Under the pieces are notes generated by a model. That model saw only the letters and a list, made by a program, of their open reading frames with translations. It had not been told where the DNA came from and searched no databases. Of a stretch of DNA of 64,000 nucleotides, positions 1 to 64,000 are shown piece by piece; the first letter of the stretch is position 1; each line of letters opens with the position of its first letter. The DNA is taken from positions 81,716,001 through 81,780,000 of the forward strand of contig OX597822.1 in the NCBI GenBank assembly GCA_951406725.2. Direction: 5' to 3'. Source of the DNA: Octopus vulgaris (taxonomy: Eukaryota). The translations under genes were made by a program, and so were the position numbers.

Positions 1-265
1 TCCCTTAGTTACAAGGTAACAAATTTTGTTGATGGAGCAGGCATATGATTAACAGCATTCCACCAGTTTTAGCTGTATTATGTTTGTGGTGCCACCAGAA
101 AAGATCTGCAGGAGTTGTGTGACCCTAAGTATTTATATTAACTTTGAGACTTTATAAGTCGTTCAGGAATAAGAGGGTGATGAATATTATTTTGGTGTCA
201 TAACATGAAGAAATTGAGAGGTAAATCCTCTGTTGAATACAACATTAGTTTAAGGTGCTACTTTG

Positions 266-534
266 AAAGCATCCAGTCCACACTGTAAAGTGGTTGGCAT
301 TTGGAAGGGCATCCAGCTGTAAAAACCTTGCCAAAACTGACCTCGCCTGTGCTTGTGCCAAGTTAAAAGCATGAAGTCCACTCTGCTGAGTGGTTGACAT
401 TAGGAAGGGCAACCAGCTGTAAAAATCCTGTCAAACAGTTACAGAAGTCTGGTGCTTGCTTCTGCCTGGCCGGCTCCATTCAAACCATCCCACCCATGCC
501 AACATGGAAGGCAGGCGTTAAATGACGATGATGA
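266..534 (+). mobile_element. RTE LINE 3'-end fragment with internal duplication
   Basis: gtggttggcatt-ggaagggcatccagctgtaaaaac present twice, then cccatgccaacatggaaggcaggcgttaaatgacgatgatga tail. Confidence 0.75.
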
Positions 535-959
535 ATATTCCTGGATGAGTATTGTACTTATTTCTATCAAATATGTGAATTGACTCAATGTTGGAAATAA
601 GGTATTCACCTCCAGAATCTAAAACAACATCTGCAACAGATTGCAACTCATTATCTGAACCGGTGGTCCAATATCTTTTTCCACCAGTCCAACCCATGTT
701 AACTGCTAAATATTTACTGTTGAGTGAGCTTGACCCTTGACTCTTGATTCAGCCTCACCTCACCTCACTATGAATACAAAAAAAAACAATTAAAAGCGGC
801 ATCACCGATCCATCACGCAACCCTCCAACTATTAGTCAACCACTTCCACCCCATCCATCATTCCATTCCTGTCTCTGTATTTGCAATTCTCCATTTCTGT
901 TCATAATGATGTTTGGTGTCAGTCCCAGTTTAAACATTTATTGTAATTAAACTTTGAGG

Positions 960-1320
960 GGATGTTGTTGTTTAACCCCAGGTCAAACACTGACTGGACA
1001 AACCTATCATCAAATATGTTCCAACTATAACCATCCCTCTTTTTTCAGACATGCATCCTCTAATATTAGTCAAGTGTGACTTGAGGGATATTTAGCTACT
1101 ATTTCTACATGTGTAGAGGCTTTGTGTTCCATTAGGTTGTTCTTGTCTGGTCAGACCTCATTAAGGAAACCTACCATCAAATGCTTTCCAGCTGCAACCA
1201 TCCTTTTTCCTGTTTGCAGAAAACCAAAATCTCATAATCCAAGCTCTCCTTTTCTTTGTTAATAAAGTGTGATTTGTGGGAATTTGGTTGCTATCACTTG
1301 TAGGTTGAGTGACCACCGTT
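960..1320 (+). repeat. Two tandem copies of an old dispersed repeat
   Basis: gttgtttaaccccaggtc...cctatcatcaaa...accatcc...gtgtgatttgaggga-atttggctgctatttct pattern; also seen near 8465-8630, 31270-31420, 40530-40720, 44760-44950 and, on the minus strand, 21600-21735 and 54000-54170. Confidence 0.6.
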
Positions 1321-1904
1321 CCAATATGTTAGCTAGAATGGTGATGATGATGATGATGGTGGTGGTGATTGTCATTGTTATCATCTTACACTATAGGATG
1401 GACCATGCACATTGAGGTTGTAGGGGGCCATTACGAAAGTGCTCCATAATATGTAATGTGTTAATAACACGAGAGGCATCTGAACAACGAAACCTGGCAC
1501 AAATAATTAATTGGCCTGCCTATTAAGACAGATGAGTGATCTGCTTATCAAGGCTGAAACCTATTTTAATTTAGTCCATATTCATTTGTTGTAATTCCTT
1601 GCCCTTTTTGTTGTTGTTGTTGTTGACATATTTGTTATTGTCAATGTTACTTCAGTTGTTTTCCATAGTTGCAGTTATTGTTGTATTAGTTGTGGTTGTT
1701 GTCTTGGTTGCTGTTATTGTCTCTATTGTTTTTGTCTTTGTTGTTGTTGTTGTCGCCATTGTTCTTCATTTGTTATTCATTTCCATTACTTGATGGGAAT
1801 GGCTCTAACCATGTGACATATAAGATTTCCATATCCCTTACCATTCTCATTGACAGCCCTCACTTGCAAAGCTTTGATAGTTTCATTTTAAAGAAAATAT
1901 GATA

Positions 1905-3143
1905 TCAGGCTGAGTAAAAAGTAAACAACATCTTGAAAAATGCAATTCATCACAATATATTTCAACAATGCAGAAATTTTATTCATCAAAGTACCATTAC
2001 AATCAACACATTTTTGCCAACGGGTTACAAGTTTGTTTATTCTGGTAACATAAAAATCTTGAGTTCTGGGGCTGATGAACTCTTTGAATGCACTTTCAGC
2101 ATCGGTTTGATTTTTGAACTCCTTCTCTCACTGGAAACCATCAAGGTGCTTGGAAAAGTGGTATTTGGTAGGAGAAAGGTCTGGGGAATAAGCTGGGTGG
2201 GGAAGAACTTTGTAGCCAAGTTCCCTCGACTTCTGGAGTGCCATTAGTGAAACATGTGGTCGAGCATAGTCATGAAGAATGATTAGCCCTCTTTTGTTGA
2301 CCAGTCTGGGACGAATAAGTAGCTGTTTTTCATTCATTTTGGCTATATGTTTCTGCAGTAATGGTTTTTCCAGATTTGAAAAAGTTAGAGTGGATGAGTC
2401 CAGCAGTACACCACAAAACAGTCACCATAACCATCTTGAAGAGCTCAGGTTTAGGGAAGATTTTTGGCGCTTCATTTTGGTCCAACCACCGTGAAGAACA
2501 TCTTTTATTATTGTACAGAACCACTTTTCATCACAAGTTACAATGCAATCGAGAAATGGACCAGTCTGGTTACGGAGAAGAAGCAATGAGCAAATTTCAT
2601 ATCTGAGCATTTTCTGATTTTCATTCAAATTGTGTGGTACCCATTTGTCAAGCTTTTTGATTTTCCGATCACATGCAAATACTTGCAGGCAGTTTCCTGG
2701 CTAACCTGAAGTTCTTTTGCCAGTTCACGAGTGGTTTTATGTGGATCTTTCTCAATGATGGTTTTTGATGACAGGATAGGTGTCCATTACACTCATCTTC
2801 AAGGCTCAGGTCCCAACTGTGAAATCGTTTAAACTATTTTCGAACTGTCTACTCGCTGATCATTTCCTCACCAAACATTTCGTTGATATCGCGAGCAGTT
2901 TACATCCTTTTTTGAAGTTGAACAGCAAAATTGCTCAAATATTGAGCTTTGACAGATCCATTACAGATGACTGTAATAACGGTGAAAAAAATATCAGTGT
3001 TAATTTATGGATGCCTTTGGACAAATCTATGTCTGTATTATCAGATAATTGCACAAAAATGTTTAAAAAAATTCAAAACTCTGCAAAAATCTGGTACAAA
3101 TTCTTCATGGTTCAATACGATGCTTACCTTTTACTCAACCTGA
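1905..3143 (-). mobile_element. Full-length decayed mariner (Tc1/mariner) DNA transposon
   Basis: ~33-bp imperfect TIRs (tcaggctgagtaaaaagtaaacaacatcttgaa at 1905; ttcaatacgatgcttaccttttactcaacctga ending 3143) flanked by TA on both sides; ~1.24 kb; minus-strand transposase motifs. Confidence 0.93.
2037..2900 (-). pseudogene. Frameshifted mariner transposase
   Basis: Motifs WVPHNL (~2625-2645), IVTCDEKW, LHDYARPH and HPAYSPDLSPTKYHF lie in different frames with stops and frameshifts. Ends approximate. Confidence 0.88.
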
Positions 3144-3983
3144 TAGATTTCTAAAGTTCCTGGAACATCGCAACAGAGTGGCATATGTGGTGTGTAGTAT
3201 CCAAAGATCTTCTGTTTAGCATTCACATATTTACATTGCATTTTTGCTAGCATTATGACATTGCTGTAAACTGAGTCTTAGGATTTGTTTGCATCATATT
3301 TCTTGTAGGTTTTTTTGTAACTGAAATTAGTCTGTTTGAGATTGTGTGTGCGAGATAAAAGAAATATATCTGTGTGTATGTGTGTGTGTAAATTCTTATC
3401 TTAGCTTTACTTCATCACCACACTATGACCTTCATGTAATGATTTAACCATAACACACACACACACACATACACAGAATCATACTCAGGCACACTACATC
3501 TTTCACACATATTCACATGCTCAAATCTGTTATCTGGAACCATTCTTTCCTCATAACCATTATCCTGCCAGCATCCAGATCTAATCTCCATTGAGCAGCC
3601 AATATTGCCATGGGGAAGAAGACAGCAAATCCTCTTTGCTCTAACATCAAGAGCTTAATACAAGAAACTAAAAATTTTGATTATTCTTTTAATACAGCCA
3701 GCTATTTCATGAACAATTTCTCATTTCTCTCTCTTTCACCGTATCTTTGACTGTCTGGCTATTTGTTCATTTGATCTTTTACTTTATACCTTTTACTTGT
3801 TTCTCTCATTCAACTGTGGCCATGCTGGGGCATTTCCTTGAAGGGTTTAAGTGCAGTGGTTCTGAATCATTTTTTGTCTATGGACCCTTTTTAAATCCTA
3901 TTTTATTCTATTGGGCTTCCATAACCATTTGATGCATAAAATAATTAACATATTTTGCATATTGTAGAAGTATAAACCATTTA

Positions 3984-4337
3984 CATTATTTACATTTGAC
4001 GGATATTTGTCCTCATCTTGTTTGTTGTTAAATACGTTTCAGCTGTTATACCCTCCAGCCTTCATCAGGTGTTTTGGGGAAATTTTGAACCTGGGTTCTC
4101 ATTCCTAAGGTATTTTTCGATGTTGTTGTTGTTGTTATTATTATTCAGGTCACTGTCTTGAATTAAACTTGGAATCTTGGGGTTAGTAGCCCATGCTCTT
4201 AACCACTATGCTATATGCCTGATGAGGGCTGAAGGGTATATCAGCCAAAATGTTTTGTTAGCAACAAACAAGATGAAGACAAATATCTGTCAAATGTAAA
4301 TAACGTTCATAATTCCTCATCTCTTAAATATAGAACT
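3984..4337. mobile_element. tRNA-head/hammerhead non-autonomous element, copy 1 (minus copy plus inverted partial plus-strand tail)
   Basis: Minus copy 3984-4219 (tRNA-like head, (AAY)n spacer, hammerhead, tail), then plus-strand hammerhead and tail 4219-4337; flanked by gtataaaccattta (3970-3983) and gtataaagcattta (4338-4351), a 13/14 TSD. Confidence 0.8.
4030..4074 (-). ncRNA. Minimal type-I hammerhead ribozyme motif
   Basis: Minus strand reads aacac-CTGATGA-aggctg-gagggtataa-cagct-GAAA-c-GTA: core boxes, stem II and palindromic ACGT stem III. Stem I is degraded in this copy. Confidence 0.62.
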
Positions 4338-6457
4338 GTATAAAGCATTTATTGCACATAAATTTTAGCAACAAAACCTTATGTGAACCCCAGTTTAGAA
4401 CCACTTATTTTTTAAGCCTGGTACATATTATATTGATATCTTTTGCCACACTGCTAAGTACTGATTAATTATGTACATCCATTCGTCTTCTGTCCACCCA
4501 CCCCATCTTTCTGTTTCTCTGTGTGTATATGCACATGTATTTGTATATGTTTATGCCTATAGTTCCCTGTGCTTGTGTGTAGCCCTTCCCCCCACACACA
4601 TATTTGTTTGTTCATTTCATGTCTTTTTAATGCTATTATGGGTTGGACAAATACTTAATTATTGAGGCCCGTTTATTATAATTGGATTCCCTTCCTGTCA
4701 TGAATCCTTGTCTGCTTTTCAAGCAACGGATATTTTGTTTTCTTTTTTACTCCACTTCTGCTTGATAGCACAGGAGTACAATGTGATTCGTTAACAGAAA
4801 ATGTCATCATGTTGTTACCATTTCACTGGCAGTTTCATTACAAGATTCAGAATGTAAACGCACGCAAATATCATCATCATCATTGTCATCATCATCACCA
4901 AGCATCCATATTTCAGTTAAACCACATTACCCATGCTAGCATAGGTAGCGCAGTTTAACTAGAGCTGATAAGGCAGCGAGCTGCATCAGGTTCCTTAGTC
5001 TGTTTTGGTTTGGTTTCTATGACTGGATGCCCTTTCTAATGCCAACCACTCCACAGTGTACCAGGTGCCTTTTCACGTGTCACCAGCACAGGTTCCTTTT
5101 ATGTGTTACCATCATGAGTGCCTTTCATGTGTCACTGACACAGACACCTTTTATGTGTCGTCGGAACAATGCATTTCACGTGTCAGCAGCACTGGCCACG
5201 ATTACAATTTCACTTAGCTTCAGGTGTCTTCTCAGGCACAGCAAATCACCAAAACTCATTCATAAAAATAAACATGTCCATATAGATGGCAGGCTACCAT
5301 GGCAATTTCTATTCTTCCTCAAATTACTGCAACCATCTAAGCCAAGCTAAGCTGAACAAATTTATATACATGCACTCTTCTGTTTTGCTATGGCTGTGTC
5401 TGTAATGTAACACCAGATAAGTTAGAGTATAGTTTTTCATTATAGATATGAAAAAATAGGGGAATAAATTGAATGAAAGGACAGGAAGAGAGAAGTTATG
5501 GCAGAGAAGAGGAACCGAAAACAATACTCAGAGAGTCTGAGAGAAAGACAGAGGCGTAAATTAGATAATATAGTTTAACCTTTCACATTTTAGCGTTGTA
5601 TCTGTTGTGTGTAATCATTTTAATGTAGATCTCATAGGATATGGTGATTACTGCGTCTTTGGGGAGATGGTTTTATGTTCACATATGTGCAGGTATATTG
5701 GTGTACGTGTGTGTATATAATGGGTGTGTGTGTATGGACATATATGTCTGAGCATGTGAATATATGTAAGTATATATGTGTGTGTGTGTATATATATATA
5801 TAATATAGACATCCGTTTTTGTATGTGTGTCTGCGTATATATATAATATAGATATGTATTTTTGTGTGTGTGTGTGTGTATATAAATATATAATATAGAT
5901 ATGCGTTTTTGTGTGTGTTTATGTGTATGCATATATAAAAGCATGTGTGCTCGTGTGAGTGCACACAGAAATAGCTGTAGTTGTCGGGATGTCTGCATTA
6001 TTCTGTTACTGTGTTTATGATAATATTAGTATGTGTGTATGTATCTATATATAGACATGTATTCATGTGTGTGAGCAGGTATGTATGTATATTTGTACAA
6101 TGCACACACACATTCACAGTCAAATACGCACAGTTTCTTTCTGACTCAAATATGTAAGTACATGACGTAGTGTTTGAAAAGCCTTACTTTATCACTTTCA
6201 CCTTTTGAAAAATAAATGTTTAAGTCATCTTTGCATACTGAGTTGTTATTCAGATAATGTTTTATTTGTGCAAACAAAACTACATTTGCCATCTGTGTGC
6301 ATATGTGCGTGCATGCATTTCTGTATATGTGTATGTATGATTTTTGTTCTATTTGAGGTTTCACTTTGTTGCTATTCTTAGTTTCTGATTCACTTTCTTC
6401 ACAGTTGCCGGTGCCATGTAAAATGCACTGGTGTTGGTACCACATTAAAAGTGCTGG

Positions 6458-6725
6458 TCATCATCATCATCATCATCGTTTAATGTCCATTTTCCATGCT
6501 AGCATGGGTTGGATGGTTTGACTGAGATCTGGAAAGCCAGCGGCTGCACCAGGCTCCATTCTGATCTGGCAAAGTTTCTACAGCTGGATGCCCTTCCTAA
6601 CGCTAACCACTCCAAGAGTGTAGTGGGTGCTTTTTACATGCCACTGGCACAGGAGCCAGTCAGGTGGGCCTGGCAACGAACATGTTCAGATGGTGCTTTT
6701 TATGTGCCACCAGCACAGGACCAGT
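6458..6725 (-). mobile_element. RTE 3' end nested antisense inside another RTE 3' end (6405-6457 plus 6726-6937, +)
   Basis: (CAT)n tail at 6458 followed by the reverse complement of the RTE 3'UTR; the flanks rejoin into a plus-strand copy. Confidence 0.7.
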
Positions 6726-7569
6726 CAGTACCAAGTAAAAAGTGCTGGTATCATGTAAGAAGCATCTGGTACATTCTGTAAAGTGGTTGGCATTAGGAAG
6801 GGCATCCAGTTGTAGAAACAAGGCCTAAGCAGACTATAGATTCTGGTGCAGCTCTTGACCTTGTCAGCTCCTGTCAAGCCACCCAACCCATGCCAGCATA
6901 GAAAACGGACATTAAATGTTGTTGATACTGATGATGATTTAAATTTAATGCACACATATGTATGTACATGTATTTATATATGTGTTACTATGTGGGGGCT
7001 GTGAAGGCATGTGGACCCATTGCCTGCCATGAACCCCATTTGGGGATCTGCTAAAAACAGTCTCACTGTCGGTTGTTCGTTGTATCCAAAGTGAATTACT
7101 TATGCACATTGCATTTGCAGAGGTGTGTTTAACAATATTTAGTAGTTGAAGTTTGTCATTATTAGCTCTGGCTAATTCTAGAGGACATTTTAAGCCATAA
7201 ATTGCTATTTTTTGAACTACAAAATATTGACTGTTTTGAAAACATTTTTTTTCTTTTTGCATTTCCCATTTATATCATTCATTGATATTTCATACACATT
7301 CACATTTGATATTATAGTTTCAAAAAAACTAAAATATTTTTTATTGCAATTGAACAGAAAAGGATAAATATGCTTTTCTTCAGCAATCCCCATTTGGGAC
7401 TTTTCAAAAAATCTATCATAATTTCCAAAATAATTTACACATGAAAAAAATTTAAATACTATTTATTATTTTAACTCGTAAGACATCTGGCAAAGCCAAA
7501 AAATATGAATAAAGAAATTTGAATAAATATGAATAAAAATAATATGAATAAAAAAGTTAATGGGTAAAT

Positions 7570-7810
7570 AGTTTGGGTATGTAGCTCACAATTGTAAGAC
7601 CATCAGTTCAATTCCTCGCAGCACATTTTGTGTTCTTGAGCAAGACACTTTATTTCACGTTGCTCCAGCTGGCAAATATGGGTTGCACCTGTAATTCAAA
7701 GGGCCAAGCTTGTCACATTCTGTGTCATGCTGAATCTCCCTGAGAATTATGTTAAGAGTGTGTCTGTGGAATACTCAGCCACTTGCATGCTAGTTTCACA
7801 AGCAGGCTGT
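7570..7810 (+). mobile_element. Degenerate tRNA-related SINE (family D)
   Basis: B-box-like cagttcaattcc followed by tgtgttcttgagcaagacactttatttcacgttgctccag; related copies near 26070-26200(-), 40905-41068(-), 56558-56700(+) and 59395-59560(-). Confidence 0.6.
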
Positions 7811-7933
7811 TCCTTTGATTGTAACCTTATTATTGTAACCAACAGGGAGCCAGGCCACAATGTGGAGGTGAGGTGGGGCATTCACACAAACAATTTCAGT
7901 TTTTCTTTTTCTTTTCCATATATAAAATTAACA

Positions 7934-8306
7934 ATTGCAGCATGGAAGGTGTTTATAAGCCATTTAAAAACACAAAAACCATTAGATTCACTTCAACATC
8001 TAAATTTAATTTGTCAAAATATTTTTGTCACTTTGAAACCGCGACCTGTTCACTGATAAAATTCCATGCTGCATCTGAGAAAGTAACTGCTAGTTCATGA
8101 TATATATGTATGATGCAGCACAAAATTTTTCAGTGAACAGGTTGCAGTTTCAAAGTGATGAAAATATTTTGACAAACTAAATTTAAATGATGAAGTGAAT
8201 CTAATGGATTTTGTGTGTTTTTAAATAAACACCTTCCACACTGCACTTGTTTTTGTTTCAGCACATGATCTCAGATCATCACATGCTATGCAAGTACATC
8301 TCCATA
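7934..8306. mobile_element. Fold-back element with 14-bp TSD
   Basis: ~140-bp inverted arms 7930-8074 and 8112-8251 plus a ~55-bp unique tail; direct repeat atataaaattaaca at 7920-7933 and 8307-8320. Confidence 0.7.
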
Positions 8307-9714
8307 ATATAAAATTAACATTTTCTTAAAAATAAATTCATATTTATATTTTTGTATATGTCTACATTCATACCATTAAAACCTCATTATACATATTAGT
8401 TAACATCTGAAAGCCATTACTTCTCATGGCATCAGCCATAGATGGAAAGGCATTCTTGATGATGGTATTGTTATTATTTAACCCCTGGTCTATCTTTATT
8501 GAGAATACTTATAACTAAAGCAGTCAAACCATCTTATTTTCAGAAAGTGTACATTAATCAGTTTGTTTCTTTTAAGATGTGTAGTTTGAGAGAGTTTTGG
8601 CTGGTATTGAGGCTTTCCTCTTTGGCTTTTACTGGTCAATTATAGGCTATACTCTCTTCTCCAAATTCAGGATTTCAGCAATCATAATTTCTAGGTACTT
8701 TGGTTCAACTGAAAATTGTAAATATACTTGGCTTCATCACTTTCAGTGACTTGGGTGTACACAATCCTTCCTTACTCAAGAATTTGCACTCTTCCTACAC
8801 AATTACGACCAATTACAGAGAATGTTAGCCATAATATTTACTAACCCCAACCCTACTCTATTGCAATTTTCAAAAAGTATATCAAATAACAGCAAAGTAT
8901 GTTGTTTATTATAATAAGTGGCTCTTTTAGTTGTGTGTGTGTGTAACGATGATTCGTTTAATAGACTTACCAGAGAAACCAGCCGTCTTTTGTATTTAGT
9001 GACTTCTATGGTACTTGATGATATTGTAATAGCAGATTAAACCTGAAGTAGACCTGGAGTAGAGACAGTATATCATTGATGAGGTTACAAATGGCAACAA
9101 AAGGATTTTGACAAACCTAATTAACCAAATAATTAATCTAACAATCAATTTGTTAATTGGTTAAATAGTTAACTAATTGACAAGCAAATAATAGAACCAG
9201 TGTGTGTATGTGTGTGTTTATTATTGGCATAATGACACTCCCACAATACAACAAAATCTGTTTCAACTCACAAGTTCACATCAAGAATCTTGCAAACCAA
9301 ATACAAAAATGGAAAATTACCAGATGCCTAACTTTGGTATCAGTGGCACTACACAAAATGCCAACCATTTAATGGTCAATGCATTTGCCATTCTGAACTG
9401 GTTGAACTGCTTTGCATCCATACCTACCTAAATCACCGGCTCTTGTAAGATGAATCTCAGGTAACTCATCTAGTCAGGCTACATATCTTATTCGAATAGC
9501 ATAAAAATTTTCCCAACTTTGAGTTTTGTTCTATATTGTCATTGCCAATATAGAAGACAGAATGGGAGTAACTGCAGTGTAGCTGGAAAGCGAGATAAAA
9601 ATAGTCTCATCTTACTTTCAGAAAGAGTACATTAATCAGTTTGTTTCTTTTAAGATGTGGTGTAGTTTGAGGGAGTTTTGGCTGGTATTTCTAGCAAGGC
9701 CAAGTGTCACCTCA

Positions 9715-10075
9715 CTGACTCCCATGCCAGTAGCATGTAAAAAGCATCGTTCGAATGTGGTTGATGCCAGTGCTGCCTGACTGGCTCCAATGCCGGTGGC
9801 ATGTAAAACATGCCACTTGAGTTTGGTCGATGCCAGTGCCGGCTGACTGGCTCCCATGCCGGTGGCATGTAAAAGGCACCATTCAAACGTGGTCGATGCC
9901 AGTACTGCCTGACTGGCTCCCATGCTGGTGACATGTAAAAAGCACCCATTACACTCTCGGAGTGGTTGACATTAGGAAGGGTATGCAGCTGTAGAAACCT
10001 TGCCAGTCCACTGTCAAACCATCCAACCCATGCCAGCATGGAAAGCAGACGTTAAACGATGATGATGATGATGAT
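9715..10075 (+). mobile_element. RTE LINE 3'UTR fragment with about four tandem ~62-bp units
   Basis: Repeated tgactggctcccatgccggtggcatgtaaaa-gcacc units, then the conserved 3' end ending gttaaac(gat)n. Confidence 0.8.
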
Positions 10076-10232
10076 TGTGATGATTCTTTCTTCATAACCT
10101 CTATTTCCTTTCTCAATTAGAAAGACTTTAGGAAATCCTTACAAACATTTTTAAAAAATTATAATTTTGTCAATACCTTTGAGACAGGTACTCAAATTGT
10201 GAACTTTTACAATGTGACCCGTAACATCAGGC

Positions 10233-10450
10233 ACAAGGAGTGTTGAAAAGTTCCTGGCTTTGGGTAAAAGAAAATACAGGAGGATCAGTTAATTTTGATT
10301 TTATTTAACATATTCCTCTCTCAATTTCACACGCGCATTGCAGTGGTCCTTCAGTTTTTCTAAACTCTGTAAAAGAACTCAGAAGGTTGGGCCTCTAACC
10401 AGGCCTTTCATGATATCCTTAAAGCCAGGAACTTCCCAGTGCCCACTTTT
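10233..10450. mobile_element. Mariner-type MITE
   Basis: TIRs gtgttgaaaagttcctggcttt / aaagccaggaacttcccagtgc; second copy at 31755-31957 and a TIR remnant at 37398-37428. Confidence 0.75.
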
Positions 10451-11263
10451 ATATGCATCAGTGTGTGTGTGTATGTCTGCATGTACAATAGCATATGTGT
10501 GTGTATTATGAGTGTGTTTGTGTTTGCAGAGATAAATGTATGTATGATACACAACCGAAGCATAATGTCCACTGTATAAACCTATGGCTGTCTAAACTTA
10601 AGGCATATCAAAGAAAAAACGACTAATAGAAACACCTTATAAAACTATTAACCAGAAAGTGGTAGAGATCTGATGTATCTATATTAACAGCTTTTCTGGC
10701 AACATTTTTATCTCTTGCCTTTCTGTTCTATGTTAATTCACCCCACCCCCCACCTCATATGATAACAAATATAGAGCTTCCCCAAATTAATTTAGTACAA
10801 TCCTTTCTATTTCCAGGATGGTGAATTCTGTCAACACCACATCAATGTTATGCATAATACATGTCTCTCACAATTTAACTACAGATGATGATTATGCAAT
10901 TTGAATTATGAAACTAAAATACTTATGTAATGTTAATGAAATATGTGTAAGATGATATAACTAAGCATAAATAATCTCTCATTTAGTTGTGTTTTCTACA
11001 TATATTCTATTTTAATGCTCAAACCTAGTTTTCATGACAAAAGATAAAATTACAACAGACAAACAGGAATATACATGGCATGGTAAATATTGATTATTTG
11101 TTACACAATTTAAATTTTAGATTTTAGTGGATGAATATATAAATATATCCAACCCATGCCAGCATGGAAACAGATGTTAAAAGATGATTATGATATATGC
11201 ATATAAATTATTAATATAGATGTATATGTATGTGCGTATATATATATATGCATATATATATAT

Positions 11264-11566
11264 TGTCGTTTGACGTCCACTTTCCATGCTGGCATGGGTT
11301 GGACGGTTTGACTGAGGACTGGTGAGCCAGAGGCTGCACCAGGCTCCAATCTGATCTGGCAAAGTTTCTACAGCTGGATGTTCTTCCTAATGCCAACCAC
11401 ACCAAGAGTGTAGTGGGTGCTTTTACGTGCCACCAGCACAAGGAGCATTGAGGCGGGGCTGGCAATGACCATGCTCAAAAGATGTTTTTTATGTGCTACC
11501 TGCATGGGAGCCAGTTCAATGGCACTGGTAATGACCATGCTTGAATGTTGTTTTTCACGTGCCACA
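11264..11566 (-). mobile_element. RTE 3' end
   Basis: Reverse complement of the RTE 3'UTR, tail-to-tail with a plus-strand tail fragment at 11147-11185. Confidence 0.78.
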
Positions 11567-11571
11567 TATAT

Positions 11572-11933
11572 AGGTGCAGGAGTGGCTGTGTGGTAAGTAG
11601 CTTGCTTCCCAACCACATGGTTCCAGGTTCAGTCCCACTGTGTGGTACCTTGGGCAAGTGTCTTCTACAATAGCCTCGGGCCAACCAAAGCCTTGTGAGT
11701 GGATTTGGTAGACGGAAACTGAAAGAAGCCCATCATATATATATATATATATGTGTGTGTGCGTGATTGTTTGTCTCCCCACCATCGCTTGACAACCGAT
11801 GTTGGTGTGTTCACGTCACCGTAACTTAGCAGTTTGGCAAGAGAGACCAATAGAATAAGTACTAGGCTTACAAAGAATAAGTCCTGGTGCTCTAGCATGA
11901 CCACTATCAAATAACTGAAACAAATAAAAGAAT
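11572..11933 (+). mobile_element. tRNA-derived SINE with CORE-like domain (family B), near full length
   Basis: A box gtggctgtgtggt, B box ggttcagtccc, CORE-like gtggtaccttgggcaagtgtctt, internal (TA/TG)n, 3' aactgaaacaaataaaagaa. Other copies at 23409-23700, 23828-24228, 26808-26970, 36452-36840(-), 49795-50320(-), 53165-53330, 54296-54655(-) and 54922-55090. Confidence 0.82.
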
Positions 11934-12942
11934 ATATATATATATACACATATATTATATATACATGAAGTCAAAATTAGTTTTAAAAAACATAGCGATA
12001 ACAATGAATAATGAATGTAATATCAGTTGAATGCTTGAGTAGTTGAAATAAATATGGAGTGATTTGATGCTTTAGATGTTAGTCCTTGTTCAGAAAGAAA
12101 AGGAGAAATATGGGAAAATGGAGTGAGAGAGAAAATGAAAGAATTTAAAAAATTAATTGATGGAAAGACATAGGTAGATGGAGAAGGGCTAAAAACCAAG
12201 GATCCACCATTCTTTGGGGAGAAGCCTAGAAGCAAGGTGTGAGTGGATGTGTCAGAGTATTTGTGTTTGGTGGCAGGTGTAAGGGGAAAATGATGTATGT
12301 TTGTGTGTATTGGTGTAGAGTAAGTATGTGCTTAAATGTATATAAATGTGCAAATTTGGGGGTGTTGGTTAGTGAGGTGTGTGGGAGAAATATTTGTGTA
12401 TATATAACCCTTAGGTGGGTAGAGTGAAAACTTGTGTATGTGTGTGTGATTAATACATGATGGAAGTGATGTAGAATGGGGTAGAAGCATAAATGTGTAT
12501 GCGGTGTGTGCATCTGTGTGTATAAACCAAAAGCATGTTGTGGGGGAAAAGCATTTTCTAGAAGTGGAATTTTACATACATATCTATATAAATATATATA
12601 TATATCTAAGTATTGTATCTAATTTCTCCTCTATTAACTCTGCCAGACCAAGTCTCGCTCTATCATCTTTTTTCAACCTCCGCGTATACGCGGTGCCCTC
12701 ACCCTGCCCACCCCCACCACCAATACCGGATATCTCTATATTTTTGCTCCATCTATACCGGATGTTGTTTCTCCCACCACCATTATAGGTGTCTACTCTT
12801 CGAACACCCCTCCTCAATAAGCTATTTCACCATGCATTACCCTCTTGATATCCTACGTTCTACTTGCCTAAGAACCTGTCATCATTCTCTGAACCACCCC
12901 TCCCCACTGGTGCTCCCCTATATTTCTGCCCCCACCCACATA

Positions 12943-13185
12943 GAAAAAGCACCATCCGAACGTGACCGATGCCAGACCCCTCTGGCACCTGTGCAGGTGG
13001 CACGTAAGAAACACCCACTACACTCGCGGAGTGGTTGGCGTTAGGAAGGGCATCCAGCTGTAGAAACACTGCCAGACTAGACTGGAGCCTGGGGCAGTCC
13101 CTAGCTCCCCAGACCCCGGTCGAAACCGTCCAACCTGTGCTAGCGCGGAAAATGGACGTTAAACGATGATGATGATGATGATGAT
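12943..13185 (+). mobile_element. Young RTE 3' end
   Basis: CpG-retaining copy starting aaaaagcaccatccgaacg and ending ggacgttaaac(gat)n. Confidence 0.82.
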
Positions 13186-13308
13186 ATACTTGTATATGTG
13201 TGTATATAAGTATATATATACTTGTATATGTGTGTATATAAGTATATATATACTTGTATATGTGTGTATATACGTATATATACATACACATGTATATGTG
13301 TGTCTCTC

Positions 13309-16300
13309 TCTATATATAAAACTAAGAATGTGTGTGTGTCTGTCTGTGTGTTTCCCTAAAACTTGAGAACTACACAACCAATTTCATTCAAATTTTACAC
13401 ATGCCTTACTTAAGGTCCGGGGAGTGTCATTGGCAAAAAGAATTTTAACTTTTATCCTTGGGCGACCCCACAGCAATATCATATCTTCTCCACTATTTCA
13501 GTATTACATGTTAAAAGTGAAACAAAAACATCTCTCTTTTGTAATGCAGACACTTACATTTTAACACTGAAACTATTAAAGTGAAAGTAGTATATAACAG
13601 GGATGAACCATTAATAGTGGTCATCCATTTTGCTAGAAGAAGATCCACTATGGTCTTATATGCTACACCACTGGTTTTCAATTCATATCAATCAAATAAA
13701 TATTCAATTTTTCACCCTTATATATGTGTGTGTGTGTGTATTAGCAATTCGTATAAAATTGCATCAATGACTTGAACTTGAATAAGTGGTTTCACATAAA
13801 TGGGGATAAATTAAAAAGGTTTGTTATTATTATTATTGTTTGATTATTGTAATCAGATTTGTTAGTTCCTCGTCAGGGAAACGTTGTTGTGTTACATTTG
13901 TTAAATAATTGTAAACCGTAACCCTCCCCCTTTCGGAGAAGGGGCTTTGGTTATTGTTTAAAAATTGAATTGTGTCCCTGTTTGGGGAAATTGACAATAT
14001 TTTCACCGTCTTTACGGAAGCATTTTTGTTAAAATGCCTTCGATAGTAGAAAGTCCAAAAATGAATTTCGCTGCAGTCGTACACTTCTATACAAGAGGGA
14101 GAACAAGATCCAATTGATCGAAATTGCAAGAGATGGGCCTACAATTCCAGTCTATTATATATTTTGAGTATTGTTATCACTAGCGATATCAAGATATAAC
14201 TTTGTATTTTGTATTTTATGTGTAGATGTATATATATAGATGTACATGTAATATGTACACATATATATACACATTTATACATGCATAATATATCTACCCA
14301 TACACACATACGCGCACACACACATACATAGGGGCAGGTGTGGCTGTGTGGTAACAAACTACATTCCAAACACATGGTCCTGGTTTCAGTCCCACTGTGT
14401 GGTGACTTGGCATATGTCTTCTGCTGTAGCCTCAGACCAACAAAAGCCTTCTCAGTGGATTTTGTACATATATACAGGCATACGTACATATTCGGCATAA
14501 ACACTCTACCACTACAACTAATAACTTGGGAACACTTTCAAACCTGCCTTACATTCCATGGAGGTTCCTACAAGAAACTCAGACAGGTGCTGATGGATAT
14601 CCATCATACAGATGCAGAAAACCAGAAGACGGAGGTTTCACAGCAACTATTGGACAGCACGATATTGATAATAGATGGATTATTCCATACTGCCCACTCC
14701 TGTCAAAGACTTTCAATGCCCACATCAACGTTGAGTTTTGCAATTCTATTAAATCCATCAAGTACGTTTGCAAATATGTAAACAAGGGTTCTGACGCTGC
14801 AATGTTTGGACTTCAACAAGAATACTGCCAGGATGAGGTGACGCATTATCAGGTGGGACGGTACATAAGTAGCAACGAGGCTTTCTGGTACATCTTTGGC
14901 TTTCCAATTCACCAACGACACCCCGCCATTCAACAGCTTGCAGTGCACCTGGAAAATGGTCAAAGTGTGTACTTCACCGATGCTAATGCTTCTCTGTTGG
15001 CAGAGGAACCAAGGGATAGCACACTCACTGCATTCTTCAAGCTTTGTCAAGTGGATCCATTCGTTCAAACCTTGCTGTATCCACAGATTCCATTGTACTA
15101 CACTTGGAATGGAAAAAAATGGGCCCCACAGAAAGCAGGTCAAAATGTTCATGGATACCCTGGCATTAAGTTCACACTTGCCTTGGGCAAGTATACACAG
15201 TGCATCCCGCTCAACAAGAGTGCTTCTACCTTCGTCTATTACTGCATGAGGTCAGAGGGCCAACATCCTTCCTCGATGCTCCTGGAGAGACAGGAAAAAC
15301 ATTTATTACAAAGCTTCTCCTTGCAGAAGTTAGGCAGCATCAGGACATTGCAGTAGCTGTAGCCTCCTCTGGCATTGCAGCTACTTTGTTACCCGGTGGC
15401 AGGACAGCACACTCAACTTTTAAACTCCCTCTCAATTTAGCAGTATCCGAAATGCCTTCATGCAACATCAACAAAAGCTCAGCTCAGGGACAAGTACTTA
15501 AAATGTGTCATCTAATTGTCTGGGATGAGTGCACTATGGCTCACAAGGGAGCTTTGAAAGCATTAGATAGAGCCCTGAAAGACATCCGAGACTGTCAGGC
15601 TCCAATGGGAGGTGTAACGCTTCTGTTGTCAGGTGATTTCAGGCAAACTCTTCCTGTCATTCCGAAAGGCACTAGAGCAAATGAAGTCCAAGCATGCCTA
15701 AAGTCCTCTACTCTGTGGCATCATGTTCCAATCCTCAGTCTCTTCACTAACATGAGAGCTCAGCTACACGGCAACAAAATGTCCACAAAGTTTGCACAGG
15801 ACATTTTGACACTTGGTGAAGGCAAGAATGCCTCTCGATGCTGCAGGACAAATGGAAGTGTGGTCATTTTCCTCTGTTGTTAATTCTGTAGACGACCTCA
15901 AAAACAGTCTTTCCCAACTTCACACAAAACTACCAAAATCACAATTCGCTGTGTGAAAGAGCAATATTAGCTCAAAAAAACGTCGCTGTTAACAAAATTA
16001 ATCAACAGCTAATGCACTCTCTTCCTGGCACTATACACACTTACAAGTCTGTTGATACAATTCCAGATATAAATGAAGTTGTGAACTATCCTCCTGAATT
16101 TTTCAATTCACTGGAGCCTCCTGGACTACCTCCACACATATTAGCACTTAAAGATGGAACTCTTGTAATGCTACTCCGCAATCTGGAACCACCAAGATTT
16201 GCAATAGAACACGACTGGTGATAAAGAAAATGATGTCACACGTTATCGAGGCGATCATTCTTATTGGATGTGGAAAAAGTGATGACGTCTTTATTCCAAG

Positions 16301-16661
16301 AATTCCTCTTACTCCATCAGGAGCAGAAATTCCATTTACATTCAGAAGACTGCAATTCCCCCTTCGTGTCAGCTTTGCCATGTCCATTAACAAATCTCAG
16401 GGTCAAACCCTCTCTGTAGCTGGTCTTCTCTTGGAAGAGCCCTGCTTCTTGCATGGGCAACTGTATGTTGGCTGCTCAAGAGTAGGAACCAAAAGAAACC
16501 TTTTTGTATATGCTCCACAAGGAAAAACAAGGAACATTGTTTACAACGAGGTGCTATAATCTCAACAGCCAGGAGGTATATACATGATCCCCTTTTTAAC
16601 AAACTGCATGTACTTTCATATATTTATATTAATATACATATATGTATGTGTGTATGTGTAT

Positions 16662-16695
<34 letters not shown>

Positions 16696-16753
16696 CAGAA
16701 AAGTCTAATTCTTCAATTGAATGTAACCGGGCAACGCCGGGTATCTCTGCTAG
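13309..16753 (+). mobile_element. Helitron, internally deleted, both termini present
   Basis: 5' TCtatatataaaactaag at 13309; 3' hairpin ccgggcaacgccgg then CTAG at 16750-16753 followed by T; internal RepHel fragments; SINE B insertion at 14332-14466. Confidence 0.9.
14526..16559 (+). pseudogene. Helitron RepHel (HUH Rep C-terminal part and PIF1-like SF1 helicase), frameshifted
   Basis: DGYPSYR, DNRWIIPY, AHINVEFC, KYVCKYVNKGSD, GRYISSNEA; helicase LDAPGETGKT, ASSGIAATLLPGGRTAHS, IVWDE, GDFRQTLPV, QFPLRVSFAMSINKSQGQTL and HGQLYVGCSRV spread over at least four frames. Confidence 0.93.
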
Positions 16754-16801
<48 letters not shown>

Positions 16802-16914
16802 TGTATATCTGTGTGTATATGTATATATATACACATGTATGTGTGTGTATATATGTATATGTATATATATATACACATGTATATGTATATGTGTATATAT
16901 ATACATGTATATGC

Positions 16915-16950
<36 letters not shown>

Positions 16951-17052
16951 GGAGAGAGAGAGAGAGAGGGAGGGAAAATTAACAAAAGACGAAGACAGGT
17001 GGTGTAGACAACAAAGAGATGTATTAGTATAACACTCAGGAAGTGAAAAAGT

Positions 17053-17088
17053 CTTTAACCTTTCGAGCCTACGCTCTTCCACAGAAAG
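17053..17088 (-). ncRNA. Variant hammerhead-like motif in a small element embedded in TA repeats (~16970-17155)
   Basis: Minus: cttt-CTGTGGA-a-gagc-gtag-gctc-GAAA-g-GTT-aaag; stems I and II pair, but the core has A6U and stem III is damaged. Confidence 0.45.
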
Positions 17089-17509
17089 GAACACAGAAAG
17101 AAACAATGAAAGAAAATAAAGAATGTGCAGTGGCTAGCAATCTATCATGGCGAATGATATTTATGTATGTATGTGTATATATATATATATATATACATAC
17201 ATACACATATACATGTATTTTTGTGCATCTGTGTGTGTATGTTTGAGTGTATTAATTATATATCTTTAAAATTTTAAACATCAGATTCGAGATAATATTA
17301 AAGAAACATTAAATGTAGAATGAAAAGCCAGCAGAAAATAGAAAAGAAAACCAGACAAAGAGATAACAGTGTAACATCCAATACAAATTTACGACAATAT
17401 GCAAATATTTCACTCATAAATGCATACACATAGGCACAAATAAAAGTACATGCATACAAAACAGCATTATGTATATAGACACATATGTATATATAATATA
17501 TGCATATAT

Positions 17510-17564
<55 letters not shown>

Positions 17565-17565
<1 letters not shown>

Positions 17566-18007
17566 CAATGATAAATATCAAAGTGAGTTATATACAGTAG
17601 CGGTAACACATCGTGACGTATTTTTGCCATTTCAATATGGCTAACCCCTAAGGGTGGATGCTACTGTAGTTTTTAGCGCCAGGAGGACACACTCCTCCAG
17701 CTGGCCATAGACACACTTTCTGTGTCCTGTCAGTATTTGCAAAGGGAAGTCATCCTTCCCGTCTTCAACTTATGATACACACGGACTCGAGTTTCGAGGT
17801 ATTGACCTCTTGTCAGCGTGTGACAATCATAGTTGTCGCCGAGAATTAGATTTCCTTCACAAATACTTATACTTTTTCCAGCGTCCACTGTCGCTGATAT
17901 CGAAAAAGTGAAATCAAACAATGAGAAATATCAAAGTGGGCTAACAACTACAGTAGCATCCACCCTTAGGGGTTAGCCATATTGAAATGGCAAAAATACG
18001 TCACGAT
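17565..18007 (-). mobile_element. Penelope-like non-autonomous element with long inverted ends and a hammerhead
   Basis: ~66-bp near-perfect inverted repeat 17610-17677 / 17940-18007; direct repeat 17566-17601 / 17919-17958; internal hammerhead; inserted in (TA)n. Confidence 0.75.
17778..17822 (-). ncRNA. Type-I hammerhead ribozyme motif
   Basis: Minus: cacacg-CTGACAA-gaggt-caat-acctc-GAAA-ctcga-GTC-cgtgtg; perfect stems I (6 bp) and II (5 bp), palindromic ACTCGAGT stem III, GUC site; G8 to A change fits CpG decay. Confidence 0.78.
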
Positions 18008-18204
18008 ATATATCTATATATATATATATATATATATATATGCTCCATTTCTTTTCTTATCTGAATATATTAAATGAAGGTTTTACCATTTGAATTACCA
18101 ACTACTGTTAACCTTATAGCAAGGCCTATATGTAGTGAGGTAATCCACAAGTAGGGCCTAGATACATTTATCCCTTAGATGGTTGCATAACCTCTAACTC
18201 ATAA

Positions 18205-18293
18205 TTTATGTATATATATATATATATATACATACATAGATATATACACACACACATATATATGTCTATACATATACACATACATACATAGAT

Positions 18294-18326
<33 letters not shown>

Positions 18327-18382
18327 TATATGTGTGTATATATAGATACCTACATACATAGATATATATACACACACATATC

Positions 18383-18427
<45 letters not shown>

Positions 18428-18439
18428 TTATATATTTAC

Positions 18440-18470
<31 letters not shown>

Positions 18471-18720
18471 CATAGATATATACATACATAGATGTATATA
18501 CATACATATACACACAAATGTATATATATATATACGTATATATATATATGTATATATATACATACATACATATATAGGTATATACACACTTCATATATAT
18601 GTATACATATATATATGTATATATATACATACATAGATACATATATATATATATACACACACACACACATGCGCACATACATACATATACACACACACAA
18701 ACACACATGTATGACAGACA
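18205..18720. repeat. Compound (TA)n/(CA)n microsatellite
   Basis: Directly visible; similar tracts at 16640-16970, 22270-22600 and 45590-45700. Confidence 0.95.
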
Positions 18721-20334
18721 CACCCACTTATATGAACATGCACTATAACTACTTTTTAGAGCCAGAAAATACAGCCACACATCAATTTACCTCTCATTAC
18801 AATAACTGTAAACTGTTATCTCTGTATGGTATTTTTTATAAATTATTGATGACAACCTTTTAAAAAATGAGATTATATCGGAACATGGGTGGGGAAGTAC
18901 ATTTTCTTATGACTCAAGTTCTACACTTTTCCAAATACATCTTTATATATCTTTCAAGCATTTCCTTTCCTTTTTATTCCATCCTCCCAACCATTATTTT
19001 CCCTTTATCTAAAACACATCAGCAACAATTCAAAATATCTTCTTCTTGTAATTGTCTTTAAAGAATACAACATCAATGGTGCCTCTTCCCAGGACAAAAC
19101 CAAACTGCATCACATCTAGACTAATCCCGTCCTTAATCCGTTTTCCAGTTACCCACTTCTTTAAGTGTCTTTGTTAGAAATATAGAAAGGACCCAGCACT
19201 TATTTTTGAAGTCTGCCACTTATTTTATCAGTCTCTTTTGCCAAACTGATAAGTTACAGTGCCTTAAAGAAATGAACTTCTCTTGTCAAACAGTGGGGAG
19301 GAGCAAACATAAACATGTATTTCTTGTGCCACATGAAAACACACTTGGTGCCATGTAAAAAACACTGGTGCACACATAAGATGCACTTAGTGCACCTTAT
19401 GTGATTGGCATTAGGAAGGGCACCCAGCTATAGAAACCCTACGTAAGCAGACATAGGACCCGGCAGAGCCATCTGGCACACTGTTCATATTGAACTGTCC
19501 AACCCATACCAGAATGGGAAAAATGACATCAAATGATGATGACGATGTTGGTGATATAGTCAGTTTTGTGTGTGTATTCTGTGTTTTTTTTTTTTTAAAT
19601 ATATATTTTGGTAAGAATAGTAGTACAATCAAAGCTAAGTTTTATCACCAAACAAAAATCAATGGGAATAATTTTCATATGTCTGAACGATGTATTTATC
19701 CTCAATCTTTGACCTTCATATCTCAGCATTGACCAATTCCAGCCAAATGCATATCCAAATATTCGATATATTCAACTAACCTGTGTTATTAGGTACACTA
19801 CATCATCATCATCATCAACGTTTAACCTCTGCTTTCCCTGCTGGCATGGGTTGGACGGTTTGACTGAAAACTGGTTAGTCAGTGGGCTGCACCAGGTTCC
19901 AATCTGATTTGGCAAAGTTTCTATGGCTAGATGCCCTTCCTAACACCAACAACTTCGAGAGTGTAGTGGGTGCTTTTTATGTGCCACCAGCATGGGTGCC
20001 ATTGACCTGACACTGGCATCAGCCATAATTATAGTCTCACTTAGTTTGACAGGTCAACACAAGCACGGTATATTGCCAAGGCTCTTGGTCACCTGTCACT
20101 GCCTCCTTGAGGCCCAGCACTTGAATGGTGCCCAATGCTTGTACATATTTGGAATTTGAGAAATATGGGAAAGAAAAATAGATGTTGGAAACAAATTCTG
20201 TATATCCCTAAGAAATAAAGAGAATGAAGAATTTAGGAAGGACAACAAACAGAACTTGTAGCTGAGAAATGACTGGAAGATTAAAATGAAAAGATTTCAT
20301 TAAATTGCTTTGATGGACATATTTCACATATTCT

Positions 20335-20530
20335 TTTCTATTCTAAGCACAAGGCCCGAAATTTTGAGGAGGGGGCTATTTGATTAGATCGACCTCAGTA
20401 TGCAACTGGTACTTAATTTATCGAGTCCGAAAGGATGAAAGGCAAAGTTGAACTCAGAGCATAAAGAAAGACAAAATACTGTTAAGCATTTTGCCTGGCA
20501 TGCTAACATTTCTGGCAGCTCAACGCCTTG
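20335..20530 (-). mobile_element. tRNA-related SINE (family C)
   Basis: Reverse complement of the family C pattern (gagctg-cagaaa-gttagca...gactttgcctttcatcctttcgg); copies at 21180-21390(-), 25452-25650(+), 29276-29510(+), 38546-38757(-) and 60607-60822(+). Confidence 0.75.
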
Positions 20531-20532
20531 AA

Positions 20533-21168
20533 TCATCATCATCATCATCATTTAACGTCCGCTTTCCATGCTGGCATGGGTTGGACTGTTTGACTGAGGA
20601 CTGGCAAACCAGATGGCTGCACCAGGTTTCAATCTGATCTGGCAGAGTTTCTACAGCTGGATGTCCTTCCTAATGCCAACCAATCCGGGTGTGTAGTGGG
20701 GGCTTTTATGTGCCACCGGCATGAGGGCCAGTCAAGTGGTACTGGAGACGCTCAAACAGTGTTTTTTATGTGCCACCTGCACAGGAGCCAGTCCAGCGGC
20801 ACTGGCAATGACCTCACTTGAATGTTGTTTTTCATGTGCCACTGGCACTTGTACCAGTGAGGTAATGATCACGCTTGGATGGTGCTTTCAATGTTCCTCT
20901 GGCACAGGTGCCAGTCCTGCAGTGCTGTCATTGGCCATGTCAGCAAATTTGATTTTGATAGTGATCTCACTTACCTCAACAGGTCTTCACAAGCAAATTT
21001 TTGTGTCCAACGAAAGAAAGGTACGCATAAGTAGGCTGGTTACACTGCTGGCATAGGCCATGGGTTATAGTCTCACTTGGCTTGCTGGGTCTTCTCAAGC
21101 ACAGCATATTTCCAAAGGTCTCGGTCACCAGTCATTGCCTCGGTGAGGCCCAGTGTTTGAAGGTCATG
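20533..21168 (-). mobile_element. RTE LINE 3' portion (3'UTR and end of ORF)
   Basis: (CAT)n tail, tandem UTR units, then rc of gacctttggaaatatgctgtgcttgagaagacc (DLWKYAVLEKT). Similar copies at 19801-20130 and 57834-58340. Confidence 0.78.
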
Positions 21169-22267
21169 GCAATAAATATTCTTTCTTACTCTAGGCACAA
21201 AGCCCAAAATTTTTGGGAAGGGGCCAGTTGATTAAATCAACCCCAGTACCCAACTGGTACTTAATTTATCAACTCCGAAGGGATGAAAGGCAAAGTCAAC
21301 CATGGCAGAATTTGAACTCAGAACGTCAAAACAGACGAAATTCCACTAAGCATTTTGCTCAGCTTGCTAATGTTTCTGCCAGCTCGCCACTTCAGAGTAT
21401 TAAAGATGTATTAACTTTGAACACACACGCACACATATATCTATGGTGCCAATGATGAGATAGAAACTATTGAGTTCTTGCTTTATTGTATGTTACTTTA
21501 TCAATACAACTGTTGGCACTCTCTGAAAATGATCTTGGAAATGAGCAAGATTAATTAACAACAGCAAACCAACAAGAAAACCCTTGCAGGGTTACTCTTG
21601 AAATAGCAGTCAAATCTTCCTCAAATTATAGCCTACATCTTAAATTAGATTGACTAATAAATTGGACAATAGCTAAAACATCTTTGATCTCTGATTCTTT
21701 TTTTTTAATCAAATCTCACCTGGGGCTAAACAACTACTTCAATAACAGCTACATCTTAAAACAGGTTTGCACCAATGCATAATCAGCCAATCAGAAATAA
21801 CAAAATGTACGTCATCCAATCGTATCTAATGTAAAATACCTTTTACCTATTGAGATCAATTGATTTGGGAGGGAATGGAGCAGAGCTCGATTTTTATTTT
21901 TATTTTCCTATGTTATTTATTTCTGCACTTATTTTGTCCATTTAATTTTTTTTTTCTTTTTTATCTTCTGGTTTTTGCTTTCAATGTGTTTAATCATGTA
22001 TTTAGTCTCCAAGAGAAACACATTACAATCTGCAAAAGAAGCCAAGAAAGTAATATTACTGATAATGTTTTTGTATGTGTGTGGGTTGCAGATGTCTGTC
22101 TGTGTGTGTGTGCATGCACATACAAAGCTTTATATATGTATTTGTGTAATCTCGCACCGCACATGTACATGTTTATGTATGTCTTTATTGGTATATGTAT
22201 ACACATACACACATGGTGTGTGCCTGTGTGAATCTTCTGAATGTCTGGTTTTGTGTGAATATGTATT

Positions 22268-22311
<44 letters not shown>

Positions 22312-22931
22312 TGTGTGTGTGTGTATATATATATATGTGTGTGTGTATATATATGTGTGTGTGTATATATATATATATGTGTGTGTGTATATATATATGT
22401 GTGTGTGTATATATATATATGTGTGTGTGTATATATATATATATGTGTGTGTGTGTATATATATATATATATGTGTGTGCATGTATGTGTATATATATAT
22501 ATGTGTGTGCGTGTATGTGTATATATATATTATATATATGTGTGTGTGTGTGTATACATATATACATATGTATATGTGTGTGTGTGTGTACACACATACA
22601 TACTCATTTTTATTTTTTTTTCGCTATTCATTGTTTAAAAGTGATTTTTAAAATGTTCGATATCTTTTTAATGTTTTATTTTCCTTCTTAAAATTGTAGC
22701 TGAAATAAAGAAGTGCCATTGATAAGTATGTCTTTGATAATGGAGGTTAACTTTCAGAGCATACTGTTTCTAAATGCTGATATATGTTACCTCTTTGATG
22801 GCTTATTTTCGTTACAGCTGTGCATTGCCAAGTTACTTCATTACTGCTTCACAAAAACAGTAATGTGTGTGTGTGTGTGTGTGTGTGTGCATATACATAT
22901 TGAAAATAAGTTCTCAAGATGCAACTTAAAA

Positions 22932-23345
22932 TGTCATGATGTGGTATCTTGAGATGGACCAGAGGGGAGGAATTACAACCGTGTTTCGTGGTCTGCTACC
23001 ACAACAGCTCCTTTATAGGATCCGGTTAACTCAAGACATCATCAGGAGGAACCACGTCCGGTTTCGGCCCCTACTCCTCTACCATTTTGATGTGGCAGGG
23101 ATCCCCCTTTCGGAGGTGTCTTCAGCTCTGGTGTTGGGTGCATGTCTTCTCTCTTCTTCTTTCTTCTGTTCCCTGGCCTCTTCGATGTATCGTCAGTGAG
23201 TGTCAGCCGGTGACTGACTGTCTTGTCAAATTTTCCCCTTTAAATACCTGCCGCTAGGCTCCAGCAGGCAACCCCAGCAAGTTGTCACGTGACACTGTCT
23301 CACCTTAACTGACCAGTGAAGGTGCGTAGTCTTAGCCTGCGCATT
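22932..23345 (-). repeat. LTR/pseudo-LTR-like dispersed repeat
   Basis: 22965-23115 matches 62820-62962 in reverse complement; minus strand has TATTTAAAGGGG then an AG-rich tract; TGTCA...TGACA ends at 22932/23294 but no TSD. Confidence 0.5.
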
Positions 23346-24747
23346 TTCTAAAATTAAAAATTGTGCTGCAGTTAATGCTTAACGTTCAATTACATGTCTA
23401 TATACATATAGGCATGGTTATGTGGTTTAGGAGCTCACTTTGCAACTGTGCAGTTTTGAGTTCAATCCCACTGTGTGGCATTCTTCAACAAGTGTCTTGT
23501 ATAGTCTCAGGCCGATCGATGCATTGTGAGTGTGTTTGGTTGATGGAGACTGTGTGTGTCTGTGTGTTTCGCAAAAGCGACGGATGGAATAAATACCATA
23601 CCTAAGAAATGAATATGAGGGTCAACTTCTTTGAGTAAACCTTTCAAGCTGGTGCTCTAGCATGGCCACAGACTGATGACTGAAATAAGTAAAAAATAAA
23701 ATGAGACGACATTAAGATCCAACTTTTGTGAAATTTTCCAGTCAATGTCAGAGTCTAATTTTACATACCCATCATGTAGAGAGTGTGTGTGAATTATTTT
23801 GTACCCTGGGGTAGCACCTAATTATAACACAGGAGTGGCTGTATGGTAAGAAGCTTGCTTCCCAACCACATGGTTCCAGGTTCAGTCCCACTGCATGGCA
23901 CCTTGGGGGCCAACCAAAGCCTTGTGGGTGGATTTGATTGATGGAAACTGAAAGAGGCCCATCATATATATATGTGTGTGTGTGTGTATATATATATATA
24001 TGTGTGTGTGTGTGTATATGTGTTTGTTGTTCGTGTCTGTGTTTGTCTCCTCACCATCGCTTGACAATCAATGTTGTTGTTTAAGTCCCTGTCACTTAGC
24101 GGTTCAGCAAAAAGAGACTGATAGAATAAGTACTAGGCTTACGAAGAATAAGTCCAAGGGTGGATTTATTCAACTAAAGGTGTTGCTCCAGCGTGGCCGC
24201 AGTGAAATAACTGAAACAAGTAAAAGAATATATATACACACACGTACATATATACACTCATACATACATATATATAAACACACACACACACACATATATA
24301 CACATACATACATATATATTATATCAAAGAAAATGATGGTAGCATTACTGGAGATGGTGATGATGATGGTAGAGTAATGGTGGTGGTGGTGGTAGCATCT
24401 GCAGTAGTAGTGGCTACAACAACGACAGCTATTGTCACTATAAACCCTACTACAAAATGTCTAGCTTCCTGCCAATGTAAGAAATCATAATGAAGACTAG
24501 TGGAATCGTTATTGAGAGATATTTAGCCATTCCGTTGCCTATGTCGTGTCTAATGAAATCCTTTGACAGTTCGAACTAGTAAACTATCTGTGTTGTTGTT
24601 ATTGATAAAAAATTCATCACTGACACTAGACTTGTCGCAAAGCTGAAGGAATTCAGCTGCAGCAAATATAGTTTTCTGATTTACTTTATCGCTGCAATTA
24701 TGCATCACTGTGCAAACTTAATAATGCTTTTAATATAGATCTATATA

Positions 24748-24796
<49 letters not shown>

Positions 24797-25081
24797 ATAT
24801 AAATAAATAAATAAATCGAGTTAAACGCAGGTGTTATTCAAATTCTTTTACTTCCGACACGTTTCGAAGATATCACTGGTATTATTCCAAAGGAATAAAA
24901 TGGTGTAAAACAATGTAAAATACCTTTTACCTATTGAGATCAATTGATTTGGGAGGAAATGAAGTAGAGCTTGATTTTTTTTTTCTTTTCCCGTGCTATT
25001 TATTTCTGCTACCCGGTAACTATTTATCTATTTTTTCCATGTTAATTGTTAACAAGGGAAAAATACACACATCTATTTATA

Positions 25082-25129
<48 letters not shown>

Positions 25130-25142
25130 TATATGAAATACA

Positions 25143-25402
25143 ACATGAAATACGAAAATAAATTAGTTCAATACACAAACTACAAGAAAAACAAATGCAA
25201 AACAAAACAAGTAACAGAAAGAACGACCCTTCATCAGTTGTCGGTTGTCTATTTACTTCCTCATTTCGAGCATTGAACAATAAATAAGTTGAAAGACAGC
25301 CAACAACTGACGAAGGGTCGTTCTTTGTGTTACTTGTCATGTTTTTCATTTGTTTCTCTCGTTGTTTGCATATTGAATTCATTTGTTTTCGTATTTCATG
25401 TT
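25143..25402. repeat. Long imperfect inverted repeat (fold-back element)
   Basis: caagtaacagaaagaacgacccttcatcagttgtcggttgtct pairs with agacagccaacaactgacgaagggtcgttctttgtgttacttg; arms extend to catgaaatacgaaaa / ttttcgtatttcatg. Confidence 0.8.
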
Positions 25403-27287
25403 TTTACTGTTCGTGACGTCTTGTACCCATTATATATATGGCAGAACATTAGCAGCTGGCAGAAACGTTAGCACACCAGATAAATGCTTAATAGTATTTT
25501 GTCTGTCTTTACGTTCTGAGTTCAAATGCTGCCAAGGATGACTTTGCCTTTCTTCTTTCCGGGGTCAATAAATTAAGTGCCAGTTATGTACTGGAGTCGA
25601 TCTAATTGACTGGCCCCCTCCTTGGGCCTTGTACCTAGAGTAGAAAGGAATAAAAGAAATAGCAGTTAAGGACTGGGGTTGTTCAAGTTACCCCTTCTCC
25701 TGAACTTGCTGGCCTTGTGCCAAAATTTGAAACTAGTGTGTGTGTTTGGGTATGTGTGAGTTGGTGTCTCCTTGTCTTGATATTGCATTATTGTGGCAAA
25801 TGAGTGTCACCATCATAGAAACATCTTCCTCCAAGCTTATGTAAAAGCATTTCCTTGCTAGCAGACAGGTGAGAGTTGGCAACAGGAAGAGCATCCAGCC
25901 ATACAAAATCTGCCTCAACAAATTCCATCTGACATATTCGAACATAGAAAAGTGATTTTTAAATGATAATGGTGGTGTTCTCTCTGCTCTTTCCCCAAGT
26001 CATATATTCTCATAGGGCCATTTTCCCTGAAATATTCTGCACTGCACAGAAAACCAGTCTGTTGCAGGAATACTCATTTTTGCCAACTGAATAGATTAGA
26101 GCAATGTGAAATGAAGAGTCTTGCTCATGAATACCTGGTCCAGGAATCGAAACTATAGTCTTATGGTCCTGAGTCCAACATCCAAACCACTACGCCATGT
26201 GTCAGTTTAGTAAACAGATATGGATACACACAAAAAGAAAAATAAATTCAATCAAACCATACATTGACATAATATAATCACAAAAGAGGGAGAGCAACTG
26301 AGGACCAATGATCAGGGGTTTCCTCTCCACCAAGGTCTTGAATTTCCTTGGTTACTGGGAGTAAGTACCCTTTCTCATTTGCAGTCTCTGGCTCCATTCA
26401 GCCAGGTCATATCACTGATTTCATCTGCCTTTAATAATATTATTTATTGAATATATACATTCCTATGTATTAGGAATGTATATATACTCTCTCTCTCTCT
26501 CTTTATATATATATGTTTTTGTTTTTCCTATTGATAAAAGTAATTAAGTATAACCAGTGTGTCATCTGATTGATAATCTGTGATTTAAGTTTATGAAGGT
26601 ATATAAATGCAGAGAATGGAATCGGTGAAAGTCTGTACCATTTTGGAGCTATCACGTATTTCTCCACTAATTTACCTGTCTGTCTCACCTGTCTTGTTAC
26701 TTATTTCCTTTGTTGTTGAACGTAGCTCTCTCATTCTTTGCCTTTCCTCGCATTCACACACATGTCACACCTTTGTATATTGTAAATCTAAATTTCATAG
26801 TGATAGTGCAGACATGGCTATGTGGTTGAGAAACTTGCTTCTTAACCAAGTGGTCTTGGTTTCAGGCCCTATGTGCAGTATCTTGGACAAGTGTCTCTTG
26901 CAGTAGCCCCAGGCTGACCAAAGCCTTGGGAGTGGATTTGGTAGATGGATACAATACGGAAGCTTGTCATACAAGTGTACTCTTGACATCATGTGACGGT
27001 TGTAAACGAGCATCAGTGTCATACAACTAAGTTGATTTCTAGTCTTCTGTGAAAAACGTCTGGCCATGTGAAAATATTATTTTGCCTGGAAACAGGGGAG
27101 GGTGATTCCAGTAAGGCAAATAGCTTTAGAAAATTGCCTCAACAAATTGTCTGACCCGTGTAAGCATGAAAAGTGGCCTTTAAAAGATGATGGGTCGGCT
27201 GAGTAGATAAGGTATTGAACCAGTGTTTGTTCATTGTTTCCGAGTTCAAATCTCCTATATCCTACTTTATTTATTTCAAACGTTTAA

Positions 27288-27507
27288 CCCATATATGCAC
27301 ATAAAAAATTTCACTGTATTTAGATTAAATGTTATGGTAGGCTTTCACAATCTGGAAGAGAAGGACAGTATGCAACTGTTAGCTATGGGTGTCGACTACC
27401 TACAGAACATTTCCTTGGCATCAGTCAGTTGCTTCCTGCTGAGTTCATGTCCAAACAAGTAGGAGCAGGTTTTGTGTTGCGAAAACGCAACAAGGGGTAT
27501 ATATGGG
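27288..27507. mobile_element. Possible piggyBac-type MITE
   Basis: TTAA-cccatatatgc ... gtatatatggg-TTTAA. Confidence 0.5.
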
Positions 27508-28912
27508 TTTAACACAAATAACTAAAGTTAAAGTTAAACCCTTGTTTTTATCTTCATGCCTTTATTTCTAACTTACACTATTGTACCTTCTCAATCACTT
27601 TTAATTTTATTTCACAACACTTCGAATAAAATTATATTACTCTGTTTCACTCCAGGGTACTTACAGTGCAGTTAGTTGTTCAAGAATAGGCACCAGATCT
27701 GTTAATGTTATCTGCAGTAGACTATCAGCAGAAAATTTCTCTCATTCACATAATGCCATGAAATGACAGCTAAGCATTACTCATTAAAAGTCCCTTGGGG
27801 GTTTATAAACTATTTATATTTTCATCTACAATTTTTGTTTGTATATATGTCAGTAGGATACGATAAAAAAATATGGCCCCAAATAGAGGATGGCATTTAA
27901 AATATACTTCTCTTGGTAACAGTACTGAGCACCCCTGCTATTTCTCTCTCGTGTATAACCTTATAGAACTAGGCTTTTAAACTACAGTATTTGTTGGCAT
28001 GTAAGACCCTCTCTTTTTCTTCCAAACAATGTCTCAAAAAAAATCACCTTGGATTGTGTAAGCAAAGTTAGGCCTACATTTCAAGCTTTCATGCACTAAG
28101 AATATTTTTTTTCTTGAACATGTACTGCTGGGATTGGGATGCATCTAACATGCTTGTGCATTTTTGAGGCAATCAAATATAGTAATGATTGCTTTTTAGC
28201 AATTACAATTTTTTAAATCAGCATTGAAGAAGCAGACCCTCACTGTCTTTTATTCTGACTGCATATAGGATCACATTATCCGATTTACCTTGAAACCAGT
28301 AGGGTGTGATTTGAGGCACAAAGATGCCTCTCTCTGAAATGTATTTCTTTATCACTGAAATAGTCCTTTCATCCCTGGCAATATTCCATCAGGTTAAGAT
28401 CAAACCAATATCTGACAGTGTTATCCTATTGTATTATATTCTATAAATCTGATCTCAGTATCTGTTCAAATAGTTAGAATTTCAAAATATCAATAAACAA
28501 TATATTTCCTGTGATTCAAGTAGAAGGCTATTTGATTAAATTTCTGAAACGAATTATTGCAATAATAACTATTCAGGTTTTCTGTATTATTAACCGTTTG
28601 ACCTTAGAATCTCTGGTTGTCTTCTATATTCCAATTTTCAGCACAGAATCTTTAATTCTAACACAAATGTTAAATATTCTTAACAACAAAGCATGATAAG
28701 CTAATGAAGAAGCTTCTGTGTAACTGCTAGAAATAATAGTCAAATTTCCTGCAAATCATGAAAACACTGGACACTTTAGTTCCTGATAGATAAAAGATGG
28801 TCTACCAACTTCACTCATAAAGCATTGGTCAGCCAAGAGCTATAGTTGAAGATGCTTGACCAAGGAGTTGGACTGAACAGAAAACCACACTGTTACAAAG
28901 TAAGTTTCTTAA

Positions 28913-29146
28913 CCCATTCGTGCCGAAATTTTTCTGGTGAATGAAATTGCCTGAAAATTCACAGATACTATTATTTTAACCTAAATAAGAACTGAAAGAA
29001 ATTCCATTGAAATCCGTTTGATACAGACTGCATAAGAACATGTTTCATTGTTTGATACAGATCATACATAAATCACAATTTGTATCGAGTATTTGTTTTA
29101 TACCCTTATAAATTGTCAGTTTAGACGGATGATCAGCATGAATGGG
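28913..29146. mobile_element. piggyBac-type MITE
   Basis: TTAA TSD on both sides; TIR cccattcgtgccga / tcagcatgaatggg; interrupts a decayed minus-strand SINE B. Confidence 0.78.
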
Positions 29147-29275
29147 TTAACTGCACTGACTTCCGCAGTGAATATCTGAGTATTGTCATCATTAGTACAG
29201 TATGAAAGACACCCTACAACTCCAGCTTTCACTGTGATTTAAAATGATTCAAGAGAAAGCATTCTCAGTATAAAT

Positions 29276-29510
29276 AGGCAGCGAGCTGGCAGAAACATTA
29301 GCACGCTGGGCAAAATGCTTCGCGGTAGTTCGTCTGCAGCTACGTTCTGAGTTCAAATTCCGCCAAGGTCGACTTTACCTTTCATCCTTTCGGGGACGAT
29401 TAAATAAGTACCATTTACGCACTGGGGTCGATATAATCGACTTAATCCGTGTGTCTGTCCTTGTTTGTCCTCTCTGTGTTTAGTCCCTTGTGGGTAGTAA
29501 AGAAATAAGT
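29276..29510 (+). mobile_element. tRNA-related SINE (family C), well preserved
   Basis: ggcagcgagctggcagaaacattagcac...gagttcaaattcc (B box)...tttcatcctttcgggg...gtagtaaagaaataagta. Confidence 0.82.
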
Positions 29511-30191
29511 ATAAATAGTTGTACAGGCAGCACAGAACATTTATAATGAGGACTGTAGGTCCTACTTGTTTCTTCATGCCATGCTAAATTCTTCACACTG
29601 GGGACCAAGCTGTTAACAAAAAGATCTTTTTAAAAAAAATTCCCTGCCTAAGGGTTTAACAGAATTCAAGTTTCCTTAACTGATGGATAAAATTTATTTC
29701 AATACATGGTTTAGCTGTATAGCCCCAGGATATCCTTCTTCAAGAATAAAACTTAATTGGAAAGCATTTGAACTTGTTTACTTTTCTTTATTTCATTTTG
29801 TTTATTTATTTTTTAGATGTTTTTATACCCTGAACTATTTTATCTAAATATCTTTTTTAAGAGTGTGGTTTGGCTTAAGGAAGATTTTACTGCTATTCTA
29901 ACAAGCTTCGTGATCAAATAAAAGAAAGACTGTCAGTTCAAACCTACTCATTAATCACCTGTTTGCATCCATGATGAGAAAATCTAACTCTTAATGCCTG
30001 TCCACTCACTTACGTACAGGATGGCACGGATATGGTCAGTGTGTGTGTACATGGATGTTGAATAGATTCTTAATCTTTCAGCTGTTTCTCTTCACAAAAA
30101 AACAAAACAGAAACAACATTTTCATCTTAATTATTTGTATATCAGAGAATTGTTCTAGAGAACTTCTGTTCTTACTGTCATAATACTCAGG

Positions 30192-30219
30192 CTTTTTTTC
30201 TTTCTCTTTCTAGGTAAGT
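30192..30219 (+). other. Candidate recursive splice site (zero-length exon)
   Basis: ctttttttctttctctttcTAG|GTAAGT: pure pyrimidine tract and acceptor directly abutting a consensus donor at 30213/30214. Confidence 0.5.
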
Positions 30220-33200
30220 GATGTTTTCGAAAGCTGTCTTGCTCATTTGGAGGAACATTGGCACCAGTAATGACAGAAGAATACCATCCATCAATATGCT
30301 AGTGGTATCTTTATACATATAATGCAACATGATATATCCATTTTCTTGTTGGGTCATTTGTCTCTCCTTTACATGCTGATAGGAGAAAGTAGTAACTGTG
30401 CTGAATGATGTGGAAGAGAGAGAGAGAGAGAAATGAAAAGTAATATGAAGAAAGATTTAATATAAAAGTGGGATTGACAGCGTGGGATGAAAAGTAATAG
30501 AAAATTTGTCAGCAGTCATCCAATATTCAGAGTAGCAGACATGGAAATAGAGGGAGGAGTAGAAGAAAGGGTGAGAGAAGAAGAAAGAAGTGAAGAAAGA
30601 TAAAGCTCTACAGTACTGATGGGGAATTAGAGAAGTAATAGGATAAAATAACTAGGATATAGAAAGAACAATAGAGATAGAAAAAGGAATTCCTGTATGG
30701 TATGGAAGGGTTGGGGAGAAAAGGGGTTGAGGCAGATTTTGATTGAGTGAAAAAAAATTTAGAAAATACAGATATATTTAGATAGAGATGTAATCATATA
30801 AGTTTGAAAATTAGGAGAATGAGTGAAGTTAAAAAGAATGACTAAAAGAAGATAAAATGAAACAAGAAGAAAATGGAGCAAAGCTTGAAACAAAAGCATT
30901 AGAAATTACTGAAAGGAGGCAGAAGTAAATTGCATCATTTTTGACAGGTAATACACTTCTGTGTATGTGTGTGTGTGTGTGTGTGAGAGAGATCACTGAA
31001 CTTTACTAAATTCTGTGAAGAGTATTCTCTTTTGTGTATCTCACAATTTTACAAAATGTATTTCGAGCTAATTTTTTTTTTATCTAACGTTCTCTGGTTA
31101 AGTTAATTGATTTTGTAAAGATTGAAGAATATTAAACTTCCTTTCATTTTTCTTGGCTAAAACGTGTATCAGTGGGTGCAGGGAGCAATCCTAATTGTTG
31201 TTACCTTTTGTTCTTTATTTCTTATCATATTTGTGCATGCAGTCCTCTACATAATCTAAGACATTCTAACAGTAACCATTCTGTCTTTTTCTTTCTATTT
31301 TAGACATAGTCTATCTTGAACTATATGATTCATAGTGTCTTTTACCTTTTAAAATGGTATGGTGAGGAATTTGAGTGAGATTTGGCCATTTCTATCAAGT
31401 CGATAGGCTTTGCAGAAACCCATCCCTCATGTTGTTTGATAATTTTAATTATGTAACTATGATAAACACATTTATCAAACTGGAAAAACACACTTCCTTT
31501 AACAATTTTACCTGTGAATGTTCATAGCTCCAAACATAACTTGGAATTATAGGGAAAACCAAAAAAATAAAAGAGGAAGTATATAATGCTTTATCATTTG
31601 GCAATCTATGTGACCATCTTCCAAAAGGTTTTATTTAAAGTTCAGGTTTAGTTTAGTTAATTCAATGTGTCCTTGAATTTGTGATAATTTTTATTCTGTG
31701 TCATGGATAATATTTTCTACATAAACATAGTCACATTTTTGTGGGGTGAAGTACAGTGCTGAAGGGTTCTTGGCTTTGGGTAAAAGAAAATCCACGAGGA
31801 TCAGTTAATTATGATTTTATTCTCCTCTCATATTCACACACTTATTGCAGTGGTCCTTCAGTTTTTCTAAGCCCTGTAAAAGAACTTGAGAGGTTGGGTT
31901 TCCACCAGGCCTTTTGTGATGCCTGTAAAGCCAGGAACTTTTCAGCGCCCCCTCGAATATTCTATTAAATCAACCTGGTACATACTTAAACTTAGGTTTT
32001 CTTGCATCAGCTGATGCCTGAGGAAGTCAAAGTATTCCAGCACAATCAGTCACCAGATGCCCTCACAGCATCTTTCCATCCTAGTTTTATCAGCTGATGG
32101 TCCCTGTCAATCTTGTACTATTTAATATTTAGATATCCCTTGTGCCGTTGCCCCTGAGGGTTCCACAGAAGGACTTAATTGACAAGTCAGTTTGTTTGGT
32201 GCACTTAGCAGGTACTTCTGCACAGGAATACTAAATGATAAAGTCAACCTAGGTGCAATTTAAGCTCAGAATATAAAGGGACAAGCTATTGCAACATATT
32301 TTCCCCTCATACACCTATTGGAATTATTAAATAATATCGCAAGTAAATTAGTTTCTTTGACTTACTTATCTTCATTTTACACTACTTTTTTTTCTTTCTT
32401 CTTCATCCTCTTTCTCACTCACGCTCTCATCCTTTTTTTTTTTTTTTTTTTTCACCTTCCCTTTGGTTCCCCTTTCTGTCTCCTCTCTTACTTTTTTCTT
32501 TCCTCTCATTCCTACTATCTGAAATACTTATGCCTTTCTTTTCTTAAATTAATTATTTCTTTCTTCTCCTCCCCTCTCTTTGTTTTCCTTTCCTCCTCCT
32601 TTCTCTTACTATTTTCTTGAACTCTCTTCCTCTCTCTTTTTATATTTGTTCCCTATTTTTCTGGTTTTTTTCTCCCTTATATCCTCTCCCTCTTTCTTCT
32701 TATACCTTTCTCTATTCCTTCGTTTCTCCTTCTATCTACTTCACACACAAATGCATTCTGTACTCTCCCTCTTTTTTCCTCTTTCATTTTCTTCTTACAC
32801 AATCATCCATTTGTTTTCTTCATTCATATCTCCTTCCATTGTCTTTTTCTTTTCTGTCTTGCTTCTTCACACACACACCCTTCCTCCACTTCCTTCCATC
32901 ACACACACATACACACACACATTAAAATTCCTTCATTCTGTCCTTTATCTCTCTCAACTCTTTCTTTCACTCTCACAGACTCGCTCATCTTCTCACTTAA
33001 TCAATCAAATCACTTATACTGCCATACCATTTATTTGTCTTTACACCTTCACATATTGACCGGAAACCATTTCCCAAGAGCAATAAAAAACTACAGTAAC
33101 TATTTTATTTCAAAGACACAAAACTGCACATTGATCAATATTTTCTTGTACAATATGTTCAATTGCCTATCTAGACAAATCTATTTATCTGACTGATTTC

Positions 33201-33417
33201 ACTATTTTTCTACTTTATATATTTTTTCTTTCTTTTCTTTTATTTTTTCTGTTTGGAGCCTGTTTTAACAGATTTTAATTACAAGCTTTTCTTGTTCCTG
33301 CTTCCAAACTGATGTCTCAAATATTGAATTGTTATTTAGTCCCAGATCAGCATTGGTATATTATTTGCATATGAGCAAACACTATTAGATGTGACAGCAT
33401 GCATGCAGGATATTAAT

Positions 33418-33642
33418 TTATTTACATTTGACGGATATATCTCCTCATCTCGTTTGTTGTTAACACAACATTTCAGCTGATATACCCTCCAGCTTTCATC
33501 TGGAGTCTTGGGGAAATTTTGAACCTGGATTCTCATTCCTAAGGTATTTTTTGATGTTATTATTATTATTCAGGTAACTACCTGGAGTTGAACTTGGAAT
33601 CTTAGGGTCAGTAGCCTACGCTTTTAACCACTATGCCATATG
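33418..33642 (-). mobile_element. tRNA-head/hammerhead element, copy 2 (degenerate)
   Basis: Aligns by eye with 3984-4219 and 55940-56180; hammerhead core mutated. Confidence 0.75.
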
Positions 33643-33827
33643 GTTATTAGTTTGCTAGAGAAGGGGCTTAGATCAGTGCCACACCAATACGTAGCAAGTT
33701 TCCAGGAAAGAAAGAAGCATTATGAAATGCTTATGTAATATTGTATTATTTGTTTACAAAATAAACATAAAATTTTTTTAAATAACCAACTTTTATTATA
33801 TTCATTATATAAAAAAGCACCATCCGA

Positions 33828-33996
33828 CGTCTTCGCGGCGTCCGCTCGGCCGGTTCAGGGGCAGCGCATCTGCGCCCGTCCCTTCCGGTCATGACGATAC
33901 GGTCAGCCTTCCGCATTGGTCGCGGCGCAAATATTAGCAGCCGCCGCGCCTTCCGCGCGCGGGTCCTAGGCGTGCGGCGGCTTCACGCCCTTCGAT
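33828..33996. other. GC/CpG-rich structured segment of unknown origin
   Basis: Very GC-rich against an AT-rich background; hairpin gccgccgcgcct (33940-33951) / aggcgtgcggcggc (33968-33981). Confidence 0.7.
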
Positions 33997-35176
33997 TTTG
34001 ATCTCTGTCGGCACCCTATTTGATCTCTGTCGGCACCCTATTTGATCTCTGTCGGCACCCTCTTTGATCTCTGTCGGCACCCTCTTTGATCTATGTCGGT
34101 ACACTCTTTGATCTCTGTCGGCACCCTCTTTGATCTCTGTCGGCACCCTCTTTGATCTCTGTCGGCACCCTCTTTGATCTCTGTCGGCACCCTCTTTGAT
34201 CTCTGTCGGCAACCTCTTTGATCTCTGTCGGCACCCTCTTTGATCTCCGTCGGCACCCTCTTTGATCTCCGTCGGCACCCTCTTTGATCTCTGTCGGCAC
34301 CCTCTTTGATCTCTGTCGGCACCCTCTTTGATCTCTGTTGGCACCCTCTTTGATCTCTGTCGGCACCCTCTTTGATCTCTGTCGGCACCCTCTTTGATCT
34401 CTGTCGGCACCCTCTTGATCTCTGTCGGCACCCTCTTTGATCTCTGTCGGCACCCACTTTGATCTCTGTCGGCACCCTCTTTGATCTCTGTCGGCACCCT
34501 CTTTGATCTCTGTCGGCACATTCTTTGATCTCTGTCGGCACCCTCTTTGATCTCCGTCGGTACCCCCTTTGATCTCCGTCGGCACCCTCTTTGATCTCTG
34601 TCGGCACCCTCTTTGATCTCAGTCGGCATCCTCTTTGATCTCTGTCTGCACCCTCTTTGATCTCTGTCTGCACCCTCTTTGATCTCTGTCTGCACCCCCT
34701 TTGATCTCTGTCGGCACCCTCTTTGATCTCTGTCGGCACCCCCTTTGATCTCTGTCGGCACCCCTTTGATCTCTGTCGGCACCCCCTTTGATCTCTGTCG
34801 GCACCCTCTTTGAACTCTGTCTGCACCCTCTTTGATCTCTGTCGGCACCCTCTTTGATCTCTGTCGGCACCCTCTTTGATCTCTGTCGGCACCCTCTTTG
34901 ATCTCTGTCGGCACCCTCTTTGATCTCTGTCGGCACCCTCTTTGATCTCTGTCGGCATCCTCTTTGATCTCAGTCGGCACCCTCTTTGATCTCAGTCGGC
35001 ACCCTCTTTGATCTCTGTCTGCACCCCCTTTGATCTCTGTCGGCACCCTCTTTGATCTCTGTCGGCACCCTCTTTGATCTCTGTCGGCAGCCTCTTTGAT
35101 CTCTGTCGGTACCCTCTTTGATCTCTGTCAGCACCCTCTTTGATCTCTGTCGGTACCCTCTTTGATCTCTGTCGGT
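33997..35176. repeat. Tandem array of ~54 x 22-bp unit TTTGATCTCTGTCGGCACCCTC
   Basis: Directly visible and highly homogeneous, with scattered single substitutions and two 20-bp units. Confidence 0.97.
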
Positions 35177-35598
35177 ACCATCCGAACGTAGCCGATGCCA
35201 GCGCTACCTTGATTGGCTCCAGTGCCGGTGGCACATAAAAAGCACCATCCGCACGTGGCCGATGCCAGCGCTGCCTCGACTGGCTCCAGTGCCGGTGGCA
35301 CATAAAAAGCACCATCCGAACGTGGCCGATGCCAGCGCCACCTTGGCTGGCTTCCATGCCGGTGGCACGTTAGAAGCACCAACCGATCGTGGCTGATGCC
35401 GGACCCCCCTGGCACCTGTGCAGGTGGCACGTAAAAAGCACCCACTACACTCGCGGAGTGGTTGGCGTTAGGAAGGGCATCCAGCTGTAGAAACTCTGCC
35501 AGATCAGACTGAAGCCTGGTGCAGCCCCCGGTTTCCCAGACTCCGGTTGAACCGTCCAACCCATGCTAGGACGTTAAACGATGATGATGATGATGATG
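35177..35598 (+). mobile_element. Young RTE 3' end (its 5' stub is at 33811-33827)
   Basis: CpG-rich tandem ~65-bp UTR units, conserved 3' end and (gat)n tail. Confidence 0.85.
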
Positions 35599-35849
35599 AT
35601 ATTGTTTCTGGTATAAATTAATATTACTAGGAAATATTACCGGACCCTGGCACACTGGAAACAAAAACTACCAGTATGCCACATCAGATAGTTTGAGAAG
35701 CATTGGTTTAGATGACATAACCAAATCTCATGACACACCAGAATCAATAGTGTGCATCAAAGATAAGCCCCAGGCTGCAATCTTAAAGGAAACTTCTAGT
35801 GGAAGATATGAGAAATGGATGAAGTTCAGAGGCAGGCAACTTCAGTTAA

Positions 35850-36313
35850 CCCTTTTGTTACTGTATTTATTTCGAGATGCTCTGTATTTCTTTCAATTAC
35901 TTTAAATATAACAAAGACTTTAGCAAAATAACTTAGTTTTTATTAAGCTAGTGCTAGGAACATAAATTGTGACTAAGGTTTGGTGGTAAGATTTTAATTC
36001 AGAACTTATGAAAACAAGACAGAGCCAGAGGTGGTTTCAGCCGGGTTGGTATTGAAAGGGTTAAGAATTGTTTCTCTATTATATATTTTAATCCTCTTGC
36101 TACTGTATTTCTGTTGAGATGGATTGTGTTTCTTTCAATTAATTTGAAATATGACAAAGAATTTAGTAAAATAACTTAGTTTTCATTCAGCTGGTGTTAG
36201 GAACATAAATTGTGACTAAGGTTTGGTGGAAGATTTTAATTCAGAACTTTTGAAAACAAGACATTTGTAGTACGGAGCCAGTAGTTGTTTCAGCTGGGTT
36301 GGTATGAAAAAGG
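35850..36313. mobile_element. Two tandem piggyBac-type MITEs (35850-36060 and 36092-36313)
   Basis: Each bounded by TTAA; copy 1 has cccttt...aaaggg ends; the two copies are clearly homologous along their length. Confidence 0.75.
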
Positions 36314-36451
36314 TTAAGGGTCTCTTGTCAGAAATACTCAGAATCTGTTTTTTGATGTTACATTACTTTATTATTCAAATAAATGGAGTTGAATGCCTTA
36401 TCAAGGAATTTAACTTAATTCAATGCCCGTAATAGTTAGCTGTATTATATA

Positions 36452-36840
36452 CTCTTTTACTTGTTTCAGTCATTTGACTGTGGCCATGCTGAAGCACTGC
36501 CTTTAGTTGAGCAAATTGACCCCAGGACTTATTCTTTGTAAGCCTAGTACTTATTCTATCGGTCTCTTTTGCCGAACTGCTAAGTTACAGTGATGTAAAC
36601 ACACTAGCATCGGTTGTCAAGCGATGTTGTGGGGACAAACACAGACACACAAACATATACACTCATACATATATATGACGGGCTTCTTTCAGTTTCTGTC
36701 TACCAAATCCACTCACAAGGCTTTGGTTGACCCGAGGCTATAGTAGAAGACACTTGCCCAAGGTGCCACACAGTGGGACTGAACCCGGAACCATGTGGTT
36801 CGTAAACAAGCTACTTACCACACAGCCACTCCTGTGCCTA
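36452..36840 (-). mobile_element. SINE family B, full length
   Basis: Reverse complement of the 11572-11933 element. Confidence 0.85.
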
Positions 36841-37429
36841 ATATGTTGATATTAATGAAGTGTGTCCATGACTGTGCTACTGTTACTTGTACAAGCTTTA
36901 TAGACTACATTCAATAAAGATTTCACTCACCAACACTTTAGCATTACTAGAACTGGTGCCGGTTCCACAGGTGTTGGTGTCACATAAGAAGCATTGGTGA
37001 TAATGCCACATAAAAAGCACTGGTGTCTGGTGCCACCTAAGACTCACCACTCTGTGAAGTGGTTGGCATTAGGAAGGACATCCAACTATAGAAACCATGC
37101 CAAAACAGACAGTGGAACCTAATGTGGCTCCTGGCTTTGACAGCTCCTGTCAAACGATCCAATCCCATGCCAGCATGGAAAACAGACATTAAATGAGGAG
37201 GAAGAGGAGAAGGAATACTAGAACTGCCTTTATTTATATTAGTGTTGCTCTTCGTAACTAGAGAACCATGCACCATCCTACCCCAACCCCACATCTTTTG
37301 TTTCATCATCCTTATTTTATTTATGACTTGAGGATAAAGGACATTGATGAATGGCATACAAGAGCAAGTCCCCAGGAGATCTTAATCTATGTAGCCCAAA
37401 GCCAGGAACTTTTCAGCACCACCTTGTAT

Positions 37430-37900
37430 GCATCATCACCATCATAATCATCATTTAACATCTGCTTTTCATGCTGGCATGGGTTGGTCGATTTGGCTGA
37501 GGTTTGGCTGCACCAGGCTCCAATCTGATCTGGCAATGTTTCTACCACTGGATGCCCTTCCTTTCTTATGCCAACCACTCTGAGAGTGTAGCAGGTGTTT
37601 TTTTACATGCCTCCAACATGGGAGCCAGTCATGGGGGCACTGGTATCAACCACATTTGGATGTTGCTTTTGGATGTGTCACCGGCACAGGAGACAGTCAG
37701 GGGGCACTGGCATCAACCACGTTTGGATGGTGCTTTTTACGTGCCACCAGCACGGCAGCCAGTCAGGGGGCACTGGCAGCATCAACTACGTTCGGATGGT
37801 GCTTTTTACGTGCCACCAGCATGGCAGCCAGTCAAGGGGCACTGGCAGCATCAACCACGTTCGGACGGTGCTTTTTATGTGCCACCTGTACGGGAGGAAG
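37430..37900 (-). mobile_element. RTE 3' end with tandem UTR units
   Basis: (CAT)n tail and about four repeated ggtgctttttacgtgccaccagca units. Confidence 0.75.
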
Positions 37901-39456
37901 TCAGGGGGCCTCATGCAGTGGCACATAAAAAGCACCATTCAAACGCAGTTGATGCTAGTACGGATGATGTTGGCATCATATACACGTGTGTGTGATTGGC
38001 TCCTTTCAATCAAATCCACTCATGATTTGGTTGGCCCAGAGCTATTGTAGTAGACACTTTCTCAAGATGCTGAGCAGTCCAATCTCTGTTTTCTGATTTG
38101 AAATAATAGGGTGAAATTTGAAAGATATTTTTACTTTATTTCTATCAAGTCAAGTTGCCACGTAGATGCTCCTATCAAGCTGATATTTTGCAGTTTCTAC
38201 TGGTTATGCCTGTTCATCTTTGTACATATATATCTACATATGGGTGTGCGTATAGAACAAAAAAAATAACATTTCATCTGTTATATATTATTGTTATAAC
38301 TCTGTATTATTTCCTTTTGTTTTTATAGCCTTTTTTATTTTTCTAATGTATTTTATTTGTTGTTGTTTATTCTTTGTTTCTATGACTGCTTCACAAGCCA
38401 TGTGTATTTGTGAATGTATAAACAAAATAAGCTAAGACTCTTTCCAAACTGTTCCATGTGTTTATTATCAAAATAATAAATACAGAAACCTATACTAAAC
38501 TAACAAAAACAGCCATTGTGTGTATGCGCGCGCATGCACACACAGCTTTCAAATTTTAGCACAAGGCCAGCAATTTTGAGAGAGGGGGCATGTTAATTAC
38601 ATCAACCCCAGTGCTCAACTGGTACTTATTTTATCAACCCTGAGAGGATGAAAGACAAAGTTGACCTCAGTGGAATCCAAACTCAGAATGTAAAGATAAA
38701 TGAAATGCCACTAAGCATTTTGCCTAGCATGACAACGATCCTGCCAGCTTGTCTGCCTATGCATATGTATATATATATAGTCACAATGAAGATATTTAAG
38801 CCTCTTATAGGGATATTTATCCAAGATACATTGGTTTAATATATTAAATTTTGTAGAGATATTTCTTCAAAGAATATATTATATAAAATATCGTAAAATA
38901 ATGTTTGATATTTTATATATATTACTAACTACAAGTATGACTTGAGGTAGAAAAAGAAAAAAAAGGGAATATGTTCAGCTACATACACTGTCACATCCAC
39001 CTCGAATCAGATTGTCTATTTCTGCTATCAGGATATCTTGAGCTTTTCATCAATTTTTTTTCGCTCCTTCCTTGATTTGAGTTTTATTTATGACCCAGGT
39101 CCTGACTATTTCAATACAGAATTAAATATCGGTACTTCCATTCAGGTGCTTCATTGGGTTGGTTTGGCAATCCTGACAGTGCCCATCACCTCACCCAGGT
39201 TTTCGTTTTGTAACCATACTGGGCTCTTATACACCCTCCTCACTTGGCAAGCCTTATAGGAGGTCCAATTTAGTCAGTGGTTGCTCAAACCATTGCTAGG
39301 TGGTACTAGATTACACAGCTACCAGAAGCAGGTTTCCAGCAGCTGGTGATGGAATTGGTGCTGACTTGACAATATGCAGATTAGTGACAGTGTTAATACA
39401 ATTACACACACATACATGCATATATTTACATACACACACACACACACACACACACT

Positions 39457-39900
39457 GTGACTTCAAGTGCCTTGAATGCTTCCAGCAATCCAGGCTACGA
39501 CAGATCCTCAATATTCGATGGGAAGATCACATTACCAACAATGAGGTTCTTTGCTGTGCCTCACTACAAAGCATCAAAGCCACCATTTTTCACTATCGTC
39601 TCCACTGGCCAGGTCAAATCCAATGTATGGAGCCCTCTTGTCTCCCAAGGATCATGCTCTATGGAGAACTTGCAATTGGAACAGATTGCCATGGATAGGA
39701 CAGCCTGGAGGACTGCTATCCGCAATGGAGCCAGCTCCTTTGAGCAGAACAGACAACAGAATGAGGAGGTAAAATACAGGAGAAGAAAGGAGTGTCTTCA
39801 ACATCCTTGATCCACACCGACCATCCTGTGAAAATTCTGCCCACAACTCTTTCACCACCGACTTGGACTCCAAAGTCACATTCGGCACAAACATCTGCCA
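39457..39900 (+). pseudogene. RTE-clade LINE ORF C-terminal fragment (second RTE family)
   Basis: LECFQQSRLRQILNIRWEDHITNNEVL...RLHWPGQI..ME..CLPRIMLYGEL and AMDRTAWRTAIRNGASSFE, typical of the RTE region after the RT domain. Confidence 0.85.
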
Positions 39901-41989
39901 AGGACACTGGATGGAGACTGATGGATCCAATGCTCAGATACGAGCTGGGGCTGACGATATTTACACACACACACAAGCATGTATATACATACATGTTACT
40001 CATCATCATCATTTAATGTCCATTTGGATGGTTTGACAGGAGGTGGCAAGGCTGGAGAGCTACACCAAACTCCAACTGTCTGTTTTGGCATAGTTTTTAT
40101 GGGTGGATGCTCTTCCTAACACCAATTGCTTCACAGTGTATTGAGTGCTTTTTACATGGCACCAACATTTGTGCTTTATATGTGGCACTAGCACATGCAC
40201 TAGACTTGCTAGAAATGGCTGCCAAATCTCTCCCACTATTTTCTCAGAAAGAGGAGAACACATCAAACACTGTTGTTCTAAATATACAAGAAAGACAAGA
40301 TGATCTTAGATGGAATGTCTTTTAATCATATATAGGTCAGCAAATGCAGAGGTAAGTTGAAGTGAACAAGAATCCGGTTGCTTCAGTATATAAATGAACA
40401 TTTCCACACTTGATGTAAATAATATATAATAAAAGAATAAAAAAAACAAACGGTATTAATAGGATTAGTAATGGTGTATGCAACCAATTACCCATTTGTG
40501 CTTATGTTGCACACCTGTGGGACTTTGTTGCTGTTGGTTATTGTGTCTCAGATCAAATATGCTTAAGCAAACCCATGATCAAATGCATTCCACTGATGAC
40601 CAACCCATGTTATTAGGGGTATCTGAGACTACATTGTCAAATGTGTCTTTCTTTAGGACAGACAGTTGGATAAGGATTAGAGGAAAATTTGGTTTTGATG
40701 TCAAGCAGGTCGACTGACCATGTAAAAATTGCTTCACTATCTCATGACAATATTAATGAGGGTGGCCATAGTGAATACATGGATGATCATCATCATCGTC
40801 AGCCACTAGATATTACTTTCTTGAATCTTAGCACTTAGAGAACCAGTTACCTGGTTTCTGTGGAATATAAATGACTGTGATCATAGCATTCTCCCTGAAT
40901 AGGATGCCAGTCCATTGCAAGGTTACTCTTTTAGAGGTGAGTGGACTAGACCAATGTGAAATGAAGCATTTTTGCTCAAGAATACAACACATTGCCCAGT
41001 CTGGGAATTGAAACCATGACCCTGCGATTGTGAATGCAACACCCTTACCACTAAGTTATGTGCATTCACTGTGCAATAACCCATTTATCTTTATGTTGCA
41101 TATTTATGGTAAGTCAGCCTGACAGAGTCCTCTCTCTCTAAGTTGTTGTTATTCAGAAACTGATTGAGGAGACTTGTTATCAACCACCCCCAGCAGTGAT
41201 TGTTCCATCATTTGTTATATCAGAGTCTGTGTTTGGACCAATGATTTTATGCAAAGTCTGTTGCACCATTCATTTGTTCTTCTAAGTCATTCAGCCATGG
41301 CGAGACACTCATAACACTTAGAATAAATAATAACACTGGCAGTGGCAGCTCGTACATAAGATTAGTGGGGGTGCTGCTTCAGAAAATTTTTAGCCATTGT
41401 TTTAATATTGTGTAAAAGGAAACAAACATATAAAAAGAGAATTTATACATAAATTTGATTAGTTCGCATTTTAGCCACTGCCAGGTAGTGTGTTTAATTT
41501 GTTCACTCAACACTGCCACGAATTTCCCCTTGTTTTTCAATAATTTCCCCTGAATCTCAAAATAAGGGGTGAACATCTGCCCTATTTTTCAGATCCTGGC
41601 AGCAACACTGAGGCTGGAAGCAGGATAATAATCTAATTCTACGCTTTATCACATTCAAGAATATAAACATGTTCTTAGGCACAACACATGCAAAGTCAAA
41701 AAGAAACACTACCTTTCACCTGGCACTGTTGTTCACACAGTGCTCTCTCTCCCTAGTGTGGCACACAACAGCCAAACACTGCATCATTGGAACTGTGAAG
41801 CGCACAGTTCTATAAAAGGATTTTTGTATTTTTTTTTTCATAAATTAGGGGATGGCTACTGACATTAAGCTTAAGGATTATATAATGTACAAGTATAAAG
41901 AAAGAATTAAATTGAATGTTATCAATAATATCAAGTGGAAAAAGTTCTGCAAATGCCTATAAACAAGCAACCTCTGAACCTTGGTGAAT

Positions 41990-42063
41990 CCAAGCCATTT
42001 GTCTTTTTGTTGCACATGTAGATTAAAGTCGCCATGATAGTGTCTACTCTCCTCAAGTGACAT
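41990..42063 (-). pseudogene. Possible LINE APE endonuclease remnant
   Basis: Single motif GDFNLHV, preceded by I-M in a shifted frame. Confidence 0.25.
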
Positions 42064-43099
42064 ATCCTGGTGAGGAGTAAAATTGAGCCATTTTAAAACT
42101 ACAAGCTAACATTACACACCAATTTTACAATGGTTGTTAAGCAATATCTTAATACAATGTCTTAATAATACTATCCACAACTTGTGAGAGTTAACCATCT
42201 GAAAGTCAATAGCTTTTATGAAAGACAACACAATAGTGAAGCCAGGTCACAACTTGTAAACCTGTATAGGAATGCTGCTCAAATATTTGGGACAGTCCAG
42301 TTACTAACCATATGGGTATTTTAGATGGTTCATAAAGAAAAACTGAAAGGATCATCTATCTGACTGATGACCCATTTTTAGAAAGCAATACACTGCATTA
42401 GCTCACTGTCACATTTGGAACATTTGTGCTAGATATGGCCAGTTTAAATGCCATAGGCTTAAAACTATATTGGATATAGTGTTGGATCATAAAGCGGCTC
42501 AAATCAAGGCTGACCTTGTGCTGAATGACAACTTCATACAGACACCTATCCACTTCTCTTTGTCCCTTGCATGTCATCTAATCTCACCAAAACATTTACT
42601 TAATTGAATCCTTTCTTCTGCAAACTACAGCATCTAGATTCCAGAACCAGTCTCCTGTCCATCTTTCATCAACAAGAATTACTTGCATGAAACCTTACAC
42701 TTAGAGGATGTCAGATCCAATTTATCAAGCAACCATTTTGGAGTTTGAAACAAAAAAGAAATTCACGAACCCTCAATATGATACTGTAGATCCCTAGTTT
42801 ACTATTTTGCTTGTGTGGGCCCCCTAAAATCATATATGCCCCCCTACACCACCCTAGCTCCAAGTTCACATGGACTGTGGTTGAGAACCACTGAGTTAGA
42901 GGCTATGATACCTCATTGACTCATTTCTGTTGTTCTTAACTGTTTGCTAAAAGCAGGATCATACCTGAAAGAATATCTACCAATTGTTCGTGAAATCCCT
43001 TTTTCTATATGTCCATTCAAGTCTTCAACCCCTTTCTACCAGATCGGGCATCATGGAGGAATACCATCTGATCTTGTGATTCCATTCTCATCAGTTGAC

Positions 43100-43243
43100 C
43101 ACTAGCGTAGCTGGGAGCGGGGGAGAGTAGGCACGGTCCACCCCAGGTGACACTTTTCATCCTGTTGTAGGCTATTGCTGCAGGCAATATGTGGGGTCCA
43201 GTGGGGCTGCCCCTGCGCAGCACACACTCCAGCTATTCTAGTG
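43100..43243. mobile_element. hAT-like MITE
   Basis: TIR cactagcgtagctggg / tccagctattctagtg; 8-bp flanks cagttgac / cactagac (6/8). Confidence 0.55.
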
Positions 43244-43477
43244 CACTAGACCCATACTTCATTCAAATATTGTTTAGAATGAACCTGAAGAATATGCCAC
43301 ACACACACACACTCATATTTGTAGACAATTAACCAGACTGATAATAGGTTTCATATATAAGGCCACACTTTACAATATTGTTTAAATGTTCTTATTTATG
43401 AGACGCATTATACATCATTTGTAATCAATGAGGGTGATAGCTTTTCGTTTTTGACAGAAGACAAAACATCTCGCTTT

Positions 43478-43530
<53 letters not shown>

Positions 43531-45325
43531 TCTGTCTATCTAATTGTCTATGTTTTTGTCAATAGCAAAGTCTTGTGGTTCCTTCCTGATGAATACATCT
43601 ACACATAATATTTCATTGTCGGATTTTAAAATGGAAAACGATAAAATGGGTGAGAGGTTTCTAAGAGTCATAGTTGACATGGTGAAATAGTCCCTCCCCC
43701 CTACACACTCATAAAAAAAAAGTTATCATTGACAAGGCCTACCACAAAAGCATGAGTAACAACAATAACAGTAACAATCTCACCGACAACAATTACAACA
43801 ATAATGTATGCAGTGCTAAAGTAAGCAGAAGTTATTAATAGACAGTCCATGCCATTGTCTACTATGAACTGTACTCTAGTAGTAGCTATATGTAGAATTT
43901 ATAACTGTTGTCATACACACACATACACAACTGTTGTCAAACATACATTTATACACACACACACACAACTGTTGTCATACATGCATTTACACACACAAAC
44001 ACACAACTGCTGTCATACATACATTTACACACACACACACAGTTAAATTAACTCTGTTTATATATGTACTGCATAGGCCACATACGTATATGCACATGTG
44101 TGTATGTGTGTATAGAAATATATATATGTATATGCACACACACATGTATATAAACACGACCTTCTCATCAATAGAATATACTCTGGTAGTTACAAGATTA
44201 ACAGTATGTCTGTGATATATATATATATATACTTATGTAAAGTATATACGTGTGTATGTCTGCTTATGTATGTTAAAGTCCAGTTGTTTAAAATTAGGCA
44301 CCACTTATCTGCAAAGCACAATACTGCAAGTTTTCTATTTCTGAAAATCCCCTTTTTTTAACCTTTCGCTCTTTGGGACTTTGGGACTGCTCAAGATGGA
44401 AGATTTTTGGTGATTGAACAAGACCTGCACAAATAAAAATACCAAGCTGGTAGCAGCAATAATAGTAGATACTAGTCGAAATATTAGTCAGGGTTGGTAA
44501 TGGTCAGGGTGTTGAGTGTATTAGTAGCTGTAGTAGCAATGACTGCAGCAATAGTGGTACTATTTGGATCTAAGTTTGGTTTAGTAACCAAGCTAAAGTC
44601 ACACAAATAAATTCAACGTATAGCAGCAGCAGCAGTAGTAATAGTAGTTTAGGTGGTTGTCATAATGGTAATGCTGTTAGTTCTAGTACTAATATTAGTA
44701 GAAGCAGTTGTCGTCATTGTGGTGCTAGTGGCTGTGGTACGTGTTATGGTTCTGATGAAGATTGTTGTTTAGTCTCAGGTCAGCTCTGATCAACCAAAGG
44801 CATTCCAGTCCTGACTGTTCTATCTTTTCTTTGGACTAATGTATCTTGGACTACATCATCCAATGTGTTCTTCCTTTTTATTCTTTTTAATTTTTAGACA
44901 ATAGCAAGATTTCTTAGGAATGTTTGGCAACTTCGTAACCGGTTGAGTGACTGAGAGAATGTTCACTCACATGCTTATACCAGTCGTGATGATTGATGAT
45001 GCCGGTTGCTGACTGATGATGCCGGTTGCAGTGGTGTTGATGTGTGCATAATATAAAATGATATTTTCTAAACCCTAATTTATGACAGGTTTATATGTGA
45101 GTTGTGTGTGTATATATATGTATATATATATATATATATATATTAAATATTAGAAGAAAACCACCTTTTATCAATTCAAAATGAATAATTGAATTACACC
45201 ATCTAGAAAATTACATATAATAGAAAAGTTAAAATTAAAATAACAATTAAAAAGTAAAGATTAAGTAAATTGAATTGTTTTTCCTTGTAAGTTTGGATTT
45301 TATTCCCTCAAATAATAATAATTAT

Positions 45326-45361
<36 letters not shown>

Positions 45362-45588
45362 TGATATGTATACATCTGTATATGTAAGTATCTATACATT
45401 CATATACATGTATGTATGAAGATGGTGCTCCAGCATGGTCCATTATCACAATAGAAGCATAAAGCTATAAAATTCCACATATTAAAGCCTAATTTATATG
45501 CTTGAATGTCTATATATGTATACACACTCACACATAAATATATAACCACACATGTGTATATGAATTACACACACATGCCCCCAAATAT

Positions 45589-45648
<60 letters not shown>

Positions 45649-45873
45649 GTGTGTGTGTTTTGTGTAATATATATATATGTGTGTGTGTGTGTGTATGTTA
45701 TATTCATTAATTGAAGCCTGTTTCAAGGAGCATGTAGTTCAGTTGCTGCTTTTGTTTGTTTCTCCAAACTGAAGAGTTAGCTATTTAAGCAGAACTCATG
45801 TGTCAAAAGACACACTAGCAAGTGTTGTTAGCACCAGGCATCGTCCTACCATTCCCATAGACCCTGTTGGATT

Positions 45874-45914
<41 letters not shown>

Positions 45915-46422
45915 GCGCTCTCTCTCTTGTGCTCTCGCTCTGTTCTGTATTATGAAATCTAAAGACTGTTACTACTGTTTTTGTGTTGGTTACTGCAGTT
46001 CTTTTTCTCTGTAGAAAGTTCCATCTAAATCTTTGTGCATTTTTGGATCAGTTCTTATACTGAAAAGTTACCGAATCTTGGAACAGGATGAAAGAAAAGT
46101 TTGAGTGACTAAACTTTTTTTTTTTACACACACTCACTCATTCACACACACACACAGACACATCCATACACACAAAGACACACCTTGTTGTTAACTTTTA
46201 TTATAGTTCCTTCTGCAAGCACCACCAGTGGTAGTTATATTAGTAGTATTAGTATTGGAGAGATTACCATTATTACTAACACTGTTGTTCTTGTTATTGT
46301 TATGGTTCTAATTCCATTCCTTCCTTAAAGATATCACATTATTGCATGCAAAGAAGAGGCGGAAGAAAACCCAAGTTTATGCATGCGTATAATATTATAT
46401 ACATAACTTCATATATATATTA

Positions 46423-46456
<34 letters not shown>

Positions 46457-48923
46457 ATATAATGTCATGCGTCAGCATATGTTTCTGTGTATGATTATGT
46501 GTAAATAATTGAATAGAATTCTTGTGGCATTTTAGTCTCCGGTGAATTTTGTATAATCTCATAAAGTTTCACTAAAGTAAGAACTAGTTTACTTCTATCT
46601 TCTCTCTTACATTGATTTCTTCTCTCTTTCTTTCTTTCTTTTCTTATTTCATCTTTCTCACACACACACACCTCTTGTGATTGTTTCTGTATATACATAT
46701 TCATTTATTTTCTATTTCAACTGCCTTAGCAATTGTTGTGGCTTCTCTTTTTTTTTTTTGTTTTTTGTTTTGGCTTTTATTTTTGCCTATTTAAACTAGA
46801 ATTCCAACTCTTCCCGCCACTTTACTGGAAAAAAAATATGAAAAGCTAGCAACATGTCAAATAACTAAAAGATTCAGGATCTCATATTTCTCTGTCCATT
46901 ATAATCCGTTTTGTGTAGTGTGCATGTGTATCTATACATACATATATATATATGTGTGTGTGTGTGTGAACATATGGTAAGTGGAATTCTAAATACTAAA
47001 CTAAATTCTTTAAAACAAATTTAATAAACTGTGGCAGACGTAAAAAATTAATAAAATGATACAAAGTTTGAAGGAAAGAACGGATAAGAATTAAGAGGAG
47101 TAAAGGGAGTACAAATATGAAATTAAATATAGATTCACATAAATATGCCTACATATAGTCTGTACAACTATACCGATTAAGATAGTGGTTTTTCTGAGTT
47201 TCCTCCAAAATTAATCTTATTTGTTAACGTAAACTAAAAATGCTTGAAAACAAATGTATATACATATGTATATAGTTGTATAGTTAGATATATAATGTTT
47301 AGCCATATGCATCCATCTGTACTTAAATTTTGTTAAAAGTTGTAAATGTTTATATTGACAAAGCAGGGAAAAAGTGCTCAACTCGTGTGATAGAGTTTAC
47401 TCATATATCCACAGCTGGCTAAATTTTCTCTCTGTTACTATGCTACTCTAAGTTCCCTTTGTGCCATTTTACACATACACACACACATTTATATATTTAT
47501 ATATGATTTTAGTAACTTTAATGCAGTAAGTGCCAACCTCTAAATCAGATGTCTTTAAGTTTCACTGCTTTATTATTTTTTTTATATTGATTGCCAATAG
47601 TATCATAGTTATCATCACACTCATTATTGCCATTATTTCTGTGTACTTCTCCCTTGTTTTGCCTTGGGTTGGATAGGTTTACTACACCACCTTTTCTCTG
47701 TGGGTCTTGAGTCTGTTTATACATAAGGAAACCAAATAAAACAAATTCCTTTATAGTAGAACTCTTCTTTTCAGCTTTCTCTTTCTATACTCTTCCTGCA
47801 GCTTTATCTTTGTAATAATACCAGTAATTCCTTGGTGTTTCTTCACTGGCTTCTTCAGTTTTCCACACACCCTGCTCATTTCTTTGGATACTCACCTTCT
47901 ACATAAATCAAGTAAAGCTGTTGTTAAGATTATTATTATTGTTGTTGTTGTTGTTGTTGTATAAACCAAATGTCATCATCGTAGACGTTAAAGTAATTCT
48001 TTGACGTTATTCCGTGACTGACAGTGAAGAACAACCCTCTTCAGCCTCCTCTTTCTTTAGCATTTATCATTAATAATAATAATAATGATGATAATAATAA
48101 TTGTTAACTCTTGTAAATTTTATTGTAATTCATTTTTAACTTTGCCTTGTTTTTGTTGTAACTAGTTCTGTTGCAGTCATTGCTAAGGTTACTCTTTATA
48201 AATACTCATAATAAATTCCATACCATCAGATAAAAGAAGCTACCACTTACATTTGCAATCTGCCACACCCACCCACACACACACACACACACTCACACAC
48301 ACTCACACACACACTCACACACACACACACACACACACGTATATATTTTCTTTTAAAACAGACAGAATTTCTCTTGTATACCTTTTAATTTCATCACCCT
48401 TCCTCGCAGTTCTTTTCAAGAAGTTATAAACGTCACAACTATCAACACTGCCACCCACTTTCTGTCTGTCTGTCTGTCTGTCCGTGGGTGGGTGGGTGTG
48501 TATGTATTTCTTTAAATGCCATAGAAGAAAAATCTTTACCAATCAAATTAGCATGGAGCATCTTTAGGCATTGCTTGTTTATTGCTGTACATATTTCCTT
48601 TCATCATCATCATCATCGTTATTGTTGTTGTTGTTGTTAATAAGTGTATTATTTTATGAACTATCAATCACATTTTTCATAGTATAGATTTACGATATTT
48701 TCATCCAATAAATCAGTTTGATTGTCATCAGGTGCTTAATTCCTGGCTGTTTATTAAGGTGTTTGACTGGATTTGAACCAGGTACTTTCGTTTCTCAACT
48801 GAAGTTTGCAACTTTTTTTATCCACTGGGCTACAGATACAATTACAGCTGTTGTGGTGGTTGCTATTGTTGTTCTCATTACTTTTAACAATTTCTACTAA
48901 TTTCTGAATTTGTTTCATCACAG

Positions 48924-48926
48924 GAT
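48924..48926 (+). other. Candidate 3-nt microexon (GAT)
   Basis: tactaat branch-point-like motif, tttctgaatttgtttcatcaCAG, GAT, GTAAGT. Confidence 0.3.
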
Positions 48927-48933
48927 GTAAGTA

Positions 48934-48947
48934 GTTGCCATGGAAAC
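48934..48947. promoter_or_regulatory. RFX X-box-like motif
   Basis: GTTGCCATGGAAAC, 13/14 match to the palindrome GTTGCCATGGCAAC. Confidence 0.4.
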
Positions 48948-51900
48948 AGAAACACTAATCTCCTGCTTCATCCTTTAACAAAAATGCTGTGATAATGATA
49001 ACGATGATGATGATGATGGCTATTTTTTTTTAACTTATAAACAAGTTTTCTTTGTAAGTTATAATCTGATTTTGAAGCAACCCTGAACACATTACTGGTA
49101 TAAAGTTTATTGGCTTTGGTGTTAGTGATGATAGGGAAAATATAATAATTACCCTAAAGCCAATTCTAATTAAGTCTATTGACTACTACTACTACTACTA
49201 CTACTTTTGTTGCCCATGGTAAGTTAGGAGATATAAAGGGGAAGTGCATAATACTTTGTTACTACTACTAATAATAACAGTAATAATATTTGATAATAAC
49301 AGCAGTAATAATAATAATAATAATAACAACAACCATAGCAGTAATAATAACAACAACAAACAGCCATAATAATAATAACAACAACAACAAAAAATACAGC
49401 CATAGTAATAATAATAATAATAATAATTTGTGGAAATTTTTGTTGCTTCATGATGTACATGTTTATTCATTTAGATGTAAATTTTTGCAGTCCTCTAACT
49501 AACGTACCATTCATTCACTCAAATTATCATTATCACAAGGAGAAATAGCATTTATCAGAATTTAAATAACCTTGAGGTTGAATGCATTTATTTGTTGTTT
49601 GAAATGAAACTGTCTAATCTAACATTCATTCGTTATTTCAAACGAGGTTTATGTTACAATATGTAGATTAAGGTCTGTTACTCTACTTAGTTCCAAACTG
49701 AAATTTTAGTCACGACTCAGGTTTCATTCTTTGCACTCATTTAGTTTTCCTTGAATGAAATATAAATATCTTTATAATACTGCTTAATCTTTAATCCTTT
49801 ACTTGTTTCTGTCATTGGATTGTGGCCATGCTGGTGCACTGCTCTGAAGGGTTTTAGTCAAACAAATCAGCCCCAGTATTTTTTTTTTTCATCATCTGAT
49901 ACTAATTTTATTAGTATCTCTTGCTGAAACACTAACTTACAAGGACAGGAACAAACTAACACCGGTTGTGAGGCAGTGGTGGGAACAAACAACATAAGCA
50001 CAAAGACAAATGCATCACCATCATCTTTTAACATTTGTTTTCTATGCTGGCATGGGTTGGATGACTTGACCAGAGCTGGCAAGGCCAAGGGCAGCACCAG
50101 GTTCCATTTTCTGTCTTGGCATGGTTTCTACAGCAAGATCCCCTACACACATATGACGAGCTTCTGCACAGTTTCCATCTACGCAATTCTCTCACAAAAC
50201 TATAGGTTGGCCTAGGGATATAGCAGAAGACATTTGTCCAAGATATGTCATGTAGTGGGACTGAACCCAAAACCACATGGTCGCAAAGTGATCTACTTGA
50301 CCACACAGCCATGCCTGCACCTTTACATATAATATATTTAGCCAGAAATTGTGAAAAAAAAAACATAGCATAAGTTCATTATATTAGAAATTCACTAACC
50401 TATCATTTTTAATGTGTCACATGCATCATTGCTTCTCTACATAAAATACATTGAGTTTTAAAACCTGAACTTGCTTGCCTTTCTTATGTGATCAGTTAGG
50501 TATCATTATTCATTGAACTGCTAATTTGAACAATTTTCTCTTTCTGTCTTTTTATAATAAGCCTCTTCCTCTACCTACACACACACGTATATGATTAGAT
50601 TTATTGTATTGGGAATAAGTTTGTTATCTATAATCTTGACATTTATATTAGGATTTTTGCATTAAAGAATACAAGAAATTTACTTATTTGGCACTTTTCT
50701 TTGATAATTTAATTTGTTTCCTGTAGCTTAAAATTCGAAAAACAAACAAATTAGATTTGTATATTTACATCATGGTAGAGTCATATTGGTTATTCAGAAG
50801 ACACATGTACTATTAGCCAGTTCCCTTTTGTTACTTTTCAGTAGTATTTACATAGCTATATATCAAACACTTTTATCGTATATTTAAGACCTGATCACGG
50901 ATACTCTGTCTCCTCTTTATTTATTAATCTATTTTCTATCTTATTGAGGCTGATCTGACAATTTTATTTTAGTTATTCTTTTCTTTTTAACTTTATTTTT
51001 TGTTCATATTCTACTTTTTAAAAAGCACTTTATTTCCCTCTCTCTCTTCTCCCACCTTTTCTAAGAGTTGATCACCTCTTATATTGATGTCTGCTGACCC
51101 TATCAAACTTGTTCCAAACTAACACTAACCTTTCAATCCATATTTGCTCTCTTGTTAACACACACACACACACACACACACACATAAAGAAAGAGAAAAA
51201 CCAACCTACAGTTTTTTGTTTCATCATCATCATCGTCATCATCCTCAGTGACAGTGATAATATCATTGTTAATATCTGTTTGTCTTTAGAAGTGGTTCCT
51301 TAAGTGGAATAAGTGTCTAGAAAAGAAACTGAAATATCTGTGTCAGAATATTTTTCTCTCAACCTCTCTCTCTCCCTCCCTCCCTCTCTTTCTCTCTTGT
51401 AAAGTCTAATGCATGCAATTTGTAGCAATAAAAGTTACTAAAGGAAAACTAAAATTTTGACCATTTTGCATTCACACACTCACACACACATATAAAATCC
51501 TTAGTTCTAGTTATTATCAATACATAGACGCACTCTCTGACACACTCACACACAGACATACACATTGAGAGCAAAATTTTATCTAAAAATAACAGCGAAA
51601 CAATAATTTCAAAAATTACAGCTGGAAAATAAATACTTAGTAAAAAAATGTATAATAGGAAACGCACACACACCACATGCATATACGTACATACAGAGAG
51701 AGAATATATTGGATATAAGTGTTAAATTCTAAAAGAATAAAATAGGAAAAAAAAAAATTGTGAATCTTTCTCTGTATTTCCTTGTCTGTCTGTTTGTCTC
51801 TCTAAAACAGATACACATAAATTATTATAAACAAAATACAAAAACCTCAAACAAACAAAATATTCAGTCTCTGTGTGAAAATTACAATCATTATTTTTGT

Positions 51901-51986
51901 TGTTCTTGTTGTATGTGTGGAAGTTTCATCGACTCTAGAGATTACAGTTTAAAGAGCAACAAAACGAAAGTCCAATTTACTGCCAT

Positions 51987-52017
<31 letters not shown>

Positions 52018-52657
52018 CAACAAATTTCAGACTGCATCTGGAAGTCCAAGAGCAACAACATTTCACTTCTAAAGGAAAAGAAAAAAGAAAAACAAGAAAT
52101 TGTGTTTTGGAAAAGCCCAATAACGGCCCCAACAACTGCAACATATGACTACAAAGCAAAACATCCAAGGAGACTTGTAATAAACATTTATGTGCTTTGT
52201 TGCGACATTTTCTGTTGGAATATCTTCAAAATCCTTGCTCCTTCCTACCATTCCTTATTCTCACATTCCCTCCCCCTGTCATTCTGCAATTTTTTGTGCC
52301 ATTCGGATTATGCCTTTTGGATTAAGAACTGTACGCTCAATTCGTGGAATAAACAGATGTAAGAGTCGTATGTTCTTTATAAACAGACGAGTTATTACAG
52401 CATTCAAAGAATTACCTGTAAGTAAATTATTAGAAAGCAAGAAAAAATTCCTTAATAATAATTATTATAATCATAATGATGATAATGATAATGTTGATAA
52501 TAATTACACCCTTTGCCCATCTCCAGTGAAAGTTTTCAGTAATTTCTGAGTCTTTTTTTTTATTAGTTTCTTTTTAGTTTTGTTGTTTTTCTTATTTATT
52601 TTCGTGTTTTATGTTTTGATTTGAGAGACCCTTCCACTCCCTTAACTGCTAGCACAA

Positions 52658-52801
52658 ATGAACCACTGCAAGTTCTGTAAGCACTGTCGTCGACTGAACA
52701 ATCGACGCAAACTGCGACACACAGTGATTCCGAAGCCGTTAAGGAAGCTATTGTACCCCTCGCAGAAGTCTTGCCGCTCTTACAATGAATCCGTGGCTAA
52801 G
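52658..52801 (+). CDS. Candidate first coding exon (48 codons), product unknown
   Basis: ATG-initiated MNHCKFCKHCRRLNNRRKLRHTVIPKPLRKLLYPSQKSCRSYNESVAK ending at AAG|GTATTT in phase 0; unique, CpG-retaining sequence in a TE-free zone. Confidence 0.35.
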
Positions 52802-55391
52802 GTATTTATATATTTCCTTCTAAATCTCTGAGAGAGAAACAAATACCTATCTGAATTAATTTGCTTTTAATTGTGGAGCTCGAAGCAGATAATGCTATAA
52901 ATAATAGAGTGTAAATATTTGGTTAAAATGTCCTTTGGATAGAAGAAACCAAAAACTGACCAATACTTACATTTTATTATAGCTTTATCTACTTCGAGTT
53001 CCATCATTAAAAACAAATTATTTCATGTCTCTCAATGTTTCTAAATGACGTTATTATGTCTGAATGCCTTTCTTCTTTTTCATCCATTTGTTCTGAGTTA
53101 GGAGGACATAGCTGGAGTTGCTTTATCTTTGCTTATTTACTGCATTTTCTCCAATCACAGATGGATGTAGGTACAGCTGTATGGTTAAGAAGCTCGTTTG
53201 GCAACTACACGGCCCAGGTTCCATCCCACTGTATACCTTTGGCAATAAATGTTTTCTACCATAGCCTTGGATCAACCTGACCCACCTGAGTAGAAACGTT
53301 GATGGAAACTATGCAGAAGCTCATCACATGACTAACACACACATACACACACACACACACGCCTGTTGACATGGAATAGTAAAATTGGTGCCACAAACAC
53401 ATATATTGTGATACTTTAGTCAGGAGTTGTTTTGTTACTTTATAAGTTGAGCTTGCCTTTTTCTCATTAGAAAATTGATAAAAGTAGGGTGTGGTGCAAT
53501 ATAATTGGTGCAAAAACCTTGACGATAGTGATCCACCATAGATACTGTCCAATAACTGGGAGAAACAAAAAAAAAAACTCAGTAAAAGCTTAAAAGATTT
53601 GTTGCATAATGTGAAAGCAGTTATTTTGTAAACAGGCGAAATTTGAAATATGAGTGACACCTTGCTCTTGGTTAGACATGCTGAATGAAATTGGATTATC
53701 TTCCTTGTCTAGAGACATAATAGAAAAGTTGTGATCAGATCTATCAATTTAACCTCTGACTATTCAGCCACAAATATTCTACAGTTACATACATATTTTT
53801 TTTGTAAACAAAAAAACTTGACCATTCATCCATGAAGTAAGAGAGGAATGTGCAGTCAACAAAGCAAATAAACACGATTGTGTGTATTTTTGTTTTATGT
53901 TGAAGGAGGAGAGGTGGGTCATCCCTGACTGGTGTGATTCATGTGGCAAATGTCCAGCTTCAGGAAAAATGCAGAGCCTTTATGTGATTACACTTCCTGT
54001 CAGAAATAGCAGCCAAATTTCCTCCAATCATGCACTATCACCTTAAAAAGAGGAAGACAGTTATGGATAATGTAATCATGGATACACAACAAGAAACATA
54101 TTGGTCATGTCAGGAATGTTTTTGATGATAGAGTTATTGCTTGTTTAGGACTGACCTGTAATAAACAATGCCATCAACATGAACAGTGAAAGAAGTGGGG
54201 TCTAGAACCATGTGCCAGAAGGTGATGTTAAATTAGGGGGTTTTTGAAACACAAAATTTTCAGAAGTATGTATTCTAGGGGCAGTTTACTATCTTTTATC
54301 TCTTATTTGTTTCAGTCATTAGACTATGGCCATGCTGGGGCACTGTCTTGAAAAATTTTTAGTCGAAAGAATCAACCCCAGTACTTTGGTTTTTTTAAGC
54401 TTGGTACTCACTCTATTAATCTCTTTTTGCCAAAGTGCTAAGTTATGGGGACATAAACACACCAACATCCATAGTCATGCAATGGTGGAGAACAGACAAA
54501 CACACACACAATGGGCTTCCTTAAGTTTCTGTCTACCAAATCCACTCCCAAAGCTTTGATTGGTTCAATACTGTAGTAAAAGACATTTGCCCAAGGTGTC
54601 ACAACATGGGACTGAACCTGGAACCATGTGGTTAGGAAGCAAGCTTCTTACCATACACCCACTGTGCTTTATAGATAATGGGTGTATATACATATTTCAA
54701 GAGTTATTGCTGTCATATCAGTACCACATCCAACTACAAACTAATGTATATAACTGCATATAAACTGAATCTTAGTACATTTCATCCTTTCATTGTTTCT
54801 GTTTTACTTTTTAGGTTTTACTTCTGAATTATTTTGATTTGTTAGTAAACTAAGAAACCACCTTGATAGATTCTACCTCTGATGTAGGTACACTCATGAA
54901 ATATGATGCATATGTAATAAATAGATGCAGGTGTGGCTGTGTGGCTAAGAAGTTGGCTTCCCAATCTCATTGTTTCAGGTTCAGTCTCATTACATAACAC
55001 TTAGAGCAGATGTCTTCTTCTATAACCCTAGGCTAACCAATGACTTGTATATGGATGTGGCAGATAGAAACTAAAAGAAATCCAACATATGTATGTATTT
55101 CTATCCAGCAAGTTAGCTTACTAGATAGACAGATAAGTGTGTGTGTGTGTGTGTGTGTGCATGCGTGTGTTTACACTGATGTGATTTCTGTAAAGGAATA
55201 TCATTGATTTCCAATACTCTACAGAGATACGTGTGGCCATAGGGAAATATTGCCTTTCTTGAAAACGGTAAAGGGTTTATAGAAAAATCTGCCTCAAAAG
55301 ACTCCATCTGACCCATGCAAGCATGGAAAAGTGGATGTTAAACCAGTGATGGTTTAATGTATTATCACTGTTATTGCAAAATGTGTTTCTA

Positions 55392-55890
55392 TCATCATCA
55401 TTTAGTATCTGCTTTTCATGCTGGCATGGGTTGGACGGTTTGACTGGAACTGGTAAGCCAAAGAACTGCACAGCGTTTCAGTCTGAGTGTAATGGGTGCA
55501 TTTTATGCCACTGGCACAGGTGCTTTTATGTGACACTGGCATCAGCCATAACTATGATTTCACTTGGTTTGATGGATCTTCTCAAGCACAGCATACCATC
55601 AAAGGTCTTAGTCACTTGTCATTGCATCTGTGAAGCCCAATGTTCAAAGATCATGCTTCACCACCTCATCCCATGTCTTCCTGGGTCAACCTTTTCCACA
55701 GTTTCACTCCACACTTAGAGATTAGCACTTCTTTACACAGCTGTCCTCATTTATATGCATACATGGCACAGCGTATGCATTCTTACACACCACATCTGAT
55801 GCCTCTTATGTCCAACTTTTCTCTCAAGACTTGCATACTGACACTGCACATCCAGTGAAACATTGTAGCTTCATTTCATTCAAGCCTATG
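55392..55890 (-). mobile_element. RTE LINE 3' portion including decayed ORF end
   Basis: Minus strand reads LREKLDIRGIRCGV...EDSCVKKC...PRKTWDEVVKHDL...YAVLEK and runs into the (GAT)n-tailed UTR, which identifies the whole (GAT)n family as RTE 3' ends. Confidence 0.82.
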
Positions 55891-55905
55891 CAATTCAAAC
55901 CCTTT

Positions 55906-56071
55906 CAGTTCTATATTTAAGAGATGAGGAATTATGTACATTATTTACATTTGATGGATATTTGTCCTCATCTTGTTTGTCAACAAGTTTTGGCTGATAT
56001 ACCCTCCAGCCTTCATCAGGTGTCTTGGAGAAATTTCGAACCTGGATTCTCATTTCTATGGTATTTTTCCA

Positions 56072-56107
<36 letters not shown>

Positions 56108-56369
56108 CAGGTCACTGCCTGAAATCAAACTTGGAATCTTGGGGTTAGTAGCCTGCGCTCTTAACCACTACGCCATATACCCGTGGGCAATTTTAGAGTG
56201 AATTTTAGGGCTTATAAATCTAATAGTTTCCTATCCTTCTTTAAAATATTAGATTTATAAGCCCTAAAATTCACTCCTAATTGCCCACGGACATATGGCG
56301 TAGTGGTTAAGAGTGCGGGCTACTAACCCCAAGATTCCGAGTTTGATTCCAGGTAGTAACCTGAATAAT
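55906..56369. mobile_element. tRNA-head/hammerhead element, copy 3 (complete minus copy plus head-to-head inverted head)
   Basis: Inverted arms 56103-56225 / 56247-56370; A box TGGCGTAGTGG (56296-56306) and B-box-like gagtttgattcc; minus hammerhead at ~55981-56025 (GAAA box mutated); flanking direct repeat aacccttt at 55898-55905 and 56370-56377. Confidence 0.82.
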
Positions 56370-56821
56370 AACCCTTTGTTACACATCTGTTAGCATGGAG
56401 CATAAATATAACCTAGTTTCAGTTATGCCATCCCAAATATGGCCAAACACATTGAACTGGAAAATAGGTAACTTTGTGTATAGTGCACACACTAAATTTT
56501 GGGATTTAAAACACTGTAAGAAAAGTGTTTATTATACTTCAATATATACAATAAGTGAAGACGCATGGTCTGTTGGTTAAGTGTGTTACATTCATAACTG
56601 TGAGAGTGTAGTTTCAACTCTCAGGCCAGCTGTGAGTTGTGTTCTTGAGTAAAACACTTTATTTCATGTTGTTCCACTCTACTCAGCTGTAAATGAGAAT
56701 GTTGGCCTTCTTGCCAAGTCAAAGGAGTGACATCATTCGGAAGCTAAAATGATGTAAAGTGGCATTGTGACCAGCAGTGTATAATGACATTCAGTAGCCT
56801 GGTCAATCAGTACAGCCTGAT

Positions 56822-57158
56822 TAAAGCACCATTTGAGCATGATCATTGCCAGGGCCACTGACTAGCTCCCATGCTGGTGGCACATAAAATAAAGCACCAT
56901 TTGAGTGTGGTCGTTGCCTGTGCAGGTGGCACATAAAAAGCACAATTTGAGCGTGGCTGATGCCAGTGCCGCCTGACTGGCATGTAAAAGCACCCACTAC
57001 ACTCTTGGAGTGGTTGACATTAGGAAGGGCATCCAGCTGTAGAAACTTTGCCAGATCAGATTGGAGACTGGTGCAGCCTTCTGGCTCACCAGCCCTCAGT
57101 CAAACCGTCCAACCCATGCCAGCATGGAAAGTGGACGTTAAACGATGATGACGATGAT
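56822..57158 (+). mobile_element. RTE 3' end
   Basis: UTR units plus ggacgttaaac(gat)n tail. Confidence 0.8.
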
Positions 57159-60100
57159 CAGCAATTATGGGTAGAATATTTAGGCTGGATAGGTCTAGTT
57201 TAAATGCTAAAGGTTTAAACTGGCCGTATCTGGCCCAAAATATTCTGTTTTATGTTGAAACTGACCAGATCTGGCCTCTCATACATATCCAACAATGTCA
57301 TTGTAAAAATGCTCCATTTTATATTGAAACTGGCCATATAAAGACTCTAACACTTACCCTACAATGTCATATACAAACACATCATTGAAATAATGTTGAA
57401 GGGTTAAAATACTTATCCTTGCTTCACCTTAAACCCTATGACCCTAAAGAGAGTTAAAGGTGTTGCTCAAAGTTCAAGTGGTCATTTCCTTTGTTCTCTT
57501 CTCTACAAACAAGTTGTAATATATCTTGTTTCTACTATACTATTCAGGTGCATTATTAAAATATATGAATGGCCCTTAAAGTAAACTGTTTGATAGCTTC
57601 TAGTAGAAGAACCCCATTTTATTCACAACATGACTACCTTACTAAAGAGACAAAGAAAAAGTAAAAGGAATGGGGGTAAGGGAAGAGGGGGTAACAGGTT
57701 ATGCGCCCCACATCAAATGGTGGGTTCAGCCATGCCTTGTGGACATTGATTGCAAAAGTGTTGCCATGGAGAATGGCCAAAGATACTTACTGCAAAAGCT
57801 AACTCACCTCACAGGGTTTGTGTTTCAGACATTTCATCATCATCATCGTTTAACGTCTGTTTTCCGCGCTAGCACGGGTTGGACGGTTCGACCGACGTCT
57901 GGGAAGCCAGGAGGCTGCACCAGGCTCCAGTCTGATCTGGCAGTGTTTCTACAGCTGGATGCCCTTACTAATGCCAACCACTCTGTGAGTATAGTGGGTA
58001 CTTTTTACGTGCCACCGGCACAGGGGCCAGAGGAGGCTGGCAACAGCCACGATTGGTTGGTGCTTTTTACGTGCCACCGGCACGGACACCAGTCAAGGAG
58101 GCACTGGCACTGGCCATGTTCAGATGGTGCTTTTTAAGTGCCACCAACACGGGTATCACAGCTACAATTTCCATTTGATTTTTATTTTGATGTTGATGTA
58201 CTTCTCCTCAAGCAAAGCAGGTCGCCCTACAATCCAAAATAAGCACAGCAGGCAGTCCTGCGAGCCATGAACTCACTTCATTTGTCAGGTCTTCGCAGTC
58301 ACAGCATATCTCCAGAAGTCTTGGTCTTTCGTCATTGCCTCTTTTCTAGTTGCTTATTTAAAGACTGTATAAAAAATGGGGACATTTTATTCACACACAC
58401 AATTTATATAGGCACAAGAAACTTAGGAGTTACTTTATATGCACCCCAGTACTTGTACGAATGTTTATATATTTGTATTTATGAGCAGAAAGGATACTAA
58501 ATATAAGAGTATCAATTAGGATGAAAAGCCACCTGCTAATTTGTGCTTGTGATGGCACATGACTCGGGGAAGTCTCTAAGTTCAAGTATCTTGGGTCTGG
58601 TGTTGGTGACAGTAAGACAGTTTTTATGCCATGCAAGAACAAATCTATGTCCTTAGATTTTTGAACAAAGGAATCTAGCATCCCCACTCAGCTCAAAACA
58701 ATATCTGTGTATCGCGATTCCCAGGTTATTTCCCTTCATCAGCACAGAATAATTGTTTGGCTAGAGGTGGCGCTGCCAGATTCCCGTTCGAAATATATAG
58801 TTTTCAAAGTGACAACTAGTCACTGATCTATAAATTAGATAATTACTAAACAATTTTTACTCCAAAGTACTGTTGCTGAATATCTCTTGTGAGATTTACA
58901 AATAGTAATTTTCTAAGGCTGGCCTTCAAGAGCACATGTAGAGAACATTCTTATCTACAGAACCAAATTCTTCAATATGAAGAAGGAGTTTCAAAATCAT
59001 TTTGATGTTATATACAGCATCCTTCTTATGAGGGTTCAAGACACCTCTTTGTATAGCCCTGAGACCAAAGAAGAAAATAATGGACACATTACACCCATCA
59101 CTAATGCAAGGTGAAGTCTGCTGACCAGCTACTGTCATGCTCAGCATTTGGTCATATTGGATGTTACAGAGGTTCTGCACCCTTATCGAGGATGGAAACC
59201 ACTTAGTTGCATTGATGCTATTGCCAGAAGCATACAACGGGAAATTCAGAATCTACCCAAGTTAATGGTGGCTAGATATTCCTGAAGTGTTGTGGGGAGA
59301 TGCATTTCAGTCATGGCTACTCAAAGTAGGGTGTCTAAGTGCTTGTGTTGAGGAACATAGGGTTGGTTTCTCTGGTGTGTTTATATTCTTCATTGAATGG
59401 GACACCAGTCTGTCTCGGTTATTCATTTTAACCAGCTGAGTGCACAACGTGAAATGAAGTGTTTTGCACAAGAATGCAATGTGCCACCCAGTTCAAGAAT
59501 CACACCCACAATCTAGCAAAAGAAAGTCCAACACCCTAACCACTAAACCATGCACCTCCGTTTTGGCAAAAAATGGTTCTTTCTGGTGCAAAGTATATCA
59601 GTGATACTAGACCCCCACCCCAGTCAACCCTAATCAATCAAATCCACAACCAAAATGTTCCTAGCATGACATACTCTAGAATCTAAGACTATGTTACTGT
59701 TATAATAATGGATCCTCATCCACTTGTATGTTGTCATCAGTACTGTATATTCTTGTCATCACTATTATGTTTTGGTGATATTCCGCATCAATTATCTTTG
59801 AACTGTCTATCATGCTATTGCTGATAGCTCCACAAGACAATGACTGTGAAACATCTACCTTGATGTTAACTCAAACTAGTATATCACATGTAACTGACAC
59901 TGGCTCCAACTGAGAAACTCATACAACTCTACCATCACGGACTGACCTCTGACTTTATAGTGGCTGGTTCATACCACTTTGCCATGTGGAAAAGAGTGTA
60001 ACATTTCACTACAACAGTTACATAGGGTGATCTTATTTTAAGACAGAGTTGCTATTTTCAGCAGATTGAGCTGCTGCATAGAGGTTCTCTTGTGAAATGT

Positions 60101-60449
60101 TTGTGTACAGATGCAGTATGAGAATGTGTTCCTGCTTGGTGGTTGAAACTTGAGTACTGAATGTGAGTGATGTGGATAGAAATGAAATAAGTATTATATT
60201 TATGATGTGGAATGCTACTGTGCACAATGGATGGAGCACACACAAGTAATCAAATAGAATGGCTAGGCATGAAAGCCATCAACAATTGTATACGTGAGAG
60301 ATGCCTGTGATTGTTTGGGCTAGCAATGAAAATGGACAATGTGTTGTGAGTGGGAAAGTGGCATGTGATTTCGTTCAAGTAGGTGAGTCATGAAAGTGGA
60401 AGCTGTGAGGAAGATGGTCTGATTTCCTCATGAAATATGTATATTTATG

Positions 60450-60481
<32 letters not shown>

Positions 60482-60839
60482 TATATGTGAAAAGAGTGAG
60501 CTAAGTAGCAACCTGTTGTTTGAAAGACCTACACAACACATGACATTGTAAGAAAAAGAATGTTAATAATTTCGTGGTGGTTATTATTATTATTATTATT
60601 ATTATTAAGACTGTTAGCTGACAAAATCATTGGAGCATTGGAAAACTTACTTTGCCGCATTTATTCCATCACTTGACATACTGAGTTCAAATCTTGCTGA
60701 GGTCATTTTTGCCTCTTATCCTTTCAGGGTCACTCAGATAAAGTAACAGTTAGGGACTGGGGTCGATATAATCAACCTTAATCCTTCCTTCAAAATTCCT
60801 CGTCTTGTACCAAAATTTGAAACAGTTATTGGAATCATC

Positions 60840-60882
<43 letters not shown>

Positions 60883-61368
60883 GTTTAGTTGTAGTAGTTG
60901 TAGTAGTAGTAGTAGTGTTGCCTGCTTTAACTGCATTACTAAGTGCAGCTCTGTGTGCCTTGGATAATTGTTTTTCAGTTTTGTTTATTTCCTATTATAC
61001 TGAGAGTACTCTATGCAATGTTTGTGCAGCACATACCAGTTCTATTTTTTGCATCTTGCATGTGTTCATAACTCTTGGTGTTGTGGTAATGTATTTCCCA
61101 AGGCACTTCTTAATTATGCATCTTTCTCCAGTTCCCACATTCTGCTTTTCTCTTCATCCAGATCTTTATATTTGGATAATTTTTCCATTTCTTTGAGAGA
61201 TACATTACCATCTAAGGTGTTGTTGTTTTTTTTTTTTTGCTTTCCTTTGTTGATTTTCTTTTCTAAGATATCTAGAAATGCCTATGAGCAAAGCTACCCG
61301 TGATACCTGCTAACATTGAAGAACTTATAAGTGTATTGTGCATCTTTCGCTGTCCACTAAGTAAATTA

Positions 61369-61610
61369 TATAAACAAAAAATGGAGTAACTATGGGTTCT
61401 CCCTTAGGGCGTAATATCATATTGTTAAAATAGAGAATAAAATGGTGCCAATTTATATGGTATTTGTGTGGTATACTGGTTGTAACAGACTCACTGGAAG
61501 ACATTGGGAAATTTAAAAAAAGCCTAGGAAATTACTTTTGACTTTTAAAATGCAGCATCGACAACAGTACATATAAAACTCTGATCAATAAGAGTCTATT
61601 TCTGTACATA
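61369..61610 (+). pseudogene. Penelope-like RT remnant
   Basis: YKQK[frameshift]GVTMGSPLG at 61369-61409 matches the Q..G..MGSPL RT motif of Penelope-like elements; the rest is heavily decayed. Confidence 0.5.
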
Positions 61611-62114
61611 AATATTTAGATAAAAAAAAAGTGGATTTTCTTGTAAATCCACTCCAGGCTATGGTTAGTCTGCATAGGTAGTACTGGGGGTTCATGAACT
61701 AAATTCAAAATTTCATATATATATATATATATGTATATATATAGACACACATGGATTCAAGTGCATGTGCACATAAGAATACATATCATTGAAGAGCAGA
61801 ATGTAGTAAGTGGAGCAAGAGCATACACGAGGACAGAAAGTGTCACTGGAGAGGTCACAGATGTGTGACAAAAGATTTCGGGACAATGGACATAAGTGAG
61901 AATAAGAACAGAAATAAACAAGTGGAGAACAAATATGTAGAGCATGTGTTTATTCAGCAAAGAAACAAAATTTTTTAAATGACCATCCCAAAATACAACA
62001 GTATCTGTTTCAACACATGCTTTCACATCAGGAATTGTGCAACACAAATTGATAAATGTATTTATGCTAGCATGGAAAGTAGACATTAAATGATGATGAT
62101 GATGATTTATATAT

Positions 62115-62411
62115 CATCGTCGTCGTTTAACGTCCACTTTCCATGCTGGCATAGGTTGGACAGTTTGACCGAGGACCAGCAAGCCAGAAGGCTGCTTCAA
62201 TCTGATCTGGCAAGGTTTCTACAGCTGGATGCCCTTCCTAACGCCAACCACTCCGAGAATGTAGTGGATGCTTTTTACGTGCCACTGGCATAAGGGCCAG
62301 TCAGGCAACACTGGCAACAACCACATTTGAATGGTGCTTTTTACATGCCACCGGCACGGGAGCTAGTCAGGTGGCACTGGCATTGACCACACTCAAATGG
62401 TGCTTTTTACA
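62115..62411 (-). mobile_element. RTE 3' end, tail-to-tail with fragment 62066-62105
   Basis: Reverse complement of the RTE UTR; forms a local hairpin 62067-62150. Confidence 0.8.
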
Positions 62412-63269
62412 CACACACAAGGATAGGCATATTAAAAGGTGTCCATAGGGAAACCCATTTAAATAAAAGGGTTGGGAACCCCTGGTTTATATCGTGGTTT
62501 ATAACAGAAGGTACCTGCCTAAGATGCTACAGAGTGGGACTCAACCTTGAGTCATGGTGGAAAGCAAACTTCTTATCACATATTCACACCTACATCTATT
62601 CCAAACATAGAAATCTAAAAACAATCTCATATAAAAGAATAAGGAAAATGCTGGGAAGGATTTTCAAATCTCTGCTTAAATGAACAAGTGCATGGGTTAG
62701 TGAGGTGTTTTCAAGCAGAGCATCTCATTTACTTCCATTGTCATCATCAGACCTGACTTCCTGAATTCTTTCTTTCTTCTTCTTCTTCTTCCTCCCCTTC
62801 TTCCTCTTCTTCTTCTCTGAAAGGGAGTGCCCTGCCACATCAAAAACGGTAGAGGAATTGGGGCCGAAACCGGACATGGTTCCTCCTGATGATGTCTTTA
62901 GGCACGGGATCCTATAAAGAAGCTGTGGAGGTAGTGAACCACAAAACGTGGTTGGAATTCCTTATATTTATGGTGCAACCAGAAATTTGATAACTGACAA
63001 TTATTCCAAAACAGATCTATAAAATGATTCTTAAATAGAAATAATACATTTCTAAATCTCTCAGAGAGATTTATACAGTAGTATAAAGTGGTGGTGTGCT
63101 GTCGACTTAATATGACAGTCCCATGAAAGGGAATAATACTACTGCTATTTAGCCCTAGGAAGCAGCACCGCTTCCTGTCAGCCTTGATACATTTCCTAAC
63201 CTTAACCTTAATCCTAACCCTTATGTTTACAAAGGGGGAGATAAGCACCTCCACCCATCTAAGCCAGCA

Positions 63270-63312
63270 TCCAGAGACTAGTTTCTGAGTCATTGCTCAT
63301 CATCGGTCTGGA
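63270..63312 (-). ncRNA. Type-I hammerhead ribozyme motif
   Basis: Minus: tccaga-CCGATGA-tgag-caatga-ctca-GAAA-cta-GTC-tctgga; perfect 6-bp stem I, 4-bp stem II, palindromic ACTAGT stem III, GUC site; U4 to C in the core. Confidence 0.75.
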
Positions 63313-63508
63313 GTAGCATGGCTTGCTAGCTGTTGATGTCTATCTACCTTTGTAAGCATATAATAAATTCTAGTGAAATACATTCAAAAACAAAACGATG
63401 CTTTTACATCATTTCAGTCTTTGCAGCTAAAAGCTTTCAAAGAAATAACTGCAGAGTTGTCCACATTACACATGTCCTGGGTATTCTGAATTATGCCGTG
63501 TTCTATAG

Positions 63509-63572
<64 letters not shown>

Positions 63573-64000
63573 TTCTTTTAAATGATTTTCATAAGTGTTA
63601 CCAAAGATACCGTTTTCACCAGACAACAAGGAGTCTCAGTCCGGTGCTCTAACAGATGTATTTATGAGTTAATTACATGGTTAACGGTCACAGATATGTT
63701 GTAAATGGCTGGATCACTTGCCAAAACAATAAAAGTAATTTATGTTCTGTAATGAATGCATTGGTATTGTACCATGAAAAGATGGATGTAAAATGATGAT
63801 GTTGATAATGTAGCTCTCACTAAAAACTTGTAGTCATGTGTTTCTGTTTGAAATTATCGTTATAAATATTATATTATTACTGTTATTATAAATCATTATC
63901 ATCATCATCATTTAACACCTGTTTTTCCATGCTGGCTTGGGTTAGATGGTTTGACAGGAGCTGGCAAGATGGAGAGCTGCACCAAGCTCTAATTGTCTGT

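What the first reader, a model, noticed from the sequence alone, without database searches (positions are those of the whole stretch)
33811..35185. 1.35-kb cassette (structured GC head plus 54 x 22-mer) inside a young RTE, with 9-bp direct repeat and 3' microhomology
Seen: accatccga at 33819-33827 and 35177-35185 brackets 33828-35176; removing the insert restores RTE aaaaagcaccatccgaacg. The repeat unit ends in gcacc, matching the target gcaccatcc, so the last unit runs seamlessly into the flank. The insert is CpG-rich and homogeneous, so probably recent. Inference, three options: (a) a retroposed RNA whose 3' 22-mer was copied reiteratively, telomerase-style, by a target-primed RT; (b) RTE RT switching template onto a satellite or rDNA-spacer transcript and back; (c) capture during break repair. 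Any of these would show how a minisatellite is seeded at a new locus.
Basis: partly seen in the sequence, partly recalled or inferred. Interest (0 to 1): 0.75.

Follow-up and report, generated by a model that had tools for sequence, protein, structure and literature searches.

The report
Retrotransposon tail carries satellite and rRNA
In an octopus-type genome, a piece of 18S ribosomal RNA gene and 54 copies of a 22-base repeat are fused to the tail of a jumping gene, likely stitched together by that gene's reverse transcriptase hopping between RNAs, and the repeat-plus-tail also stands at two other places, so this tail likely carried the repeat to new sites.

Summary
The 'structured head' folds no better than shuffles; it is a sense fragment of the genome's own 18S rRNA (nt ~255-476). 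The 22-mer belongs to a genome-wide minisatellite family (38 loci examined) and is absent from rDNA; this scan noted that family before on other DNA as TCF-site satellite. The exact array-to-RTE junction, a private variant unit and three derived tail alleles recur at two other loci with unrelated flanks, so array+tail moved as a unit. The whole 1.79-kb composite sits in an (AT)4 tract of an older repeat with 0-1 bp duplication. The left junction was later copied onto a Penelope 3' end elsewhere. Dispersed 18S fragments end at nt 475-478 in 7 of 19 cases, once directly on an RTE tail. Best reading (0.62): one RTE reverse-transcription event with template jumps (tail, array, 18S, back to RTE); the 9-bp repeat would be a by-product. 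Rival (0.25): later insertion with a true TSD. Telomerase-style copying from the head is refuted. A new variant of multipartite LINE chimeras that documents minisatellite seeding.

The parts
33690..33811 (.). Left half of an older dispersed repeat; ends in the (AT)4 target tract
   Evidence: 40 matches in the genome; of 23 paralogues other than the C6 copy, 21 also match the window's right flank
33809..33827 (+). 15-19 bp piece of an RTE 3'-UTR unit (ATA shared with the target), ending in the first ACCATCCGA
   Evidence: junction with 18S exact at 2 loci
33828..34000 (+). Sense fragment of the genome's own 18S rRNA gene, nt ~255-476, with 22-bp and 30-bp internal deletions; last 4 bases (TTTG) shared with the array
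   Evidence: deletions absent from the C6 copy
33997..35179 (+). 54 x 22-bp minisatellite of a genome-wide family; 49 units keep CTTTGATC, a TCF/LEF-type core
   Evidence: consensus SCTTTGWWSWW from PMC4154663
35177..35600 (+). 3' end of an RTE-type LINE: four ~67-bp units, unique 3' part with a private 11-bp deletion, (GAT)n tail
   Evidence: upstream ORF in a longer copy is RT-related
35599..35720 (.). Right half of the older repeat; with the left half it restores the empty site
33520..33937 (+). Stretch copied (in an earlier, undeleted state) to C6:40.7255 Mb and fused there to a Penelope-like 3' end

Best explanation
The 1.79-kb stretch 33811-35600 is a four-part fusion (RTE piece, 18S rRNA fragment, 22-mer array, RTE tail, all in one orientation) that was likely written into an (AT)4 site in one target-primed reverse-transcription event, the RTE enzyme likely jumping between RNA templates at short microhomologies. 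Shown: identity and orientation of the parts, the clean empty site, microhomologies of 2-4 bases at the tail, array-RTE, 18S-array and 5' target joints, two sibling copies of array+tail at unrelated (TA)n sites, and a copy of the left junction on a Penelope 3' end. Inferred: RT started at the (GAT)n tail, copied ~420 nt, continued into array RNA (by a jump here, or because a master RNA already carried array+tail), jumped to an 18S fragment whose 3' end lies at a recurrent breakpoint (nt 475-478), then back to an RTE unit for 15-19 nt; the 9-bp repeat would be the overlap between leaving and re-entering the 67-bp RTE repeat, not a TSD. Afterwards array+tail RNA was retroposed again, seeding 62- and ~167-unit arrays at C3 and C9; the window or a master now missing from the assembly was the source.
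For: Junction array-RTE exact at 3 loci only; variant unit found in 7 matches, all in these 3 loci; 3 derived tail alleles shared by the 3 (one also in L103); siblings 5'-truncated inside the array, in (TA)-rich tracts, no shared flanks; only these 3 of 38 array loci have a sense RTE tail at the array's 3' end. Empty site restored with 0-1 bp overlap. A sister RTE tail is fused directly to 18S nt 293-475 at C1:96.96 Mb. 7 of 19 dispersed 18S fragments end at nt 475-478 (18 rows in rDNA units or long rDNA pieces and 1 doubtful row left out of 38; binomial p 5e-6 under an assumed 4% null); 3 more end at 463-469 in front of another SINE/LINE-type tail. Young RTE copies L105 and L106 show repeated short unit pieces at their 5' ends. 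Other arrays of the family mostly lack TSDs (1 plausible 7-bp case in 22 blocks). Precedents: tripartite chimeras (PMC2104539); sense 28S/L1 chimeras with a recurrent position (PMC11838501).
Against: The 9-bp repeat restores the RTE perfectly, as a TSD would; re-entry by the CGT microhomology predicts one more A than is seen. Without the cassette the RTE is an ordinary ~440-bp 5'-truncated copy. Three jumps in one event are rare. C3 and C9 siblings share array variants in their last 6 units that the window lacks, so the window is not simply their direct parent. No RNA evidence: no RNA holder was laid. No TSD around the whole composite. Only the window, of 38 array loci, has an rDNA piece.
Confidence: 0.62

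Rival explanations
1. Two steps: a 5'-truncated RTE inserted first; later an 18S+array cassette was reverse-transcribed into a staggered nick 15-19 bp from its 5' end, giving a true 9-bp TSD; the window then became the master for the C3, C9 and C6 copies.
For: Perfect restoration of the RTE and 9-bp repeat; window is the only copy with both RTE units 1 and 2, from which each sibling derives by one unit skip; the locus did act as donor to C6; other arrays of the family join flanks by microhomology.
Against: Arrays of this family rarely have TSDs (1 of 22 blocks); the cassette would have to land in the first ~4% of the RTE; 18S ending at nt 475 is found on an RTE tail with no array; sibling arrays share variants the window lacks.
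Confidence: 0.25
2. DNA break repair captured an 18S pseudogene piece and an array piece from chromosomal DNA (templated insertion), with no RNA step for the cassette.
Against: All four parts are in RNA sense; the 18S 3' end falls on a breakpoint shared with other retro-type copies; no locus with 18S next to an array other than the window among 38; no loss of target sequence.
Confidence: 0.08
3. A retroposed non-coding RNA (the head) whose own 3' 22-mer was copied reiteratively, telomerase-style, at this site.
For: Array variants are transversion-rich (17 of 35 against 12 of 68 in RTE tails, p 0.002), which an error-prone synthesis would give.
Against: Head is 18S and 18S does not continue with the 22-mer; unit absent from 100 kb of the rDNA region including one whole 18.3-kb unit; private variant unit shared with two siblings; siblings have no head.
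Confidence: 0.03
4. Assembly artefact or contaminant.
For: No contig was listed across 33783-33886 in four runs; no long reads seen.
Against: Each junction recurs independently; flanks restore an older repeat exactly.
Confidence: 0.02

Closest known systems
Bipartite and tripartite LINE chimeric retrogenes (Magnaporthe WEIRD/Mg-SINE/MGL; mouse B2-U6-L1; PMC2104539, abstract and section 8 read)
   Same: Copies of different RNAs fused in one orientation in front of a LINE 3' end; double template jumps proposed.
   Different: Here an RTE-type LINE, four parts, one of them a 1.2-kb minisatellite; no TSD around the whole insertion; part of the chimera was copied again.
28S rRNA/LINE-1 chimeras (PMC11838501, passages read)
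   Same: Sense rRNA fragments of a few hundred nt joined 5' of a LINE, with a recurrent position in the rRNA; template switch or RNA ligation proposed.
   Different: 18S instead of 28S; recurrent 3' end at nt 475-478; RTE instead of L1; invertebrate.
Dispersal of mini- and microsatellites by transposable elements and L1 transduction (review PMC6947457, passages read); SVA VNTR and 5' transduction (recalled)
   Same: A tandem repeat moves because it is attached to a retroelement 3' end.
   Different: The repeat is a pre-existing independent family captured 5' of the tail, not born inside the element; 3 copies, no shared head or promoter.
TCF/LEF HMG site and C-clamp Helper site (PMC4154663, passages read)
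   Same: 49 of 54 units keep CTTTGATC; the opposite strand carries GCCGACA, one base from GCCGCCR, a few bases away.
   Different: Binding and enhancer activity untested; unit is satellite DNA.

Membership tests
RTE-clade LINE (tail 35177-35600) | 3' end continuous with an RT-coding ORF; relatives single-ORF ~1050 aa with APE endonuclease and RT | tested here: met
   246-aa ORF upstream of the same tail in L198; 86 longer homologues, nearly all PF00078, many PF03372, ~1050 aa. Pfam on the fragment itself gave nothing above cut-off.
RTE-clade LINE (tail 35177-35600) | Short-repeat 3' tail | tested here: met
   (GAT)n in window and in the young copies shown; microsatellite 3' ends called common in RTE (PMC9115989)
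RTE-clade LINE (tail 35177-35600) | RT phylogeny places it in the RTE clade | not tested
   No tree built; the clade label rests on domain layout and recalled C-terminal motifs
Canonical LINE chimeric retrogene (U6/L1 type) | All parts in the same orientation, LINE 3' end at the 3' side, cellular RNA copy at the 5' side | tested here: met
Canonical LINE chimeric retrogene (U6/L1 type) | TSD flanking the whole chimera | tested here: not met
   0-1 bp overlap in an (AT)4 tract. It works like such a chimera but is not filed as a canonical member.
Canonical LINE chimeric retrogene (U6/L1 type) | All parts appear together in orthologous comparison | not testable with these tools
   No relative genome held; laid contigs did not cover the left junction
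rDNA intergenic-spacer repeat | Unit and head lie in the IGS | tested here: not met
   0 hits of the 22-mer (up to 4 mismatches) in 10 of 10 fetched rDNA-region stretches; head is 18S
Telomerase-type reiterative addition from the head RNA | Template for the unit lies in the RNA; units made independently at each site | tested here: not met
   unit not among the tandem repeats reported for 16 contig ends (those ends are not telomeric)
SINE / SVA-type composite family | Shared 5' head or promoter and many copies | tested here: not met
   Head in 1 of 3 copies; 3 copies in all
TCF/LEF response-element array | Core CTTTGWW present | tested here: met
   49 exact CTTTGATC in the array; core C/G positions vary less than other C positions across 30 loci (0.09 vs 0.17; indel shifts may inflate the latter)
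TCF/LEF response-element array | TCF binds and transcription responds to Wnt | not testable with these tools
   needs EMSA, ChIP or reporter

The most novel reading that the evidence does not exclude
The 22-mer TCF-site satellite spreads through RNA: its arrays are written into DNA breaks by reverse transcriptases (back-to-back arms, transversion-rich variants, direct hand-over to 18S rRNA here), and fusion to an RTE tail turned one array into a nascent mobile element that delivers 50-170 Wnt/TCF-type sites to new loci; in addition octopus 18S rRNA has a fixed cut near nt 475 that feeds retrotransposon enzymes.
Probability: 0.2. Interest if true: 0.75.

Novelty: new variant of a known kind. 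Interest (0 to 1): 0.46.

Why it matters
It gives a three-copy pedigree of a minisatellite being moved by a LINE tail, with source-like locus, daughters and junctions all readable, in a lineage where this is not described in the papers my searches listed. It extends rRNA/LINE chimeras from mammalian L1-28S to RTE-18S and points to a testable recurrent 18S break at nt 475-478. If the units bind TCF, retrotransposition would move large blocks of Wnt-response sites at once. Each single step has a precedent, and three copies are a small family, which limits the score.

Tried and rejected
Folding of the head on both strands: no better than shuffles; the intact 18S region does fold better (z -2.63). 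Rfam on the window stretch: nothing near gathering score. rDNA spacer as source of the 22-mer: no hit. Contig ends as source: no such array in 16 ends of 8 contigs, which are not telomeric, so uninformative. My first idea that the 30-bp deletion was an RT skip over a hairpin: rejected, the C6 copy of the same insertion still has the deleted bases. Gradient or neighbour correlation of variants along arrays: none overall (23 positive, 20 negative slopes; lag-1 sharing 0.47 against 0.44 shuffled). Higher-order repeat in the C9 sibling: no lag reached the threshold. Other array-RTE junction phases within 30 bases of GGTGGCAC: 0 matches (covers under half of the phases). Host gene in the window: Pfam on 29 of 172 ORFs found only PIF1-type helicase pieces. 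Empty allele: no contig listed over 33783-33886 in four runs, no joint seen. Sequence look-up in earlier notes: nothing. Supplements of the papers were not read and may list 18S chimeras.

Full report
Observation. The window reads as described: ACCATCCGA at 33819-33827 and 35177-35185, a GC-rich head, and a 22-bp array at 33997-35179 with 53.9 copies at 95% identity. The genome is 2.8 Gb in 227 contigs; homologue names point to Octopus (inference). The head is not specially structured. The last unit ends GGTACC, so the exact overlap with the RTE is ACC.

The head is 18S rRNA. A genome search gave 41 matches, nine of them in a tandem cluster with ~18.3-kb spacing. The flanks of these matches are the small-subunit rRNA gene (Rfam RF01960, 989 bits). 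The head is its sense strand, about nt 255-476 in the genome's own numbering, with deletions of 22 and 30 bp and 9 substitutions against one rDNA copy, 6 of CpG-decay type. It meets the array at a shared TTTG. That this is the V2 variable region is recalled, not tested.

The 22-mer is a dispersed family. An exact dimer has 410 matches on many contigs, control 0; it is absent from 100 kb around the rDNA cluster including one whole unit. I examined 38 array loci, a lower bound. They are 0.6-14 kb, often mixed with other short units; five show back-to-back arms and one is mixed; two touch degenerate TTAGGG runs; six share the same flanks, so they travel inside another element. Only the window has rDNA beside the array. 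Earlier notes of this scan describe what appears to be the same family as a satellite of TCF, TEAD and Grainyhead sites (not matched by sequence). I checked that 49 units in the window keep CTTTGATC, which fits the TCF core in PMC4154663 (passages). Binding is untested.

The flank is a LINE tail. 35177-35600 has thousands of candidates in the genome, best copies 94-96%. A longer copy carries a 246-aa ORF upstream whose 86 longer homologues are RT proteins, many with an APE endonuclease and ~1050 aa. This fits RTE; no tree was made.

Array plus tail moved as a unit. Two of the 19 closest other tails fetched were preceded by the same array. The junction is exact at three loci only: window, C3:48.04 Mb, C9:54.17 Mb. 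The siblings have 62 and ~167 units, are cut off inside the array, lack the head, lie in (TA)-rich tracts and share no flank. One three-change variant unit has 7 matches in the genome, all in these three loci. The three tails share 3 derived alleles and have 2-4 private ones in 190 bp. Only these 3 of 38 loci have a sense tail at the array's 3' end. The window alone has both RTE units 1 and 2; each sibling lacks one. Against the window as direct parent: the siblings share variants in their last six units that it lacks, and it has a private 11-bp deletion.

The whole composite has a clean empty site. The flanks are two halves of an older repeat; paralogues join them through (AT)4, so 33811-35600 was inserted with 0-1 bp overlap and AT/ATA microhomology.

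The locus was a donor. 33520-33937 stands also at C6:40.73 Mb, 407 of 441 columns identical, with the RTE-18S junction (exact at these 2 loci) and without either deletion. There it joins, at a short microhomology, the 5'-truncated 3' end of a young Penelope-like element (GIY-YIG-type C-terminus by recalled motif; 97-99% family identity). So the deletions came later, and the window's + strand was likely available to an RT.

A recurrent 18S breakpoint. Of 38 matches to 18S nt 453-475, 18 lie in rDNA units or long rDNA pieces and one is doubtful; of the other 19, 7 end at nt 475-478 and 12 run on to scattered ends from 492 to beyond 1000 (p 5e-6 to 5e-8 under assumed nulls). One of the 7 is fused straight to a sister RTE tail. 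Six further fragments end at 463-473, three of them before one other SINE/LINE-type tail.

Mechanism. Reading from the tail, an RT would copy RTE, array, 18S and a short RTE piece, each in RNA sense, and finish on the AT target. Template jumps of this kind are known: tripartite chimeras (PMC2104539, abstract and section 8) and sense 28S/L1 chimeras with a favoured position (PMC11838501, passages); RNA ligation is the alternative for a given joint. Young RTE copies here show extra unit pieces at their 5' ends. In this reading the 9-bp repeat arises because ACCATCCGA lies in every 67-bp unit. The rival is a later insertion with a real TSD; it explains the perfect restoration, but arrays of this family seldom have TSDs (1 plausible in 22 blocks) and it needs a hit within 19 bp of the RTE's 5' end. 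Sequence alone cannot separate the two; an RTE-only allele would. I give 0.62 and 0.25. Whether the array-tail joint was made here or inherited from a master missing in the assembly is open.

Reality and age. A contig of run X3 (another organism label) crosses the head-array joint without differences, 12 letters beyond it; run X9 has cover at the same place; X1 and X4 list none. The event is a few percent old and likely older than the split of those lineages.

Family-level oddity. Array variants are transversion-rich: 57-59% across 30 loci and 17 of 35 in the window, against 12 of 68 in RTE tails (saturation and local amplification inflate the family figure). With the back-to-back arms this leaves RNA-templated synthesis of the family open, which is the novel case (0.2).

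Verdict. Real; a multipartite RTE retro-chimera of which array+tail was copied twice more. It works like a chimeric retrogene but lacks the flanking TSD, so I file it as a new variant of a known kind. Eight literature searches listed no description of this family or of an RTE-18S-minisatellite chimera; the library is partial and supplements were not read. PMC9115989 and PMC6947457 were seen as passages; other papers only as listings. Interest 0.46.

Noticed in passing
G000 dispersed 18S fragments (L022/L221, L224, L226, L229, L231, L232; window 33828-34000): 18S retro-type fragments end at nt 475-478 in 7 of 19 cases; suggests a fixed cut or preferred jump site in octopus 18S rRNA.
   Followed up: partly
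L028 1420-1676, L029 1494-1636, L170 2859-3131: Three 18S fragments ending at nt 463-469 are each followed by the same SINE/LINE-type 3' tail; could be independent chimeras or a small 18S-headed SINE.
   Followed up: no
L085, L086, L087, L150, L153, L155 (C6, C8): Six 22-mer arrays of 2.5-5.3 kb share the same right flank and a Helitron-like left motif (label recalled, not tested): a second vehicle for the same satellite.
   Followed up: partly
L145 region, C9:114.03 Mb: Large palindrome: 182 units one way, 111 the other, with the same outer repeat and junction mirrored on both sides.
   Followed up: no
L127 (C7:76.38 Mb), L143 (C8:56.73 Mb): 22-mer arrays run directly into degenerate TTAGGG tracts far from contig ends.
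   Followed up: no
30 array loci: The CpG in the unit (positions 10-11) varies little (about 3%) although CpG decays in the neighbouring 18S fragment; variants are transversion-rich.
   Followed up: partly
L160 4660-5655 (C6:40.7255 Mb): Chimera of 440 bp from the window locus and the 3' 540 bp of a young Penelope-like element.
   Followed up: yes
window 15170-16221: Broken PIF1-type helicase ORFs (PF05970, PF21530), probably a Helitron remnant.
   Followed up: no
window 9710-9946, 37600-37909, 62269-62411: Further, older RTE 3'-UTR unit arrays of 66-69 bp.
   Followed up: no
L024 1426-1707 (C20:58.80 Mb): 18S fragment nt 183-515 flanked by a ~45-bp imperfect duplication.
   Followed up: no
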